From: Octopus vulgaris | Taxonomy: Eukaryota | Assembly: GCA_951406725.2 (NCBI GenBank) | Contig: OX597823.1 | Span: 34,968,001 to 35,032,000 of the forward strand | Length of the DNA stretch: 64,000 nucleotides | Direction: 5' to 3' | Part shown: positions 1 to 64,000 of the stretch, in pieces | How the letters are laid out: each line of letters begins with the position of its first letter | How positions within the stretch are numbered: position 1 is the first letter of the stretch | Notes under the pieces: generated by a model | The model's input: the letters and a program-made list of their open reading frames with translations, nothing else | The model's database searches: none | Told to the model about the DNA's origin: nothing | Program-made: the position numbers and the translations under genes

Positions 1-315
1 AAGGAGTAAGTGATATTGTTTTTAGAATAGCCATTATTAGATAAGCCACGGTACCATCTAAAGTTTCTTCAGTTATCCTTTCATGTTTGTTTTCTGTACT
101 GACTTGGGTTGAGTGTGTTATCACAGTCCAAGTCAGTTGTTATTCAGAGTTATTGTCCACTTAGACAGGTTGGAACCATATCTTGTTTGTGCTTTCCATT
201 TTTTGGCATAGCTTCTAAAGTTGGATGACCTTCCTAACACCAACCACTACAGAGTGTACTGGGTGCATTTTATGTCACCAGCACTAGAGAGGGTGTCACA
301 TCATGAACAACATTC

Positions 316-1145
316 TGTTTGATCGTTTTCATGTCAAAGTACATTTTTATCCTGCTCTAGCATGACCGCAGCCACATGGCTGAAATGAGTAAAAGAGTAG
401 AAAATTATACCTCATTTGAAAGATCTGGATGTGAACTTCTCATATAGTTTTGATCAAAATCTAACTCCTTCAGTCACCCTGGTATTTCCACCCATTTACA
501 AAGTTTGTCCTGTTTTCGTTTTTTCTCCTTTTACTGCTGACTGATAGCCTTCATTTTAGATCAGTGCACTGGAGTGTTGTAACTCAATTTGTGTTGAAAA
601 CCATACAGTCATGATAATGACTGTTTTGTTTCATTTTGATATAAAAATCAATGGAAGTAGGTCAGATAATCATTATGAAATATAAAAGTGAAAATTTTCT
701 CATTAATTTTCACTTAGAAAAGAAGATATTTTCTTGAAGGTTTTTATATCATAAGGAAGAAAAACTTCTCGCAAATTCTATATGGTCATTGCCAAATCTG
801 GCTATGATGTGACAAAAAAGCACAAAATCACTAAAGAGGGTGATATACTGACACTACCTGTCAAACTGAGTATTCCTGCACAGTGAGAGATCAAACAGAA
901 CATGAATCCAAGACTTCAAATATCAAGTTTGAGCCAGGATTTCAATAAATGGACAAACTAATTATTAAGTAAACATATATTTCTGTGAATAGGTGGAAAT
1001 ACCAGGGTGATTGAGGAACCTTGACATTATATAAGTGTTGGATTTTGATCAAAACTATATGAAAATATAGTTAACATCCAGAACTTTCAAATGATATATA
1101 ATTTTCTGTGATAAAAAAGGACTTTGACATGAAAATGATCAAGCA
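316..1145. mobile_element. Degenerate foldback/MITE-like element with long terminal inverted repeats
   Basis: tgtttgatcgttttcatgtcaaagt (316-340) is mirrored by actttgacatgaaaatgatcaagca (~1121-1145). caccctggtatttccacc (~476-493) is mirrored by ggtggaaataccagggtg (~992-1009). A SINE tail fragment (~352-400) interrupts the left arm. Confidence 0.6.
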
Positions 1146-2749
1146 AACATTGAGTACTAAATTGAGCTACATAAGTCTTTTACAGTCCAAACTTAGCTTG
1201 GTATTGACATATTGAGAATGTTGTTTAACCACTCTTGCTGTTTTAACATGTGGAGAGTACCATCTGAATTTTAGCTAGTGGATATTCTTGTGCATGTAAA
1301 TTTCTTTGAGAAATATTGGTCAAATTTCAGCAATAAATATTGTTTTGTAGACTATTAAATCCAATGTGATGCTTTTTTGCTTCCAATTTTGAATACAGTT
1401 GGATTAATTTGTAGTAGTGTTGACATAGTCGTCTTGGGTTGTTTTTTGTTTTTCTCTCTCTCCTACTAATGAGTTTGCTGTAAGTTACAGCAATTTAATT
1501 TATACTTTGATGTTAAAGCAAGGAATTAACTTTCAGATTTTATTTGTTTTTTAATCTAGGTCTACATGTAATTCTGAGAAAGTTGGTTGTGGGATGTACT
1601 AGAAACAACAGCTGAATCTCCCTTAAATCACACACCTTTACATTTGAAAATATTTTCCTTTTTTTTTTCCATCAAAAAAGCTTCTCCCATTGTTTTTAAA
1701 TACATTGTGCATAAAAGAAATTGGCCAAAATCAGTCCAAAAGTGGTGCTTGAAGGGGGGGAAAAGCATCATAAATTTTCAAAAAATTTTTTTCGTAAAAA
1801 GCTTTCCCACATCATTTCTAAGGTCATGGTGGGGAAAAAATGGAGAAAATCCAACTTATGTGAGCATTCTGATCAGAAACTTTGCCATTTATAGCCATTT
1901 TTAATAGTCATTTAGAATCTTATTGAAATGCTATCATGTCCCAAAATTTCATGATTTATTTAGTTCTATACCTACTACAAATGTGCCAAAACTCAACTTC
2001 ATGTAGCTTGTACATTTGAATTTAGCTAGGTCTAAAACACTGTGAAATTGATTTTCTTTAAATATTTAAAAATTTGCCCCCAAAAATTGAGTTTTAGCTT
2101 CAAGAACCTGAAAAAAGAAGGCAACTGCTATGCCATGGATATTATTAATTTGTGTAATTTGAAGATGATTATCACCTCAGTTTCAAAGATATGACATCAC
2201 AAATATGGCTGGTTATTTATTTAGGCCAATTTTGACCAATTCGCTGACCATTCAAAATGTCATATTTCCTAAAATATTCATCCAAATTTCACGAATGAGG
2301 TGTAAAAATGTTTGTTTTTGGATGCCCTCCATAAAAAAATACAGTAGAAATTCTATTCAAATATTTTCAAAAATTCATGATACCTAGTATAATTGTGATG
2401 GCAGAACCAGTGATAAGAACAAGAAGGTTGTTACAGAAATTGGTAGACATTACAAACTCTAAAATCCAATCTAGTCAGGTTTTAGAGCACATATTTCTAA
2501 TTTCCAGTGAATTCAAGGATTAAGTTGCTGAATTTGACTTCTTTTTATAAATAATCAAGACAAATACTTTTTTATTTAGCCATTATCCATCTTTAAATCT
2601 TGTTGCTTTGAAATATGATGGCTTAGCTGCTGGTAAGGAATTAGTGTGTGTACTTTGTTAATCTAGGTGGATTAGCACCAACACTAGAGTAACAAATGAA
2701 AAAGTAATAAGTTTCTTGTTTAATATTGCCATATTTTTTATATTTTCAG

Positions 2750-2816
2750 TGCCATTGGTGTCAAGAATTCTACCATCAGATATCTGTCAAATTCGTAAAA
2801 AGGGTGCCTATATAAG
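2750..2816 (+). CDS. ANKRD13C: ANKRD13C-like internal coding exon (first visible; upstream exons lie outside the window)
   Basis: ttttcag|TG CCA TTG...ATA AG|gtaaac. Translates (V)PLVSRILPSDICQIRKKGAYI(R), matching the recalled ANKRD13C VPLLSRILPSD motif. Confidence 0.9.
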
Positions 2817-3399
2817 GTAAACATATTTTTAATGATTTAATTTTACCATTTTCCTATTTTCACATATAACAAAAGTAATAAAATAGGATAGAAGTTACAG
2901 TAAAATTTTCCCTTTTACTGATATAAACACACTAATTTACAAAAGATATAATTTAAATGGGATTTGATTTGACGCAGTGTTGATATTTGTTCTATATGAA
3001 GGAATATCTTTCACACAATAGATAGGGTAGCCTGGGTAAAATGAATAAAATTTAAACAGAAATACCTGAGTTCTTGTTAATTTTTCTTTTCCTTTTTATA
3101 TACTTATATAATGTAAATTAAGATTATTAGTTTAAAGTGAGTTTAAGTATAATAACAGATTTACTGATGGTGAGGGAAACTTGAAACTGATCGTGAGCTG
3201 AATACCCTAACCACTAAGCCATGTGCCTTTACTGTGTAACGGTACATGTTTAGTTATTCAAGAAGCTATTTATTCTAAGAGTTGCCCTTTCTTCAGTAAG
3301 TGAAGAGTTAAAAGTTAAATTAACAATGGCAAGGACAAACATTTGAAAAAATAGCTTTATATTTACCAAAGCCCATATTCACACATGAACAAAAATATG

Positions 3400-4460
3400 T
3401 TGCCTTCTCTAGAGTGTCCACAGAATTTCCAAGATTAAACATATATATACCAAATGATAAACATTCCACAAAGAATGTTGCTTATAAGGAAGTTCACATT
3501 TACAAAAATTTCTGGCAATGAAATATGAAACCAAAAATACAGATTTCAGCCATAAAGAACAGCGAACAGTATTTATCAACACATCAGGGTTAGCATCATT
3601 TACACACAAATTACAAAATATGGAAACATTTAAAAAGCATGGAGTGAATTTGAAGTTTGAAAACGGTTCAACTTATTGTAAGCTGTTATAATAGACGTTG
3701 ATCTATAAAATGATCTACAAAACAAGTACAGGTCATCAACAAAAAAGGTGTGAGTGACATTAATCTTGCTGATATTTGGCAGATCCTGTCATGTAGCCCT
3801 TATATTTCCTTAACTGGACTGACAAAAGGTTCACTGCTAGGACAAAAAGCCTTTCAGATAAACTGTCATCCTGAAATATTCCCTTAGTGATTATAGTACT
3901 GGCTTCATTTCTTATTGGTAGCTTTGTGGACCTTGTTGTCACCTCTTAATGGCATTGACTATAGCAACTGGAATTTGGAGGAATGAATTCAAGCAATCTA
4001 TGTCTGATTTCTACATAACATTCAAGCACACTGTTAATCTGTAATTTTTTGGCTACATAAATCTCTTAGTTTATAGCTACTAATGTTGTACATGCAACTC
4101 CCACATCATTCTCATTGTTCGCTTCTCTTTTGAACTGGTTAACAAGGGCTGCCCTGTAGAGTGTGAGCTTTCTGTACCACTATCAAATCTCCCCCAGATG
4201 ATTTCTCATTTGGCAGTTTTACAACAATTGTCAGAAAAGTTTCCCTGTTGACATCATAAGTTTGGGAATGTATGTTTGCATTCACTCCATAACTCATGTA
4301 ACTACATTGAATCATGGATGTGTTGCTTATCTGCATTCTGGATCCCTCCTCAAAATAATTCTGGATCATCCTGGGAGGCACTTTTACAACTTTGATCATG
4401 TGGCCTTTTGTACTGCAATACACCACTTGTGAGTTTAGTGCAAACTTGCAATTCACAGCT
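3400..4460 (-). pseudogene. Possible highly degenerate DNA-transposase relic (hAT-like)
   Basis: Broken minus-strand ORFs (FLVSYFIARN..ELPY; ASTIITKGIFQDDSLSERLFVLAVNLLSVQLRK) loosely resemble hAT/ZNF862-type transposase segments. Many stops. Confidence 0.25.
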
Positions 4461-4970
4461 AATAGTTTTGTTTCCTATAATCAAAATATTCATTTACTGT
4501 TCACAATTCATGTTTAAGGGCAATTGAGGTATAAAGAAAGCATTACGTAACTTACATTACAGTATTCAGTGGTGTAGGCTGTTCTGTTTATTTTGTATAT
4601 TGAGCTAAATTATTATGAATTATAGTTATTGCACACATATATGTAGCTGAAACTACTGTCATTTTCAATTTTCTTTTGTTCTCGTTTAGTTTATGTTATT
4701 ACCTTTTTAGCAGTGTATTTTGTAAACATTTGTTGGAAATGATATTTACCTAAATGCTTTCATCAGTTGTCTCGTAGGATAAGATTTATTCTTTGTGATT
4801 ATTAAATTATTGGCAGGATGATTAGGAATTATTACACAAACTACTTTATTCTCTTATTTCTGTCTTGTAGTAAATGGCCTTGATATTTTCCCCACTGAAC
4901 TGCTAAAATGAATATCAGTGAAGCACTAAGATCAACATAACTTGATTCTACTCTTCTCCCAAATTTGAGA

Positions 4971-5190
4971 CTCTTTTACTTGTTTCAGTCATGTGACTGT
5001 GGCCATGCTGGAGCACCACCTTTAGTCGAGCAAATTGACCCCAGGACTTATTCTTTATAAGCCTAGTACTTATTCTATCGGTCTCTTTTGCCAAACCGCT
5101 AAGTTACAGGGACGTAAACACACCAGCATCGGTTGTCAAGCGAAGTTGGTGGGGGGGACAAACACAGACACACAGACAAAGACACACACA
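4971..5190 (-). mobile_element. tRNA-derived SINE, 3' portion
   Basis: Reverse complement of the 3' half of the full-length SINE at 55691-56077 (gctccagcatggc...actgaaacaagtaaaagag). Confidence 0.85.
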
Positions 5191-5262
5191 TATATACATA
5201 CATATATATATATATATATACAACTAAAAACATATTTGTTAATTATTTTTGTTCATTTTCAG

Positions 5263-5407
5263 ATTGGATACTACTTTAGTTGATTTTAATGGTATGAATT
5301 GGGAGCGTGGTGACATCACATTTTTGTTTAATGGGAATCAACATTTGTCAAAACCACTTCTAGTCATGGATAACAAAGCCAAAAGCTTCCAGTGGATACG
5401 CAATGAG
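5263..5407 (+). CDS. ANKRD13C: ANKRD13C-like coding exon
   Basis: ttttcag|A TTG GAT...AAT GAG|gtcagt. Translates (R)LDTTLVDFNGMNWERGDITFLFNG...MDNKAKSFQWIRNE. Phase matches the previous exon. Confidence 0.92.
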
Positions 5408-5543
5408 GTCAGTAAATACCCCATGCATTTTACCTCATTACTGAGAAAATATAACCATAATTTTTTTTTATTGCATTGATATAAAAAAAACTGTGTCATT
5501 TTATGAAATGATTGAAGATAATTTGGATTTTTTGTAGATTGTC

Positions 5544-5585
<42 letters not shown>

Positions 5586-5624
5586 TATAGAAAGAGAGAG
5601 AGAAAACTTCAGTGTCAGGCCTGC

Positions 5625-6545
5625 GTGCCTCCACAACCGACGATTGTGTCTCCCCCTGCCACTCCCGTGGAGGAGGCGGAACAGCAACAGCAGCAACAAC
5701 AAAATCAACCACAACCAGAGCAGCAGCAACAACAACAGCAACAACAACAGCAGCAGCAACAACTAGAGCAGCAGCAGCAGCAACAACAAAATCAACCACA
5801 ACCAGAGCAGCAGCAACAACAAAATCAACCACAACCAGAGCAGCAGCAACAACAACATCAACAACAACAACAAAATCAACCACAACCAGAGCAACAGCAG
5901 CAACAACAACAACACCAATTGACCAGTGCGGTTCTTGCAGAACTGCAACAATCGATCTGTGCTTTAAAAGGGGAAGTAGCAGGAATAAAAGCAACCATTC
6001 AGGTTGGACTCCACAATGAGGGGTCTTATCGGAATGCTCTGCTAAAGAACCTCCCTGTACCTGTACCTCTTGTCGCATTTAAGACCGCGGATTCTGCCAC
6101 CCATGAAGTCATTGCCATTGGGGTGCCAGAAGACATGGCTGATCTTCAGGCTTTTGCTGCCAACTCAGCCAAAGACCTAGGCTGCGTTCCCCCAACGGGT
6201 GCTATCCGCCTTGGACGACCTGGCCCAAAACCTAGGCTCATCAAGTTGTCTTTTACGGACCCCACTGAGGCAACCTCTTACCATCTGGCCTCAGTTAAAG
6301 CTGGGCGGGAAAATCGGACCACCTTCCGAACACGCCCAGGCTTACCGTCCGATGTACGCCCAAAGCTACGTGTAGTGGCTTCCCTGAATAGGAACTCAGC
6401 TCTACAGGAAAGCTTCAGTCTTCGGGAAGATGGACAAATCTGGAGATTTGTCAAGACTGCTGAAACGTGGAAGAGAGATACCAGCTGGTCTGAGTGCTCT
6501 CTACCCACAATAACTAAAAAAACTACAGCAACTCAGGGAAACTAA
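5625..6545 (+). CDS. CR1 LINE ORF1 protein (polyQ/NQPQPE repeat region, coiled coil, RRM-like C-terminal part)
   Basis: 306-codon ORF with a GTG (not ATG) start. The frame stays open upstream through LQCQAC. Contains IAIGVPE and AIRLGRPGPKPRLIKLSF motifs typical of LINE ORF1. Ends ...TQGN*. Confidence 0.8.
   Translation: MPPQPTIVSPPATPVEEAEQQQQQQQNQPQPEQQQQQQQQQQQQQQLEQQQQQQQNQPQPEQQQQQNQPQPEQQQQQHQQQQQNQPQPEQQQQQQQHQLTSAVLAELQQSICALKGEVAGIKATIQVGLHNEGSYRNALLKNLPVPVPLVAFKTADSATHEVIAIGVPEDMADLQAFAANSAKDLGCVPPTGAIRLGRPGPKPRLIKLSFTDPTEATSYHLASVKAGRENRTTFRTRPGLPSDVRPKLRVVASLNRNSALQESFSLREDGQIWRFVKTAETWKRDTSWSECSLPTITKKTTATQGN
5680..5920 (+). repeat. CAA/CAG-rich tandem repeat encoding polyQ with 4 x NQPQPE
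   Basis: caaaatcaaccacaaccagag recurs four times between CAA/CAG runs. Confidence 0.95.
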
Positions 6546-6601
6546 GCCAGAACAACCTGCCATCCTCTACACACCATCATAAACTGCGAGCAGGGTACAA
6601 A

Positions 6602-9367
6602 TTGTTGTCCTTAAATGCTCGCAGTTTATGCAACAAAATACATTTGTTCAACGCCTATGTCAGAAGTGTTGACCCTGACTTCATCACTGTCACGGAAACA
6701 TGGGCGCATTCCTTACTCTGTGATGGGGTTTTCAACATTACGGGGTACAACCTCTTCCGTAAGGACCGCACTAACCGCCGTGGTGGTGGTGTGATGGTCT
6801 ACGTTCGTTCAAATTTTTTGGTAATTCCTTGTGCCGATTTGAACGAATCACAAGAAGAAGTTTTTTTCTGTGACGTGCGTATGACCATGTCAACACTCCT
6901 GCTTGGCGTTGTTTATCGTCCCCCAAGTTACCATCGGGACACACAGCTTTGCAATGTCCTCCGAGCTGCTGCCAGGAAAACAGCCACTTATGTGTTTATT
7001 GCAGGCGATTTCAATCATCCTGAGATCGATTGGGAGACCTTCCATTGGCCACAGAGTGCAAACGATTTTGTTGAGCTTGTGCTGGACTCAAACTGGTCAC
7101 AAGTAGTCACCTCTCCAACAAGAGGCGACAACACCTTGGACCTGCTCTTCACCACAACTCCTGAAGCGGTTATCAATTGCACTACGGAGGAACCTCTAGG
7201 TGACTCTGATCATGCTATGATCATCGCCAATCTGGCTCTTGCGGGCAACAAAAACCTGAACCATCTCCAATCTGCTTCCTTCGATTGGAAGAGAGCAGAT
7301 TGGAACCTGTACCACACTGAACTACAGCACCCAAACTGGCGTGAATTCTACAACTCTGGAGATGTGAATACTATACTCCAGAGTATCCTGGACTCAATAT
7401 GGGCAGCATGTGCAGCATCAGTGCCACGTAAACAAAAAAAGAAGAACCGCCCCAAAAGGGCAATTTGGGAAACTTCAGCGGTCCGACTTGCCAGGAGGGA
7501 ACGTCGGACTGCTGAACGGGAATACAGGTTGCATAAATCAGACACCAACAGGAAGAAGCGGAATAAATCCTCCAACCATCTCAAGCAAGTGACAAAAAAA
7601 GCAGTGCTTGAATTTGAACAGTGCATAGCAGCCAATCCTGACAGCAAGGTTTTCTGGAAATATGTGCACTCAAAGCAGAGACCTCACTCTCCAGTGGGCC
7701 CTCTTCGCAACCCTCACACAAACCAGATCACTGACGACCCCAAGGAATGCGCAGAACTCATTGCCGAGTGCTATGCAAACATATTCACTGTTGAAAGTCA
7801 AAATGTACCATCTTCACCATCACTAACAGCAAACTCCATAACAACTATGGAATTTACACCTGCAATGCTGCGACGTCACCTTCAAAATAAGCGCAACTAT
7901 GCCTCCCCTGGTCTCGATGGAGTTACATACCTGCTTCTCAAACGTGGCAGGCACTTCCTTTTACACCAGCTTTCTATTTTCTTCCAGTACTGTCTCAACA
8001 ATGGTGCTACTCCGGAGCAGTGGAAAACTGCCAGTGTCATTCCTCTGTTCAAAAAGGGCGACCGCACATCACCTGTCAACTATCGCCCAGTCAGTCTCAC
8101 TAGCTGTATTGCAAAACTGATGGAATCGTGTGTCAGAGAAACACTCTGGAACTTCTGGAGCTCTCACAGTCTCATCCGACCCTCACAATATGGATTTGTC
8201 CCTAACTCCAGCTGCAGTGACCAGCTTGTCGAGTTCCTTGAGGACATTACTCAGATTACTGACAGTGGCTCATGGGTGGATGTTGTCTACCTTGACTTTG
8301 CTAAGGCTTTCAACTCTGTGCCACACAAAAGGCTTATGGTGAAACTCTCTGCAATGGGTGTGGGGGATGACCTTTTTAACTGGTTGAAATCCTTCATCCT
8401 CAGCCGAAAGGAGGTAGTCACAGTTCTAGGACAGCACTCTACACCATATGAGATGTCATCGGGTGTACCACAGGGATCTGTCCTTGGCCCCCTCTTGTTT
8501 GTGGCATACATTAACGACATAGATGCCAATTTAAAGAATGCCACAGTATTGAAATATGCAGACGACATCAAGCTGTACCTTGAAATCAAGAGGACAGATC
8601 CTGATGTCTACAACTCTTTCCTGCAATCAGACCTAGACACAATGCAGCAATGGATCACAGACTGGCAACTGAAACTGGCTGTGGACAAGTGTACCACCAT
8701 GCATTTTGGGAGAAAAAACCCTGCGTTCACATACTCCCTCCACAACACTGATATCAAGAAATCCTCTTGCGAGCGTGACCTAGGCATCACTGTCAGCAGT
8801 GATTTGCGTTGGTCAAAGCATATCTCTAAGATTGTCAGGAAGGCCGAGGGTGTCTTGGCATCACTCAGCAGGTCTTTTGTTAGCCGCTCTCCAGCCATCT
8901 ATTTAAAACTGTATACAGCTATGGTACGACCACACTTGGAATTCGCATCATCAGTTTGGAACCCCTATCTTGCACAGAACATTGACCTCCTGGAATCTGT
9001 CCAGAGACGTGCAACCAAACGCATACCCTCCATCAGACACCTACCATATTTTGAGCGCCTTGTTTCCCTGGGCATGGATTCACTGAAGCTCCGGCGTTTG
9101 GCGACGGACTTGGTAAACACCCACAAAGTTATCAACCACCTCACCAACAACAACACTGAACACCTTTTTGATCTCCATGTGTCTAACACACGTGGACATG
9201 CCTACAAAGTCAGAAAACAATACAGCTCCCATGACTTTCGGAAACATTTTTTCACGCTCAGAGTTGCTGAAGCATGGAATAAACTGCCTGCGTCAGTTGT
9301 TGACTGCCATGACACTGCATCTTTTAAGGCCCTCATGCTTTCCGAAATCCGCCGAAACTTCACCTGA
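6602..9367 (+). CDS. CR1 LINE ORF2: AP-endonuclease + reverse transcriptase
   Basis: 921 codons with no stops. APE motifs LNARS, TETW, YRPP, GDFN, TLDL, SDH. RT motifs LDFAKAFNSV, GVPQGSVLGP, YADD. CR1-type C-terminus RDLG...VQRRATK...TRGH.YK. The frame is open from 6518; first ATG is at 6794. Confidence 0.97.
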   Translation: MLSLNARSLCNKIHLFNAYVRSVDPDFITVTETWAHSLLCDGVFNITGYNLFRKDRTNRRGGGVMVYVRSNFLVIPCADLNESQEEVFFCDVRMTMSTLLLGVVYRPPSYHRDTQLCNVLRAAARKTATYVFIAGDFNHPEIDWETFHWPQSANDFVELVLDSNWSQVVTSPTRGDNTLDLLFTTTPEAVINCTTEEPLGDSDHAMIIANLALAGNKNLNHLQSASFDWKRADWNLYHTELQHPNWREFYNSGDVNTILQSILDSIWAACAASVPRKQKKKNRPKRAIWETSAVRLARRERRTAEREYRLHKSDTNRKKRNKSSNHLKQVTKKAVLEFEQCIAANPDSKVFWKYVHSKQRPHSPVGPLRNPHTNQITDDPKECAELIAECYANIFTVESQNVPSSPSLTANSITTMEFTPAMLRRHLQNKRNYASPGLDGVTYLLLKRGRHFLLHQLSIFFQYCLNNGATPEQWKTASVIPLFKKGDRTSPVNYRPVSLTSCIAKLMESCVRETLWNFWSSHSLIRPSQYGFVPNSSCSDQLVEFLEDITQITDSGSWVDVVYLDFAKAFNSVPHKRLMVKLSAMGVGDDLFNWLKSFILSRKEVVTVLGQHSTPYEMSSGVPQGSVLGPLLFVAYINDIDANLKNATVLKYADDIKLYLEIKRTDPDVYNSFLQSDLDTMQQWITDWQLKLAVDKCTTMHFGRKNPAFTYSLHNTDIKKSSCERDLGITVSSDLRWSKHISKIVRKAEGVLASLSRSFVSRSPAIYLKLYTAMVRPHLEFASSVWNPYLAQNIDLLESVQRRATKRIPSIRHLPYFERLVSLGMDSLKLRRLATDLVNTHKVINHLTNNNTEHLFDLHVSNTRGHAYKVRKQYSSHDFRKHFFTLRVAEAWNKLPASVVDCHDTASFKALMLSEIRRNFT

Positions 9368-10214
9368 TTATATATACACTTTAGATGAGTTGTAGTGCAC
9401 CTGAGCACTGTACACAATTATTATTATTATTTTAAAGCTATTTTTTCCACATGGGTAGAAATATAGGAAAAAAATAGAAGTTGAACATGCACTGAGAATA
9501 GTTAAAATTTTTTTTATTATATTTAAAGATGTAACTAGTTTCACAGTTTAGACTGATTTTCAAAAGTTGAGATAGAAAGACATGGGTTATACCACAGCTG
9601 TCTTGCTTCTGACTAGTGTTTGAAGCTTGTCCTGTTTTTATAGAGAGTACATGGCTAAAATAAGTGTTATGTTTTGGATATGGCTTGATTAGTAGAAGAT
9701 AATCACATGACTGATCTAGGAAATTTTTGTAGGTTCCCCCGCCATGTCTGTGTGTCAATATCAAGTGACAATGTTTGGCATCATAAGACAAGGCTGACAC
9801 AGTTGAGTGAACATGTCTTGTGACAGTACCAAACAGTCAATGCCCTGAATGTTTTCGTTCAAGTGTTGTAGAAAATGAATATGTTATTAAGTTTAGAATC
9901 ATTTGTACCTTTCCTGCTACATTCATACATTAGTATCACATGACAGTATATTTTGCTCCAAAAATTAAGTCCACCCTCCCACCTAACAGATTAAATTTAG
10001 AGTGCCTTGATTGTAACTAAACATAAAATAGGTTCCAATTGAGCCCCGAAGTCAGCATAATTGAATTACTCTTCCCCTAAAATGACTGGCCTTGTGCCAA
10101 AATTTGAAACTGACATTAGTAGGTTTTTTGACATTTCTATTATGTGTATGTAAGTGTGTGCATATAATTTCAAATGCTCAGGAAGCTCCTTAGAGGTAGT
10201 AAATTGTTTTTATT

Positions 10215-10790
10215 ACCTAAGGTGACCTAATTAGCAGTAGCAGAGGATATTCTGAAGTTTAATTGCCAGAATAAGAATAAGGTAGAGAAAGTTCAGAGCT
10301 ATTACCTCTGTTGGCAACAAAAGCGCTCTCTCTCTCTCTCCCTCTTTGTCTCAGAGTCAAAGGTAGACTGTATGATGCAAGTGAATGAACAGTCATGCTA
10401 CATGATAGTGATAGGTGATCTCTTAATGTAGAGGACAAAGAGGAATGGAGCTAGTATGGTTCATTGGATGTATAGAATCATTGTGTATGTACAGCAAAAT
10501 GCAAGTGTGTAGACAGAAAAAAAATAAGCATATAGAGAATACAGATGTAGAGAGAGAAGACTGCTCTGGGTTTGGTCACAAGATGTATATGGATAAGACA
10601 GCTGTATAAGCCAATTGTTTACAGTGGGTGGAACTTGTGGAAAAGAGCAAACCAGGAAAATGAAGTAGTGAAGCCTGATCTCAAGATGTTGAGCCTCACA
10701 GAGGAGATGTCTGAAGACCCAGATGATTATCAATTTGCTGTGCTTAAGAAGATCTGTGATAGCAAGAGTGAGGTCCTAAAAGAATGATGC
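10215..10790 (+). mobile_element. Old degenerate RTE LINE fragment
   Basis: Diverged similarity to the RTE ORF 3' end (ggtgacctaattagcagt; ggtagactgtatgatgca; EVVKPDLKMLSLTEEM). Confidence 0.65.
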
Positions 10791-12113
10791 TCGTTCTTGT
10801 ATATGCTGGTCCCACACCCTCTTTTCCCTCTCAAACATTTCCCCATATCTTCCTAACGGCCATCCCTCTATCTCTCTTCTAACTATGGTACTACTCAACT
10901 GCTGCAATCATTTGAGAGCAGAATCAGTACATACTTTATCCACCCATCTTTGATACTACCAGTTGCCTCACAATGTCATCCCTGTTCATATTACATTTCA
11001 TGATCATTCCCTTTCTTTGCTTTCAGTAATCTCTCTCTCTCTCTCTCTCCTCTGAGTTACACTTTAGGTTCACTATACCTCATCTTTAACACCTCTCCCA
11101 CCTGCTATTTTTCTCAACACCCTCTCACAACTGCTATCAATGCTTCCCCTATCTTTGTCACCCCATTCACTATAAGCACCACCACGTACTTCTGACTCCC
11201 ATCTCTGCCATATTTCATCACCCTTCCACCCACCACTCCACTCAAACCATGCACATCATTGCTCTACTTTCTGATCTATCTGCAGATATATGATACTGTT
11301 GTTTCCCACACCTCCTTCCTGAGTCACTTCAGTCTCTCTCATCTCTCCTTTCAAACTTATATTTAACACCAACCACACCTTCACCCTTTTTTACCACTCG
11401 CTACATCCACTTCTAGCCCAATCTCTAACCATCTGTCACTCTCCTCTCACATTTTAATGAAATTACCCAGCCCTTCCCCACTCCTGAACTACATTCTATA
11501 TTCTTTTGTTGGTTCCTGAACCTATTTTTACTTAGTCTGTTATTTTCTGTTCACATTTTACTTGCAATGTATCATACTTTGCTCCATTGATTAAAATTTT
11601 CAAGTTTACTCTGTGCTTTTGGCAACCTTATTTTTAATATTGAGAGAGTATTTTTCTGTCACAGTTTGAGAATGTATTTTCTGAAACTACTTCAACATGC
11701 TTCCCGCTATAGCTTCGCTGTAAGTCCTTAAAATGACCTTCTCTTTTAGTTTTTGATTATTCACATATATAGTTGCACAAATGCAATTTGAGTGTACTAA
11801 ATGCAATTAACAGTAAAAAAAAATGTAAAAGAATATTAGGTACCCTGCTATTAGTGACCAAATTGTGAGGTAAAACATGATCAACAATCTAATGGCATTC
11901 CTACACACAGATTCAGCAGCAGTAGCAGCTCCAGTATCATCATTTAATGCCCATGTTCCATGCAGGCATGGGTTGGATAGTTTGACAGAATCTGATGAAC
12001 TACAGGGCTGCACCAAACACCATTGTCACCACATTTGCATTCAAATCCACTCTGCACTTTATGCATAGATCTGTAAAATTATACCTTCCTTCTCTACCAC
12101 ACTCACTACATGT

Positions 12114-13399
12114 ACAAAGGGGGTTCCCTAAAGTAACCAAAAACATTTTCTGTGGAACAAGCCCATTGTATTTCAGGCTTCTGCTGCTAGATGTCACATG
12201 ACGTGACTCTCAGGCATCAGTCTGCTGACTGCTGGCATTGTGTCAAGTCATACTGCCATGTGGTGCATCTTGGTTTTGCAGTGCTTCTCTCCTGTTCATC
12301 AATTTTTGCAATGGCTGAAATGAAGGAACAGCATGCTTCCATGAAGTTCTGTTTTGTGCTGGGTAAAACAGCAGCTGAAACAGTTCTCATGCTTCAAACA
12401 GCTTACAAGAATGCTGCCATGAGCAAAACACAAGTTTATGAATGGTTTCCATGCTTTAGGAATGGTTACTTGTTGTTTGTTTAGAGTGACTGTTGACTTC
12501 CTGAACAAATGAAAATATGAAAATTCATGAACTGATCTTGGAGGACCATCGCCAAACAATTGATGAACTTGTTGATATGTCCTGGAGCTCCTGCCAATGA
12601 ATTTTGAGCAAGGAATAGCAAATTAAAAGAGTTGCAGCAAAATTTGTGCCTCACTTACTCATGGAATATCAAAAGCAGTCATGACTGAAAGAACAGTTGG
12701 ACACTGATCTGAACCTTTTTTGTTTTTTTGAAGGTCATCACTGGTGACAAAAGCTGATGCTATGGTTATGACCTGGAAACAAAGCAGTAATCAAGTCAAT
12801 GGAAGCATTCAATGTTACCATGCCCCCCAAAAGTGCATCAAGTGAAGTCTAATGTCAAGACAATGCTGATTTGTTTTATCGATGCAAAAGGAATTGTCCA
12901 CATAGTATTTGTTCCTTCTGGACAAACTGTTAACCAGGCAGTTTACTTGGTAGTTCTGCAGTGTTTGTGAGACATGGTGAGATGAAAATGCCTCAACCAG
13001 TGGCAAAGTGGAGAGTTGTGGTTTCATCACAACAATGCACCTTCATACACTGCCTTGAATGTGAGACAGTTTTTGACCAAAAATGGCATGACCCTGTTTA
13101 CCCACCCTCATTTTTCACCTGATCTTGCTCCTTGCAACTTTTTTTTGCTCTTCCACAAAAAGTCCTTTAAGGTAAATGTTTTGCAGATGTGGAAGAGATG
13201 AAGAAAAAAATGAGGGAGGTGTTAAAAGGCATCACTTCGCAAGGGTTCAAGGACTGTTTCAAACAGTGGAAAATGCATCTGGACTGATGATTGTTTCAAA
13301 TGGAGAATACTTTAAAGGCAATAAAAGTATAAGCATGTAAAACTAAGTGAATAAAATAATATTGCAAAATTCCAGTTTCTTTTGGGTACTCCCTCATAC
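12114..13399 (+). mobile_element. Mariner DNA transposon, degenerate, near full length
   Basis: Broken transposase: MKEQHASMKFCFVLGKTAAETVLMLQTAY...VYEWF; VITGDKS*CYGYD; HHNNAP; HPHFSPDLAPCNF. TIR remnants tacaaagggggttccctaaag ... ttttgggtactccctcata. Confidence 0.88.
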
Positions 13400-13529
13400 A
13401 CATACATGCCCAACATGAAAGCACCTCTAGTAGCTTCAAATCAACAAACCCAACAATCATGCAAGATGTTCCTACCATTGCACTCAAATAATGCACTCTT
13501 GAAATAGCTCTTATCCTCATCAAAGTTTT

Positions 13530-13614
<85 letters not shown>

Positions 13615-13616
<2 letters not shown>

Positions 13617-14410
13617 TATATTAAGGGCCTTAGAGTTAATCTAGCTAAGACCAAAGTCCTACTAACTAGGAAAACAGACAAATTACTAATCCCTTCAAGA
13701 AGATGGTCCTGTTCAATATTTAGAAATAGTGTAAGTAGAAATTCCATATGATGTGCCCAGTACAAGCTATGGACACATAAGAGGTGCAGTAGTATCACTG
13801 GAAGATTAACAGAGAAAGTAGTCTTTGTGTGTGACTGATGTGTAGGTACAATAAACACTAAAAATGTACAGGAGGTAGACTTCCTCAAATATCCAGGGTA
13901 TCTTTAGAAGTGGCAGATAGGTTCCATTCTTTGGGTAACCAAGTTAGCAGTGGAAGAGAATAGTCTAAAAGTGTAGTTGCTATATTAGAGTGAGCTGGGC
14001 AAAGTTCAGAAAGCTACTACCTTTGGCAAAGAGCCTGATGCCTGTGTACAAACAGCTATGCGAAAGCTTAAAAGAAACGAAGCCAGCATGCCACCCTGGA
14101 TGGGTAATGTCAGTATACATGTACAGCAGAGTGTAAATGATTTAAGAGAAAATTGGGTATAAGAGGCATCAGATGTTGGGTGCAAGAGAGAAGACTGCAC
14201 TGGTATGGTTATGTGGTGCATATGGATGTGGTGCATAAAGAAATGCCGATCTCTAATTGTGAAGGGAACATGTGAGATGGGTAGACCCAGGAAGAAATTG
14301 AATGAAGTGATGCGAAATAATCTTCAGTTGTTGAACCTCTCTAAGATGATATGGGACTGAGACTTCTGGCAATTTGCTGTGCTTGAGAAGACACATCAAA
14401 CTAAATAAAA
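13615..14410 (+). mobile_element. Degenerate RTE LINE fragment next to (CT)n(TA)n
   Basis: [26 protein letters not shown] and terminal gctgtgcttgagaagac, homologous to the RTE at 33039-34463. Confidence 0.8.
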
Positions 14411-15169
14411 CCATGGCATTCCACAAATACAGGCATGTCCTTTACAGCCATGCCCTCCTCTCATGCATACACACAATCTGTCCTCTGTTAAAACTCCCGC
14501 ACAACCCATCTTCCCAGCATCCCCATTTCAACACTCATGCTGCAGCCCCCTCCACTCTCCCCCATGTGCTTATCCATACACTCTCAAATGTCCTCGCATA
14601 TCTACCATACTCCCATCTCTGCCACCATCACCTACTACAGTCATGTCTTCATCTCTAAACATCTTCCCTCACACTCTTATGGAACATCCTCTCTATCCCC
14701 TCTATACTACTTATACTTCCCCCTCCATTGTTTTCTGTGGGTAGGTCCCACTGCATTTCCCACCCCATCTATTTCTCTCATTCTGACTGTCTCTCTATCT
14801 CTCTCTCCCCTTCCTCCTTCCTTGTCCTACTGGGGTAGCCAGGTATCTATAGTAAGACAACTATATCTGTCCCTCACCTAGCACACAGCCACTTCCCTCA
14901 GTTCCACTCCCTCTCTCAGGTCTTTGTCAAGTTATTTGGCAACCTCTCTGGTGGTGCTGCCATGTAAAAAGCACCTGAGCACCTGTTCTGATGCCACATA
15001 AAAAGCACCTATGTTGGTGCTACATAAACAGCACCCAGTGCACTCTGAGGTTGGCATTAAGAAGGGCATCCAGCCATAGAAACCATGCCAAAGCAGACAC
15101 CAGAGCCTGATACAGCTTTCTGACCAGCATGTAAAATGGACATTAAATGATGATGATGATGATGATGGC

Positions 15170-15660
15170 TTCATTGGTTCTCTTTTCCAAGAAAAGCAAC
15201 CTCACTGAATCTGCTGACCATCTTCCTATTGTACTCACTTCCAGTAATTTAAAGGTAATAGAGACAGCCATCAATAACAATCTTCCTCAGCACCTTGAAT
15301 TGGTTCCCTCATTTCTACAGCCAGATCTACTGAAGATATACTTTCTTATACCACTATTCAATTGGCCCCTGTTCTACAGAAATTTATTGAAAGCAATATT
15401 ATTATTACATTCAACATCAGCTAAGCATTCAACTGTGCCCAGGATTTGGATCTCTTGATAAAACTATTTGCTTATGGGATCCATTTATCTCTCATTTCTT
15501 GGATAGGTGACTGCTCAAATTGCACAGGAAATTGCAGGATGTGCTTATAGAACTTTCTTTGACCCATACTCTGTTAACTTTGATGCACCCCCAAGCCTTG
15601 ATTTTGTTTCCTACATTCTACCTCCTATTATTACATCAATGATCTACTTTCCCTTATCTC
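15170..15660 (+). pseudogene. Degenerate LINE reverse-transcriptase fragment
   Basis: PIVLTSSNLKVIETAINNNL, followed by a degraded xDxSKAF-like and KLFAYGI segment with frameshifts. Confidence 0.5.
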
Positions 15661-17609
15661 CACAACGTCCTGACCTTTCTCTGCAATTGTTGTCTTTCAT
15701 TTGTTCAAGAGAAATGGTAACCACATCAATGTCACTGGCCTTGGAAGGCCTGTACCAGAGATGGACATAAGCTTTTCTTCTCGACTAATCTAACTGAATG
15801 TAAATTTGGTGATATTGAAAACACTATACAAAGCAACAACATTTATTTCATTTTCAAAACTAACTTTCTGGCTGAGTTTTTCTTAAGTTACCTTTTTGCT
15901 GTGTCTCTTCTAACATATCTATTTGCATTTCGTATCTATCGTTCTGTTTTGCATACTTTGGATTCATGGTCAGTATTAAATCTTGTAAATCTTTAAAAGC
16001 TATTTTCATAAATAAATTACGGTCAGCCTTTTGCGAAAATTCATATTGCACATATGGAGCAGAATATTTTGATATTCTTCTTTTTTTTTTCCTGCACTTC
16101 ATGTGTAATTGTTGCTTATTTTCCTTGAAAGCAACCCATGGTATGTTGGTTGCACATTTTCTAATTTTCAACAAGAGTAGTTGTGTCAACAGTCTATTAG
16201 GATCTCTTTTAAGCAAACAATTGTGAATAGTGTATGCTTATTCTGTTTTAAACATTGAACTTATTTCTGAACTGTCTGGCCTTAAAAGTTTCTAACTTCA
16301 ACTAATATTTTAATCTTATTACCAAAGGTATCTCTAATTTGCCATTCTACCTGTTCAGTGTTGCAACCATATCTCTCTTGTAAAATTCCATATTATCTTC
16401 AAAATGGGGGTGGGCACATGAAAACAGGCAGATGGCACCTAGAATAATTAAAACTGCTACTTTATTCCAGTTTTAAACTCCCTCAAAGTTTTATGAAGGC
16501 TTAAGAGAAAAGGAAACAAGATGACATTAAGTTGCAAATATTTGAAATTATTTCAGTGAAAGTGAGTACCATAGTTTATAAGTAACTTCATAATTTTGAA
16601 GATATTAAGTTGGTTAACATGCCACTGCACAGAAACTTCTCAAACCACATCTAAAAGAAAGCCATTTGATTGATTGATTGGTAAGAAATCTGTTACTAGC
16701 ACACTTCAGTCTCTAATCCACAAAATCATCATCTGCTTACTCTGCTTCTTATTCTGCAATTATAACAATTTCTGTTTCTCAGAGGTAGCTAGTTGCATAC
16801 CAGTTCTCTTGTCACCCATTCTATGGTGCTTTCCCAGGCAGTGCACTTACATGATGCTCACTACATCCATCTCAGGTTATCAACATACTGGATTTCCTTT
16901 TCTGCCCATGCTTTGTCCACAGGTGTTGACTTGCATTTATTTAAGCTGAACATCAATGATTTCAAGTTTAAATCTTTGGAGAACCTGTGAAGGTTATAGC
17001 CACAGTCTCTTATTTCCAATCGAAACCTAGAAGAAAAAAAACTAACAACTTAATTTTAGCTTTTACTGAACTGATTATTGCCAATGCAGACTTCTACTAG
17101 TCTAGTTGTACAATGTATCACCAGCAGCAACACTTGCTTATACATCTAGTACTCTTTCTCCATTCGCATCACATAAGGTCACTAATATATACAAGTTCTC
17201 AATTTCTTAAACTGTTGTGAAATAGCCTCAAGAACTCTATTGATAGAAAGCAGATGACAAAACAACATTGGTGAGCTTGTATAGAAAATTCCTCTGTAAA
17301 TTCACTGCCAATTCTAATCTTGCTGCACTATGATATATAACTTGCAGAGTTCTTTCAAGTCATTTGCCTACATATTTTCCTTAGCACTCACCAGGACGCA
17401 TTAGCTAATGTAATCTCAGATGAGAACGTGATGGCTTGGATGCCTTCAAAGCTGACTTGAAGATAAAGAACAACAAAAGCACTTTCTTTGACTCTTTTAA
17501 TTAATTAAGCAAGTAACCATATGACTTACATAGCTTAATTCCTTCAATGTCTCAGCAACTATTCCTCATCAACAAGCTGCTTTCTTTGCTGAAGCTTAAT
17601 TTTAATATG

Positions 17610-17647
<38 letters not shown>

Positions 17648-17789
17648 GTCTACTAAAGTAGTACCTCACTATCGTACTCATACTTCTCATTCAAAAATTC
17701 CATCCACCTGCATATCAAGGTAACAGTAGATCACCCCCACTAAGCTCCCTAACAATATTACTCTCTGTACTTGAACTTTGGTTAGAGAC

Positions 17790-19330
17790 TACAAACAAGA
17801 TTCAACCCCTCCATTCCTTTTATATGAAACTCATAGCATCCAAATATGTTACTCATAAGAACTCGGTTTCACCACACAATAAGATAAACATACTTATAGC
17901 AGATTTAGTTAGGCTAATGAACACTCCTACTTCTTGTGAAAACCCTGTGAAATAAAGAGACACATGCAAGAGTTTATACACTGCATGCAGTTGTCTGGTT
18001 ACACTCATAGAAATAGAGTCAGAGTGTACTGGGGTTCCAGGAAGAAGCTAGATGACATCATAAGTAAGGGCACCAGTGGAACCTGCCCTAGTTACCAACA
18101 CAATTATAAAAACAGAATATAAAGAATTAGTGATAAAGCAAACAGAATAAACACATAATATAACACAGAGTTATTTCAAGGGGTAATGTTTGTAGAGGCT
18201 GTGCCATACGGGAAGTTAGCCTGCAGGTTTAGGAAGGTTATGAAAGAAGCTAAACTCAACAGTAAAGATGTAGAAAAATCAGGGACATTTATCAAATCAC
18301 AGTTATGTAAGACATACCCCTATCATGTACTGATAGGAACTGCAATTTTTTTACTTTTAAACCTAGTATGTAGTCTACCAAATGAAATGCATCAAGGGTG
18401 ATGGCAGGAACTGGAGTGTGGCATACATTGGGGAGACATCTAAGAGCTTAGCTGAGAGGCTAAATAAACACTGATGGAAATATAAAGACAGGAAACAGTT
18501 GTCAATACTCTACCAACATGCTAGAGATCAATATAGCAGCATGTTGAATCAAATTAGTATTGAAATCTTGTCTAAACACTTGAGGGATTCATCATTAACA
18601 CAGATTGACGGATCTGTTCTCATAAATGACACAACACCAGCACTAAATAACAATATACATAGTAAATAATAGAACCACAACACCACTGCAATTACCCATG
18701 CAACACTTGCACAATATGGGCATGTATATATCCCTGTGAGTAGGAGAGTATGTTTTGGTGTAACTAAGTATATATATAGTATTACAATGACAGCAGGATA
18801 CACAGAAATCCATAAAGATAAAAACATGTAATTATGAACAGTTCCAGTACACAACCATACACGTCCAAGCACAAGTATACACACATGAAAATACACATAC
18901 ACACAGACAAACATGCTCAAGCACATGCATGCACATATGCAGAAACATGCATGCAAACTTACAGACACATATCTATTCAAACAGACAATTGGCTACACTA
19001 CACAATGCATGCGTGCATGAAAACACTCAAACATACACACAAATGATTACCTATTCAAAAGAAAAATGACTACACCACAAACACACATAAGTAAACTCAC
19101 ACAGCTACATACAAGCACATGCACACATGCACACACGCACACAGAGAGACATGACTAGTTCTTAGACAAACTCGAAGCAGACCTTGAAGAGTGAGGACAT
19201 GTCATTGATGAGGTTGTGAATAGTAATGAAAGGACTGTGACAGAGAAAACTGACAACCAATTGATTGTTCAATTAACGCATTGAACAAACCATTGAATAG
19301 TTAGTTGGTCAAATAAAGAAGTGGCATTGA
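17790..19330 (+). mobile_element. Penelope-like element (PLE) 3' remnant: linker, GIY-YIG endonuclease, CA-rich 3' region and degenerate hammerhead
   Basis: MFVEAVPYGKLACRFRKVMKEAKL...VEKSG and AYIGETSKSLAERLNKH (~18421-18471). Hammerhead-like motif at 19200-19242. Confidence 0.75.
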
Positions 19331-19786
19331 ACTGCTACATGTGTTTATTTTAATTTTTACTAGCATAATAACCCTTCCCAGACACAAGATTTGTTTCAAC
19401 ACACAAATTCACATAAAAAATCTTGCAACTCAAATGCAAAAATGATCATGTGATTTATACAATTTGACTTTACAGTAGGAGCACTTTTATGACCTACATT
19501 GGTGAAGTTCAAAGGTTTCTTTAAAATCTGATTTTTGCTTCATTTAGTGTGAATATTTTTGCTCAATTCAATCTGTATTATGATAAATTAGCTTAACACC
19601 TTTTCTCCTCAAATACTAAAGTCCATATTACTAAAGCTAGTGTGTATTATACAGTAGATATTCTTTCTAGGATTCTGTTACAAATAATTATGGATGCATG
19701 TTACACACAAGTACATATTATACCTGAATATAATAATAAGACTTTTTGGAAACTTTAATACTCATTTTTCAATTTTTGTTTTATAG

Positions 19787-19918
19787 GAAACAGATACTGA
19801 TCTTGAAGATGAAGTGGACCTCCTTATGAGCAATGACATTGTTGTCACTCAGATGTCAACTAAAAATATTACTTTCCATCGCATGAAAAGTGGTTGGTTA
19901 TTCAAAGAAGACAAAACA
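19787..19918 (+). CDS. ANKRD13C: ANKRD13C-like coding exon
   Basis: ttatag|GAA...AAA ACA|gttagt. Translates ETDTDLEDEVDLLMSNDIVVTQMSTKNITFHRMKSGWLFKEDKT; 132 nt, phase 0-0. Confidence 0.92.
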
Positions 19919-20514
19919 GTTAGTGTCAATTTTGTTTTTACAAAAAAATTCTCCCATCTTTTTTTTTTTTTTTTTGCATATAAATAGAAATAATGTGAAT
20001 GTAAAATGAATCTGTAACTGTTATCAGTAACATTTTTGAAAAACAGGTCAGAATTACCTTAAAAATTAGCAGAATATTATATAAGGTATTCTTCTGGAAT
20101 AGTTGCATAATATTCCTCAAATAATGTGGTATTTTCACTATCCACTATTTTCAGTACAAAGTAAATTAGTGTTGAGATCATTATTATGATGTTTTTTTTG
20201 TATGTAGGCTATTAGATCAAAACTTTCCTTTTTCTATAGCTTCTAAGTATCAATGTACTTTACCCTAATGTCTTTGAGCTTGCCAAGACATAATTGGAGA
20301 TAATCCTTTTAGTCATGTTGCTTCACACTTTACCAAATTTCCTTAAACAATAAAACCACATTTGCTTTTCTAGTAAAGAATGAAAAAAAATCCCTTCATG
20401 TAATACTAATTCATTTGCAATCACAACTTATATATGAAGAGTGTCCCCATTGCAAAACATACTCTTATGTGACCATGATATATAGTGCATAATTCTTGTG
20501 TCCTGTATGGGACT

Positions 20515-21010
20515 ATAGTTGACGTTTAATTTCTCCTTGACAATTGGTATTATTTTGTCTAAAATATTTTTGCTTACCCTTCCTAGGTCGGATTTAGTGG
20601 GGCATATTAGGCGTATTGAAGGTTTGGTAATAAAGTCCTTCTTGTGATCCTTGAGGTTGAAGCATGGAGGTGTAGGGCAGTATGGTTTGGTTCGGTCATC
20701 CACTTGTAATTTCTTCATAAGTTTCCAGTGTTTAGTGTTGATGTCATTTAGGGCAGCTGTTGAAGCCAGCTTGTAGGATTTGTTGAGTTTCTTCTTTATG
20801 AATTTATTGTATTCCTCAATGGTAATGGGTACGTATTTCCTGTTTTATCTGAGAAGTCATGTAATTTGGGGGATGCAGTGATTCATTTTATCATGTGTGA
20901 GATTTTTTTTTGAAAGGGGGATTTATATTTGGATAATTTAATGTTTTTAATTAAATTAATCATATCCGCTTCAAATTTTTTTGAGATGGAGGTTGTGTGT
21001 GGGGTGTTTA
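20515..21010 (-). mobile_element. Penelope-like element RT N-terminal fragment
   Basis: FNLKDHKKDFITKPSIRLICPTKSDLGRVSKNILDKI resembles the PLE (Neptune-type) RT motif LKDHK..F...P..RLI.P.KS. Confidence 0.75.
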
Positions 21011-21494
21011 TTTTATATATATATATACTTTGTTGCTATCTGTCATTTTAATTCTTCTCTTATTTATCCCATAGCCATATAAATGTTGTGAAGATGTAAA
21101 GTAGTATTTTACAACTATAATTGCATTTTTTATGGGGGATATATCAAGGCACTCTTGCATAATTCAGTTATTAAACAATATCCTAAAAGATATTTCTGAA
21201 TGTTTTGTAGCTGTTTTATTTCCTTTATCAAGGATCATTTCTTTCTTCTTCAGATGTCTGAAAATGTTATCTTTTGGGTTTTTTTTCTTTTTTTAGTAAG
21301 TCTTTTATTATTACTTGTTATTCACATATTTTAGAACTCAAAAGTTTTCTAAGAAATCATAGGGAAATTTGGAAGTAGTTTCTCAGAATGAGTTGGTTTA
21401 AATATTTATAGTTAATTCATCTTCTCATGTTAATCTTAGAAACAAATCAGTTGTGTTTGTATTTGTGCTATAAATTTATTATCTCTTGTTACAG

Positions 21495-21562
21495 GAATTA
21501 GTAGGGTCTTTTGCTGCTGATTACTATAGTATATGTGGACTAATTTTAGAATCTAGGAAAAG
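21495..21562 (+). CDS. ANKRD13C: ANKRD13C-like coding exon
   Basis: ttacag|GAA...AAA AG|gtaagt. Translates ELVGSFAADYYSICGLILESRK(R). Confidence 0.92.
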
Positions 21563-21847
21563 GTAAGTAATTATTTTTTAATCTAAAATTAGCATTTTTA
21601 CCATGTAATTTGTTTAAACTAGTTGTAAAAGCTGGTGGAGTTAAACTGTTATTGCTTTCATGTTCCTTTTTTGTTAAGATATTGATATCTTTGAAGAACA
21701 AGGACACAGATTTATTTTATGAATAACATTTTGATATTAAATCCTAAGAATGAAAAAAAAAAGCATCATTATTGAGAACACCAATTTCAGCTTTCTCAGA
21801 AATGCAAATAAACATGCACACATCCACAATCACAAACACACATATCC

Positions 21848-21898
<51 letters not shown>

Positions 21899-21923
21899 CA
21901 TATATATACACACACACACACAC

Positions 21924-21961
<38 letters not shown>

Positions 21962-22048
21962 TATTAGAGACAAAACCACTATTTTGCAAAACAAACAAGG
22001 AAAGACTTAATCAATACATAAAATTTTAATAAATAGTCAAAAAAACTG

Positions 22049-22091
22049 CCACTACAATTGTTTCTTGTCTTGATCGACAATCTTCAGGTGG
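22049..22091 (-). ncRNA. Minimal type I hammerhead ribozyme (mirror copy)
   Basis: Exact reverse complement of 22139-22181 in the left palindrome arm. Confidence 0.78.
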
Positions 22092-22138
22092 ACTTCCAAT
22101 AAGTCAGTTTCATAATTTGAAACTGACTTATTGGAAGT

Positions 22139-22181
22139 CCACCTGAAGATTGTCGATCAAGACAAGAAACAATTGTAGTGG
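22139..22181 (+). ncRNA. Minimal type I hammerhead ribozyme
   Basis: CCAC CUGAAGA UUGUC-gaucaa-GACAA GAAA C AAUU GUA GUGG: full core, stems I and II, palindromic stem III (ACAAUUGU). Predicted cleavage after A22177. Confidence 0.8.
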
Positions 22182-22399
22182 CGGTTTTTTTGACTATTTA
22201 TTAAAATTTTATGTATTGATTAAGTCTTTCCTTGTTTGTTTTGCAAAATAGTGGTTTTGTCTCTAATAATATTTTATAATATTTTACTATAAAATTGGAT
22301 TTAATCCTAAATCTGATTTTTTCCCTGTAAATTTGGATTTATTCCCTAATATTTATTATTTATATATATATATATCTATATATATATATATATATATAT

Positions 22400-22655
22400 G
22401 TCATATCATTGTTTAACGTCCATTCTCCATGCTAGCATGGGTTGGACGGTTCGACCGGGGATCTGGGAAGCCAGAAGGCTGCACCAGGCTCCGGTCTTAT
22501 CTGGCAATGTTTCTACAGCTGGATGCCCTTCCTAACGCCAACCACTCCGTGAGTGTAGTGGGTGCTTTTTACGTGCCACTTGCACTGGTGCCAGACGAGG
22601 CTGGCATCGGCCACGGTCGGATTGGTGCATTTTACGTGCCACCTGTACGGAAGCC
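22400..22655 (-). mobile_element. RTE LINE 3' UTR fragment
   Basis: ccatgctagcatgggttggacg...ggatgcccttcctaacgccaaccactcc shared with 32441-32640. Adjacent to (TA)n. Confidence 0.85.
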
Positions 22656-24637
22656 ACACATATATATGTATTTATGATATCAAAATTGCACATATATATA
22701 TGTATTTATGATATCAAAATTGGTTGTGCAGTTCTCAAGTTTTAGGGATTCACACATCAAGAAGTATTCTCAAAGTTTCCACTTCTCGTGAGGTTTCTAA
22801 GACATCCTAATGGGGGTTTTTACTCCCAAATTTTAGTCATTTCTTTTATGATCCAAAACTAGGTCAAAAGTACTGAATGGAACGAATTTGGAAATTATAT
22901 TCTATGCATAAGGGCCATAACCCCCATGACAATTCATATATTATTGCTGTTGATGAAATTTTAACCATAGATATTAGACACAAATGAAATAATATTTATA
23001 AAATTTCATCTTCTTAGAAGTTAGAAAGACCCCTTCATGGGGATTTAACACCCACAATTTAATCATTTTATCTAAGCAAAGATGAATGCAGTTGTACACT
23101 TGGAAGCTATAGGGTCACCCGAGCATAAAAGATGAGCGTTATTTGTAATTCAATTGTACAACAGTGTAAGAGTTTACTTTGAGATATACTTAGATTGTAA
23201 TTTCTGCAATGTGGTGCATAAATTGTCAAGTAAATGAGAGGCATCTTTGCCTCCACTGATTCAGTTGCAACGTGTTGAGTAAAGTTATTTGATTGCAGAT
23301 CTCCTTTGAGTCTTTTCATTATCACTGGGTCACACATAGTCCCCTGATGGTAACATTGATTTCAAGGCCTTCCCAGATGAGTGACTGGCTATTCAAAGAC
23401 ATTTACAGATTTTTAATTTATTCTGTTCAGTTACGTATCAATACGTAGTCATTTGCAAACTCCAGAGGTGACACTTTCATTTCTCCTTAGCCCTCACGTC
23501 ACACAGTTGTTAATGTTTATTTGAGTTGGGTCATGCCCTTCCAATTGCTAGATCTGTAATGCATCTTACAGCTTTGCCTGTCACCTGTATGGTGAGGAAT
23601 CCTACATTGGGAGTAGTAACAACTAGGGTACCGTAGCTGACTGCTTATTGTGATCATTCATCTTTTGGTTTCATGTAGCTTTGCTCTCTTTTACAAACTC
23701 AGTGAAAATACATATATTTCCTATTTCAAAGAAATTCAAACAATAGATATAAGACCCAAGTTAAAAAGATTCTCAACAATTCAACTTCTCTGGTTGACAT
23801 TAAGACACCCACCCCCAATTGGGGCCTTAACTCCCACATTTTAGAGCTCCATGACCTCCATTTTTCAGGAGCAAAATCCTTTTAACAGGTTCTATAAGGC
23901 TGGACTTTTGGAATCTGCGCATAAAAATCAGTAGTATGGGATACATGTGCCATGATTACAATTTTTTAGGGTGTGTACAGAGGGAAAGAACCTTCATTTG
24001 CAATTTTGATGAAATTTGAATCATAGGCATTCCAGTTCATTACAGAAAATATAACAGAAAAGTCTAATTCTTCAATTGCATGTAACACAGGCAATGCCAG
24101 ATATCTCTGCTAGTCATTCATAAAACTGTCTGCATTTTTGACAATACAGGCATGCTAATATATTTATGTAGCAAAGCTGGCAAGTTTTATTCAGCAGTAA
24201 CTTCACAAATTCTAGTATATGAGAATGACATTAGTTAAGGTGTGTATATGGACTCACTAAGTAACATCCTTGTTGTTTTCCTGACCCTGTTACGTGTTTC
24301 TTGTCTCTTCCAGTAAATGATTATATACATGGACATACACTTAGATTTACCAATAGTTTTACAGTCATACCTAGTCTAGTGCAACTGATGGTGTGTAAAG
24401 TAGAATAATCAGCATACTACAAAACATAGTAGGCAGGTTGAATATTGATTAATTTAGCTGGGTTAGACATAAGGCAATATGTAATGTTTGGTCAGGAAAT
24501 TTAAACAATAGGCCAGCTCCTTATCCATTCATAGAATCTAGTTATTCAGTTTTTAAAAGCAATTTTCCTTCGATGTGTATTGCTGTATTGATAGACTTAT
24601 ATGACTTTTTATCTCTTTTCATTCATTCTATCTAAAG

Positions 24638-24737
24638 ACGAGAACATTTAACTTTAGAAGATTTACAGAGAAATAAAGCTCTTCATGAAAATTTCTGCAA
24701 AGGAGCGATCATGGATGATATAGGACAGACTGGAAAG
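24638..24737 (+). CDS. ANKRD13C: ANKRD13C-like coding exon
   Basis: ctaaag|A CGA GAA CAT...GGA AAG|gtaaaa. Translates (R)REHLTLEDLQRNKALHENFCKGAIMDDIGQTGK. Confidence 0.9.
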
Positions 24738-25334
24738 GTAAAAAAATATATATATATTTTTTTTTTTTAGTAAATGTGTTTTATTAATAATACTTGGTAT
24801 AGACAATGACATATGCTAATGATTTAATTCTGAAGGCAAAATATTGAATGAAATGAATCCCTATCATATCATTACTTGTTTGTGTAATATATCAGATAGT
24901 TTCCTCTCTTTTCCAAACTTTGTCTTTTTTTAATTTTCTGTTTCAGTTTTAGTAGCCTTGTCTCACTACCAAAACTTATATAACAAATAAAGCTCCAAGA
25001 ATACACTCAACTTGACTTTCCCATGGTACACTTTGGTTGTTTAGGCTAACCAATATTATACTGAATACCCAGAGTGAAAAATAGAAGTACATAATTGTGT
25101 TCTAGTAATGAAAGGATACATTAGACACTATAGGTCTACGAAGGAACAGTACAGTGAAAGCTGAAAAACTTTTGATCATTATGTTGTATCAAGGCTGACC
25201 TAAGGCTAAACAATAGTCTATACCACTCCTTATTTGTCAACATGGAAAAACAAAAAAAAATATTTATATAAAATAAATAATATATAAAGTGATATAAAAT
25301 AAATGAAAAAAAATAGTTATATAAAATAAAGTGT

Positions 25335-25605
25335 GAAGACTTAGTGGTTAGGCTGTTGCACTCATGATCTAGTGATTGTGAGTTTGATTCCCTTATTGGG
25401 CGGCATGTGTTCTTGAGCAAAACACCTCACTCACATTGCTTCACTCACATTGCTCCAGTCCCCCTTCAATCAGTGGAGATTGATGGCCTGCTCACCTAGC
25501 CAGCAGAGTGACATCATTTGAAGGCTAAAACAATGCAAAAGCACATTGTGACCAGTGATGTGTAACAACATCTGATAGCCTGATCGGTAATGTGATCATG
25601 CGATA
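25335..25605 (+). mobile_element. tRNA-derived SINE (second family)
   Basis: A-box-like ttagtggttagg, B-box-like gagtttgattcc, CORE-like gtgttcttgagcaaaacac. The 3' part is shared with 50568-50685 and the 5' part with ~53970-54060. Confidence 0.7.
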
Positions 25606-25894
25606 AAATAAGGTAATTGATTCTGTTAACAAAAATGTTTTCAGTAAAATTTCAGTAATGATTTTCAGTCATATCTTCTATTTTTGAAAATCCTTGATCT
25701 TAGTAAGATAGATGGAACTGGTCTGTTGTGATTGACTTGTATTAAATCAGTGTTAAAATACAATTAGGTAGGTATCCTTTCAAATGTCAAATGTTGTGTG
25801 AATGTGGAACCAAACCCTGTTTGTGAAGCTAAATTATTCAGTATTGAATTTGTTACTACATATTTAATTCTTATAAACTTTCTCGTTTGTATAG

Positions 25895-26047
25895 CAACCA
25901 GAAAGGCGTTGTTCTTTGGCTCCACCGCCAAAGCCATGTGTAAAATGGGGAGAATACATACATTCCTTTCCTGGCAAATTTCCTTGTTTAGGACGTACTC
26001 CGATATCAAAAGAAAATAGTAAAACCTACAAAGCAACTGTTGCTATG
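25895..26047 (+). CDS. ANKRD13C: ANKRD13C-like coding exon
   Basis: gtatag|CAA...GCT ATG|gtaagt. Translates QPERRCSLAPPPKPCVKWGEYIHSFPGKFPCLGRTPISKENSKTYKATVAM. Confidence 0.92.
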
Positions 26048-27474
26048 GTAAGTATTCATTTAGAATACCATGTAAATTTATTTTGAACCTTCATCATCTC
26101 TTTCTTTGTCAAGCTGCTTTGAGTTATACAAGCCCAATGTTCCTCTTGCCCAACTGTTGAGAAAGAAGTACAAATTTGTAATTTAGTCATACTTGGGGCT
26201 AGGGGTTCAGTATGGTATATACTGTAATAATTGACAGAATTTGATTTAGGTGGCATTTTAACCACACAACTATTAACTTTAAATTCCTGACTGACAAATA
26301 TTAGTTATAATATTTAGCCAGTGTTTGAAATATAAATTAACATGAGCAGGCCAGTATCAAAAGGGTTAAACTATTTAATAAAAGTATTATGTTTTCAAGA
26401 ATTTTGTCCCTCTGCTTATATTTGTAGATGTATTAGATTTTGATATCCCTTATTTACATGGCCAGTTATGGATGAACCCTGCATATTATTCAACAAATAC
26501 AAGTAATTTAATGTAGATTCAGAAAATAATATAGTGCATTTTTAGTGATATTGCAAGTCTATGGCAAGTGAACTAATTACCTTTTGAATTTTCATCTTTT
26601 ATGAGTAAACGCAGATTGCATGATCCAATTGCATGTGGGTTTACACAATCATGAAAGTCTTTAAAAAATCCATGAAGGAATAAGAAAGTTATGCCAGAAG
26701 TTGTGATTACCTGCACACTTTTATATGATGCTTATAAAAGCATTTTTTTGGATGGAGGTGTGTTTTGTTTGTGCAACCACTATAATAAAAATAAGTGCAA
26801 ACACTACACTATCTCTGCTTTGCATTATAATATTGAAGAAGTGTACCTTGCATTCTTTTTAAAGAATGTGCAAAGGAAATTTTGCATCTACATGCAAAAC
26901 AATAATCATGTGTTTGTTTAATCAGGTGCATTATTGCCTCTTCATAAAGCTGGTGAACTAAGCCTTGTTTTGCAGGGTTTGAAGGTATATTTTTTTGGTA
27001 ACATTTGTGCTGAACATAATGAAGAGAATAAGTGCATTATATTGAGCAACTTCAATGACCTATAAAAACAGTCTTCAATATTTTATTCTATGCCTGTTGT
27101 GGATTCCATACCAGTTCACCATTTGGTCTAATTTATTATACTTATTCATATTTCTGTCGAACTTATCAATGACAGCCAGTTTAATACCACCTCTTAAGAT
27201 TACAATTGGAGTAGATGTAAGATGATGTTATTGCCACCAACTTTTTTACCTTCTTATCCCTAAAAAGCACAGATGAATTTGTGCTCTCTGTGTTTTAGTG
27301 AATTGTTTGAGTCTTGTTGGAAACTTCTGTGGCTATATTTACTGTACCCATGTAATTAGTTCGTTTGACAGCAAAAGTTCTCTCAGCTACTAGGTAGTAT
27401 TAAAAAATCTATCTGCATAGATAGATTTTTACAAGTGGCTGAATGAGTATATCAAAGGTTTTAATAGTTTGTCC

Positions 27475-27623
27475 ACTTCAGGATCTGTGTTCAGGTGTTT
27501 GATACAAATATAGGAGATGTTTACAATATTTTGATCTACTTTGACTTCAATACCTCAAACACCTGAACACAGATCCTGAAGTCAAAGTAGATCAAAATAT
27601 TGTAAACATCTATATTTGTATCA
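27475..27623. repeat. Interleaved inverted repeats (A-B-A'-B')
   Basis: A 27475-27502 pairs with A' 27555-27582 (28 bp perfect). B 27500-27549 pairs with B' 27577-27623 (47 bp with a 3-nt bulge). Confidence 0.9.
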
Positions 27624-28792
27624 CATAATCCAAAAAGATTTTATGTTGTACTTTTGGGGTTTATTTGCAGTGAATTGTTTGTAAGTCCATTGTTACTTGA
27701 ATCTCATACTCCTTTCAATCCAAGTAAAGGCCTGAAATAGATACAAGGCAATCTGGAACATTTTCAAAAGTAAATTGAAGGGCTCTATCTTTTCCTTCTT
27801 AACTGACCATGCACACTGTTGTGTATAGCAGACAAATCATGACAGATGAATATTTTCTGAAAGAAGCAGGTGTACATTTCTGATGCACAGGAAGGACTTC
27901 TTCATTGATGAGTAGATTAGGACAATCAAGTTCTGAACAAACTTCCTTCACAGAGGCTGTTGCAATCCCTGTAAAAGGTGGAGTGAATCTAAAAGAGTTT
28001 TGTGTTGAAAGATGCCCATGAAAACTAATGCAAGGTAGAGGATTCCTTTACTCTTGCTGCAGACAGTCTTTGTAGTACTGGTAGTATAACAAATTACATC
28101 CAATTTATGTTGTAAAATAGCTGGTAGCAGAACAAAAATTCAGCTGTAAAAACTAGGCCCAAAAAGAAAGAAGCAAACAATAGATTTGAGCTCACAAGTT
28201 CAAACCTATTTTGTTGCATGCAGGTAACCCATCTTGAAGCACAAGTCCTTTGTCCTGTTGCAGCCAAACTCTTGTATCAGTGGAATAGTAAAATGTACCA
28301 GTCTATGTTGTGATTGGGAGAACATTCAGCCATAAAAATGTTTAATCAGTAGCACTCTTAAAGAATTTGTTAATAAATACAACCCACCTTTAAGCTGTAT
28401 AACCATTACTTTTATAGACTATGAACCTTATGTTTTTATATTTCTATCTTCACTTAAGTTATCAAACTGCACATATTAATCATTTCTAATTATTTACTGG
28501 TTCTGTCTTATGGAGATACATATTCTGAAGCCTAATTTAAAGAAAATATCCACAATGTTCATAATAATTCTTTTAAATATTTATTTTCTCTTTTAAAAAA
28601 ATTCCTCCACTGAGAATATAAATTTAACTTTTCTTTTTTTAGTAAGATAAAGATGAATATTTTTAATTTATATATCTATAATTTCCCCTGTAATAAATTA
28701 ATCTTGATATTTTATTTTAAATTTTGAAAGTTTTTCTTTACTGTTTTCCTTGAATTGTGAAAATGATACTGTATCTGTTTGCTTTATTTTAG

Positions 28793-28821
28793 AGTGAAGA
28801 TTTTCCAATGGCAGTTGAAGC
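28793..28821 (+). CDS. ANKRD13C: ANKRD13C-like 29-nt micro-exon
   Basis: ttttag|AGT GAA GAT TTT CCA ATG GCA GTT GAA GC|gtaagt = SEDFPMAVE(A). Bridges KATVAM to LLDVLEV, as in ANKRD13C. Confidence 0.9.
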
Positions 28822-30049
28822 GTAAGTTTTAATTTCCTAAAATTTAAATATTAGAATTATTATTTCTTTTAAATCTTATTGAAAATAGTGGAAATTTTAT
28901 ATTTGTAAAAAGCACTTTTATAAAACAAGAGAACTTAGGCAACTAATATTGTTCTAAGCAAAATGTTACAATTTTGTTTTGTTTTGTTTTTTCTACTGAA
29001 AACAAATTACAAAATTTCAGTTATCTCGGAAAACAATTTCATTTGTATATTTTCTTGAGTATTTTGTATTTTTATTTAGACTTTTTCTATCACAGTGTCA
29101 TACCTGCTGTAGTCATAGAATATTTATTCACCAGATGACAAGTTGACAGATTATATGCTGTTTCTGGTATGTGTTGTTGGGATTAACACTTAACAGTCAT
29201 TGACCTAGCAACTAACAGATACCATGGAGAATTATAGTATTTTGCTGTAAGCAATCAGTCTCTATATAACTGATGAGTAGTTGTTTAGCCTTTCTGTTAT
29301 TATTATTTAAATAAAATACACATCTATTTGATCCAAATTATATATTTTATAATTTGTGAATTTAAACCAGTTTTGTAAAACAGTTCTAACTTTTTTTATT
29401 TATCAATATTTTTAAGAGGTGTTTTAAACACAATTTAAAATGTTCTTCCACAAATCTATTACAAAATTTCTTTAAAAATTACCCTAATTTCAGGTAAATA
29501 CAAATAAAATATAAAGTTATTTAAATATCATCATATAAAATTAGCCAATATTATATGATATCAATATATAGCTTAGTATTATACCAATTATATATCTAGT
29601 GAACTTGCTCTAATTTTATCCTGTTTGTCTTCCTTTTTTCTTTGTTCATAATTTTGCATAGTGATTAGTCTCTACCATTCTTATTTGAAACTCTTGAATT
29701 GATAAACAAAAGTAAATAATCAATCTATAGCAATGTTTTGGCAGAAAGCGCATGGAAACTTCTATTGATCATGTGATAACAACTGAAATACTATTCATCA
29801 GAGTTCAGGGCAAGTCACCTGATATGCTATGGCCTATAACTCATTACTGAGCCCATGTGGATTCAAATCTAAGCCTTGCTATAAGAGCATTTAAGCGGAA
29901 ACTTATTAAACATTGACTTAAAACTGTTAGAGAAGTTGCAAATTCTATGGCTATGTCACCATATTGCACAAGAACAGTACTCAGATTGAGTAAATTAATT
30001 GAAGACACACTAAGTAGCAGTAATTAAGCTAAAGCTAAATGGATTTATA

Positions 30050-30745
30050 TTCATCCACACACTCAGCAGATCCTTCATGGCTTGCTGATCATTTTTCTCC
30101 ACACACTTTATTGAAGGAAATTCCATGACACTTCTTAAATCTGTGAAGCCATCCTTCAGTACAATTGCACTCATATTCTAGCTTAAATTCTTTGTGGAAC
30201 AACTGAGCCTGCTCTATTATCATTGTACCTGATAATTTTACTCCATCACTTGAATGTTGTTGAAACCATTCCATCATCATTTGATCAGGATCACTACTCT
30301 TACTAGATTTCATTGTTTTTCTAATGTGCATTTGCTTCCTGCAATCACTGTCTCTAGAGAATTTCAATAGTTTTTCCCTTTGCTTCCCTATCAGTTGATT
30401 TACTGAGACCATAATTTTCACAAATCTTCTGCACCAAAGTTCAGTTTTTTTTAACAGTTGAACTTTCTCTTGAATCAATATGGATTAGTCTTCAGTGTCC
30501 CTCTCATCTTTGTTAGAAGCCAGAGGTGGGATTAAATTTAAGAAAAATAGGCTAAGAATCTCACAGAATTGAGGTATCAGCCACAAGCAAGTGTAGTGTA
30601 AACCATCAAAGTAAGTGCCATCTGTGTGCACCCAGTAAACTAGTCTGGCAGCCAGAAGGATTTGAAGTTCCTGCTCATAAATTAGTGCAAATTATAAGAG
30701 GATCCAGACTATCAATGTCTAGAAAGTCAATGTTGTACCTGTAAT
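30050..30745 (-). mobile_element. Tigger/pogo-type DNA transposon 5' fragment (CENP-B-type HTH)
   Basis: ORF 30089-30478: DQMMMEWFQQHSSDGVKLSGTMIIEQAQ...GWLHRFKKCHGI...VCGEK. Confidence 0.8.
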
Positions 30746-31308
30746 TACTTTTTGACTAACTATTGAAAATAGAATAAATTGAATATCATTTACAGATATT
30801 TTCCAGACCTTAATAGATTTCAGTGGAGTCTTCTGAGAAGAAAATGTTAATGAATTTTGGATATAGAATAATAATCATTTGTACAAGAGCAGGAATTTAA
30901 AAATTCAAAGTAGCACCTACAAACCAAGATAAATAAAATTGATCGTTATTATGATTCCTGTTCTTTAATATAAGTGTTGGTCCAAAAGCAACAATTATCT
31001 AGCTGCTAGGTTTGACTGATTTCAACTAAAACAAAAATGGAAACAAATTCTCAGATGTGATGATGTAAAGAAGATGTCAAGCGTTGTAGACTGTTTTGTT
31101 CCGTCTTGATAGTGCATTTTTGATTATTCTTTCATATGTTTTTATTTCATTTTAAAATCTAACTGGATTTTTCTTTGATTTTAATACTGCTTTTTTATAC
31201 TTTGTAAAATTTATTAAAGGTAATGGAGATAAACAAATTGAAATAAACTAAAATTAAACAATAATGATTTTACATAGATTCACTTAATTTGTCAATTATA
31301 TTTTATAG

Positions 31309-31409
31309 GTTATTGGATGTACTTGAAGTTATTGCTCCTTTTAAACAATTTCAAAAGTTGAGGGAGTTTATGATGACCAAATTACCGGATGGTTTTCCCG
31401 TAAAACTTG
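31309..31409 (+). CDS. ANKRD13C: ANKRD13C-like coding exon
   Basis: ttatag|G TTA TTG...CTT G|gtaagt. Translates LLDVLEVIAPFKQFQKLREFMMTKLPDGFPVKL. Confidence 0.93.
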
Positions 31410-32136
31410 GTAAGTCCATTAAGAACATTATGTATTCTTTTATCTTTTATTTGTTTCAGTCATTGGATTGGGGTCATGCTAGGGTACTACCTTGAAGGGT
31501 TTAGTCAAACATATATATAAAACTGGAATTTATTCTATTGATGAAATGTCATAACAAAATAACTGCTAGCTATAATTTCTATAGAAAATCTATAGAGATA
31601 ACCTTAGCATGTTATTCTATTGGTCTCTTTTCCTGAACCATTAAGTTATGGGGATGTAAACATGTGTGTGCATGTATATATATATATATATATACACAGA
31701 CACGTGTGTGCATATATATATATACACACATACATACAAGGGGATGCTGAAAAGTTCCTGGCTTTAAGAGTCTTGAGAAAGGCCTGTTTGGAAGTCCAAC
31801 ATTCAGAGTTCTGTAAGAAAAATCTGAAAGACTGCTGCAATCACATCACATCTAACACACTAGCACTGAACACTTCCCACCACCCACAACAGTGAACATA
31901 CTAGCACTGACCAGTTCCAAGCACCTACATCTACACACGCACACGTCAATATCACTAGCCCCCTTCTACAGGTACATTCACACTCACATGCACCTTCGTT
32001 TTGGGAGCACCACTACTTTATTATCTACCCTTCTCCTAAGCTCTCCTGTGTGACCCCATCTGTCTGGCATTTGCCATGATAGATCGTTAGCCACTAAATC
32101 TTTTTCTATTTTCTCTTCCTCTTTATTTTTGTGTTC

Positions 32137-32172
32137 CTTTCTGTCGAAGAGCGTAGGCTCGAAATGTAAAAG
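32137..32172 (+). ncRNA. Degenerate minimal hammerhead-like motif
   Basis: CUUU CUGUCGA A GAGC-guag-GCUC GAAA U GUA AAAG. Core position 6 is U instead of A. Confidence 0.45.
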
Positions 32173-32327
32173 ACTTTCTCACTTCCCAAGCGTTAAACTA
32201 ATACATCTGTTTGTTGTTTACACACCCATCTTTTGTTTTTTGTAAATTCTCACTATATATCCACATATATGTGTATGTGTGTATGTATGTATATATATAT
32301 GTGTGTGTGTGTGTATACGTGTGTGAG

Positions 32328-32359
<32 letters not shown>

Positions 32360-32363
32360 TATG

Positions 32364-32428
<65 letters not shown>

Positions 32429-32440
32429 ATATATATATAT

Positions 32441-34463
32441 CATCATCATCATCATCATCATTTAGCGTCCGTTTTCCATGCTAGCATGGGTTGGACGGTT
32501 CTACTGGGGTCTGTGAAGCCAGAAGGCTTCATCAGGCCCAGTCAAATCTGGCAGTGTTTCTACGGCTGGATGCCCTTCCTAACGCCAACCACTCCGTGAG
32601 TGTAGTGGGTGCTTTTTACGTGCCACCCGCACTGGTGCCAGACAGAGCTGGCAAACGGCCACGAACGGATGGTGCTTTTTATGTGCCACCGGCACGAGGG
32701 CCAGGCGAGGCTGGCAACGGACACGAAACGGGGCGGTGCTGGCAACGGTCGCGAAACGGAAAGTTCTCTTACATGCCACCGGCACTGGTAACACATCTGC
32801 AATTTCCATTGATCGTTTTTTCCATTCTGATCCTCACTTGCCTCAATGGGTCTTCACAAGCAGAGTTTCGACATGCCACCGGCACTGGTAGCACATCCGC
32901 AATTTCCATTGATCGATTTCGATTCTGATCCTCACTTGCCTCAACACGTCTTCACAAGTAGAGTTTTGTGTCCCAAGAAGGGAAGGTATGCATACGTAGG
33001 CTGGCTCCATCCCATGTAGAAGGCCACGGGTTGTGGACTCACTTGTCCTGCCGGGTCTTCTCGCGCACAGCACACTTCCAGAGGTCTCGGTCTCTAGTCA
33101 TTTCCTCAGTGAGACCTAAAGTTCGAAGGTCGTGCTTCACCACCTCGTCCCAGGTTTTCCTGGGTCTGCCTCTTCCACAGGTTCCCTCAACCGCTAGGGT
33201 GTGGCACTTTTTCACACAACTATCTTCATCCATTCTCGCCACATGACCATACCAGCGCAAACGTCTCTCTTGCACACCACAACTGATGCTTCTTAGGTCC
33301 AGCTTTTCTCTCAAGGTACTTACACTCTGCCGAGTGTGAGTACCGGCATTACACATCCATCGGAGCATACTGGCTTCATTTCTAGCGAGCTTACGCATAT
33401 CCTCAGCAGTTACGGCCCATGTTTCACTGCCATGTAGCATGGCTGTTCGTACACACGCATCATACAGTCTGCCTTTCACTCTGTGCGAGAGGCCTTTTGT
33501 CACCAGCAGAGGTAAGAGCTCTCTGAACTTTGCCCAAGCTATTCTTACTCTAGCAGTTACACTTTCAGCACACCCGCCCCCGCTGCTGACTTGGTCACCT
33601 AGGTAACGGAAACTATCAACTATTTCTAGTTTTTCTCCCTGGAAAGTGACGGAAGTTGGTCTCAGAGCATTTTCAGTGTTTATTGTTCCTGAGCATCTGC
33701 CACATACAAAAACCATCTTCCTAGTTAGTCTTCCTTTGACATTGCTGCATCTCTTATGTGTCCATAGCTTACACTTGGTGCATCTTATAGAGTTTCTACC
33801 TACACCTTTTCTACAGATCGAGCAGGGCCATCTACCTGAAGGTGTTTGTGATTTGTCTACCTTCCTACTGATTACGACTTTGGTTTTAGCTAGATTGACT
33901 CTGAGGCCCTTCGATTCTAATCCTTGTTTCCACACCTGAAACTTCTCCTCCAGTTCTGATAGCGACTCAGCAATTAGAGCAAGGTCATCAGCATAGAGGA
34001 GCTCCCAAGGGCATCCTGTCTTGAATTCCTCCGTTATTGCCTGGAGGACTATGATAAATAGGAGGGGGCTGAGTACTGAGCCTTGGTGGACCCCTACCTC
34101 TACCCGGAATTCTTCACTGTACTCATTTCCAACCCTCACCCTACTAGCGGCGTCCCTATACATGGCCCGCACAGCTCTCACTAACCATTCATCTATCCCT
34201 AGTTTTCTCATTGCCCACCAGATAAGGGATCGGGGGACCCTGTCGAAGGCTTTCTCCATGTCAACAAAAGCCAGGTACAGGGGCTTATCTTTGGCTAGGT
34301 ATTTCTCCTGCAGCTGCCTTACCAGGAATATAGCATCAGTAGTACTTTTCCCTGGCACAAACCCAAACTGCATCTCATCTAAACTAACTCTCTCTCTAAT
34401 TAGTTGGGCTATGACCCTCTCTGTAACCTTCATCACCTGGTCCAACAGCTTGATACCTCTGTA
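32441..34463 (-). mobile_element. Young RTE-clade LINE, 5'-truncated, inserted antisense into a (TA)n microsatellite
   Basis: Uninterrupted RT ORF, a ~600-bp 3' UTR with internal repeats, terminal stem-loop cgtcc..ccatgctagcatgg..ggacg and a (GAT)n tail. Confidence 0.95.
33039..34463 (-). CDS. RTE reverse transcriptase (partial) with internal C4HC3 finger
   Basis: YRGIKLL...QFGF...[11 protein letters not shown]...[10 protein letters not shown]...LLYADD...FRYLG...RRLRWYGHV...GRGRPRKTW...RDRDLW. The true element boundary is at YRGIKLL; the upstream YIYI run is microsatellite. Confidence 0.93.
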
Positions 34464-34617
<154 letters not shown>

Positions 34618-34659
34618 AGATATATATATATATATATGGAGATATATATATATATATGG

Positions 34660-34706
<47 letters not shown>

Positions 34707-34711
34707 TATAT

Positions 34712-35010
34712 ATTATAGCCTCAGGCCGATCAAAGCCTTGTGAATGGGTTTCATACACATGTTTATATTTGTGTGCATGTGAGTGTGTCTGTGTTTATTC
34801 CCCCACCATTGCTTGACAACTGTAACTTAGTGGTTCGGCAAAAGACACTGATAGAATAAGTACTAGCCTTATAAAGAATAAATTCTGTGGTTGATTTTGT
34901 TCAACCAAATGCGGTGCTCCAGCATGGCTGCAGTCACATGACAAAAACAAGTAAAACAATTAAAAAAGTATGCCATTTTAATCCCGAACAAGGCCGGGTG
35001 TCTCTGCAAT
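34712..35010 (+). mobile_element. SINE 3' fragment fused to a Helitron-like 3' hairpin
   Basis: SINE tail followed by tatgccattttaatcccgaacaaggccgggtgtctctgc. Same composite as 50703-51025. Confidence 0.65.
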
Positions 35011-35869
35011 GAAGAGTAAGTGATTTTAATGATCTTGTAAGTGCTCTCTCAAGAATCTGGCAGACCCACTGAATAGAACTGTGCTAAGAATGAGGCTTTA
35101 GATGATTCGTTATCACACTTTAAACACAGAAAACTTGTTCCAACATAGTACAAGTATTGCACTATGTTAAAGCAAATATAGATTTATGGTCAATTGCTTG
35201 ATTGCAGTATTTTGGTGATACTTGTTCACTGGGGTGAAAAGGAGTTTCTTGCCTCTCATCGGGATCAATTTTTGTATTCATTGAAAATGTGTGCTTTCAT
35301 TAAGATGAAAGAATTCCAAATGATGAAATAAAAAGTGAATCTTTAGCTCTTCATATAATTGCAAACTATTTTCAATTTGGAGTTGTCATTGTGGAAAATA
35401 ATGCAAAAATACTCTGCTGCTTTAGAATAAATAAAAAAGATAGCGGCAAAAATATCCCAACAGTATTTGGATTTAAAACTTATATATGAGAAAGAAAAAA
35501 ATGGTTCAATTAAATCATTTTCTGATATATCACACTATTTATTTAAAAATAGTATGTTGAAGAACTTTCAACATCACTATTCTGGACATTGATAATCTCA
35601 TAGAGATGAACACCATATTGGAGCCTTTAATTACAAAAGAAAGAACATGAAGCCTCTCACCATTGGGAAGAAAAAAGAAACATTTGGTTCAAAATTCCAA
35701 GGAATATGACAGGCACCTGAAGAAGGTTAGAGTGTACCATGGTTGAAATATTTAAACTATAACAACAAAGTGAAAAACAGTGTAAAATAATGATACTACT
35801 CCAATTCAGAAATAAGCAAAACCTAATCTTGATTTTTAATAGTTTATTTGTTTTCTATTTTTTTTTCAG

Positions 35870-36003
35870 AGTTGCCTGTTTTCCCCACAGTCACAGCAAC
35901 AGTCACTTTTACTAAATTTGAGTGGGTTGACGACCTTGATGATAGCTTGTTTGCAGTACCAAATGATTATCATGAAGATCCACAACGTTTTCCTGACCTA
36001 TGA
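35870..36003 (+). CDS. ANKRD13C: ANKRD13C-like terminal coding exon
   Basis: tttcag|AG TTG CCT...GAC CTA TGA. Translates (E)LPVFPTVTATVTFTKFEWVDDLDDSLFAVPNDYHEDPQRFPDL*, matching the diagnostic ANKRD13C C-terminus (EDPxRFPDL). Confidence 0.95.
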
Positions 36004-38030
36004 TCTTAACAATATAATCATATGATTTTTATACTCTCATCTCTAAGTCTATATTCAATGCAACCTAAAAATACTTTATATACTTTTAAAAAGATATGAA
36101 AGAGTGGCATAAAATGAAAGTTCAGAACTAAAATGTGAAAGCTGACATCTTCCTATGAATATTTGATATTATTTACAAATGAAGTCTGTTATTGCATAGT
36201 ACTTCTATACTTCAGATCTTTTAATGGAAATATCTAACAAAGAGTTATCTAGACAATTAACAATTTTAAAGAAATATATTACTGCATTATTTTCTTTTTG
36301 TAATTTATTAAAAATTTATCAGAAAAAGTAACTTATATATTTTACTAGAATTTGTACAGTATTTCCATTTACATTCATTTGTATCTTAAAAACGAAGATA
36401 GTAGCTTTAATTGGTTTCATAGTCAGAAAGTATTTATATGAACTGTTAGAAGCTGACATTTGTTAGAAACAATTTATATTTCATGATGACCAAGCTGGCT
36501 TGGTTATTTGGATATAGATATGTTTTGATTTCATTATTTACATCTCAGTGTTGTAGGTTGGAGATTATTAGATAATCTCCTAAAACTATCTGATATTTAC
36601 TTCATCATTGGGATTCTGCAAAAGGTTTTCTATTTAATTTAATGGTTAGACTGGAGTAATTTGAAACTTTTATACACCAAATACTGCTAAATGATTTGAT
36701 ATACATTGAAAATCTTTTTTCAAAAAAAAAATTTGTTTCAACTTTCTATTTTTCATTCTGTTATTATTTGTATTAATGATTTCAGAAGCAAAATAAACAA
36801 AACACACACACACACACACATACACACAAATGCATATCTATCTTTCACACACATGCTACGTATGTCACCTGGGTGCATGTATCCTGGCACACATCCATCA
36901 AACTCTTTACATATTATACAGTGACTGAGTATATGTAATGTTTTTTCCTATATTTTGTTTAGGTGTTTCCTATGAAGCAGAATGAAAGCCACGCAAACAA
37001 CTGATCTCTTTCAAATAATTTAGACAATGTCATATTTGTATGCATGTATTAAAGCATGCTTATGTGTTCATCATATCAGAATGGTGCATGTATGCTGTTA
37101 TACTGATTGATATTTCCTAAATTGTTTCCTGAAACAGAATATTCATAGTTCAATCTGTTACAGGGAACAATATGAATCTGTTGTATTTGCACATAGTTTT
37201 ATTGGAATGTTTCATCAATCCTATTAAGAGAGTGGATACATTTGATTTCTTTTGTACATTTATCCTTTGGTAAAAAATTTTCTATGGACATCATTATATA
37301 TCATTTTTGCAACATCATTAGTAGTTGTTTATTTACAATGTGGGAGAGCTAATATTTTATATCACTACAGTGTCATAACATATTTGCATTTCTTTTATCA
37401 ACCAAGAATTTGTTAGCTATACTTTGTAGTTTGATGAAAAGGTGTTATGTTTTAGCTCAAGGAGGCACTACATATCCAGTACTGTTTTCGGTTTGTAATT
37501 GAGTAAATAATGTAGCCACTAAAAATTTAGTGACAAAATAATTGCAAAGATGGTCTTCCAATAACATTAAATATACAGTTGCAAGGAACTTACAGTATAA
37601 AAGCACTGAATAACAACTATTTCTGTTGTTTAAATTCCACAACACATTTCAGATACAATTGTTTTGTTTATAAGAAATTTATCAATGCAGCTCCCAAATC
37701 TTTTTCTGCTCACATTCCCATTTATCTTGCATGTAACAGTGTATCATCTAATTGTGTTTGTCCTTGTATGCCTATATTTTTGCTCTTCATTGTGGTTATT
37801 AGAGAACCTCACATACATAGATTATCACTACAGAAATCCTGATGTCAAAACTAAAAGATTTATTTACTATAGGGCTTGTGCTTATCTGTGTTTAAGTTGA
37901 ATGTGACACGAAAGAAATTGTGGATATAATTATTTTAAGCTTGAAGTTGCTGATTAAATCTCTAATGCTGAAGCGATTGTTTACAGAGAAGTCATCTCCA
38001 CAGAATAAATGTCTGGATATGAGTAAGCAT
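36004..38030 (+). other. Probable long 3' UTR of ANKRD13C
   Basis: AT-rich stretch with no recognisable TE after the stop codon. AATAAA at 36792-36797 and 38004-38009; the true end is unknown. Confidence 0.4.
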
Positions 38031-38715
38031 ATCGGAATGACAGAGAGTAAATTCATTTACTTTAATTACACTCCTTCAAAATATAGAAAAGATGTTAATT
38101 TGACAATGATCTAACAACCACACAGTAAATACTAAAGCAGATTCTAAACTAGTGTAAGATTTTTTTGTATAATGAGGAAGAACAATATGCATATGAAACT
38201 TATTCCCTCATCCTCACAAGACAACTAAGCTTATATGAAAATGTAGGAGATTGCAAAAATGGCCAAAGGAATCTCCAGATCTTGCAGATCTATCAAACTA
38301 GTCTGGTACGAGGATGTGTTATCACTTACACCAATTGCCCTCATCGGCCTAATACTGCCAAGTCTGCAACTGTGGCGATTTCTTCCATGCTTCATTTGAG
38401 TCAAATACAAATGTTCTACTTACCATATGCATACATATTTACTGTGCATATGTACATGCTGTTGATTCCTCTGAGCTTATCCACTCTTCACACTTCAACA
38501 CATCTTGTTTTTTTCATCCTGTAGGGCATTTATAATCACTCTTCTCATGGTATAAATATAAAGGTAAACACCATCAAATTACATCCAATTACACCTGAAG
38601 ATAAAAAAGCAGCAGGAATAAACTCTAGAATGATGTAAACTTTACATTACCAGAACAAAAAAAGTGCACGTGTGTGTGAAAGAGAGAGAGTTATTTCTAT
38701 TTGGTATTATTATTA

Positions 38716-39258
38716 AAGTGGTATTTCTTCCTGCTCTTTATGTTCTGAGTTCAGAAGCCACCGAAGGTGAAATATCTGGTTTTGGGCCAAAATAAGAGAC
38801 CATTATTTCAAAGCAGTGGCAGAATCATTAACATGCTGGGTGAAATGCTTAGCAATATTTCATCTGTCTTCACATTCTGAGTTCAAATTCTGCTGAAGTT
38901 GACTTTTCCTTTCATCCTTTTGGAGTTGTTAAAAAAAGTACCAGTTGAGTACTGGTATTGATGTAATCAACTATCCTCCTCCTTCAAATTTCAGGCTTTG
39001 TGCCTCTAGTAGAAAGGATTATTATTATTATTATTTTTAAGGTGGCAAGCTGGCAGAATCATTAGCAATTGGGCGAAATGATCAGCAGCATTTTGTACAT
39101 CTTCGTGGTCTGAGTTCAAATGCTGCCGAAGTCAACTTTGCCTTTCATCCTTTTGGAGTCAATAAATTAAGTACCACTGGGGTCGATGTAATCAATTTAT
39201 CTCATTCCCCCAAATTACTGGCCTTGTGCCAAAATTTGAAACCATTATTATTATTATT
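38716..39258 (+). mobile_element. Tandem array of 2-3 tRNA-SINEs with a Meta-like central domain and (ATT)n tails
   Basis: Repeated tggcagaatcatt...tgagttcaaat...gcctttcatccttttggagt...aagtacca, each copy ending in attattatt. Confidence 0.75.
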
Positions 39259-39778
39259 TGAACATTACACTTCCCTCCATGACAGAATTGTTTGGAAGCT
39301 CAAAACGCTACATTTACTAAGGACCTGGTTTTAAATTCAGCTCTGTGTGTGTGTTGTCTCTCTCTCTCTCATATATTTATGCCAGATTGCTTGAGCACTA
39401 CTACTAACATGTATATATGGATCAAAACAGTTTGATTCAAATTCCTTGGTACTTTAAGTTTCAAAGCATGATGCTAATCCTCAACCATTGGAAATATATA
39501 TGTATCATCATTTCCATATCCACTTTTGTGAGCTTGCATGAGTTTGATGGAGTTTTTTTTTAGGCAGATTTTCTACAGTGAGATGTCCTTTTCATTGCCA
39601 ACCATTTACCCATTTCCAAGTAAGGTAATACTACTCCATGGCCAGACAGGTTGTCACAGAATATTGGAAATGAGTGACACTGCTTGTATGACAGTACTCA
39701 TTTACAACTCATTTACTGTATGACAGTACTCATTTACAACTCTCACACTATACCAAGACTAGGAAAACACAAACAAAA

Positions 39779-40986
39779 AGAGTGTTCAGGCTAAATTTGA
39801 CAATGTTTTATGTCTTTTCTCAAGGACAGCTTGATGTATTGGTGAACAAAGACATTGGAGAGTATAAAGATTAAAGCTGTAAGTGAGAAAAAGTTAGCTG
39901 ACATGAAGACTAGAAAACCATCTGAATATTGGAAAAGAGCACCATGACTGCTTCTCAATGCTCTGTGAACACTGTAAAGGCTGTAAGATGTTACAGAGAC
40001 TACAAAGTCATGGCCAACAGGAAGGGACACTGCAGGTATTTTGAATGCATCCACAAGCTGAAATTCATCTCACAACTGCAGGATAGGTTGATGGAAAATC
40101 TAAGCAAGGGAATCCAGGCTTTGGTGAGAGAGATGAGTGTGGAAGTTGCCAAGAAGATGGCTCTGAATGAGGACCTTTGCTACCACTCATACAAGAGACA
40201 CAAGGAATAAATTCTGACAATCAAGGCCAAAGAGAACTGTTTGATAAAGGCAAAGAAACTCCTGAACAAGCTAAGGCATCCTGTTGAGCAGAGGCTGATC
40301 TGGTTTTTCTCAGATGAAAAGAACTTCTACCAAGACCAGAACAATAGGTGGCTTGCCTATACACAACACAACAACCAGAACAATAGGTGGCTTGCCTATA
40401 AACAACATAATGTCCCATATATCATGAAAATCAGATTCTCCTAAACTGTGATGATCTTTGGATATGTCCAGTGAGGGTAACCATGTCACCTGACAAATCT
40501 GGATGGAGCCTTAGGTTCAATTCAGACAGCTATTTGAAGTTGCTATAAGGCCATGTGTGGCAGCAGAACTCAGCCCCTTGCCATACCTCTAGAAAGAATC
40601 AGAAGTGGTTGTTGGAGAATTTCTACAACTTCATCAGCTCTAATTTCTGGCCTCCTAATTCCCCCAATTGTAATCCCATGGATTACTATATTTGAGATGC
40701 GGTCATAAAAGACACCAACTGCTCTGTCTACAATACTAAGACCGAGCTGGTGGTGAAGATCAAGGAAGTATTTGAAGATCTTTCCAAGAACAGAATGAGG
40801 AATGCATGTGCCTGATTCCAGAGCATTCTTGAGGCTATGGTGGAACTTGAGGACAGCTACTCTGAGTAAACTATATTCTCCCCACCATAATCTAGTTGAC
40901 TTGATTTTTTAAAATACTTTTTATCTTTGGCTGGGATAGTGTTTTCTTTATTTTTTATACAGTTAAATATGGGGTGAATACCCTGT
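39779..40986 (+). mobile_element. Degenerate Tc1/mariner-superfamily (maT/DD37D-like) transposon
   Basis: WFFSDEKNF..QNNRWLA; WQQNSAPCHTSRKNQKWL; FWPPNSPNCNPMDYY. TIR remnants gagtgttcaggctaaattt ... aaatatggggtgaataccctgta. Confidence 0.8.
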
Positions 40987-41995
40987 ATATGACTGAATTC
41001 TTTCTGTTTCTATCGACCAATCAACTTGCAAAACTTTGGTCAGCTAAAGCTCTAGTAGAAGACACTTTTCTAAGGTGCCACACAGTGTTACTGAATCCAA
41101 AATCATGTGTTTGGAAAGTAGATTTCTTAACCACAAAACAAATGTTTGCGCCTGGTATATATATATATATATGTAAGATATATGTATATTTGCATGTAGT
41201 ATCACAAACAAAAGAGTATACAGGAAGTAGAGTAACTCTTTTCCTTTACTTTGATTTTCTTAATGGATAACCACTTGTCTAATAATGTATCAACAACTGT
41301 TAGATTATATATCCACAAAAATGTTTCCAACACCAAATTCTGGCACTCTGTCCTACAAACCTAAGTCACATCCAGTCATTGAATCTTGTTTTGCCAGTTG
41401 GAACACCTCCATGCTCAGATAAGCATAGCTAGATTCTTGGACATTACATTAGATCTAAGGACAATATCAACTTTGTGGTGGATCAAGCAGAAAGTTCTAA
41501 TATATAAGAATTGTGTCTGCTCTTAAAGTATATTTGAAAACTTCGTTGGTAATATATAAGTGACAGAATATCTTATCTTCAGATAAGGAAATCTTTGATA
41601 AAGCTGACAGTTGTTGCTGTGATGCATTGGCAAAAAGTGTCTTTGGTGAAAAACATCAATTTCTTAACAGACATTTGGTTCAACCTGCCTTTTAGCAGAA
41701 ATGTAAAGACTAACATAACCTGAGGTTTCTTAATGATAATTTTAATATAAAAAGAACACTTCCAAGCCATTTATAAATACTACAAGTTGTTTGGCAGAGA
41801 TGTGCAGGATTGTCAGTATTGTAGTGTGGTGTGTAACTTTGAAGCAGTAGATTTACAAAGTTCTTTTGAAGCCAAAGTATAGCTGTTGACTTTCCTTTTT
41901 TTGAGATGCTTGACAAGAACTGTTGACTGTAAAGTGGGGGTAGGATCCAGAAAGTGTTGCACTGAGGGATTTTGTGTTGGTATAGATGAAGGCAA

Positions 41996-42554
41996 TGTAA
42001 GATTAGGAATAAAGAAAGGTACGAGTTCACCATCAATATGCATCGTGTGAAGCTGTGCATGAATGTAAAGTTACATACAGTTTAGCCTTGTCACGTTCTG
42101 CATGGAAAGAAATGTAATAGAAAATGTACGAAAGAATTTCGTGTCCCAATCGGTTCGCTAGTAGCGTAAGTGTAATTTGTACAAATGTCGTGTAGCATAA
42201 AAGGTTTGCCACACGGTTGCTGCTGGAAGTAATTTCTTGTAGCTTAGGCCGCGTGTAGACAAACTTAGCTGCTCTCCACAATGACGATGCGCCCAGATCG
42301 AAGTTCGGCGAGAAAGAGAGATGGAACAAATCGTGCTTGTCCAATATATAGCCTCAAAGACTGCTGGAGAACGAAAAAGCTTCTAGAACCTTCTATGACT
42401 TAGTTGTATTGCTAAAAGGGACATAAATCTGCTATTCTTGGAAGTTTTCTAGAGCGTTGGCCACGGGGGGGGGGGCACTTGTTGGATCGCTAACTTCCAG
42501 TGAACCGTAAATAATACAATGACAGAATCTGTTTCAATTTAAGTCACACCTACA
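41996..42554 (-). repeat. 3' LTR of the Gypsy element
   Basis: Direct repeat of ~44805-45354 with TGTA...TACA termini. Left boundary uncertain. Confidence 0.8.
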
Positions 42555-44660
42555 GTCTCCCCTTGCAGAGCCGGAACGGTCGATAAGGAAAGAACTGTAG
42601 GTTGAAACAGAGGAGTAAGCTAAAGCACAGAAAGCGACAAGACATACAAAAGAATGTGTGCAAACACGGAACAATGCAAAGCAGAAAGAAGGTTAAAACG
42701 TAAACAACACATGTGAGAATACAAAAGCATGTAACCAAGAATGCAAAGCAAACAAGAAAAGTCTGTTTAAATGCACAGTTTGTTAAGTAAAGACAGCTTG
42801 TAAAAAAAGTAAGCAGTTCTTGGACAGTTTTGGGGGCCAATGCACAGTTCTGCCACTGTGTGTTACACAGGACGCAGAAGATGGAGGTGTTTGCACTGGT
42901 TGTTGTGTAGTATGTGGGAGGCTCTGAGGTATGTTCATCAGAAAATGCCATCTTCAGTCTGTCCAGCGAAACAGTTTCTTTCTTACCATTAGGTCCTGTA
43001 TATGATGGTGTGAGAGGGCCTCTCACAAAGTCATTTCGTAAAAATATGTGGATCCATGGAGCAATGTCCTTCGGAACGGTAGATTTTATGGTTTTCAAGC
43101 GAGTGTTCATCAGAGACAGATCCAAGAAGTATGACCGCAAACGGTTGACGTATACAGAAAGCTCCTGAGTAGCTGTATCCGTTGGTGCCAACATCTGACC
43201 GAGCAATGACAAGAGTACTTCTTACAACAGTTCAGAGGAAAAATAGCCCAGATCCGTTTTAACACCAGATCGATAACCTAATAGAACAATAAGGAGATAC
43301 ACAGTCCATCTTTGAGAATCTGGTGATGCACGAAAGTCTGCTTTCAGCTGATGGTGGAACTGCTTAACCAATAGGTGTGACAGTTCACGGAAAAGATGAG
43401 GCTCACATTACCGACCGCAGTCAGTGGTGACCCTTGAGGGAACGCCAAAGCGAGATATCCATCCTGATATTAAAGCACAAGTTACCGATTCAGCAGAAAT
43501 GTCGACTAAAGGGATGGCCTCAGGCTAACGAGAGAACCAACCAATGCAGGTAAGGATATAAGTGTATCCGCAACTGCTGGGCCAAGGACCAACTAGGTCG
43601 ATGTGGATATGGCAGAAACATGTGTGAGGCTGGTTGAATCTTCCCAATGGAACACAAATATGTCGGTGGACATCGGGACGTTGACACTGAAGACAGGAAT
43701 GAGCCCAGCCGGCGCATGTCTGGTCAGAAGAAGTGAGCTGTAATAAGCTTGACCGAGGCTGCAAAAGGGTGTTTTTTACTACCGGGGTTAGAATCGATTG
43801 CACATTAAATGGTAGCCTAGAGAAGAATAACTGTTTTACAAAGAAAGAAACTTTCTTCTGTGGAACCATCAGCCAACTCATGGATATGACGCAAAAATTC
43901 TGTTGGGGACCTGTTACAAAGATGTTCGTCTTCCATGAGCGTACAGAAGCGGCTTTTGGAGGATTTGGAATTTCGACGAAGAACTTCCGCCTTTATAGAT
44001 GTGTAAGAGGCGTCGGGTGGAGTGTCTGTGATGAGGTCCTTTATAGAGAGTGCAAACGCAGAAGGAATGCCACTAATTACAATTTGAAGCTGTTGCTGGA
44101 CCGACTGAATGTTGTTTGCCATGAAGTAAGACTCGAATTGAGCGAACCACATGCGAGCATCGCTGTGATAGTGGGGTAGTGTTGTGTGACTCATCTTCCG
44201 AAGAAAAATTATATGGAACCCACGTGCAAGAGGAACACGAGCCGATCAAACCAAATCCAGAAAATGTGATAGGAAAGGAAATTCCACAAGGTAGCGAGTA
44301 ACCAGGAATTGTATCTTCCAGCGAGAACGTGAGACGAAGGCAAGGATGAAAAGGAACGCGAAGTCGTACCTGAGTATAAAAACTACGTGATCTCTCCCAA
44401 GGAGAATTTCAAACGATGAAGAAAAAATACCTGATGTCGTCTTGAACTTGTGGACCAAAAACATTAGAAGAACATTTGGCATCCATGCCAGGAGGAAGAG
44501 ATGGAAAATAGTACGTGGCATTTTGTCTAGAGTCGCGGTCCATGCAGCGTATCTCCAGAATCCAAAAAATTCGGTAAGAATTCTCGTGAAGAAAAGTGTG
44601 CAGGGTCATCATAAATTATTAAACGAGAAGGAATAGATGTTCTGAGTCGGGTTCAACACT

Positions 44661-45354
44661 TTAGTGTTGTATAGTCATCACTCCACTAGTAGGTTTCCTT
44701 TACCACTAATCATAGTGTGTAGTTCCACCGTTACTAAAATATTAACACGATTACAAGATTTGGAATAACAGAAGAGCCATCCTTAAACTTCACAAATAAT
44801 TTAATGTAATTAAGAAAGATATGAGTTCACCATCAATATGCTTCATGTGAAGCTGTACATGAATGTGTAATGTTACATGCAGTTTAGCCTTGTCGTGTTC
44901 TGCGTGGAAAGAAATGTAATAGAAAATGTATGAAAGAATTTCGTGTCACAATTGGTTCGCTAGTAGCGTAAGTGTAATTCGTACAAATGTCGTGTAGCAT
45001 AAAAGGTTTGCCACACAGTTGCTGCTGGAAGTAATTTCTTTTGGCTTAGGCCGTGTGTAGACAAACTTAGCTGCTCTCCACAATAACGATGTGTCCAGAT
45101 CGAAATTCGGTGAGAAAGAGAGATGGGACAAATCGTGCTTGTCCAATATATAGCCTCAAAGACTGCTGGCAAACGAAAAAGCTTCTAGAACCTTCTATGA
45201 CTTAGCTGTATTGCTAAAAGAGACATAAATCCGCTATTCTTGGAAGTTATCTAGAACGTTCACCACGGGAGGTCACTGTTGTTGGATCCCTAACTTCCAG
45301 CGGACCGTAAATAATACAATGACAGAATCTGTTTCAATTTACGCCACACCTACA
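44661..45354 (-). repeat. 5' LTR of the Gypsy element
   Basis: Homologous to 41996-42554 from ~44805 onward. The extra ~145 bp up to the PBS is not clearly shared with the other LTR. Confidence 0.75.
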
Positions 45355-46085
45355 ATATTATAAAAGAAAGCTGATCCCTGTCCGTCATAACATATATTAG
45401 TAAGACGAATTAAAAGGAGAGACAGTCTCTGTCACAACGTATATTTAGAAGGGGAGAAGAAAAATTGTAGCGAGTGTATGAAAAATAGACAGGTAGTGTA
45501 GTCACAAAGAAACAAAGGAATTTTAAGTGCAAGTCTGTTGACACAACACAGACTTTAAAAAAAAATATATGTGTATATATATAATACAGTTAGTAACCTT
45601 TATGGTTGTTTGTATGTGTATTTCTCTATGTCTTTCAACATATAGACAATGCAACAGACTAAAGAAAATACTTTTTCTATAATGACAGATTGGTATTGTT
45701 GAGGAATACAAGAAATGAGACAAGAACGCAAAACATCCAGACAGTTAGATGGTACAAAAAAGGGACAAGAAAAACAAGTACGAGTCATTCAGAGTTTTCT
45801 TTCCTCAGTCGAGTTCCAGATTATCCTTGCAATTTCGGCTGGTTATACTCGAGATTGCTCCGATCTGGACAGCCACAAGGAAAAACTAAGCTAAGAGCAT
45901 AAGATTCCTTGGAAGAAAGCAACGAATGTATAGGAAAACAAGGATGGGGGATAGAATGGAGAAATGGTACACAAATACAAATGCAAATAACAGGACACTA
46001 ACAACAGGTGTCTTTCGACTTAAAAAAAAATACTTAAAATACATATATGCATACACACAAACGTGTATGTATATATATATATATG

Positions 46086-46121
<36 letters not shown>

Positions 46122-46320
46122 ACTTTATAAATATAAGGGTAAAAATTATTAAATGATTATTTACCAGTGCCTAGCATGCGTAATATAAGTCAAAAGACAA
46201 TTATTTAATAATTTTTACCCTTATATTTGGCTTCTACTGCTATTTTTAGCATGTAAGAAATCCTCATGGTGGTTTTCTCTTCGTGTGTATTACTTGCAAT
46301 ATTATTTTCATATATATATA

Positions 46321-47022
46321 TGTAATGGCGGAAATTGATTTGTAAATAATATTATGAAATGTCAGTGTCAGCTGGTGTGACGATAAAAAGTTGCTGTTTA
46401 CTGTAAGATGGCAAGTTGTAAGATGTGAAAGATGAACAATGCACGACGGTTTAAGAAAGTATTTATTTACCGTTACGTTGAAAAACACCATACCTCGACG
46501 GGCAGGTTGTGATACATCCAAAAGCATGCGAAGTAAAGTTTGTGTATGTGTCCTCTTCATTGTTTAGTAGTAGTAATTACAGAGGGAGATAGAATGATGT
46601 TGTAAGGGACAGAATTAGAGCTAGAGAGAATTGTAGGGTGTTGTCTCACAGTTACTTTCTCCCTCTGACCAAGGTTCTAGCTGGCCAGCTAGACTTCGTT
46701 GAGTTGTCACCGACTGTGACGAACTGATTTTTACTTGGGGCGTGATTGTTTATATAACTATGCAGAAGGATAGATATATCATTGAGAACAATAGATTTAG
46801 TTGGTGGTCTTGTTATCTCTATTCTAGCTTTTGGTGAAGTAGAAGGGGTTAGAAAGGGTCAAGTAGTGAAGACGTTATTTCAGCCTAGCTAAAGGCATCT
46901 GGAAAATGTAAAACTGCTATCAGAGAAAAACCATTGTTCCACCATGGGAAAAGTTCTGTTGTAGTGTTAATTTAAATTTGGCTGTGGTGGATTGAATCCA
47001 CTTCATGCATGCAAGATCCACT

Positions 47023-47025
<3 letters not shown>
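46321..47025. mobile_element. Probable solo LTR inserted in a TA/CA microsatellite
   Basis: Begins TGTAATGG and ends CCACTACA (7/8 inverted termini). About 705 bp, non-coding, with microsatellite on both flanks. Confidence 0.55.
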
Positions 47026-47074
<49 letters not shown>

Positions 47075-48335
47075 CGTTTTGGGATTTGGTTTGCAAGATT
47101 CTTTGTCAGTTCGTGTGTTGAAGCATATTTTGTTGCATCTGGGGAAAGTCATTCTCTTTTAGTATCTTATTATTTAACACACTCACCGGTAAAGTTTCCA
47201 CTCATTTACTTATTCATTTTTCCTAAAATTTTCATTGGGTCTTGCAACCTTTTCAATTGTCGTTGACTCTGTCCGTTATCTGAGCTGCGTTCTTTTTGTT
47301 TGTGTGGGTCAGTGTGTGTGTACGCATACACATGTATGTATGTATGTAATGTATGTATGTATGGATGGATGGATGCATTCATGTATGTAAGTGTGTGTGT
47401 GTACATATGCATATAGGCATACGTGTGCATTTGTATGTATGTATTTAGCATATTCCTGTGTTTGTGTGTGTGTGTGTGTGTGTATGTGTTTACAGCATAT
47501 GATGCATAGATGGTGCTTGTACAGACATGAGCATGACATAGAGGAGACATCTAGGAGCATTGCGGAAAGACTAAATAAACATTTGAGACAATATGACGAC
47601 AAAAAACAGTCCTCCATACTCTACTAACATGCCAAGGAGCAACATAGAGGCAACCTGTGTCAACTTGACATCCACATTTTATCCAGGCATTCAAAGGACC
47701 CAACCCTCAGACAAATACAGGAGTATTTGAATGAAACATCCCCTGTACTAAATAGGAAATATATGCAGTAGGTAATCATACCCCGATACCCACAGTTTAT
47801 ATTTATATACAGGTAGAATAGTTAGTGAACTGTTATGTAGATGTATGAATGTGTGTGTATATGTATGTGTATATGCACATGTATATAGGCAAATGGATAT
47901 GAATGTAAACAGATAGACATACAGACGGATAGCTAATATGAACAGACATAGCTAATATGAATAGACAAGCACACACACAAACATACGCAAATGAAAACTG
48001 AAAAACATGATCATATACACACACACTTCACTTCACACAAGGACACATATGGGGACACACATCCACACAAATGGAGATACACATCCATACATAGACACAG
48101 TACATAGTCACAAAAACCCATACACACACACAGGCACACTCAGACTTGTACACACACATGCGCACAAACAAACAGAAAGAACGCAGCTGGGATAACGGAC
48201 AGAGTCAACGACTATTGAAAAGGTTGCAAGATGCAACGAAAATTTTAGAAAAAAAAAATAAACGAGTGGAAACTTTACCGGTGAATGTGTTAAATAATAA
48301 GGCACCAAAAGAGAATGACTCTCCCTAGATACAAT
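47075..48335 (+). mobile_element. Penelope-like element end: GIY-YIG tail bracketed by inverted terminal (pLTR) copies
   Basis: EETSRSIAERLNKHLRQYDDKKQSSILY (~47542-47627). ~47135-47305 is an inverted copy of ~48163-48335. A third copy lies at ~50310-50478. Confidence 0.75.
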
Positions 48336-48358
48336 AATATATATATATATATATGCAG

Positions 48359-48498
48359 TTGGCGTTAGGAAGGGCATCCAGCTGTAGAAACACTGCCAGA
48401 TCTGACTGGGCCTGATGAAGCCTTCTGGCTTCACAGACCCCAGTTGAACCGTCCAACCCATGCTAGCATGGAAAACGGACGCTAAACGATGATGATGA

Positions 48499-48500
<2 letters not shown>
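48359..48500 (+). mobile_element. Short RTE 3' end insertion
   Basis: Nearly identical to the terminus of the RTE at 32441-32590. (GAT)n tail and (TA)n on both sides. Confidence 0.9.
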
Positions 48501-48546
<46 letters not shown>

Positions 48547-49128
48547 TCTGGTTTCTCTTCACTCCGAGTGGATAAATCTTTTGCCTTTTACTAAAGATTT
48601 TCGTGGGGAGGAACATTTTAATGAGTCTATAGACTTATTTTGCAAGCCTCATCTAACCATGAGGCGATAAGTATTATAGGCACAGGAGTGGCTATGTAGT
48701 AAGTAATTTGCTTACCAACCACATAGTTCCGGGTTCAGTCGCACTGCATGGCACCTTGGGCAAGTGTCTTCTACTATAGCCTTTCCTTAAACACAAGATA
48801 TAATCTTCAAATTTAGGATGTTTTTGAAAGACCCTATATTTTATAATCAGATTATATATACTTTCTCACACAATTAAGATATATTTATTTTTAATTATTT
48901 ATTTATTTTAAATCGTTCACTTCCTCCCCCTTCTCTCACACACACATTACTTTGGGTGCGAAGAATGTTTTGTTGAGAATTCATTTATTTAACAACAAAG
49001 AAACAAAGCGGTAGGTAACAATTTGTCAGAGAATTACACAATATATGGGTACAATTTCCAAGGCTTCCACCACACCCCACATGGGGAAATTATTATTATG
49101 TATGTATAATAATAATAATAATAAATGT

Positions 49129-49280
49129 ATTGGCGTTAGGAAGGGCATCCAGCCGTAGAAACACTGCCAGATTTGACTGGGCCTGATGAAGCCTTCTGGC
49201 TTCACAGACCCCAATAGAACCGTCCAACCCATGCTAGCATGGAAAACGGACGCTAAACGATGATGATGATGATGATGATG
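49129..49280 (+). mobile_element. Short RTE 3' end insertion
   Basis: Same segment and same 5' start (ttggcgttagg) as 48359-48500. Confidence 0.9.
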
Positions 49281-49514
49281 TATATAGCTAATAATGATAA
49301 TAAAAATAATAAGTAGGTGTAAACACATGAACAAAATAAAAATAAACTAAAACAAAACAGGAGATACAAATATTACAGGCACTTCCCTCCCACTAACTAA
49401 ACATGGACACACATAGAGGTATACGCATGCGCAAATGACGACACATACAACAGAAATACAAAATGGCTGACCGTTAGTAAGGAGAGACACACGAATAAGA
49501 AAGAAGAAAGCAAA

Positions 49515-49559
49515 GGACCACTGATGAGGTCACAGGAGTGTGACGAAAGAACTCTGGCC
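49515..49559 (+). ncRNA. Minimal hammerhead ribozyme with an extra G after the CUGAUGA core
   Basis: GG(A)CCA CUGAUGA G GUCACA-ggag-UGUGAC GAAA G-aa-CUC UGGCC. Predicted cleavage after C49554. Confidence 0.65.
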
Positions 49560-50496
49560 GAAATAAGATTAAGATTAATGTAAAAAAAAAATCACGCTGT
49601 AGCAAAGTAAAACCAAATATATAGTGCGTGTGTTTTTATTGGCTAAACTGGCAAAATGACCATTCCTAAATACAACAATATATATATAGACCACCAAAGT
49701 GGATTCCTAATAAGCTAAAGATAGACGCCAAATCGCCTTACCTCGAAGAGTGTGTTCTCAAGAAAAATTTCAGCAAATACCAGAATATAAAAATGAGCAA
49801 GACAAATGAAAATATATGAAATAAAAAACAATTACCTACTGACCATTGTTTTGTTTTGTTAATATTTACAAATATAAATATCTGTAAACTCATCAGCTAA
49901 TTTTACCGGTTAGAGAGCACCGTTATTTAAAAATTAAATAATGATGGTAGAAATTGATATTAATCAATTAAAACCAGTGGCTTAGCATATTTAAAAAATC
50001 CGAAGATTAAAAATTATATATCTTATTTACATTTGGAACAGACAAGCACATATATGCAAATGAAGACTGACACCCACACATCTATCTACTTATATGTGTA
50101 TATGCACATGTATGTAAGCATATGGCTATGAAAATAACAGATCAACATACAGATGGATAGGTACATAGGTTATATGAACAGACAAGCACATATATGCAAA
50201 TGAAGACTGAAACACATGACCATACATATGCACACACAAATATATATACATACACATACATACATACAAACATACATGCATAGGCACACACACACACATG
50301 CACACAAACAAACAAAAAGGAACGTAGTGTAAATAACAGAAATAGTCAAGACTATTGAAAAGGTAGCAAGATGCAACGAAAATTTTAGAAAAATAAAAAT
50401 AAGAAGCAAGTGGAAATTTTACCGGTAACTGTGTTAAATAATAAGGCACAAAAAGAAAATGACACTCCCCAGACAATAGAATGTGTGTGTGTGTGT

Positions 50497-50569
<73 letters not shown>

Positions 50570-50702
50570 CCTGCTCGCTTAGCCAGCGGGATGGCGTCAT
50601 TTGAAGGCTAAAACAATGCGAAGTGCATTGTGACCAGCGATGTGTAGCAACATCTGATAGCCTGAGCGCTCACGGTCACGGTGATATATATATATATACA
50701 CA

Positions 50703-51025
50703 CTATTACCTTGAGTCGACCAAAGCGTTGTGATTGGATTTGGTAGACAAAAACTGAAAGAAACCCTTCGTGTGTGTGTGTGTATCTGTTTGTACCCCCA
50801 CCTTCGGTTGGCAATCGTTGTTGGTATGTTTACGTCCCTGTAATCTAACGGCTCGGCTAAAAAGACCGATAGAATAAGTACTAGGCTTACAAAGAATAAG
50901 TCCTGGGGTCGATTTGCTCGACTAAAGGCAGTGCCCCAGCATGGCCGCAGTCAAATGCTTGAAACAAGTAAAAGAATAAAAAACTATGACATTTTAATCC
51001 CGAGCAACGCCGGGTATCTCATAGT
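50703..51025 (+). mobile_element. SINE 3' fragment fused to a Helitron-like 3' hairpin
   Basis: SINE tail followed by tatgacattttaatcccgagcaacgccgggtatctc. Confidence 0.65.
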
Positions 51026-51129
51026 TATTAAACCAGTTACTCTTTCAATTCAGGTTTGTAATACGATTTAGGTATGACGGTCAAATAAGAAACTGTCATA
51101 TAACAGAACTGAATCAATTGACTTAGAAA

Positions 51130-51250
51130 ACTCGAGCGAAGAGCAGGAGGAAGTGACACTCTTGGAGTTCGAGGAGAGCAAGTTCTCACAAGGAGAGGAG
51201 TAATCTCCCTTCGATATGACTGAAACCGGAAATTGATTAGTTCTTTCACC
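51130..51250 (+). promoter_or_regulatory. Probable TATA-less promoter of the IWS1-like gene
   Basis: Locally CpG-richer unique DNA with ETS-type motifs GGAAGTG (51149-51155) and CCGGAAAT (51226-51233), and Inr-like TTAGTT (51237-51242). No ATG between there and 51426. Confidence 0.55.
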
Positions 51251-51425
51251 GGAGCCGTTAAACAAATTGTGTTATTTTAGCCTGTACTCTGGTCAAAACT
51301 TGGATCCGCAGTACAAAACTGTTTGGATTATACATCATTTTACTGTAGAGTAGTCCCAACCCCTCCCCCAAACTTATCATTTTGGGGGATTAAAAAAAAA
51401 AATTTACACAAATTTCTGACTTGTC

Positions 51426-51447
51426 ATGGAAATCGATGCATCAGGAG
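51426..51447 (+). CDS. IWS1: IWS1-like first coding exon
   Basis: gtcATGG Kozak context; ATG GAA ATC GAT GCA TCA GGA G|gtattt. The phase-1 donor joins 63860 to give MEIDASGDQSGGSTPVQDE, similar to recalled human IWS1 [22 protein letters not shown]. Confidence 0.65.
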
Positions 51448-51566
51448 GTATTTATTTTCACTTTTTGATTCATATCAAGGCTTTTATTTCGTGCATGATG
51501 CTGATAGACGGTGAACTTAGTATTTTCGATTAACTCTTTACATATGTTTCTGTCTATCGTAAATAT

Positions 51567-51614
<48 letters not shown>

Positions 51615-52268
51615 CTGTGTGTAACAACCTTGACTGTTTATTATATAAAACACTTTTAGTATTTTGTTATCATGACATCCAACCTATTCCGTGTTTAAAC
51701 TTATTGGACTCCATTTACAAAGCAATGATAATTGTATTTTTTTTTTCCGCTTTGCAGTCCTCTTTATTCTCTCTCTATAGCATAAAAAAAAACACAAAAC
51801 ATTCCACCTGGACTTAAACATCAACAGAGACACCACCGACAGCAATCATGAGGGCTAATTTCTACTATTTGTCCAGTTTATATCTGTATGTGATAAGCTA
51901 TTGAGCAAATATTGGCTATGTATTATCGATATAATGTTTCTTCACCTTTAATCGGCAATTCTGACCTCTTTTGAATATTCTTTTAGTTGAGTTAACGTCA
52001 TCGGAGCAATTTTATAAGTACTTTTTGATCTTTTTTAATTACCATACTGTTATGATTTTCTTCTCGACACCTATGTTTGTTTTTATAGTTCATCTCATAG
52101 TACCATACGCCAATATACGAAAGCATGTAAAGTGTTTCACAATTTGTTGAATTTATTTTCCTTGTCTTTCTCTCACACACAAGCACTCATGTTTGTATTA
52201 TATATATATATGTATTATATGTATATATGTAATATATATATATATATTATTACATATATGTATGAATG

Positions 52269-52471
52269 GGTACTATTTAAGAAGAGTGGTCTCGGTGCGC
52301 GCACTCGCGTACTTGCGCATGCGCGCTAGCTAGTCGTGACTAGTCGATCCTTACTTTGTGTTTTATTTACTTGCTAAGTAGTCGTTTTAGGATGGACTAG
52401 TCATGACTAGCCAGCGCGGATGCGCGAGTACACGTGTGCGTGCACCGGGACCACTCTTCTTAAATAGTACC
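52269..52471. mobile_element. GC/CpG-rich MITE with ~80-bp TIRs
   Basis: ggtactatttaagaagagtggtc...gactagtc.atcc / ggat.gactagtc...gaccactcttcttaaatagtacc. Confidence 0.9.
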
Positions 52472-52611
52472 TATGTGTTATATATATATATATGTATATA
52501 TATGTATGTATTATATATACATATATTTGTACCATACACACACACACACATATATATATGCATATATACATATGTTTGTGTATTATATATATATATATAT
52601 ATACACACACA

Positions 52612-52957
52612 CTAGCAGTATCGCCCGGCGTTGCTCAGATTTGTAAGGGAAATAACTATATAAGCATTTTTAGAGATGTAAAGTATAATAGCCATCTCAA
52701 TATGGTTAACCACAAAGGGGGGTGTTACTGTAGCTTTTTACGTATTGAGATTTAATAATAAACTTTTAGAGAATTAACTTCCCCCAAAAATGCATTAAAA
52801 ATGGGAAAAATTGATGGTAATACCCAGAAGGGCTCGATATGAATCACGACTATAAGATACCCGGTTTTGGTTAAACTGCACCGCAAAATGTGGGAGTAGT
52901 TAGGAATCTAAATCGTAGGAGACAGACAACACACAACCTTACTTTTATATATAAAGA
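52612..52957 (-). mobile_element. Non-autonomous Helitron
   Basis: Minus strand reads A|TCTTTATATATAAAAG...gagcaacgccgggcgatactgCTAG|T: 5' TC, 3' GC-rich hairpin + CTAG, A/T target site. Confidence 0.8.
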
Positions 52958-52979
52958 TATATATATGCATGTACTTATA

Positions 52980-53620
52980 TGGATCTTTTCAGTTTGAACG
53001 GCAGTTTTTTTTAATAATTTCTATGTAACTAAAAAAATTTAAACTTCCTATACTGGTAGGATGTGTTTATAAAATATCTTTTTCTCTTGACTTTCTTGAG
53101 AAAATTCTGTAGTTTGTAAGATATTTGGTCTGTAATTTCTTGCATTTCGACAATTTCAACCAATCAATGACGTCTATTGAGGTAAAAACAATATCTGCCA
53201 AAGTCTGTCAACAACAATTTTTTGCAGTGTCATGAAAATTTCCCTAAGAAACAGATTGGGTTTATTTACATTTCTGAAGAAAAAATATACCCTTCCCCCA
53301 CATCTAACCATAACTAACCCGCCCCACCCCTAACTCTTACCTTAACCCTAACTAACCCTAGAACAGATTGAAATGCAATAGATCGATACTAGGGTCATAA
53401 TTATGGGTGGACACTAAAGAGTAAATAAACCCAATCTGTTTCTTAGGGACTTCAGCAGATATTGTTTTCACCTCAATAGACGTCATTGATTGGTTGAAAT
53501 TGCCGAAATGCAAAAAAATTACAGACCAAATATCTTACAAACTACAGAATTTTCTCAAGAAAACTAAGAGAAAAAGATGTTTTATAAACACATTTGACCA
53601 GTATACGAAATTTAAAATTT
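52980..53620. mobile_element. Foldback/MITE with ~200-bp TIRs and a central telomere-like (CCCTAA) tract
   Basis: ~53035-53270 is inverted to ~53421-53620. The spacer contains taaccc/taaccct repeats (~53304-53360). Confidence 0.85.
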
Positions 53621-53969
53621 AAAATATGATACATATATTATATATATAATGGCAGTGCCCCAGCATGGCCACAGCTCATGAGCTGAAACTAGAATCAATC
53701 AATCAATCAATCATATAATACATATACATACATATATTTATATATATACGTTTATATATTTGTTGTGCAAGATTTTTTATGTGAAGTCATGTGTTGAAAC
53801 AGATTGTTATATTTCGGAATTCTAGGTGCAATCCCATGATCATTCATCACCAAAGGGGATCTCCTCCAGACATATATATGTATTATATATGTCTATTATA
53901 TTTATTTATCTATGTATTATATATCTGGCTATCTATCTATCTATATATATATATACACACACACACATC

Positions 53970-54255
53970 GTGAGGCTGTGAGTTTGAATCCCAGACCGAG
54001 CTGCGTGTTGTGTTCTTGAGCAAGACACTTTATTTCACGTTGCTCAAGTTCACTCGGCTGTAGAATTGAGTTCGATGTCACAAGTGCCAAGCTGTATCAG
54101 CCTTTGCCTTTCCCTTGGATAACACTGGTGGCGTGGAGAGGGGTGGTCGGTATGCATGGGCGACTGCTGGTCTTCCATAAAGCAATCTTGCCTGGGAGGG
54201 TAACTTTCTACGTGCAATCCCATGGTCATTCATGACCGAAGAGGCGGGGGTCTTT
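53970..54255 (+). mobile_element. tRNA-derived CORE-like SINE
   Basis: B-box-like gagtttgaatcc followed by gtgttcttgagcaagacactttatttcacgttgctc. Confidence 0.7.
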
Positions 54256-54263
54256 CAGCATGT

Positions 54264-54309
<46 letters not shown>

Positions 54310-54754
54310 ATGTCCTGTACTCTATTTTTTTGTTGTTTAAGAAAAATGTCCATTTCCTTGGTTTTGTGTTTAACTTTTTGTTTCTCATTGTGTTCGACGT
54401 TTTTTTTTGGTGTCCTGTATCCATATATGCATGTATATATATATACAAGTAGAGGTAGGTACGTACATATTTGTATGTATATATGCATATGTTTTATTTA
54501 TTTATTAATTTATTATATATATTGATATATTGTAGATAAATTGTAGATAAAGAAATAAATGGAGTTAACACCTACATTTAACTCCATTTATTTATTTATC
54601 TGTGTTATATGAAAACATTTCACCAAGACCTGGAATTTTTACCTTTATAAGTAGGCTGTTTCATACTTGGTACTTATGTGAATTTTTGCTGCCCTAGTAA
54701 CTATTTATTCATTGTTTCCATGTTACTTTTTAAACATTCATTAAATACACATAC

Positions 54755-55118
54755 ATCATCATCATCGTTTAACGTCTGCTTTCCATGCTAGCATGGGTTG
54801 GACGATTTGATTGAGGGCTGGCAAACCAGATGGCTGCACCAGGCTCCAATCTTGATCTGGCAGAGTTTCTACAGCTGGATGCCCTTTCTAACGCCAACCA
54901 CTCCGAGAGTGTAGTGGGTACTTTTACGTGCCACCGGCACAAGGACCAGCCAGGCAGTACTGGCAACGACCTCACTCGAACATTTTTCACGTGCCAGTAA
55001 GGCGATGCTGGTAACGATCACACTCGAATGGTGCCTTTTTTTATGTTACTGGCACGGAAACCAGTTGGCCACTCTGTCAACGATCATGCTCGTATGGTAC
55101 TCTTTGCGCCCCGCTAGC
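54755..55118 (-). mobile_element. RTE LINE 3' UTR fragment
   Basis: (CAT)n tail, ccatgctagcatggg stem-loop and acgtgccaccggcac repeats. Confidence 0.85.
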
Positions 55119-55269
55119 ATTTTAATAGGAGGGTTAGCGACCTTAAAAGTTGCAATTGTAGGTATAAAAACCACTGTAAACTTAACGGTAGATGTAATGT
55201 AATGGATGTAGTATATAAATATGTGGTTTCTGTAAATATAGATGGAAATGAATAAAGCGAAATAAATAA

Positions 55270-55640
55270 TACGGATATTGAAAGTTATCCAGATAGAACG
55301 TATATTGGGTCCACATCGAATAAAATTAAACAACGAATAGCACAGCATATGAATTCATTTAGAAATAAGAAACTAATGAAATCAACAGGTTTAAGTAAAT
55401 ACATTTGGAGGTTAAACTTGAAAGAAATCAAATATGAATTAAAGTGGGAAATAATAAGTAAAACTAAATCATATAGAATTGAGAATACGTTATGTCTGTT
55501 GTGTACCCATGAATTAATGGAGATATTATGGGCCAAAACGAGACTACTTAACGCTCAGAAGGAAAAAAAAATGAAATGTAAACATACACTGAAGTGTTTA
55601 ATTAATAACGTCCAACCCTAAAATAAAGAAATAAATTTAA
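55270..55640 (+). mobile_element. Penelope-like element GIY-YIG endonuclease C-terminal fragment
   Basis: YPDRTYIGSTSNKIKQRIAQHMNSFRNKKLMKSTGLSKYIWRL...KWEIISKTKSY...CLLCTHE..ILW...LLN. Confidence 0.8.
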
Positions 55641-55690
55641 TTTGTATGTAATGTTACTACTACTATTATTTAATATGAACGTATTCTACT

Positions 55691-56077
55691 AGGCGCAGGA
55701 ATGGCTGTGTGGTAAGTAGCTTGCTTACCAACCACATGGTTCCGGGTTCAGTCCCACTGTGTGGCATCTTGGGCAAGTATCTTCTACTATAGCCTCGGGC
55801 CAACCAAAGCCTTGTGAGTGGATTTGGTAGATGGAAACTGAAAGAAGCCCGTTGTATATATGTATATATATGTTTGTGTGTCTGTGCTTGTCCCCCTAGC
55901 ATTGCTTGACAACTGATGCTGGTGTGTTTACGTCGCTGTCACTTAGCGGTTCGCAAAAGAGAGCAATAGAATAAGTACTGGGCTTACAAAGAATAAGTCC
56001 CGGGGTCGATTTGTTTGACTAAAGGTGGTGCTCCAGCATGGCTGCAGTCAAATGACTGAAACAAGTAAAAGAGAGAG
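55691..56077 (+). mobile_element. Full-length tRNA-derived SINE (octopus-type)
   Basis: A box tggctgtgtggtaag, B box ggttcagtccc, CORE-like cttgggcaagt, internal (TA)(TG) tract and tail actgaaacaagtaaaagag. A 5' fragment also lies at ~48679-48782. Confidence 0.88.
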
Positions 56078-57140
56078 TATTAGTTTAAATTAACTTACCA
56101 TTCGATGTGGGGAGGTATAGTAGTGTGGTGAGTGTGAACAAAGGGTGGGAATAATAAGAAATAAAAGAAAGTAATGCCCACATAATGCATTTATTTATTT
56201 CTTGCACCATTGTTACTATTAAGATAATATGCTAATTAAGCAACAGTTTAAAAGAAGCAGCAAGTATGTGGGAATGTAGACACTTTTGCTGAGCCTTGCG
56301 GTGTTAAGTTGAACTTAACTCGAATTATGACCATGTTATACAACAGTAGATTGAACATATTTTTTATGACTTTTGTTTTACGATATTTTTTTATGTTATT
56401 ATTGCACTCTAATTTATACTTTGTAAATTAAGATTATTATATTTTATCTTTTAAAATTTTTTCTCCATAGATTTCATTATATATCTTTTTATACTTTTTG
56501 CATTTTGACATTCATTCGTATTTGTTTACGTCCACTGTTATCTTCTGCATTTCACTACTCACAGTTTTGAACTGCTAAACATTATTATTGCACTTCCTCA
56601 ATTTGAATCTTAAACATTAAAGACTTCATTCATACATTTCTATACATACATACTTTTTTGAATGCCCATTACTCCGATAATTCTGCATTTTTACAGTTAC
56701 ACTATTTTCATGACAGTAGATAGATTTTTTTATTCCACAACGTATTTGTAGTGGCTTCACGCAAACATAGCGTGGATTTGATCCTCGATTGCCAAATTTC
56801 ACTGAATACTTCAACAGCATTTTTCTCATGGTAAAACAATATTTTTGCTGTGAATGACAGCAGTTATACATTTCCCAGATGCCTTCACGAAGCAGAATAA
56901 TGTCTTTGCCTCTTGCCAACCTCCAACAACCTCTCTCACCAACCTCTGACAATCTTTCTCGTCAACCTCCAACAATCTCTCCATCCTCCAGCTGACAGTA
57001 TTTTGTACTTTTTCGTGACGGAAAATACACCTTTTATGGCAGTTATAACAAAATTGCTTTCTTATATCAGAGTAATAAGGCATTTCAATAGAACATCTTT
57101 ACCCCGCCGGGAATTACCATATACACCAGCTAGTATATAT

Positions 57141-58215
57141 ATCATCATCATCATTTAATGTCCGCTTTCCATGCTAGCATGGGTTGGACGATTTGACTGA
57201 GCTCTGGCGAACCAGACCCCAATCTGATCTGGCAGAGTTTCTACAGCTGGATGCCCTCCCTAACGCCAACCACTCCGAGAGTGTAGTGGGTGCTTTTACG
57301 TGCCACCGGCACGAAGGCCAGTTTGGTGGTACTGGCAACGGCCATGCCCAAATGGTGCTTTTTATGTGCCACCTGCACAGGAGCCAGTCCAGTGGCACTG
57401 GCAACGACCTCGCTCGAATGTTTCATGTGCCACCAGCACAAGTGCTAGTATGGCAATGCGGTAATGATCACGCTCGAATAGTGTGTTTAACGTGCCATTG
57501 GTACAAAGGCCAACTTGTTGCTCTGGCAACGATCTCACTCGTATGGTACTCTTAGCACCCCACTAGCAACGGATGCCAGTCACCGAGTTTGATTTCGATT
57601 TCACTTGCCTCAACTGGTCTTCGCAAGCAGAGTTTAGTATCCAATGAAGAAAAGGCACGCATAAGTGGACTGGTTACACTCCTAGCATAGGCCACAAGGT
57701 TATGGTCACACTTGCGCTTGCCGAGTCTTCTGCAGCACAGCATATTTCCAGAGGTCCCGGTCACTAGTCATTGCCTCGGTGAGGCCTAATATTTGAAGGT
57801 CATGCTTCACCACCTCATCCCAGGTCTTCCTGGGTCTACCTCTTCCACAGGTTCCTTCAACCACTAGGGTGTGGCACTTTTTCACACAGCTATCCTCATC
57901 CATTCTTGCCACCATACCAGCGCAATTGTCTCTCTTGCACACCACATCTGATGCTTATTAGGTCCAACTTTTCTCTCAAGGTACTACACTCTGTCAAGTA
58001 TGCATACTGACATGACACATGGCTGTTCGTACACATGCGTCGTACAGTCTACCTTTTACTCTGAGCGAGAGGCCCTTTGTCACCAGCAGAAGTAAGAGCT
58101 CTCTGAACTTAGCCCAGGTTATTCTTATTCTAGCAGCTACACTTTCAGTGCACCTTCCCCCGCTACTGACTTGGTCACCTAGGTAACGGAAGCTATCAAC
58201 TACTTCTAGTTTTTC
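57141..58215 (-). mobile_element. RTE LINE 3' portion, related subfamily, with internal deletion
   Basis: [20 protein letters not shown]...[12 protein letters not shown]; [17 protein letters not shown]. Segment encoding LHGSETW...MLRW is missing. (GAT)n tail. Confidence 0.9.
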
Positions 58216-58679
58216 TATGCATGTATATATGTGAGATAATAGTTTCACTTTAATACTTTAAAGTATCTCACATTACAACAGAGCTGTTATGGTTTCACTT
58301 TTGACATGTAATATTGAAATAGTGTAAGAGATAAGAGATTGTTCTGATCTCGCATTAGTCAAGAAGTTGAACATTTTTTTGACCTGTGACACTGCATGGA
58401 CCCTATGTAAGACATGTGTAAAATTTGAATGAAATTGGTTGGGTAGTTCTTGAGTTTTAGTGATGCACACATACGGACAGACACATTCTCAGCTTTATAT
58501 ATATAAATAATGCTGCCTTTTGAATGAAACTACATTAAAACTATAACTTTAATTTACTAATAGATATACTGATATAAAATAAGCTTATTCTAACTAATTA
58601 AACTTCTGCAAGATGGTGGAAATTCACTATTTGGATAGACAGTGTGCATGGTATATCAGATAGATGGCTTATTTTATGT

Positions 58680-60070
58680 TGTTTCATATGTTTGCAAGGT
58701 CTAGAAGTGTTCTAATAAAAAGTCAGTTGTTACTTATTTTGATGATGGATCTTAAAAACAGGGAGTTGGATCTTTCTCTGTCTGGGGGTTGACTATTGAT
58801 AGTTGTCATAGACCTCCATTGACTCTGCTTGTAGCATCAGAAACAAGAAATAACCTGGCTGATTTGAAAGTGACTGTACTAGAAGCAGCTATATCCTGGT
58901 TAAAACACTATTTGAAAAAAAAATTTGATTTTGTTATCTTCAGCCAAACATCACTCAATGTTGGAGTTGAAGAGATTGTAGCAGGACATCTCAGCATAGA
59001 ATACATACTTGAACATCTATTTTGCAATGTGCACCCTTCACTTTTGTTCGATTGAGTAATAACTAAACAGTGGAGTGACAGTGAGAATACAATTGGACAA
59101 GACAAAATTTATTCTAAGTTTTCTTATAAATGCAACATCGAGCTCATTTAGTGTCACTGAACAGGCTCTTGATTGCATAACAAAATTAATCAATCATGAT
59201 TTTGATCACAAGTCATGGAGCAAAGTGGGTGAATTTCAGAAGCACATTCAACCACAGGTTAATAAATCTGTTGCCCTGAAGAATGAACATTTTCACTGTC
59301 TTACTTTAACTTGTGCAATAACTTTATATCACCTGGATGATGTGGCATTGTATTTGGCGAAATACGAGCATGTTACAAATCAACTGGCTTGTATTATATG
59401 ATGTTTCATAGGCCTGGAGTTCCTCAAAATCTTGTATTGCGCAGGAGCGCTGATTGGACTGCACCTTGCCGAACCATTCCTTTCACTCACACTTCAACAA
59501 ACACAACCTACTCAAAACTTGTACCTGCTTTCAAACAACTTTATCATGACCTTTCCACAGTGGATCCAAACCGATTGCTAAATGCACATAGTCCTGCATT
59601 CAGTTTCATATCTTCTAGCAGATTCCAGGAAAACCAGTTATGATGAAGATATATGCTGTGCTGTTGAAGCTATTGCAACCGAGTTGAAGCCAGCGGTATT
59701 AAAAGTACTGTTGAGGCTTCTTACAAAGTTAGCAGATGGTTTTCAGAACCGGGAGGGAGTTCTGTTTGGTTTTGGAAACATCATCAAAGAGCCTTCCCAT
59801 GCTCTGGCAAACATGAGCTTTGTTAAACTAGAGAGAGCTCCCTTTCACGATCTCAATTCAGAACACAGTGTGGGATCTATCAACTCTGAGATGAGTCATC
59901 AAGGTGCCAAGCAACTTAAACTAGCATCTTCTTCCCAAGTTAAATTCAAGTCAGTGAAAGCAGACGTTAAACGAGAGTCCAGGGCATTCAGGCAATATAC
60001 CAACTCACCAAACCTAGGGGGCAGGTGCCTGACATCATTAAAAAATGGGATAACCGCTAGCATCAGTTAA
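58680..60070 (+). pseudogene. Degenerate DDE transposase-like sequence of unclear superfamily
   Basis: Broken ORFs in series with DDGS.KQGVGSF, HLFCNVHP (CxxH) and HDLNSEHSVGSIN (candidate catalytic E). Confidence 0.5.
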
Positions 60071-60239
60071 TTGTGGACATTTGAGAAGAAACTGCCGATA
60101 TGAAAGCAAAACCTCAAAGTAAACTTAGCTAAGATGTTAGTATGTAGGACAGAAGTTAGTATGATAGTCACTTGGACAGTTAATCAAGTAATACAAAGTG
60201 TCATTCTCAATGACTGGGGTAATAGTATAATTGTAAACA

Positions 60240-61450
60240 GCTATAATGACAGAGGAGATACTTTAAAGAGAAGAAATTATAGAGGAACCAAATTGTTGGA
60301 CTGAGCTATGAAGGTCATGGGGAGAGTTGTAGCACAATTGATTAGGATCAGAATTATGCTAGATGAAATGCAGTTTGGCTTTGTACTTGGGAAAGGTTCC
60401 ACAAGTGCAATCTTTCTATTAAGCCGCAGAAGAAATCCCTAGCTGAGAGTAAACCACTATACTTGGCATTTGCTGTTTTTTGAGAAGGACTTTGATGGGG
60501 TGCAACACTTTGTAATTTGGGGGTTAATAAGAAAACTAAGAGAAGATAAATGGCTTTGGTGGCCGTACAGCTGTGTACTAAGTAAAGTGTGTCAACAATG
60601 TGTTTAAGGCTCAGCCTTCAACCCTTTCCTATTCATCATAGCCTTTTAGGCCGTCATAGAAGAGTTGAAGAGTGGCTACCCTTGGGAATTCCCATTTGTT
60701 GATGATCTAGTTCTTTTAGCTGAATCTGTAGTGGAAATTTGAGAAGTAATTCCAGGTATGAAAGCAAACCCCAGAATCAACAGGCCTCAAGATAAACTTA
60801 GTTAAGGTATTAGTAAGAAAAAAGACAGGATCCTAATATGATCAGGGAAATGGCCTTGCATGATCTGCAGAAAAAGGAGTAGGTAAGAATTCCATATGCA
60901 CTACCAAGTCTAATCTATGGACACTTGTGAGGTGTAGTGGAATCACAAGCAATATAGAAGGCAAACTTTATTTGGTTAAGTTGTACTGGAGCAATACACA
61001 ATAAGAGTATACTGAAAATAGACTCTCCTAAAAGCCTGGAAGATTCATTAGAATTAGTCAGTAGTTTTAATTACTCAAGAGACATAGCAGAGTTTCAGAA
61101 AGTGTAGTAGATAAGGTAAGAAAAGGCTGGAAAGAATTCAGGGGTTTCTTATCTCTGTTAGCATCTAAAATTTTTTCCTTCAGTATGGACACATTGTATG
61201 ATACTTAATGTTAAAAATTTAATGCTGCATGGTACTGAGATGGGTGCCTTGAATGTAGAAGACCTGTGTAAATAGAAAGAAATGAGGGAGCATATTCAGA
61301 TGGATGTCTAATGTTTGTGTACATGAATGCTGCAATACAAGTGATCTGAGAAAAAAACTGCATATAAGGGGAATTAGATATAGTGTACTCGTATAGATAT
61401 AATGTGTATAGGGGATGACTACTGTATAAGGAAGTGCTGAGTGCTGTAAG
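60240..61450 (+). mobile_element. Old degenerate RTE LINE RT fragment
   Basis: [53 protein letters not shown], with frameshifts. Confidence 0.85.
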
Positions 61451-63859
61451 TTACTGAAATTTGTGGAGGTGGAGTCTGATTTGAAGATGATAAAAAAACT
61501 GTACTGATTAGTAATATCAATGTTACAGAAAACCCAATCACCACAGCAAATATATCCTGACACAAGTGTAGTATTTAGAAGCTGAGATATTTTGTACCCT
61601 GCCAAGTTTATATTTGTTGAACCCCTCTTACCTTATATCTTTAACATACCTTTACATCTGCCCATTGCTCACCCACTTTTCACCCATCTTATCACTCAGA
61701 GCCCTCCATGTCTCATCTCTATACTAGTAGTTTCAACTGCATCATTCTATTCATTCTGACACACTTGCCCTTCACTAGCTCTCTATATGTAACTGCATCA
61801 GACTAGCTTCATTTCCCCTACCCAGTGCACTTTAACTCCACTTAGCTGTACTGCTAGCCATCACTCAGTATCTTCTCAGCCAACTCTCTTGTCACCCTTC
61901 ACCTTCTTTTGCTTTTATTTCATCACCAACTTTTACCTTCAATCATCTTTACAAATCTCTCTCCCCTTAACTCCACCCCAAATAGCCTTTTCTTCATCAT
62001 GCTCTTGCTCCTTTCATCCACTCACTCTTACTTTCTACTTCTGTTATTGCCAGTTACTCTATTCTTGACTTTACCTCCAAATAACTCTACCGTTTTATCA
62101 TCAGACTCTTCTCTTTTCACCCGTCTACCCATTCTGGTCCTGATGTCATTGCTCTCTACCTCCTTGGACACCTGAACAAATGTATTGGTTTTTAATTACT
62201 TTCTACACTTTTACTTACATCTTTCTTGGTCACCTCTTTCAGGCCTTTTTGTTGTCATTGCTCCTTCTCTTACTCCTCTCCTCTGGCTATATGTACTCTC
62301 TACTGTATATAAGGCATCTCCCTCCTTTGTTGCTGCCATAATAACATCCCCCACTGCACTCCTTCTACAGGTCATTGGTGAGTAAAACTACCTCTCTAGT
62401 GCTGGTGTCACGAAAAAATTAAATGCTCTGTAAAGTGGGTGGCAAATGAGCAGTGATAGTACAGATTGTGAGGTTTTGCCAAGGACTATTCAACTCTTCT
62501 TGTGTTGGTGCCATGAGAAAATGCACCTAGTGTGCTCTGTAATGTAATTGATGATATGAAGCGCATCCAGTTGTAGAAACTAGGTCAAATGTTATGTATG
62601 AGCGAGCACCAGTCTATGGGAGCAACATCTCCCAGCAAGAAATGACTTTGACCATGACAAAAATCCATTTCATTCCAGCATGGAAAGCAAACATAAAATG
62701 ATGGTGATTGTGGCAGTAGTGGTGGTCATGACGATTTATTTCAACACTCCATCAATTCCTCTAATGTTTCCTCACAACTCTTCTTACAACACAGTAACAA
62801 ACCTGCTTGTTATACCCACCCCACGTCTTTACACTTCATGTGCAACCTCAACATTCCATGTGAGACCTGCACTACTTCTTTGAACCAAAACCTTAAAAAT
62901 ATTCTTCAGTAATGACATGTTAAACTGGCATCTTGCAACAACACAGACACAATACTACACATATCAAGAGAAATACCTTACGCCTCATCTTCTTTATGCA
63001 AGAACAACAAGCAACAAAAGCCTCACAGTGTCTGATGATCTTTTAGTTGTGCAAAGCAAGTGAAAAGGCTTTAACTAGAGACTGAAACTGTAAAAATAAG
63101 TTTTAATTTATTGGAAGTATACTTTTTGCTCTCACAATTACTATGCATACACACTAAATGATAGCTCTATGTGACCACACAGCCTACAGAAATAGCAGTT
63201 AGATTCCCCTTCAAACCATATCTTACCATCTTAAAAATAGGAAGGACACATTAGATAGTGTAATTCTGGATACATTGTCTGAAAATAAGGTGGGATAGTC
63301 ATTGCTGGAGCACTTTGATCTTAGGCCCACCTGATCTGAAACTAGACAAAATAACATGCTCAAAATTAAGTTAGCTAATTATTGCAGTATACATTATCGT
63401 TATATATCTGGGAATTATAATTTAAATTCATTGTTTCATTAGACTCAAAAAGAAAAATCCTTTATGATTTCATTAGTGACAATAAAAGAAACAAATTTGT
63501 TAATTTATTTTTCTTTTTTATTTGTTTGCTGCAGAAACTTATGTGCATAAGATTCTTAAGCTTGTAAAGTAGAACAAGTTTAGCTGGTCAGCCAGTCCTG
63601 CTGTTAACTTCCATGTGCAGGTTACAATCAGAATCATAAATTACTATCTGACCTTGCTTTTCATGCTACAGTTACTCATAAGGTGTGAGGAATCTACTGA
63701 TGCAACTTAGGAACTACTTCTTGAAGTTGCATTCATTAAAGAATTAAAATTATTCCTTTCAAGAAAGAAGCTTTTGTTTAAGCATTTCTATGTTTCAGAC
63801 ATAGGAAGAATATATATTGTTACTAATTCATTTACCCTTCTTTGTTTTTCTCTTACCAG

Positions 63860-63921
63860 ATCAAAGTGGAGGCAGTACTCCAGTTCAGGACGAGCCTACA
63901 TATTCTGATGTAGAAAACCAA
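63860..63921 (+). CDS. IWS1: IWS1-like second coding exon
   Basis: Strong polypyrimidine tract + cag|AT CAA AGT GGA GGC AGT ACT CCA GTT CAG GAC GAG...AAC CAA|gtaagt = (D)QSGGSTPVQDEPTYSDVENQ. Confidence 0.72.
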
Positions 63922-64000
63922 GTAAGTATTAAGAATCATTTGAACTGGCTCAGTTTTACATATACTTGATATTTCACTTATCTCCAACATTTTGACATTA

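Follow-up and report, generated by a model that had tools for sequence, protein, structure and literature searches.

The locus considered here raises two linked questions: how a near-perfect palindrome with a hammerhead ribozyme motif on each strand came to lie in an intron of an octopus gene, and whether it matters to that gene. The palindrome is situated in a stretch of 64,000 nucleotides of the Octopus vulgaris genome (contig OX597823.1, positions 34,968,001 to 35,032,000), hereafter the window, whose numbering we use throughout. An exon of an ANKRD13-family gene lies 389 nt upstream, and + strand exon matches to PF11904 (ANKRD13_C), at window positions 5261, 19784 and 31307, are found on both sides of the insertion. 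Thus, the insertion is intronic in this gene, about 390 nt past one of its exons, as the preliminary description of the locus had stated; a host exon downstream of the insertion was sought in the window and was not located.

The inverted repeat has arms of 161 nt each (21952-22112 and 22118-22278), 5 nt apart, with a single mismatch, T at 22047 versus G at 22183, giving a G-U pair in the + strand RNA. Relative to the family, the left arm has T in place of C at a CpG, which accounts for the mismatch. The predicted fold of the palindrome has an energy of -262 kcal/mol (z = -46 versus 100 shuffles), far more stable than shuffled sequences. The near-perfect repeat, as initially described, was reproduced together with its mismatch. 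Its symmetry did not hold: set against other copies, the right arm extends ~80 nt past the repeat, to about 22361, in a tail of 83 nt, and the supposed 5-nt loop is exon-1 sequence of the element that is part of the right arm alone. The insertion is flanked by (TA)n at both ends, which would hide any target-site duplication in the repeat. In the list below, the short and the long site are the two positions at which the arms end, and element mRNA is numbered from the A of the initiator-like TCACTT of the parent element. At this locus the short arm starts at 12 and the long arm at 3, and the overlap between them is 4 nt.

21495 to 21562, + strand: exon of the ANKRD13-family gene, with an open frame and AG/GT ends, 389 nt upstream of the insertion.
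21851 to 21955, no strand: left (TA)n/(CA)n microsatellite, target site.
21952 to 22112, - strand: left arm, element mRNA about 12-172, with exon 1 spliced to exon 2; its 3' end is the short site, joined to (TA)n.
22049 to 22091, - strand: mirror copy of the hammerhead, in the left arm.
22109 to 22361, + strand: right arm, element mRNA 3 to about 255; its 3' end is the long site, and it shares a 4-nt microhomology with the left arm at 22109-22112.
22129 to 22130, + strand: splice junction, from which the parent's GT-AG intron of 1816-1818 nt is gone; the mirror junction is 22101/22100 on the minus strand.
22139 to 22181, + strand: type I minimal hammerhead with a palindromic stem III, predicted cut 22177/22178, copied uncut.
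22279 to 22361, + strand: tail of 83 nt, the segment from the short to the long site, on one arm only.
22362 to 22400, no strand: right (TA)n, target site.

A long element was found between widely spaced opposite-strand pairs. The parent copy (L227/L228) has an intact ORF of 838 aa between two direct repeats 5996 bp apart, plus an inverted arm, that is, the pLTR layout of partial-tandem direct pLTRs, an inverted copy and a tail. Its exon 1 (positions 1-23) is followed by the GT-AG intron of 1816-1818 nt, which sits in the 5' UTR; the ribozyme cut falls after 71, the short end near 172, the long end near 253, and the ATG at 310. A short element with its own 5' end had also been considered, and was dropped once the intron of the parent was found.

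The ORF carries the motifs YRDD (reverse transcriptase, RT) and VYIG...R (GIY-YIG) and aligns over its full length with relatives, those with names being from Argonauta and Octopus, while a Pfam scan of the parent ORF gave no RT or GIY-YIG match. The window also contains the nuclease part of a diverged element of the same clade (55256-55621, + strand, 56% identical to the parent ORF), which has a GIY-YIG match in Pfam, weak and below the cut-off. By the motif definition of Craig et al. 2021 (PMC8557442), the parent appears to fit a Hydra-clade Penelope-like element (PLE). It shares with that clade, as described there, the RT with a C-terminal GIY-YIG, DKT, the CxCX5C linker, CxxC and CxH round conserved E and N with no CCHH, and also the pLTR hammerhead, the (TA)n targets, the inverted 5'-truncated copy and the tail at one end only. 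The Neptune clade was ruled out, its CCHH nuclease, CX2-5CxxC linker and DKG all being absent. The octopus unit differs in being 6.0 kb long owing to its 1.8-kb intron, whereas published Hydra families are mostly under 3 kb, in a tail of about 80 rather than 30-40 nt, and in having KWK where the Hydra definition has RWK (PMC8557442); five relatives have RWK, RWR or RWV. The PLE origin given in the preliminary description is borne out, but the main point, the splicing and the asymmetry of the arms, had been missed. Residues about 505-615 of the L227 ORF form an Asn-rich insertion between the RT and the nuclease, which is missing in five relatives and resembles the N-rich inserts of Penelope ORFs in Adineta vaga, where an initiator-like TCACT is likewise found in the pLTR (PMC3846280).

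In the window, exon 1 abuts exon 2 at 22129/22130 and likewise in the mirror arm, and such a precise loss of a GT-AG intron relative to the parent is the mark of a processed (spliced) retrocopy. Over the genome searched (2.8 Gb, 227 contigs) there are 3041 exact copies of a 29-mer further 3' of the ribozyme, that is, about 3000 arms. Exact junctions number 314 for spliced and 296 for unspliced arms, and an alternative donor (+4) is used in 32 more, or about 9% of spliced arms (32/346). Where the first GT of an element is mutated, the matching spliced copies use the next GT, and an older subfamily has both spliced and unspliced forms. Three long copies (L088, L090, L093) have the exon-1 region duplicated, with the first GT donor mutated in some. 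At selected loci, a non-random sample, four haplotypes are common to unspliced, spliced and +4 arms, hence stubs such as the present one arise repeatedly from intron-bearing sources. As judged from sequence, the splice pattern reflects sense RNA processed by the spliceosome, on repeated occasions and from several sources.

The 5' ends of the two kinds of copies differ as well. With spliced matches taken in order of position, 98 of the first 100 stop at +1 to +13 and two, from one insertion, go upstream, whereas all 39 intron-followed exon-1 copies, internal exon-1 duplicates included, read through +1. Thus, promoter-initiated RNA would be the source of spliced copies, and read-through RNA that of unspliced ones. 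Spliced arms reaching +1 (n = 47) have a G before it in 26 cases, an A in 11, a T in 4 and the C of the genomic sequence in 6; of these last six, five read through by about 25-300 nt, and the sixth has its C by microhomology. An extra 5' G is the mark of a copied cap in LINE-1 (PMC4859970), although microhomology with the partner arm could also account for many of these 26 G's. Copies running from the hammerhead region into the ORF were seen only twice, both unspliced, which is too few to prove that the intron is always kept.

To relate the arms to each other, we called their ends by markers; alignment-based calls are noisy in AT-rich flanks. Of 120 spliced insertions, part were picked for identity or 5' completeness, and only 71 (100 arms) are position-ordered. 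Among the latter we observe 51 pairs of a short and a long arm, three more of this type with a longer spacer, one pair of two short arms, three pairs with an unclassifiable arm, and 13 single arms. A genome-wide count of palindromic versus single copies had been proposed in the preliminary description, and in this position-ordered sample 58 of 71 insertions are two-armed. Classifiable spliced pairs combine a short and a long arm in 51 of 52 position-ordered cases (87 of 88 overall), and unspliced pairs do so in 26 of 28; in the remaining two, an inner repeat runs on into the ORF. That PLEs have a tail on one arm has been reported before (PMC8557442, PMC3846280), and these counts add its near-strict exclusivity to one arm. 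The sole palindrome of two short arms (L133, G000:C1:40386881-40387239) is followed by a (TA)n tract and a single long arm, and may be one three-armed event. At another locus (L254-L256, G000:C5:64451610-64451851) three short +4 arms lie in tandem with a small inverted piece before each, the inner two ending just past the ribozyme.

The arms of a pair usually agree with each other. On C1-C4, head-to-head neighbours are both spliced in 19 cases, both unspliced in 27 and mixed in none (71 and 100 matches; Fisher p = 2e-13). The SNP at 65 is present in both arms of 10 pairs and in one arm of 2 (expected 1.8 and 18.5), that at 90 in both arms of 12 pairs and in one arm of 1 (expected 2.2 and 20.7), and arm-to-arm divergence is 0.6%. 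For +4 arms (30 of the 32 matches examined), the partner spanning the junction is also +4 in about 10 insertions and differs in one (L261). Gene conversion, or two RNAs transcribed from a single source locus, could also produce shared SNPs, and post-insertion deletions could shorten arms.

These data bear first on a variant in which two RNAs are used, an asymmetric RNP dimer, possibly held together by the palindromic stem III of the ribozyme, using the short site to prime on one RNA and the long site on the other, while concordance would follow from a common source locus and compartment. Intermolecular pairing of stem III is indeed predicted to be favoured (dimer -24 kcal/mol, 8-bp duplex), a common A-to-G variant leaves this stem paired, and in some pairs one arm is full while the other starts just 3' of the hammerhead cut. 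The discordant +4 pair and the pair of two short arms in L133 show, moreover, that two-RNA events occur. However, the +4 isoform makes up only about a tenth of spliced arms and resides on four haplotypes, yet its partners are concordant in about 10 insertions versus one, and we consider this variant unlikely as the general explanation.

If, vice versa, one cDNA folded back and primed its own copy, the second arm would repeat the first, which accounts for the shared SNPs and the shared splice state; the junctions do cluster at short self-complementary words. The published version of such self-priming, proposed for Adineta vaga Penelope (Arkhipova et al. 2013, PMC3846280), acts on an antisense transcript and would also account for intron retention. 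In that study, which favours the mechanism and leaves the question open, the pLTRs are head-to-head and inverted, with palindromic junctions and a tail on one of them, as here. A spliced junction needs a sense template, however, and 314 arms have one. In a snap-back, furthermore, the long arm must always start more 5', whereas the short arm does so in 35 of 87 pairs and stands at +1 in 19. A lead of at least 15 nt belongs to the short arm in 19 of the 87 pairs and to the long arm in 14; the start lies past the short site in four long arms, and four pairs have both arms at +1. Thus, neither arm can have been copied from its partner, and a snap-back is already contradicted for the family unless later deletions stop exactly at +1. 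For this octopus family, the spliced arms and the arm starts would accordingly point away from antisense self-priming as presented in that account and to a sense template with two separate cDNAs; we hold self-priming in either form to be very improbable.

A further alternative makes the stub a non-autonomous family of its own, retrozyme- or MITE-like, that propagates itself from a spliced palindromic master. Near-identical short copies do occur by the hundred, but their junctions vary from locus to locus, their haplotypes are those of intron-bearing elements, and no head-to-tail monomer arrays are present in the pairing lists, the spliced neighbours on C1-C4 being head-to-head only. Non-LTR retrozymes, as presented in the accessible text of a preprint (bioRxiv 10.64898/2026.07.22.740005), are likewise short, non-coding, PLE-related and provided with a type I hammerhead, yet they form head-to-tail tandem arrays, whereas the octopus stub is a head-to-head pair with no sign of self-propagation. 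The chance that this alternative is correct seems to us slighter still than that of self-priming.

The junctions between arms (n = 92) have an overlap of 1-5 nt in 61 cases, are blunt in 7 and contain inserts in 24; the overlap is at least 4 nt in 24, versus about 5% by chance. Contigs from four sequencing runs were also inspected: none spans the locus, and three of the runs cover its unique left flank. Contigs of the same runs show the family, the +4 isoform and some arm-to-arm joints. An assembly artefact is unlikely, as the pairing of one short with one long arm, the varied junctions and the CpG change between the arms are unexpected of chimeric reads.

The pattern as a whole suggests that the template is sense RNA, mostly a single molecule, and that each event gives two cDNAs, one started at the short and the other at the long site. 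Our preferred reading, with a probability of about 0.7, is that the insertion arose when the spliced 5' end of a Hydra-clade PLE RNA was copied into DNA twice, head to head, likely by twin priming on one capped mRNA molecule. Under twin priming, the GIY-YIG endonuclease would nick both strands of a (TA)n tract, and each nicked 3' end would prime reverse transcription on the same RNA, at one of two internal sites within its 5' UTR. The two cDNAs would both pass the uncut hammerhead and reach the cap, the trailing cDNA displacing the leading one; strand displacement is assumed here, and to our knowledge PLE reverse transcriptases have no RNase H. The 3' ends of the cDNAs would then anneal via 1-5 nt, so that each would template the second strand of the other. 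Since spliced mRNA offers only about 170-255 nt upstream of the priming sites, it would yield dead-end stubs like this one, while ORF-bearing copies would need read-through RNA, primed at the downstream terminal repeat, with the intron mostly unspliced.

In a more general form, which we put at slightly better than even odds, twin priming on a single sense RNA would be the rule for PLE integration: each of the two target strands would prime at its own fixed internal site, and the cDNAs would be mutual second-strand templates. Spliced capped mRNA would be used about half the time and give only short dead-end palindromes, hence ORF-bearing copies would keep the intron. This explanation of intron retention fits, so far as sequence goes, the two ORF-bearing unspliced copies.

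The hammerhead itself was checked by hand. On the + strand, stem I is formed by 22139-42 and 22178-81, CUGAAGA is at 22143-49, the 5-bp stem II at 22150-65, and GAAA at 22166-69; stem III is the self-complementary ACAAUUGU at 22169-76, and the cut is predicted after A22177. The core CUGANGA, GAAA, NUH, stems I and II and the palindromic stem III are thus all present, as in a type I minimal hammerhead, and inspection confirmed both the intact motif on each strand and its dimer-type character, which had been noted at the outset. The scan with hammerhead models that had been suggested then gave a different outcome: an Rfam search returned no hammerhead among 18 matches at E <= 10, only miRNA-type hairpins below the gathering score. 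Metazoan PLE minimal hammerheads (Cervera and De la Pena 2014, PMC4209133) have the same short helix I, palindromic helix III and dimer-type organization. Two opposite-strand hammerheads in PLE remnants are also already published, as motif pairs 100-700 bp apart, and in D. virilis an intron has its end beside the motif (PMC4209133). The octopus motif differs in the 10.1-11.1 pair of stem II, which is U-A in place of the usual, highly conserved G10.1-C11.1 (PMC4209133); in the older subfamily this first pair is A-U. Another type I hammerhead-like motif, unrelated to the first and with a CUGAUGA core and a 6-bp stem II, was found by a pattern scan at 49518-49557 (+ strand) of the window.

The 43-nt ribozyme has 492 exact copies in the genome. 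In the predicted fold, the isolated motif is an active monomer 0.4% of the time. Most arms run across the cut site, unlike what a cleavage-defined template would give. Nevertheless, the 5' ends of the 100 position-ordered arms are more frequent past the cut (20 in 72-100 versus 6 in 27-71; p = 1.5e-4; start calls of 91 reflect the SNP at 90, the true starts being at about 78-82). A search for palindromes in which both arms start at the cut gave four insertions, three joined inside stem III and one at the cut, a weak indication; in one palindrome of a short and a long arm (L344, G000:C6:116842860) both starts coincide exactly with the cut, and a 6-nt insert separates them. The ribozyme may have cleaved a minority of templates, but the excess of 5' ends past the cut is equally explained by RT stalling or by AT-rich microhomology.

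We can now return to the host gene. The preliminary description had proposed a host-relevant ribozyme in the ANKRD13 intron, self-silenced or gated by editing. In its favour, the insertion is 389 nt from an exon and on the strand of the gene, and the predicted fold of the + strand transcript leaves stem I or II a pair probability below 1e-17, so that the claimed sequestration of the ribozyme in the pre-mRNA is upheld by prediction. This sequestration follows, however, from the head-to-head geometry, which is the default product of the family (two arms in 58 of the 71 position-ordered insertions), and an arrangement specific to this locus is not supported. The insertion is also, on sequence identity, young, because its right arm is identical over 161 nt to at least 43 places. 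Comparable minimal motifs, moreover, are reported as poor cutters alone (PMC4209133) and as needing the protein of the element (PMC11167929). A host role, to which none of the observations points, is, in our estimate, the least probable of all the readings weighed. This is an ordinary dead-end insertion, probably of no importance to the host gene, and the hammerhead would be a passenger of the insertion, predicted to be buried in the host-intron hairpin. Action of ADAR or Dicer on a hairpin of 161 bp would be plausible.

Other mobile elements are present around the insertion. The N-terminal part of the RT of a diverged element of the same clade, 49% identical to the parent ORF, is located in the same host gene ~1.2 kb off the palindrome (20548-20781, - strand). 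A seemingly intact LINE inside the ANKRD13-family gene (5538-9367, + strand) consists of a Gln-rich frame of 335 aa and, after it, an open endonuclease/RT-like frame of 949 aa, and the RT-like frame of another LINE (33039-34712, - strand) is interrupted by a (TA)n tract.

In LINE-1, twin priming inverts a non-overlapping 5' part, uses variable sites and occurs in a minority of events. Common to LINE-1 and the octopus family would be the priming of both target strands on one RNA and the extra G at complete 5' ends (reviewed in PMC4859970), whereas in the octopus family the sites are fixed for both primers, the same sequence is copied twice, and this is the usual outcome. A biochemical counterpart comes from Anolis Poseidon in vitro (Frangieh et al. 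2024, PMC11167929): its protein cuts and extends both strands and uses uncut hammerhead RNA, a dimer is predicted, and two internal start sites bound the tail, as they do here. The Poseidon sites are in the ORF and bulk reads cannot pair them, whereas those of the octopus family are in the 5' UTR and occur one short and one long per insertion; splicing and head-to-head joining are absent from the accessible text of that study (PMC11167929). Similarly, the Hydra-clade account, as far as its accessible text extends, contains no description of spliced genomic copies (PMC8557442). The layout of D. virilis Penelope is comparable, but its intron is shorter (PMC2377424).

The origin of PLE inverted structures, of their tails and of intron retention is given as open in the available parts of two accounts (PMC8557442, PMC3846280), the significance of intron retention being termed unknown in the former, while an argument from selection has been made in PMC2377424. 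Our literature search returned no account of spliced palindromic PLE copies or of PLE twin priming, although subscription papers (Arkhipova 2003, 2006; Evgen'ev and Arkhipova 2005) and supplementary figures may hold some. The family-level pattern, namely spliced templates, the pairing of one short with one long arm, and single-RNA concordance, did not turn up in the literature searched.

The counts obtained for the octopus family discriminate among models of PLE insertion, and the analysis of palindromes provides a method for other genomes that contain them. The near-perfect hairpins of the family, numbering in the hundreds, are candidate editing substrates. If twin priming is true, such palindromes would be a genomic record of the start site, the cap, the splice isoforms and occasional ribozyme cleavage, and they would help to explain both how PLEs insert and why full-length copies contain an intron.
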